Assembly: GCA_963753345.1 (NCBI GenBank)
Contig: CAVWBU010000010.1
Location: 1-15,693 of the forward strand
Length of the DNA stretch: 15,693 bases
From: an uncultured Fibrobacterota bacterium
GTDB taxonomy: Bacteria; Fibrobacterota; Chitinivibrionia; Chitinivibrionales; FEN-1185
Reading direction: 5' to 3'
In this document: piece by piece, positions 1 to 15,693 of the stretch
Position numbering within the stretch: position 1 is the first letter of the stretch
Layout: each line of letters begins with the position of its first letter
Made by a program: the position numbers and the translations under genes
The notes under the pieces: generated by a model
Seen by the model: the letters and a program-made list of their open reading frames with translations, nothing else
The model's database searches: none
What the model was told of the DNA's origin: nothing

Positions 1-21
1 AATATTTATATCAGGTTTCCC

Positions 22-49
22 TTGACTCCAGCCGCACTTATTGTATTAT
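22..49 (+). promoter_or_regulatory. Candidate sigma70 promoter for the GT2-deacetylase gene
   Basis: TTGACT (22-27), 16-nt spacer, TATTAT (44-49) in AT-rich DNA upstream of the ATG at 166, which has a GAGGGGAG RBS-like sequence before it. Confidence 0.45.
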
Positions 50-165
50 TTTATACGGTTGAATGAAATTCCTTTTAATTCCGGTACAGGAGCCGGGTCC
101 TTTCACCTTTTCTTCTTTATCAGTTTTTCAGTAGCAACAGCCTGAACACAGAGGGGAGAGAATCA

Positions 166-1646
166 ATGAAGAAACATCCTTGGTTTTCCATAGTTGTGCC
201 CGCGTACAACGAAGAGGACCTGATCGCGGCCTGTATTTCTTCGCTTAAACAGCAGGATTACAACGGCGAATTTGAAATAATCGTTGTGAACAACGCTTCC
301 ACGGACCGCACCCGGGCTATCGCACAATCCATGGGTGTAACGGTGGTGGTGGACAAGAAAAATATAGGCAGGGATATGTTCACGCGCTAAGGGCCGGGTT
401 CTCAGAGGCGTGCGGGGATATCATCGCCTACACCGACGGCGACACCATGGCCCCGCCCTGCTGGATTTCCAAACTCGTATTCAACCTTTCGAAGCCCGGG
501 GTCGTGGCATGCAGCGGCGCGTTCACCTTCCACGACGGCCCCATTCTTGTAAAGCTTATGGGAGAGGTGGGGGGACGTTTGAACTATCATCTTGCCGGCG
601 CCAATATGGCCCTGTGGCGCTCCGTATATCTGGCAAGCGGCGGTTTCAATCCCGAGGTAAATTTGGGAGTCGACGTTGAGCTTGGCCTGCGAATCAAGCG
701 CTTCGGCAGAGTCCTTATCGACAGGAAAATAATAGTGAAAACATCGGGACGAAGGTTTCAATTCGCCTTTTTCCAGACCTTGTACCGTTATTACCTCAAC
801 GATCTCTCGCTGTATCTCCTGAAACGGCCGGTTTTCTACGATTTTCCCAACATCAGGCGGGCGCAATATGCCGCCGCTTCGCGTTTTCCCTTCATGAAAT
901 ATGCGGTTGCCGCCTGCGCCGTCGCGTGCTTTCTCTTTGTCACCGAAAACACGGAGAACAGGCTGTTCGGGTCGGTGTTCGCCCACGGTCTGCAAAACAA
1001 GCCGCTGGTGGCGCTCACCTTTGACGACGGCCCCAGCGCCTACACCCGGGAGATTCTCGACACGCTTTCCAGATACGACGTACATGCCACGTTTTTCCTG
1101 ATCGGCAAGAACGTGGAGCGTCGCCCGGTCATTGCCAGGCGGATCGTGCAGGACGGTAATGTGGTGGGAAACCACACCTATTCGCACCCCTTCTGGGCCC
1201 CGGTTGAAACGCCGGACAGGATAAACGCAGAAATCGACAAGGCTACCGCCGCCATTCGCATTGCGTGCGGCGTTGTTCCCGAATACTTCCGGCCCCCGCA
1301 CGGCTGGCGCAGCCCGTGGATGATGGGGCTTGCAAGAAAAGACCACTACACCGTGGTCACATGGACCGTATCTCCCGACGACTGGCAGAAAGTGAGCGCC
1401 AGGACAATCGAACAGCGCGTGCTTTCAAAGACGCGCGCCGGATCAATCATCCTGCTGCACGACGGCCTCGAAACCAGGCCCAACCCGCAGTGCGCGAGCA
1501 CCGTGCAGGCCCTTCCAGCCATCATCCGCGATCTCAAGGCGCGCGGCTATTCCTTTGTGACGGTCCCCGAACTCATACGCGCTTCCAAAGAATCCGTTCC
1601 CCAGACGCTCTCCCGCTTTTCAAATGCTCCGACGCCGGTAGAATAA
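166..1646 (+). CDS. Family 2 glycosyltransferase fused to a NodB-type polysaccharide deacetylase; reading frame interrupted at ~352-362
   Basis: ORF 166-390 has GT2 N-terminal motifs (SIVVPAYNEE, IIVVNNASTDRT). The frame of ORF 447-1646 extends upstream as QGYVHALRAGFSEACGDIIAYTDGD (DxD motif), followed by GANMA, a hydrophobic segment and deacetylase motifs TFDDGP, HTYSH, FRPPHG, LLHDG. Confidence 0.85.
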
Positions 1647-1667
1647 ATATTAAAAAATGAGAAAAAA

Positions 1668-1831
1668 TGGGCGCTCCCCCTTGTAGAGCCACACGGCTGT
1701 CCGGCTCTACAAGGGGTCGGTCTCCCTTCGGGCTCGGCTATTCGCCTCGTTGCCGGACCGCTCTAGTGGCCTCCGGCGAGGGGTCGGCCGGCAATTCGCT
1801 CTGGCTCACCCTCCGGTCCACCTAACGCGGC
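1668..1831 (+). repeat. Dispersed structured repeat, module A, copy 1
   Basis: Starts TGGGCG; shares GGGCTCGGC..GCCTCGTTG..GGCAAT..CACCCTCCGGTCCACCTA with the copies at 5241 and 9100 and the 3' part with the minus-strand copy at 15644. Confidence 0.9.
1677..1716. repeat. GTAG-type REP-like palindrome nested in module A
   Basis: CCCCTTGTAGAGCC-N12-GGCTCTACAAGGGG, 14-bp inverted arms. Confidence 0.7.
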
Positions 1832-1925
1832 TAGTAAGTCACTCGCCTAATCCAACCAAAGATGCGGTTTACAAATGGGAAACTATTAGTGGGGAAAAAT
1901 AGGATTGGCAGCAATCCTCTGCGCC

Positions 1926-2126
1926 GCGCCAGGCAGGAACGGAAAATTGGTCCCGCTTGAGGCGGGATGCCGCCCGGACCCGCCTTTTGTAGAGACGCAG
2001 CGGCGCTGCGTCTCTACAAAAGGAATAGGGCCGAGGCGGCCCGAGGCCGAAGGCCGACGACCCTTGGAAGCACCCGAAGGGGTGGACCGGAAGGACGGCC
2101 GCCGCGGCGAAGCAGCGGGGCGCCCA
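1926..2126 (-). repeat. Dispersed structured repeat, module A' variant, inverted relative to copy 1
   Basis: Shares GCGCCAGGC..TGGTCCCGC..GCGGGAT..GCCG and terminal GGCGCCCAGAT with 12565-12701; the minus strand starts TGGGCG and contains CCGGTCCACC and TCGGCCTTCGGCCTCG as in module A. Confidence 0.8.
1983..2023. repeat. Perfect 20-bp inverted repeat, GTAG-type REP-like
   Basis: CCTTTTGTAGAGACGCAGCG-G-CGCTGCGTCTCTACAAAAGG. Confidence 0.8.
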
Positions 2127-2203
2127 GATCTTGTCTTGAGTTTTTAAGCAGGCTGCACCTCCCCCGCTCAAATATTCCTGATTTAATTTATATTAGCGAC
2201 CCC

Positions 2204-3754
2204 TTATTTCTCTCCAGTATACTCTCGAATTATCTCCAAACTTCTCTCCCTCTCCCCTGCAATCTTTTCCACCGAGAGCGAATACGCGTGCATGGTCATC
2301 AGGAAGACAACCGCGCGTTCCGGCGCGACGGTCTTTGCGCGGACCAGCGAAAACAGATACAGTAGCAGCCGGCGCCGCCATTTATCATTTGTTAATAAAT
2401 ACGCCCGTACAAGCAGGATGCTGAACCTGACCTTGTCGGCGAACGAAACCTCGGAGTCCTTCTTCGCACCGGCAAAATGCCCGGACGAAAAAAGGGACCG
2501 CGCCTTATGGTACACGGCGTCGAACCCGTACATCTTTTGCAACGCATCAACGAAGGCATTATACTGCGTCACGGGACCGATTGACGGGTGCCGTATCGAG
2601 GGGTACAGGCCGCCGTTGATTTCGGGGGGGATGGGGTACAGCCTCCCCTCTTTCTTCACGCGATCCTCGAGGCGCGTACCGGGGGCCGCGGCGACGAAAC
2701 TGAGCGATAGAAAAGGAAGGGGCGCATCGAGGCTTAACCGGTTGAGCCGTTCCAAATCGTCCAGCGTGTCGTTGTCAAGACCGAACATGAACGTGGCCTG
2801 CACGTGGATGCCGGCCGCGTTGATTGTTTGCACAGCCTCCTTGTAGTCCCTGCGGAGGTTGTGGAGTTTTTCCACGTCCTTGAGATTCGCGCTGTTGAGC
2901 GATTCGAATCCGATAAGAATGTTTTCGCATCCTGCTGCGGCCATTGCCCTAAGTAGCGGCGCGTCGTCGGCGATGTCGATGCTGGCCTGGCAGAACCAGG
3001 TGATGCCCGTTCCCGCAAGTCCCTGCATGAGGTCCCGCGCAAACCCGCGGTTTATCGAAATATTGTCGTCAACAAAGAAGACCCGCTTCAACGGGAGCGA
3101 GGCCACTTCTGCGACCACGTTGTCGATGTCCCGCACGCGCACTGCGCGGCCGTAGGTGGCGCTCACGTTGCAGAATTCGCAATTGTAAGGGCACCCGCGC
3201 GACGCCTGCACGGGCAGCGACAGGTACTTGCGGGTGTCGAACAGGTCCCAGCGCGGCAGCACCGCCCTGGCATAGGGAATAAGGCCTTCGGACGAATAGA
3301 CTTTTTGCAAAGCTCCCCGCCCGAAATCGTCGAGCAGGCCGGGCCAGACACCCTCGGCCTCGCCCACGACCACGGCATCGGCGTGCGCCAGCGCCGCCTC
3401 CACCGTTGTCGCCGTGATATGCGGCCCGCCAAAAACGACCTTTGTTCCCTCCGCCCTGAAGCGGTCAGCCAGACCGTAGGCCCGGACCGACGCCGGCGTC
3501 ACCACCTTGATTCCCGCCAGTTTCGCTTTCACGGCGCGAGGGGCGAGGGGCATAACGTCCTCGTCCCACACCATCGTCGAGTAGGTGTCCGGCGTGAGCG
3601 CGGCGAGCAGCGCAAGCGACAGCGGGGCCAGGCTGTTTTTTTTGCGCATCAGCCGCACGAGTTCGGGCTGGGTGAAATAGTGGTTGTACGGATGAAGGGG
3701 GTTTACAAACAGTATATCGCTTGACCGGGCTGCAAATGCGTTGCGGTGCCGCAT
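2204..3754 (-). CDS. B12-binding-domain radical SAM protein (class B methyltransferase-like)
   Basis: N-terminal cobalamin-binding-type motifs (PLSLALLAALTP, VVFGGPH, VVVGEAEG), CxxxCxxC in SRGCPYNCEFC, FFVDDN, IGFES. ATG at 3754 has GGAG 6 nt upstream; the ORF is open to 3772. Confidence 0.9.
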   Translation of the reverse strand: MRHRNAFAARSSDILFVNPLHPYNHYFTQPELVRLMRKKNSLAPLSLALLAALTPDTYSTMVWDEDVMPLAPRAVKAKLAGIKVVTPASVRAYGLADRFRAEGTKVVFGGPHITATTVEAALAHADAVVVGEAEGVWPGLLDDFGRGALQKVYSSEGLIPYARAVLPRWDLFDTRKYLSLPVQASRGCPYNCEFCNVSATYGRAVRVRDIDNVVAEVASLPLKRVFFVDDNISINRGFARDLMQGLAGTGITWFCQASIDIADDAPLLRAMAAAGCENILIGFESLNSANLKDVEKLHNLRRDYKEAVQTINAAGIHVQATFMFGLDNDTLDDLERLNRLSLDAPLPFLSLSFVAAAPGTRLEDRVKKEGRLYPIPPEINGGLYPSIRHPSIGPVTQYNAFVDALQKMYGFDAVYHKARSLFSSGHFAGAKKDSEVSFADKVRFSILLVRAYLLTNDKWRRRLLLYLFSLVRAKTVAPERAVVFLMTMHAYSLSVEKIAGERERSLEIIREYTGEK

Positions 3755-3822
3755 AATCGACTCCATCCTCAATCATTGTACCTTTTGATACCCCATTGCA
3801 GCCTTGCCGAGCACGTCCAACG

Positions 3823-5206
3823 TCATCGCTGAAAGAATTTCTTCACCTCGTCGAACACGTTGTGGACCGCCCGGTCGGTGATGGTCCTGTCGATGTCGAT
3901 GGCCGGGTTTGCAAGCGTTCCGTGCACCGTACACGAAAAAGATTTCTTCCCGTCGGACTCGTCATCGAGCGACTTGGCTATCACGGGGTGGAGCTCTTTT
4001 ACGAGGTCGGACGCAATGATGCCCTTCATTTTTTCCGAGAACCGGCCGTCGAACCCCACCCAGCCATCGGCGCGCGCTTCGAGCGGATAACCGTCGCCGG
4101 AAATGTCCGGCGTGAATATCCTGCCGCCGCGGATGTCCAGACTTGTGCCGAGCTTTTTGAACGTGATGTTCCGTAGCTGCGGCACGGCGACATACACAAT
4201 GATGCCGCTCTGCAGCGGCAGGTCGCGCACCGAAACGTCGGTCATGCGGAAAAAACCCGAGCCCCGCATCGAATCGGCCGCAAGCGCGCTGCGCGCGAGC
4301 TCGATCTCGCCGTCCACGCGGCCGTCGCATTGCCCACGGCGGATCGCGCATGCCGCGTACAGTTTGGAAAGGTTGACATGAGATAATTCCAGCTTGAACC
4401 GCTCCAGCGTGCCTGCGCCGACGTCGGCCGCGCCCGAAGCGGCCACGGTCCCGCCGCAAAAATCACCCCTGCATCGATCAAGCGTCACCGCGCCATCCGA
4501 CACCCTCGCCGATGCGCGCACACCGGTGATGTTCCACATGCCGTTAAGGGTGAGCGTGTCCGCCGAAAGCCTGCCCGAAAGCGCAAGCTCCTTCCGGTAG
4601 CTCACGCTCATGTGAACATCGATTCCTTTTCCGTGCAGAAGTTTGTCGCCCTTCTGCGCCAGAGAAACTTCCGCATCATCGAGAGAAATGTTCTGCACCG
4701 CGACCGAAAAGGGAATTTCGGACAGCGCCGAGCGAAGGTCTTGGTTGGAAAACGGCTGCACCGGCCGCGTCTGTGCAGGCAAGGACGGCGGAAGGGTCAC
4801 CGCGATTTGCGGCCGCTCGACGACAAAGTCCTTGATCACCACAAACCTGAACAGAAGCGGCAGCAGCCGGTATGCAAGGCGGATTCGCGGGATTTTTGCG
4901 GAGAACGTTCACCGGCGCGTCCTTCCCGGCGACATCCATGCCGTCTATGGAAAATCCGAACCACGGCCTCAGCGAAACTTTCTGCACCGAGCAGGTGGAA
5001 ACGCCGGCCTTCACAAAAGCGCGTTCTGCGCTGCGCCGAAGGTTGTCGCACGAAAAAGGAACAAACCCCGCCGCAATGACGACAAACAACGGTATGCCGA
5101 GCCATACCAGAAGCTTTTTGACGAGATTCCTATGGCGCGAAAGGAATATCTCGACGGTACGTTTGTAGAATCCGTCAAGGTGTCTGGGGCGGGTGAAGAG
5201 ATTCAT
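3823..5206 (-). CDS. AsmA-like membrane-anchored protein; frameshifted at ~4903-4905
   Basis: N-terminal TM segment (KKLLVWLGIPLFVVIAAGF). Removing one base joins VNV to SAKIPRIRLAYRLLPLLFRFVVIKDFVVERPQI, a typical AsmA N-terminal pattern; beta-rich C-terminus ending VHGTLANPAI. Confidence 0.7.
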
Positions 5207-5240
5207 AGTAATATATTTTCGTCAATTCAAAAGAAAGAGT

Positions 5241-5654
5241 TGGGCGTTCCCCCATGTAGAGCCGCACGGCCGTGCGGTTCTACATGGGGTCGGTCTCCCT
5301 GCGGGCTCGGCCTTCGGCCTCGTTGTCGCCTGCCACGATGGCCCTTCGGGCCGTGGTCAGGCGGCAATGCGCTCCGGCGCACCCTCCGGTCCACCTAGCG
5401 CGCGGCATAGGAAATCTATTCTGTCAATATATTTATCTTGCGCCAATCAGAATCCTAAGAAAAAAAAGTCAACGCGTCTTTTTTAAACTTTTCATCTATT
5501 CAACCTCTTCCTTGCCACAACTCTCCTCGGGTGCCCCCACACAGGGGCTAGATTCTTGCAACCACACCATCAAGGGGTGCACCCAGGAGGGGGTAGCGCA
5601 GGACACCGCAGGCCGAAGGCCGAGGAGGCCGTAGCGAGGGGGATACTTCCCCCT
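5241..5654 (+). repeat. Complete composite repeat (module A 5241-5406, spacer, module B 5526-5654), copy 2
   Basis: Colinear with 9100-9478 and with the reverse complement of 15383-15693; invariant blocks CACCCTCCGGTCCACCTA (5380-5397) and GGGGTGCACCCAGGAGGGGGT (5574-5594). Confidence 0.92.
5250..5289. repeat. GTAG-type REP-like palindrome nested in module A
   Basis: CCCCATGTAGAGCCGCACGG|CCGTGCGGTTCTACATGGGG, 40-nt palindrome with one mismatch. Confidence 0.75.
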
Positions 5655-5777
5655 ATAGATGCTCCTTTATCTCGTGCAAAGTCCTTGCGTACATACTCAT
5701 TCTTAAGTAATGTATTTTTATTGACCGGAAGTTCATGACTCTCATCAAAAATAGTTTTCGCTCAGCCAGGTCTTTGT

Positions 5778-7190
5778 ATGGCATCGACGCCACCCAAAAA
5801 GAACGTCCTCTTTGTCTCACTCAACGCGCTGTCGAAAACCGCGGACGCCGACGAGGGCGCGCTGGCGGGGTTCCGCGTGATCGAGGCGCGCTCCCCGGCG
5901 CAGGCGCTGTCGATGCTGGAGCATGAGAAGATCGACATCGTGTTTCTTGACATAGAGGGAATGCCGGCCCAGGAAATGGACCTCGCCCATTACCTCAAGA
6001 CGCGGTCGCCGCATTCCGAGATCGTGGTGCTTGCCACCATCAACGAGCTCGACGCCGCGGCAAAGGCCCTGCGCAACGGCGCGTCGTTCTACCTCATGAA
6101 GCCCGTTCGGCCCGCCGACATGAAGGCCGCGGCCGACAAGCTTTCGGCAAAGGTCGACAACCAGGAGGAGTACCGCGAGCTCGAACAGCGCCTGCTCACC
6201 GACCTCATGTCGGGCAGCCCCGCCATGCAGAAGATCCTGCGTCTGGCCATGAAGATCGCTCCTACGTCGTCAACCGTGCTCATCTGCGGGGAAAGCGGCA
6301 CGGGCAAGGAATTCTTCGCGCGGATCATCCACCACATGTCCCGCAGGACCGACGGCAAATTCGTAGCCGTCAACTGCGGCGCGATACCGGACACGCTGTT
6401 CGAGAGCGAGTTGTTCGGCCACGTAAGGGGCTCCTTTACCGGCGCGGACCGCGACCGCGTCGGCCTTGTCGAGGAGGCGCACCTGGGAACGCTTTTTCTC
6501 GACGAAGTCGCGGAACTGTCGCCGTCGGCGCAGGTGAAACTCCTCAGGTTCCTTCAGGAGCGAACGTTCAAGCGCATCGGCGAAAACACGCAGCGCGGCG
6601 TAAACGTCCGCATCATCGCGGCCTCAAACAAGGACCTGTCGTCCCTCGTGGCGGAAAAGAAATTCCGCGAAGACCTGTTCTACCGGATTAACGTTTTCTG
6701 CCTCAATCTGCCGCCGCTCCGCGACCGCAAGGAGACCATTCCCAATCTCATCAAGCTGTTCATGCACCGGAACAGCGAGCAGATCGAGAAGAATATCACC
6801 AGGATTTCGCCCGCAGCCGAGGCCCTGCTTGCCAATTACGACTATCCGGGCAACGTGCGCGAGCTGGAGAACATCATCGAGCACGCCATCGTTCTCTCGG
6901 AGAACGGCGAAATCACGGAGAAGGACCTGCCCGAATTCATGTTCAAAAACAGGCTGCTGCTCGAAGGCCCGCGCAGGCCGTTTTCCATGGCCGGCGGCGA
7001 CGCGGCGGGCATTATCACGCTCAAGGACCTGGAGCGCGATTACCTGCGGCAGGCCCTCGAAACCATGCGGCACAACTACTCAGAAACCGCAAAGAAGCTC
7101 GGCATCTCGAGGTCGACCCTCTGGAGAAAAATAAGGGAATACAAGCTCGACAACCCGGCCTTGACAGAAGGAAGAAAGACCCCCGCATGA
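5778..7190 (+). CDS. Sigma54-dependent Fis-family transcriptional regulator (NtrC-like: receiver, AAA+, HTH)
   Basis: Walker A GESGTGKE, ESELFGHVRGSFTGA, Walker B LFLDE, FREDLFYRIN, YPGNVRELENIIE, C-terminal HTH TAKKLGISRSTLWRK. Confidence 0.95.
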   Translation: MASTPPKKNVLFVSLNALSKTADADEGALAGFRVIEARSPAQALSMLEHEKIDIVFLDIEGMPAQEMDLAHYLKTRSPHSEIVVLATINELDAAAKALRNGASFYLMKPVRPADMKAAADKLSAKVDNQEEYRELEQRLLTDLMSGSPAMQKILRLAMKIAPTSSTVLICGESGTGKEFFARIIHHMSRRTDGKFVAVNCGAIPDTLFESELFGHVRGSFTGADRDRVGLVEEAHLGTLFLDEVAELSPSAQVKLLRFLQERTFKRIGENTQRGVNVRIIAASNKDLSSLVAEKKFREDLFYRINVFCLNLPPLRDRKETIPNLIKLFMHRNSEQIEKNITRISPAAEALLANYDYPGNVRELENIIEHAIVLSENGEITEKDLPEFMFKNRLLLEGPRRPFSMAGGDAAGIITLKDLERDYLRQALETMRHNYSETAKKLGISRSTLWRKIREYKLDNPALTEGRKTPA

Positions 7191-7609
7191 AACCGGCCGA
7201 GAGCCATCTCACCGTCCGCGTGTACTACGAAGACACCGATTGCGGTAACGTGGTGTACTACGCCAACTACCTGCGGTACATGGAGCGCGGCAGGACCGAG
7301 CTTCTGCGGAGCATGGGCTTCGAACTCGACGACCTTCACAAACAGGACACGCAGTTTGTTGTCGCCGAGGCGAACGTGAAATACCACAGCTCCGCGCGGT
7401 ACAACGACGTGCTGGACGTGGCCACCTCGATAGCGGAGCATTCCTCGGTGACCATCACCTTCCACTACGAAATCGCCGACCAGAAGGGCGTGCTCTGCGT
7501 GAGCGGAGACGTTAGAGCTGCGTGCGTGGACCACCACGGAAAAGTGAAGCGGATTCCAAAGGCCGTTATTGACAAACTCATTCAGCACGAGGGCAAGGCA
7601 ATCTCATGA
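7187..7609 (+). CDS. ybgC: YbgC/FadM-family acyl-CoA thioesterase
   Basis: VRVYYEDTDCGNVVYYANYLRYMERGRTE hot-dog-fold signature; ATGA overlap with the upstream gene. Confidence 0.85.
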   Translation: MKPAESHLTVRVYYEDTDCGNVVYYANYLRYMERGRTELLRSMGFELDDLHKQDTQFVVAEANVKYHSSARYNDVLDVATSIAEHSSVTITFHYEIADQKGVLCVSGDVRAACVDHHGKVKRIPKAVIDKLIQHEGKAIS

Positions 7610-8103
7610 CAAAACAGAACCGACGAACTGCTGCGCGCGGCGGCAGGACTCCCGATGCTGCCCCGAGACAGGAAAAGAGAGCATGCGGCGAATGCACTGC
7701 GTGCTGCGAAGGACATTTGGCAGGCCAGGTGTACGGCCATCCTTTTTACCTGGGCCGGCCGTGCCACTATATGAAACCCGGCGGCTGCTCAATTTATCGG
7801 GACCGCCCAATGGAGCCATGCGTGAATTTCAATTGCGTCTGGCTGGCGGAAGATATCCTTCCCGCGTGGTTCAGGCCCGACCAATCAAACGTGATCGTCG
7901 CACGATGCGCGTGGGGGCCTGATAAGGATATGTCCTATCTGAAAGTGACAGAGAGAGGAACAAAGATCGATGCTGTCGTGCTGAACTTCCTTTACATGTA
8001 CCATGTACAGACGGGAATACCCATTTCCGTTCAGGTTGACAGGGGCTGGAGCCACTATGGTCCGCGCGAGTTTGTGGAGGAAATGCTGAGAAATGCGGTG
8101 TGA
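7606..8103 (+). CDS. Cys-cluster protein (CxxCxxCC, YkgJ-like putative Zn/Fe-S binding)
   Basis: RACGECTACCEG..PCHY..GCSIYRDRP..CVNFNCVWL; ATGA overlap with the thioesterase gene. Confidence 0.75.
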   Translation: MTKQNRRTAARGGRTPDAAPRQEKRACGECTACCEGHLAGQVYGHPFYLGRPCHYMKPGGCSIYRDRPMEPCVNFNCVWLAEDILPAWFRPDQSNVIVARCAWGPDKDMSYLKVTERGTKIDAVVLNFLYMYHVQTGIPISVQVDRGWSHYGPREFVEEMLRNAV

Positions 8104-8128
8104 TGACTGACTCTCCACAATATCGACT

Positions 8129-8617
8129 CTATTTTTGCAGACGCACCTCCATTGTATCCCTCGGCTTATCCACTCTGATACTTATCTCCTCAAACCTCGG
8201 CGCACGCAGGCTCACGCGGAACGGCCGTGAAAACGCCATGGGCTCGGTGGGATAGCCGAACAGGTTCGCGTCGAGCGTTCCGTTCGAATTGACATCGTGA
8301 TACACCACGAACGCGTACTCGCCCGGCGCGAGTACGAGCGGCACGAACGCTGCGGACTGGACGCGCGCGCCGTCGCACGCGACGCGCTTGCACACTACGA
8401 AGGAATCGTCCTTCATGTAGTGCGAATCGTTTTTGTAAACCGTCAAATCGATCACGCCGCCGGGTTGCGTCATGCCCGTCACCCGGACAACGAGCGTGTC
8501 TTGCGCTGCCGGCGCGCGTGCCGCAAGAAACAGGACGCCGAGGCAGATCGTTGCAAAATGTTTCATCGTGAGTGCGGATACGGTGCGGACAAAAAAGTTT
8601 GGACGCAGGGCAATCAT
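8129..8617 (-). CDS. DUF2141-family exported protein
   Basis: [33 protein letters not shown] pattern; signal peptide from the alternative ATG at 8566 ([20 protein letters not shown]). Confidence 0.85.
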
Positions 8618-9072
8618 CCGCGCACGTCCTTGGGCAGGCCCGGCATGGCGGCGGCCTCCACGGCAAGCCGGTCGCAGCGCTCGTTCTGGGGATGGCCGGC
8701 ATGGCCGTTCACCCAGGTGAACGCCACCTCATGCTTTGCGCACAAGTCAAGCAGCCGCCGCCACAGGTCGGGGTTGAGCGCGGCCTCTCTCCTGTTGCGC
8801 TTCCATCCGTTGGCGCGCCACTTTGCGGCCCAGCCGTTTCTCATTGCGTCAACAACATACTTTGAATCGGAGACCACGGTCACCCTGCACTGTTCCTTGA
8901 GGGACGAAAGCCCGGCAATGACGGCCATGAGTTCCATGCGGTTATTGGTGGTGTCGGCAAAACCCGCCGACAGTTCCTTTTCGCGGCCGTTGTAGGAGAG
9001 AATAGCGCCCCACCCGCCGGGGCCCGGATTGCCCGAGCATGCGCCGTCGGTGTAGAGAGTGATGTGCTTCAT
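8614..9072 (-). CDS. rnhA: Ribonuclease HI
   Basis: [55 protein letters not shown]. Confidence 0.98.
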
Positions 9073-9099
9073 GATAGTAATTGTAAAGAGAAAAGGAGA

Positions 9100-9478
9100 T
9101 GGGCGTTTCCCTCGCTACGCTCGGGCCGGTCTTCCTTCGGGCTCGGCCATTCGGCCTCGTTGCCGCCTGTCCCTACCGCCTTCGGCGAGGGATCAGGCGG
9201 CAATTCGCTCCAGCTCACCCTCCGGTCCACCTAACGCGCGGCAGCGGGAATCTATTCTGTCAACTTCTCTTTTTTTGCGCCACTCGGCATCCGCTTGAAA
9301 TCTACTGTCAACTTGTTTACGTCTTTTCTTCTCAACCTCTCAACTTCTCAACTTTTCAACGACTCTTCTCGGGTGCCCCCACACAGGTGCTTGATTCTTG
9401 CAACAGCTCCCTCTCGGGGTGCACCCAGGAGGGGGTGACGGAGGACCGTAGGGCCGTAGGCAGGGGGATACATCCCCC
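9100..9478 (+). repeat. Complete composite repeat (module A 9100-9242, spacer, module B 9368-9478), copy 3
   Basis: Colinear with 5241-5654; invariant blocks at 9216-9233 and 9416-9436; lacks the GTAG palindrome. Confidence 0.92.
9329..9360 (+). repeat. Four tandem copies of the 8-mer YTYTCAAC in the repeat spacer
   Basis: TTCTCAAC CTCTCAAC TTCTCAAC TTTTCAAC. Confidence 0.85.
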
Positions 9479-9517
9479 ATCATATTATTGCCTTTTCCTT
9501 GAAATGAAATTTGGTAT

Positions 9518-10792
9518 TCAGAATCGTACTGACATCGACGCAAGAAGCCTCTGCTGGACATGCGTCTCGTCCAAGGGGCCCAGAGAGGTCTGTGTCTCCA
9601 GCTTCCACGTGTCGTAGCCGTAAGCCCATTCGAGCATCACGTTCTTGAGGATAAACCCCATTCCCACCGTTCCCTGGAACCTGTCGCTCACCGGCTTGAG
9701 GCCCTGCGGGTCCCACCCGGGCTGATCGTCGTCTTTATACTGTTTGGTAAAAAGATGCGTGTCGAACTGGTCCCACGAAAATCCGCCGCGCAGCAGTATC
9801 CAGCTCACCCCGAGCGGCACTTCCAATCCGAGACCGGCCCCAAAAAGCGTCTTCGCGGCAAGGCTCGTGTCCGGGATGTTGAACGATGGATCAAGTATTG
9901 AATAGGGCGCGCGGGCCCGCACCTCGGCGGACACGGTAAGGAAACGAAATTCCGCGGCGCCGCCGAGTGCGCAGGAGTACGAAGAGAGCAGCTTTCCGGT
10001 GGTATCGAAGGTGTAATTGGACTGGGGGGAGTACTGAAAATTGTCCGAAATGTTCTCGTCGAAGTCTATCCTTTGCGGCAGAACCAGACGCAGCCCGACG
10101 CGATATCTTTGCAAAAAGGAATACAGTATGCCGAGCCTTATGTCGTAGCCGATGTAGGTAGCGCCTACGGTTTCGTCATAGTAATCGTTCACAGGGTCGA
10201 CGACGGCCCCGTTGACATAGTCCTGCCCCTTGTTCGACGCATCTTCCCTGCCGCTGACGAGCGAAACCGCCGCGCCGATGCCCAATCCCTTGGCAACCTG
10301 AAGCCCAAACCCGACGCTCCACATGTCGAGGGCGCCATAGGTCTTGTACTGCTCGTTCAACGAAACCGCCTGCCCGCCAACACCGGTATAGCCTCCCGAC
10401 GTCGAAAGAACGTCGTCCAACACGTAGGTACTGTGATACGAAGCGGCAATGGTGAATCCGCCCTGTACCGTCGGGAAAGCGTGCATGTAGCCGATGTTCT
10501 CAAGCCGCGGCCGTGTGACCGTGGCGGTTGCATTGGAGCCCAGAAACGCCGACGTTGACCGCTGCGACAGGCCATCAAACGACAGCTGAAATTCCCTGGC
10601 CGGGACAAAGGCGAACCCCGCCGGGTTCCAGAACATGGCGGACAAATCTCCAGAAAGAGCCACATAATTGTCGGCCATGCCAAAGGCGCGCGCTCCGTCA
10701 CCTGATGGCTGTATCAAAGCCACATCCGCCTCTGCAGGCGCAAGCAGAAGTCCGGACAATACAATGGATGCAAATAGAATCTCTCTTTTCAT
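9518..10792 (-). CDS. Outer-membrane beta-barrel protein, OMPP1/FadL/TodX-like
   Basis: Signal peptide; GARAFGMADNYVALSGDLSAMFWNPAG N-terminal signature; amphipathic strands; C-terminal Phe (SMSVRF). Confidence 0.8.
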   Translation of the reverse strand: MKREILFASIVLSGLLLAPAEADVALIQPSGDGARAFGMADNYVALSGDLSAMFWNPAGFAFVPAREFQLSFDGLSQRSTSAFLGSNATATVTRPRLENIGYMHAFPTVQGGFTIAASYHSTYVLDDVLSTSGGYTGVGGQAVSLNEQYKTYGALDMWSVGFGLQVAKGLGIGAAVSLVSGREDASNKGQDYVNGAVVDPVNDYYDETVGATYIGYDIRLGILYSFLQRYRVGLRLVLPQRIDFDENISDNFQYSPQSNYTFDTTGKLLSSYSCALGGAAEFRFLTVSAEVRARAPYSILDPSFNIPDTSLAAKTLFGAGLGLEVPLGVSWILLRGGFSWDQFDTHLFTKQYKDDDQPGWDPQGLKPVSDRFQGTVGMGFILKNVMLEWAYGYDTWKLETQTSLGPLDETHVQQRLLASMSVRF

Positions 10793-11662
10793 CAGAAACT
10801 CCTCGGATTTCGGCGTCCGCCGTCGGAATTCTGGTTCTGGTCCGGAGGATTGTTGTTGCCGTTGTTCGGACTCTGGCTTGGCGGAGGCGACGACTGCGCG
10901 GGCTGCTGCTGAACCGGCGGCTGATCCGGAGCCGGTTGAACGTCTCTTGCTCTCGGCTGTTCCACCGGCCGCTGCTCATCCTCCACCTGCTGCTTCGGAA
11001 GTTCCTGGATAGCCGGAGGTTGCGAGTTCGAACCATCTTGGGGTGTTCCGATGATCTCCACAGTCCTTGACCGCTGCTGGTGTGAAGCGCCGCCGGACGC
11101 AGAACCGCCGGATTGCACCGATGAGCTCTTGTTGAGCGGCGTGCCGCTGGTTCCCGGATTCGCCTGCACTCCTGAGGAGCGCGACCGCCGGGGATGCGCG
11201 GTACCCGTGCCCACCGCCGGTCTGCCGCTTGCCGAAGGAGAATTCCACCACCATGAATTGCCGGTTCCCTCGTAGCCTGAATAGTACCGGCACGCGCCGC
11301 AGGAATAATCGTAATAATAGTACGCCGGGCAGCGTCTCGTCCCATCCGTAGGAATTGTACGAACCGTAGAAATACGGGTCGGAGCGGTTCCACCAGGGAT
11401 AATAGTTGTAACGGTACCAGTCCCTTCCGTAATCCGCGTCCTCGCACACCAGTTGAGGCCTCCCCCACATGTCCCTTGTCCAGTAGCATACCTGGTTGGG
11501 GTTTGCGGGGACGCTGTCGCGGATGTACGCGCTCGCGCTGTCGGCCGGGAGGGCCGAGTCGGGCGGCACGCCTTCGAGCGCGGCCCGATTTACATACGCA
11601 AATTGCGTGTAGCATCCTGCGAACAGGAAGACGCACAAAACCGCTGCTGCGTTTCGTTTCAT
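10792..11662 (-). CDS. Putative lipoprotein with Tyr/Trp-rich core and low-complexity S/G/Q/P/N tail; frameshifted at ~11335
   Basis: MKRNAAAVLCVFLFAG-C lipobox. Removing one base gives YGWDE-RCPAYYYYDYSCGACRYYSGY, running into ORF 11214-10792, whose TGA overlaps the ATG of the barrel gene. Confidence 0.75.
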
Positions 11663-11845
11663 ACGGTTCTTTCCTTGTTGGATTGAAATCGCGTCACCGC
11701 CGGACATGGTCCGGCGTTGCCCTTAAAATATGTTGATCGCGTTTTCCCAGGGTAATTCAGATTTTTATTATATTAGACGAAGGTTTTTCTGCCTTATATT
11801 ACGATCATGCAAAAAAAGAATTTTGCCCAAAAAGAAAGGAATTCC

Positions 11846-12491
11846 ATGAAACGCAACGGTTTGCTCGCGTTGTTCCTCCTTGCTGTTTCCGCAGCGCTTT
11901 TTCCACCACGGGCCGAAAACCTGCTCTCGCTCAAAATCGGGACAACGTGGCCCCAGGCGCTGCTTAATACGGGAATCCCTTCGGGAGACGCGGAGCTGCA
12001 ATACGGCATCATTGTCGACAGGAAGATAGCGTTCGGCGTTGCAGGAGATTTTCTCTGGAACACTCGATCGAAGGACGTCCAGGATGATTCTTCGGGAAAA
12101 TGGCATGTCCTCCACGCTGATAAAAGCTTTCATGTTCCCTGTTTTGGGCTTTGTCATGATCGATCCTGTTCCGAATTTAATCGTCCACCCATCGGCCCAG
12201 TTCCAGATTGGATATAATTCAATGTATTCGGTGACAACAGGATACGATACCACTGGTACCGGAAACGATCCCACTAAAAGGAAAGAAGTTTCCCACAGTG
12301 ATTATTATTACGGCCTGATAATGAAGGCCATCGTCGATGCAAATTATAACCTTGGTGAAAGCAGCACGATTTTTCTCGGCGTTGAGTATCAATGGGCGGG
12401 GACAAAAACGCAGAGCAACACCGCCGGCCTTTTTGCCAAGCGCGACATGAGCGGCATCGGACTTAGGGCTGGGTTCAGGGTGGCGTTGTAA
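11846..12491 (+). CDS. Small outer-membrane beta-barrel-like protein; frameshifted at ~12128-12131
   Basis: AAGGA RBS and signal peptide MKRNGLLALFLLAVSA. Removing one T joins HADKSF to MFPVLGFVMIDP; C-terminal strand SGIGLRAGFRVAL. Confidence 0.7.
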
Positions 12492-12564
12492 GGAATAATT
12501 GCTTAAGCAATAACCTGATGTAGACAACTTGACAACCCGATGAAAGTACTGCAGGTTGATTTTT

Positions 12565-12698
12565 GCGCCAGGCCGGACTGTAGTGGTCCCGCCAAAGCGG
12601 GATTGCCGGCCGACCCCGCCGACAGGCTTAGGGGCGGTCCGGCAACGAGGCGATAAGCCGAGCCCGAAAGGAGGGCCGGTGCCGAAGGCAGGCGCCCA
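12565..12698 (-). repeat. Dispersed structured repeat, module A' variant, copy 4
   Basis: Minus strand reads TGGGCGCC..TTCGGGCTCGGCTTATCGCCTCGTTGCCGGACCGC..GGGGTCGGCCGGCAAT, nearly identical to 1727-1795. Confidence 0.88.
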
Positions 12699-12773
12699 GA
12701 TTTTCTATTTGGTTTCGGAAGAGATGGTACTCCTCCCCTGCTGACATATTTCAAGTAGAAAAAATCAAATTTC

Positions 12774-13211
12774 ATGCGCGTCGTCTTGCAGCGAGTAAAA
12801 AGAGCATCTGTGACCATCAATGGAACAATAACCGGTTCCATCAGCCACGGCCTCGTCATCCTCATCGGCATCCACAAGGACGACACGTCCGCAATGGCCG
12901 ATTTCCTCTCGGACAAATGCGCGGACCTCCGTATATTCGCCGACGACACGGGAAAAATGAACCGTTCCCTTGTCGACACCGGCGGCGGCGCGCTTGTTGT
13001 GTCGCAATTCACGCTGTACGGCGACTGCCGCAAGGGCCGCCGCCCCAGCTTTACGGATGCGGCAGGCCCGGAAAAGGGCAACGAGTTGTATGAATATTTT
13101 GTGGGCCGGATCAAGAACCGCGTACAGAACGTTGAAACGGGCTTATTCGGCGCCATGATGGATGTTGAGCTTGTCAACGACGGACCCGTGACGTTCGTGC
13201 TTGACGCATAG
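12774..13211 (+). CDS. dtd: D-aminoacyl-tRNA deacylase
   Basis: [44 protein letters not shown]. Confidence 0.98.
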
Positions 13212-15357
13212 AGAGGTCTTTGCCTTGACCGCGTGTCGCCGTGCCTTCCTGCTTTACGCGACTCTCGCGTGCGGAGCAGCCGTCGCCGGCGACGAATGGC
13301 CCATCCCCCGTCCGCTTTCCGGCTTCGGGGCAAACGGACCGCACGCCGTGGTGTGCGACAGCGTTTCCAGCCCCCAGTGGGCGGGAAAAAACGTTTATGT
13401 TTTTCATCCCGCAGACACCGCAAACAAGTATCCGCTTATTCTCTTCTGTCACGGGATCGGGGCAACGGCCCCTGTCCTGTACGGGCCGCTTATCACCAAC
13501 ATCGTGAGCCGCGGCCACGTTCTCGTGTTCTCTCCGTACAAAAGCATTGCCGCCGAGCGCGGGCAGCGGAGAAAATACGGCATCCTCATGGCAGGGTTTG
13601 AGGCCGCCGTGGAGAGGTTCCGCTCATGCATCGACACGACAAGAATCGGGATCGTGGGCCATTCTCACGGCGGCGGTGCCGTGCCTGCAATCGCATGGCG
13701 CAGCATCATCGAAAACCAGTGGGGAGAAAACGGCGTGTTTCTCTACATCATGGCGCCCTGGTATTCCCATTTCATCACCCAGGACGAACTCGAAGCGTTC
13801 CCTGCAAAGGCATACCTCATCATGGAAACGTTCCGCAGCGACAAGGTGAACGACCGGCGCATGGCGGTCGACCTGTTCGACAACATCGCCATCCCGGACA
13901 GCCAGAAGCTGTTCGTGGAACTGCAGAGCGATTCCATATCCGGATACCGGCTTATCGCGGACCATTTCGTGCCCGCAGGTCCGGCCGACAAGAACGGCGC
14001 GGAAAACGCCCTCGATTTCTACGGCGTTTATAAATTTGTTGATGCGATTGCGGACTATGTTTTCCGCGGCGACGCTTCGGCAAGGAGAATGGCCCTCGAC
14101 ACCGGCAACGCGGGGCAACGCTACATGGGGACCTGGCCCGATAAACGGCCCGTGCGCGAATGCATCGTCACCCGCTCGCCCGACACCTCGCGCACACCGC
14201 CGTATGTCAACGTGTGGGAAGATCCGCTCAATCCCCGCAGGGACGTGTCGCCCACGTTCTTGCCCGAAACGCCCAAAAACAAGTTTTATTATGCGCGAAA
14301 GACATCCAAGAATTACTGGGAATTTGAACGGGAAAAAATCCGGGAGCGCCGGGCCCATCGCAAAGCACCGAAAGACACTTCGCTGTGCGCCATTCCGCCC
14401 ATAGAAGAAGGGTTCGGCTCGGCAGGGCCCTGGCAGATGGCGGTCGACAGCCTTCCCCAGCCGCTCTGGCCCGGCCATTACGTCCATGTCTTTACCCCCC
14501 AGAACGCACCCGCGCCGCGGCCGCTCATTTTCTTCAGCCACGGCTACGCCTCGTCAAGCCCGCAGCAGTATCTGCCGCTTATCAACCACATGGTAAGCAA
14601 AGGATATGTGGTGGTGTTTTCTCCTTACCAAATGGCCGCCGGCGGCGACCCCAGGGAAGTCAAGAAATATGCCACCATAGAGGCGGGGTTCGAAACCGCG
14701 GTGGACAATTTCCGCGCCAGAATTGACACAACGAGAATCGGGTTCGCGGGTCACTCATTCGGCGCGGGCGCGATCCCCGCTCTTGCCTTGTGGGCGATCG
14801 TCGATAAGAACTGGGGAGCCAACGGCGTGTTCCTCCACCTTATGGCTCCCTGGTACAGCTACGAGATCGACAGGACGAAACTCCGGCTGTTTCCCTCCCG
14901 CGTCAAACTTCTTATGGAGGTCTTCGCGGAAGACCACGTCAACGACCACCGGATGGCGATTTCCCTATTCAACACGATAAACATTCCGGCCGCGGAAAAG
15001 AATTTCATCATGATCAACAGCGACTCGCTTGGGTCCTGCAGGCTTAAGGCGGATCACAATACGCCAAAAGGCCCGTTTGACCCGCGCGCCGAAGAGGACG
15101 CGCTCGATTACTACGGCGTGTACCGGTTGTTCGACGCTCTTGCGGCGTACACGTTCGACAATAACCTCAAGGCAAAGGCTTTTGTTTTCGGCCATGGGAG
15201 GGAAACTTGCTTCATGGGAACATGGCCCAACGGCAAGCCTGTGGCGCCGCTCTCCGCGGAACAGGCGCCGACGCCGGCGCAGCCCCAGGATTACTACGTG
15301 TTTCCCTGGGACTCGCGGCTGAATCCATTGAGGTCCGAGATAGCGGTTGATAAATAG
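13201..15357 (+). CDS. Secreted protein with two tandem alpha/beta-hydrolase domains (chlorophyllase/cutinase-like)
   Basis: Duplicated motifs [54 protein letters not shown](F/Y)YGVY. The start may be TTG 13225, which follows GAGG. Confidence 0.85.
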
Positions 15358-15382
15358 AATATGTAAAATTAATGATTTAGTC

Positions 15383-15693
15383 GGGGGAGGAATCCCCCTC
15401 GCTTCAGCCCGCGCTGCGCGCGGTCTTCCGCTACCCCCTCCTGGGTGCACCCCTAGAAGGAGCAGCTGCAAGAATCAAACACCTGCGTGGGGGCACCCCC
15501 GAGCGACAGCTGGCAGACCCTGAAGCAAGACGTTTAAACGTTCAGAAGTTGAGAAGCTCTAAAGGAATAAGGGCCAGACATTCTGAATAGAGACTTCGGT
15601 TGGCGCAAAGATGTAGATTGACTGAATAGACTTCCAATGCCGCGCGTTAGGTGGACCGGAGGGTGCGCTGGAGCGCATTGCCGGGCGACCCCG
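15383..15693 (-). repeat. Composite repeat copy 5 (module B 15383-15503, spacer, module A from ~15640, truncated by the window end)
   Basis: Reverse complements of the invariant blocks at 15433-15453 and 15648-15665, in the same order as copies 2 and 3. Confidence 0.9.

Follow-up and report, generated by a model that had tools for sequence, protein, structure and literature searches.

Hairpin-forming strings with GNA loops recur between genes of an uncultured peat bacterium of the Chitinivibrionales (genome 4.5 Mb, 94% complete), and at this locus they raise the question of whether they belong to two modules, A and B, that work as folded single-stranded DNA on opposite strands, as a sequence-only reading had proposed. 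That proposal is supported in part, its mechanism being a proposal still: the genome has hundreds of copies of a two-part repeat, one half of which is designed to fold on one DNA strand and the other half on the complementary strand, with loops of the kind that make DNA hairpins very stable, and the working form may be DNA or RNA.

A high-copy modular intergenic repeat

The strings belong to a modular repeat present in many copies between genes, with 411 matches to module A, 287 to module B and 192 to the spacer between them (nhmmer, 4.5-Mb genome). Module units are 130-230 nt long, and the more than 400 chromosomal copies are placed between ordinary genes, scattered singly and in both orientations among housekeeping genes. 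No paper describing the A/B family was found in a literature search. The window (the whole stretch of 15,693 nt that was analysed) holds six copies, two of which fall within positions 5241-9478, the span originally singled out. Their features are as follows.

1668-1829, written on the plus strand (TGGGCG at 1668-1673), predicted fold on the minus strand: module A of copy 1 (nhmmer, profile positions 1-162)
1918-2126, inverted (CGCCCA at 2121-2126), predicted fold on the window's plus strand: module A of copy 2 (nhmmer, repeat listing and motif positions)
5241-5410, minus strand: module A of composite copy 3 (sequence read against the family structure)
5244-5248 with 5397-5401, plus-strand coordinates: copy 3, helix P0
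5250-5289, plus-strand coordinates: copy 3, helix P1 (palindrome)
5292-5305 with 5382-5395, plus-strand coordinates: copy 3, Pc and Pb, interrupted by pyrimidine loops
5306-5322: copy 3, helix H3, minus-strand reading C-GA-GGCC-GAA-GGCC-GA-G
5323-5367: copy 3, helix H4, with GAA apex at 5345-5347
5368-5381, plus-strand coordinates: copy 3, helix H5
5411-5519, no strand: spacer of copy 3, with conserved GGAAATCTATTCTGTCAA-N10-TTGCGCCA beside A, then a G-poor tract before B
5520-5653, plus strand: module B of copy 3 (sequence and nhmmer)
5523-5527 with 5585-5589: copy 3 module B, CTCCT with AGGAG
5529-5534 with 5579-5584: copy 3 module B, GGGTGC with GCACCC
5611-5630: copy 3 module B, GGCC-GAA-GGCC-GAGGA-GGCC
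5638-5653: copy 3 module B, terminal hairpin GGGGGA-TACT-TCCCCC
9100-9244, minus strand: module A of composite copy 4 (nhmmer and motif positions)
9245-9361, no strand: spacer of copy 4, motif GAATCTATTCTGTCAA, repeated as GAAATCTACTGTCAA
9362-9478, plus strand: module B of copy 4, terminal hairpin at 9463-9478
12565-12698, plus strand: module A of copy 5, inverted (CGCCCA at 12693-12698)
15383-15693, inverted: composite copy 6, cut by the contig end
15383-15501: module B of copy 6, folding on the window's minus strand
15502-15636: spacer of copy 6
15637-15693: module A of copy 6, folding on the window's plus strand

Every string quoted in the sequence-only reading was located where it had been placed: CCCGCAGGG stands at 5297-5305 and CCCGAAGGG at 1724-1732, GA-GGCC-GAA-GGCC-GA corresponds to 5307-5321, CGCC-GAA-GGCG to 9177-9187, and TGCC-GAA-GGCA, in an inverted copy, to 12680-12690. 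Taken as a whole, the observation held for these strings, for the variants of H5 and for the strand bias of module A, but not for CCC-GNA-GGG as a hairpin or for the GNA count of module B. Copy 1 module A begins 22 nt past the stop of a deacetylase gene (447-1646; Pfam) and forms with copy 2 a tail-to-tail pair (A-> <-A); copy 2 is of subfamily A2, with closing helix GCGCC/GGCGC, and has a long palindrome (1983-2023) nested within its P1 hairpin. Read on the minus strand, the pyrimidine loops in Pc and Pb of copy 3 become purine loops (GGA/GAG and GGA/GNA). Copy 4 has a short form of P1 (9109-9125, CCC-GA-GC-GTA-GC-GA-GGG on the minus strand) and tandem 8-nt TCAAC repeats at 9331-9364, with 28 nt between its module A and the start codon of an RNase H gene (8614-9072, minus strand; Pfam). 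Copy 5, being inverted, is predicted to fold on the window's plus strand.

Strand-specific folds facing outward

The C(GNA)G-type triloops of module A had been assigned to the strand opposite TGGGCG, and the genome-wide tally confirms this: among 331 distinct copies, the minus strand carries 534 GNA hairpins (a GNA loop on a stem of three or more Watson-Crick pairs) and the plus strand 18, where dinucleotide shuffles yield 92.3, a bias far beyond chance, and the closing pair is C-G in 491 of the 534. Module A has an eight-helix predicted fold that is written for this same strand. In 60 aligned copies the structure leaves 83.7% of cells paired, compared with 75.5% in shuffles (0 of 500 reaching the observed value) and at most 48.3% when it is slid along the alignment; 195 cells are changed on both sides of a pair, versus 69.5 in shuffles, and the long-range helices P0, Pb and Pc covary. 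Purines make up 82.4% of the unpaired minus-strand positions (A 866, G 1010, C 285, T 116) and 58.6% of the whole module, and the minus strand is the more stable in 240 of the 331 copies with RNA parameters and in 266 with DNA parameters. The stem reported as GCGC/GCGC in some copies (5369-5380 and 15663-15674) and GAGC/GCGA in others (1797-1808 and 9205-9216) is as described, and genome-wide H5 occurs as CCGCGC/GCGCGG, TCCCGC/GCGGGA, TGCGC/GCGCA and TGAGC/GCGAA.

CCC-GNA-GGG was rejected as a triloop hairpin: both arms pair with a distant segment (plus-strand alignment columns 15-104, TA 131, CG 112, TG 7, CA 6; columns 19-100, GC 229, AT 25; 259 copies), and the supposed loop forms half of a purine 3x3 internal loop (minus strand GGA/GNA) within a long-range helix.

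Module B is designed to fold on the TGGGCG strand. GNA triloops had been claimed for it there; energy and purine mismatches do favour the plus strand, which is the more stable in 208 of 260 copies with RNA parameters and 222 with DNA parameters, but the GNA count does not (plus 92, shuffles 49.9; minus 134, shuffles 37.6). The 3' portion of B is related, in inverted orientation, to the 5' portion of A, so that both ends act like structured inverted ends; since A and B stand back to back around the spacer, each folded strand runs outward. The evidence supports a single-strand fold for each module, specific to the strand opposite TGGGCG in A and to the TGGGCG strand itself in B; this and the outward arrangement proposed from the start are borne out by energies, purine mismatches, neighbour geometry, covariation in A and GNA counts in A. 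B lies downstream on the same strand for 205 of the 411 A copies and on the opposite strand for none, about half of the A modules standing without B; A-A neighbours at most 400 nt apart are tail-to-tail in 29 cases and head-to-head in 0. Flanking the element are an A-rich run before TGGGCG and a T-rich run after B, and the folded strands each end about 5-10 nt short of the T-rich run (about 5 nt past the last helix for A, about 9 nt for B). The spacer has the conserved motif GTCAA-N10-TTGCGCC (GTCAA within the first 30 nt in 149 of 184 spacers, GCGCC within the first 50 nt in 124 of 184), at least two tandem TCAAC repeats in 135 of 184, most commonly spaced by 8 nt (214 intervals), and a G-poor plus strand (its last 60 nt have 12.5% G and 28% C).

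An ordinary repeat of double-stranded DNA, such as a MITE or a protein-binding cassette of the BIME-1 kind, might also produce such folds as by-products, its palindromes serving dimers or cruciforms and its function having no strand preference. Ends that resemble inverted repeats, the conserved spacer motif, the equal rarity of wobbles on both strands, and a P1 that may be a perfect loopless palindrome (arms 5250-5269 and 5270-5289) and stands alone in another genus (29 matches in genome G033) would all suit such a repeat, but a duplex or cruciform would not select an asymmetry of 534 versus 18 or 82% purine in unpaired positions, and would not need the covariation of P0, Pb and Pc. Tandem G.A on one strand reads C.T/T.C on the other, and searches found neither a target-site duplication nor a parent IS. 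We regard this explanation as improbable.

DNA or RNA as the working form

Loops and mismatches follow, in their chemistry, the rules of stable DNA mini-hairpins: GNA loops closed by C-G, GNNA loops among which GNRA is not favoured, and tandem G.A flanked as C-GA-G. Loops closed by G..A on the minus strand of A comprise 534 GNA, 98 GNNA and 106 GNNNA; GNRA accounts for 45 of the 98 GNNA loops, about chance level, and UNCG tetraloops number 5 on the minus strand of A and 23 on the plus strand. G.U occupies 21 of 2139 minus-strand cells (about 1%; 60 aligned copies), and in the well-aligned helices of A there are 14 G.U versus 14 A.C in 1380 cells, wobbles being equally rare on both strands. The exceptional stability of C(GNA)G loops in DNA, asserted beforehand, is confirmed by a 2026 review, in which such mini-hairpins greatly exceed their RNA versions in stability and are found at single-stranded DNA priming sites (PMC13037366). 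Folding energies, suggested as a means of discrimination, revealed strand preferences but ranked the strands alike with both parameter sets and so did not separate DNA from RNA; the models used carry no GNA bonus. A junction of eight helices, closed by pairing over long range, is more RNA-like, being typical of RNA, and to our knowledge is without precedent in a chromosomal single-stranded DNA element. Loop chemistry points to single-stranded DNA as a candidate working form; the energies and the junction do not.

It is a serious prospect, if short of an even chance, that the modules act as RNA, as a bidirectional terminator and 3'-end protector or some other RNA device, spread as a selfish repeat; crossing transcripts would end in the far-side folded module and a U-rich run, leftward in A-minus and rightward in B-plus. 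The complex junction with covarying long-range helices and the purine-rich unpaired positions would suit RNA, as would G.U in one B subfamily (GC 33, GU 17 of 50 at a covarying pair), but triloops far outnumber tetraloops, GNRA is unpreferred, UNCG is nearly absent, wobbles make up about 1% of cells with no strand bias, and Rfam gave no match to the repeat at E up to 1. A T-rich run lies past each outward end, and of the six outward ends that the window holds a simple scan flagged two as terminator-like, but the run begins at some distance from the last helix, about 5 nt for A and 9 nt for B. Module ends lie near stop codons (median distance 29 nt between the B end and a convergent gene, 40-52 nt between a co-directional gene and A), and composites in tandem gene contexts are oriented 72:31 so as to make A-minus the transcribed strand; against this, A-only copies show no preferred orientation with respect to genes (50 versus 46 in tandem contexts), and the commonest orientation puts B, on its less stable strand, beside the stop codon. 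The G-poor plus strand of the spacer could be a Rho loading site, but the spacers lack a promoter pattern: TTGAC-N16-18-TAnnnT occurs in 1 of 184 in each direction (47 sense versus 12 antisense in host upstream regions), and a pattern scan of the copy 3 spacer found no sigma-70-type promoter on either strand. An orthologous module A in the same-genus genome G002, also in favour of RNA, is better conserved (core about 88% identical by eye, 76% over the whole alignment including flanks) than its flanking genes (70-75%), which points to selection in place.

Our preferred reading, at a probability of roughly 0.4, is that the fold is used as single-stranded DNA, recognised by a putative recombinase or transposase, the modules being copied or exchanged between intergenic sites. 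The fold would form once a replication fork or a transcribing polymerase leaves about 170 nt of one strand exposed in its wake; the enzyme would recognise the folded module, once per end, and copy or exchange modules between sites, by the logic of REP/REPIN and RAYT on a much more elaborate substrate. C(GNA)G loops, longer G..A-closed loops, tandem G.A and strict Watson-Crick stems may keep the fold competitive against re-annealing and SSB, and effects on transcripts (termination, 3'-end protection) would be secondary.

No partner enzyme was found, the suggested HUH proteins included: Y1_Tnp, Rep_trans, Relaxase and TnpB each had 0 matches in this genome, and its single IS91-type Y2 transposase is unlinked, lying about 5.7 kb from the nearest module, with flanks unlike the modules and relatives in many genomes of the order that are without the repeat. 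Neither a multi-copy transposase family nor a parent IS turned up in this genome, and RVT_1 had 0 matches in the 94%-complete assembly, which counts against an RNA copying route. No target-site duplication of at least 8 nt exceeded the control, and no clean pair of filled and empty sites was found, entire intergenic regions differing. The copy 5 site, occupied by the orthologous copy in G002, is empty in genomes G004 and G005, and its intergenic region is only 32 nt in a strain-variant contig (C3) of the same assembly; in sister species, and in strain-variant contigs with flanking identity of 92-100%, sites are empty or otherwise occupied. One-sided changes at paired sites of nearest-neighbour copies are symmetric (G.T 101 versus A.C 119), which fits decay after copying.

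Paired priming signals had also been suggested; as single-stranded signals, one per strand, they would resemble RSF1010 ssiA/ssiB or the minus-strand origins of G4-type phages and lie beside iteron-like 8-nt repeats. ssiA and ssiB lie on opposite strands, like the two outward folds here, and tandem TCAAC repeats with a commonest spacing of 8 nt occur in the spacer, but this period is unfit for double-stranded iterons bound on one helix face. Priming sites of this kind feature C(GNA)G mini-hairpins (PMC13037366). Against the suggestion, more than 400 chromosomal copies lie between ordinary genes, half of the A modules lack B, Rep_trans and relaxase were not found in the genome, and A-only orientation is unrelated to GC skew (45:42 in positive-skew and 24:16 in negative-skew regions, p = 0.45). 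We regard priming as very unlikely.

For the single-stranded DNA reading speak strand design, outward geometry, DNA-like chemistry, spacers with no promoter pattern, 0 matches to RVT_1 and site turnover; against it, the lack of an enzyme, skew bias, target-site duplication or clean filled/empty pair, together with the RNA-like junction, T-rich runs, G.U in a B subfamily, the B GNA count, G002 conservation and non-discriminating energies.

Comparison with known systems

REP units are hairpins of 20-40 nt, in BIME-1 and REPINs inverted around a spacer, and BIME-1 has a central IHF site. The REP/BIME/REPIN systems of enterobacteria and pseudomonads, with their RAYT (a Y1 HUH enzyme), resemble the present repeat in having high-copy intergenic units that fold as single strands, inverted pairs around a spacer with a conserved motif, compensatory changes that keep the structure, and sites near gene 3' ends; they differ in that the units here are of 130-230 nt with eight helices, the ends are two distinct modules, and no RAYT/Y1_Tnp gene was found in the genome. 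Pneumococcal BOX (boxA-boxB-boxC) is likewise modular, with a variable middle of short tandem units and predicted stable single-strand folds, has no known transposase and is scattered between genes, but its sequence is unrelated and its modules are about 45-60 nt; we know of no description of BOX with an opposite-strand design or GNA and G.A chemistry.

C-G-closed GNA loops, sheared G.A and folded single-stranded DNA are shared with G4-type phage origins, RSF1010 ssiA and N4 early promoters (PMC13037366). Each of those is a single site on a small replicon, served by its own primase or polymerase, whereas the present repeat has hundreds of chromosomal copies and no enzyme of that kind was identified. 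The ends of IS200/IS605 and their non-autonomous derivatives, substrates of Y1 HUH enzymes, are also recognised as strand-specific hairpins, not inverted repeats, but both hairpins are on one strand and insertion follows the lagging-strand template, whereas here the strands are opposite, A-only copies have no skew bias and no Y1 gene was found in the genome. Integron attC sites similarly conserve structure over sequence, function as one folded strand and reach up to hundreds of copies; they are arrayed as cassettes next to an integrase gene, all pointing the same way, whereas the present elements are scattered singly in both orientations.

Copies and turnover of the repeat family

The intergenic repeat of the window is made of two modules, A (written on the strand with TGGGCG, called plus for the modules) and B, which in composites are joined by a spacer.

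Copies of the repeat in the window
1668-1829: module A
1918-2126, inverted: module A
5241-5653: composite A-spacer-B, full copy
9100-9478: composite A-spacer-B, full copy
12565-12698, inverted: module A
15383-15693, inverted: B-spacer-A, cut by the contig end

Throughout the 4.52-Mb assembly of the host (55 contigs, 94.3% complete), an uncultured member of the Fibrobacterota/Chitinivibrionales from peat and sediment, two rounds of nhmmer gave 411 matches to A, 287 to B and 192 to the spacer. Module A, with eight helices, is 130-231 nt long (median 156) and module B ~115-175 nt; our own arithmetic from match counts and lengths suggests that the repeat occupies ~2% of the genome. Contigs C3, C39 and C43 of the host represent the same loci as C10, the contig of the window, and C4 and C5 the same loci as C16, at 92-100% identity; therefore, some copy counts are slightly inflated, the MAG being a population mix. 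Nearest-neighbour copies have a median identity of 92% (A) or 86% (B), and the genes beside the copies are ordinary (polysaccharide deacetylase, radical SAM, sigma-54 activator, thioesterase, RNase H, D-Tyr-tRNA deacylase). Rfam gave no match at E values up to 1 on either strand of the window with its six copies, and no paper describing the repeat family was found in the literature searched.

Among five further genomes of the genus, the family was found in four (G001, G002, G004 and G005) and not in G003 (99% complete), nor in most of the order. The site at 5241-5653 is empty in the same-genus genomes G002 and G004, and that at 12565-12698 in G004 and G005, and these cross-species sites yielded no element boundaries, the intergenic flanks being unalignable at 70-80% gene identity. 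Strain-variant contigs with flanks 92-100% identical carry other sets of modules at the same site, differences that suggest an exchange of entire intergenic cassettes rather than clean insertion; one breakpoint lies exactly at the 5' end of B (C16 versus C4). The contigs of four DNA runs break at every repeat in the window, with no joint that skips exactly one element, and so yielded neither an empty site nor the ends of an element. Varying from one sister species to another and even among strains, the family is therefore a main source of gene-boundary variation in this uncultured peat lineage. Upstream of B stand tandem TCAAC units that recur every 8 nt (9331-9364 in the window); at least two units occur in 135 of 184 spacers, the 8-nt spacing 214 times, a period more in keeping with slippage or a single-strand binder than with double-strand iterons.

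Two overlapping frames on the minus strand of the window (3823-4842 and 4676-5206, together 3823-5206) are apparently one gene broken by a frameshift; one base at 4907 is missing in the contigs of three of the four DNA runs (X1 depth 11.7 of 11.7), and the window may therefore hold an assembly error or a strain variant. The plus-strand frames at 11807-12217 and 12039-12491, which overlap and match nothing in Pfam, are apparently another frameshifted gene, and G002, G004 and G005 have a single alignable stretch at 11807-12491. The plus-strand region 166-1646 encodes a 74-aa fragment of a glycosyltransferase family 2 protein (166-390) and, downstream of it, a polysaccharide deacetylase (447-1646); the deacetylase of the strain-variant contigs C39 and C43 is longer (491 aa), so that the fused gene of the window seems interrupted. 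A 718-aa hydrolase with chlorophyllase/PETase-like matches (13201-15357, plus strand) has an internal duplication of two similar halves, with a direct repeat (13485-13543 / 14574-14632) that is 73% identical. Elsewhere the host encodes 14 paralogous proteins of ~916-957 aa at 14 loci, three of them in tandem on C18 (62076-71316).

The predicted fold of module A

The sequence-only reading had described GNA triloops in module A on the strand opposite TGGGCG; every string that it quoted is present at its coordinates, and the observation is real and, in module A, far above chance. Counted as hairpins with at least three Watson-Crick pairs round a GNA loop in 331 distinct A copies, they number 534 for the strand opposite TGGGCG and 18 for the other, with 92.3 in dinucleotide shuffles. 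The closing pair is C-G in 491 of the 534 (GAA 275, GCA 100, GGA 96, GTA 20).

Mutual information among 259 distinct copies and pair counts in 60 aligned copies show module A as one closed fold, predicted for the minus strand, and not as a row of small hairpins. Its parts are a closing helix (P0), a variable hairpin (P1), a long helix (Pc+Pb) broken by two all-purine 3x3 loops, and a junction with the helices H5, H4 and H3. P0 is GCGUU/AACGC with a block switch to GCGCC/GGCGC (UA 38 and CG 21 at both variable pairs in the 60 copies). H5, the stem to which the sequence-only reading drew attention, is a six-pair helix with the main forms CCGCGC/GCGCGG, TCCCGC/GCGGGA, TGCGC/GCGCA and TGAGC/GCGAA; in the last of these, tandem G.A of the minus strand corresponds to C.T/T.C when read on plus. 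The pattern C-GA-(stem)-GNA-(stem)-GA-G also makes up short P1 and H3, where it is found in all 16 of the commonest variants (194 of 259 copies). Bases pair in 83.7% of the cells of this structure, compared with 75.5% in shuffles (none of 500 as high as the real alignment) and at most 48.3% with slid partners, and 195 cells have both-sided changes, compared with 69.5 in shuffles; H4 pairs in only 65% of cells because MAFFT misaligns subfamilies there. The string CCC-GNA-GGG, previously taken for a triloop hairpin, is really one side of the second 3x3 internal loop, with arms that covary with a segment ~85 nt away (TA 131/CG 112 at one pair, GC 229/AT 25 at another).

In its long form (1983-2023; 5250-5289), P1 is an almost perfect palindrome whose arms are 0-1 nt apart; this palindrome occurs alone in G033, a genome of another genus (29 matches), and could be a small palindromic repeat in its own right, nested within module A. 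An orthologous A copy of G002 (positions 11248-11391 of L001, from its contig C26) has a 27-nt extra hairpin inside H4, and inserts of this type are found in some copies of the host too; therefore, helices can gain nested hairpins.

Strands and geometry of modules A and B

The conserved non-Watson-Crick features of module A are all on the minus strand. In Watson-Crick-only folds of A read on the plus strand, 182 single mismatches are pyrimidine-pyrimidine (TC 51, CT 49, TT 48, CC 34), only 5 are purine-purine mismatches containing A/G, and a further 179 are G.G, equivalent to C.C on the minus strand. Purines make up 82.4% of the bases left unpaired in the aligned structure when it is read on the minus strand, which is also the more stable strand in 240 of 331 copies by RNA parameters and 266 of 331 by DNA parameters. 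This strand-asymmetric purine design is a clear testable handle under a DNA or an RNA reading; that the modules act as a duplex-level element is improbable.

Module B had been read as having GNA triloops on the plus strand, a claim that holds in part: energy and purine mismatches favour this strand, the count of GNA hairpins does not (92 plus versus 134 minus). The plus strand of B is the more stable in 208 of 260 copies (RNA parameters) or 222 of 260 (DNA parameters), has purine mismatches (AG 105) and bears GGCC-GAA-GGCC-GAGGA-GGCC hairpins. One B subfamily has G.U at a covarying pair (GC 33, GU 17 of 50).

Of the 411 A copies, 205 are followed by a B in the same orientation and none by an inverted one; neighbouring A copies are tail-to-tail 29 times and head-to-head 0 times. 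The 3' part of B is an inverted relative of the 5' part of A (repeat I16, 73% complementary over 26 nt), and the elements are bordered by an A-rich run before TGGGCG and a T-rich run after B. From this order, pair orientation, inverted likeness and the A/T-rich runs it follows that each folded strand runs outward, ending just before the T-rich run. The opposite-strand, outward-facing design of A and B is thus supported, the proposal made from the sequence having been right by mismatches, energies, A-B order and A-A pairing.

DNA or RNA, candidate enzymes and known systems

The A/B fold may work as a single-stranded DNA substrate of a recombination or transposition system whose enzyme was not found here, a tentative reading to which we assign a probability of about 0.4; that DNA is the working form is plausible and agrees with the chemistry. 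According to the review PMC13037366, GCGNAGC and GCGNNAGC hairpins are extraordinarily stable as DNA and much weaker as RNA, and such DNA hairpins sit at G4-type origins, RSF1010 ssiA and N4 promoters. Several counts favour DNA: triloops dominate the G..A-closed loops on the minus strand of A (GNA 534, GNNA 98, GNNNA 106), where GNRA accounts for only 45 of the 98 GNNA loops and there is almost no UNCG; wobble amounts to ~1% of A cells (21 of 2139 for minus, with 14 G.U and 14 A.C in the well-aligned helices); a host-type promoter is seen in 1 of 184 spacers in either direction, whereas 967 upstream regions of host genes have it 47 times sense and 12 antisense; A-only copies have no orientation preference relative to genes in tandem contexts (50 versus 46); and no reverse transcriptase was found in the genome, 94.3% complete. 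Between nearest-neighbour copies, one-sided changes are symmetric (G.T 101, A.C 119) and outnumber the compensated ones (105), as expected if the fold matters in copying and then decays.

With G.U and A.C equally frequent in the well-aligned A helices, wobble carries no strand information. UNCG hairpins in A number 23 on the plus strand and 5 on the minus strand; the plus-strand C(UNCG)G register was rejected, with only 1-2 pairs before a mismatch versus 4-5 in the triloop register, as were the plus-strand G.T columns (21-98, 39-83, 49-72) as wobble evidence, these being junction or register differences between subfamilies. Sigma-54 and Bacteroidetes-type promoter readings of the spacer motif were discarded by eye for misfit of spacing. 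The comparison of DNA and RNA folding energies that the sequence-only reading had proposed was run and gave no separation, both parameter sets ranking the strands alike; the energy program scores GAA and TTC triloops identically.

The modules could alternatively be an RNA device, which we regard as quite possible but short of even odds, given the eight-helix junction itself, element ends near stop codons, the 72:31 ratio of composites in tandem gene contexts that puts A-minus in the transcript, a spacer plus strand poor in G, and a site-5 (12565-12698) ortholog core, compared between the host and G002, that is more conserved than the flanking genes (70-75% identical). A T-rich run after each outward end points the same way, and a terminator-like scan flags two outward ends only (1673-1689 and 12678-12696), but the runs begin ~5 nt after P0 in A and ~9 nt after the terminal hairpin in B, whereas the U run of an intrinsic terminator is within 0-2 nt of a G+C-rich hairpin. 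A peptide read from ATGGGCG was rejected, helix lengths differing by numbers not divisible by three, and so was a guide RNA of the TnpB/IscB type, with 0 TnpB matches and an outward flank made of a conserved T-rich run in place of a variable guide.

As for enzymes that might act on a single-stranded DNA substrate, the ideas that the folds are HUH substrates or priming signals go no further than analogy. Y1_Tnp (PF01797; RAYT) has 0 matches in the 94.3%-complete genome, by a search that as a control was positive in 6 of 14 reference genomes, and Rep_trans, Relaxase and TnpB also have 0 matches in the genome. The single gene of an IS91-type Y2 transposase (477 aa) was rejected as a partner, its flanks being unlike the modules and the nearest module ~5.7 kb off; its relatives were found in 18 of the order's 41 genomes, and many of these 18 lack the repeat. 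The orientation of A-only copies is not associated with local GC skew (p = 0.45). Therefore, the repeat cannot be linked to an enzyme. Composites follow GC skew (p = 0.007), but so do genes (r = 0.45), and draft contigs are a crude proxy. A role of the modules as priming signals is very improbable. No recurring transposase is enclosed by A...B pairs 400-6000 nt apart, which hold ordinary-looking genes of many sizes, and clustering of the 3080 called proteins gave no multi-copy transposase family. The IS91-type Y2 HUH transposase (477 aa) shares its IS island on host contig C26 (283227-286656) with a DDE transposase (515 aa), and the sister genome G002 has six full-length or near full-length copies of the Y2 transposase.

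If the fold acts as DNA, it would point to an undiscovered enzyme and would add to the simple hairpins of functional single-stranded DNA (REP, IS608 ends, attC, ssi) a class of junction folds that to our knowledge has so far been seen only in RNA. A putative ssDNA-specific recombinase would copy or swap intergenic cassettes, reshaping gene boundaries across the genus; that such a recombinase reads one eight-helix-class substrate per strand, as the first example of elaborate multi-helix ssDNA folds in a cellular chromosome, is rather unlikely. If the fold acts as RNA, an unusually large structured-RNA family that avoids the usual loop motifs and wobble would need explaining. The rest of the probability goes to some other explanation.

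Known systems resemble the repeat in part. The REP/REPIN unit is a short imperfect palindrome (~20-40 nt), whereas modules A and B are far longer; REP/REPIN units are arranged in inverted pairs, as is the repeat (29 tail-to-tail A-A pairs and outward A/B in 205 composites), but come with a RAYT gene in the same genome, for which the host of the repeat gave 0 matches. In IS200/IS605 both end hairpins are on the same (top) strand, whereas here A prefers minus and B plus; orientation there tracks replication, and here it is unrelated to local GC skew in A-only copies (p = 0.45) and related to it in composites (p = 0.007). Of the traits of MITEs, a parent IS with the same ends was not found for the repeat, and direct repeats of at least 8 nt, as in target-site duplication, are no more frequent in the flanks than in mismatched flank pairs (for composites 34 of 199 versus 154 of 985); terminal inverted repeats have a likeness in the 3' part of B and 5' part of A (73% complementary over 26 nt, exact termini not being fixed), and A-> <-A composites have inverted ends over their full length. 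The ssi and sso signals belong to a replicon origin that has a Rep or primase of its own, whereas the repeat is found in hundreds of chromosomal copies with Rep_trans and Relaxase at 0; they are folded single-stranded DNA with C(GNA)G mini-hairpins, which are predicted for the minus strand of A too (491 in 331 copies).
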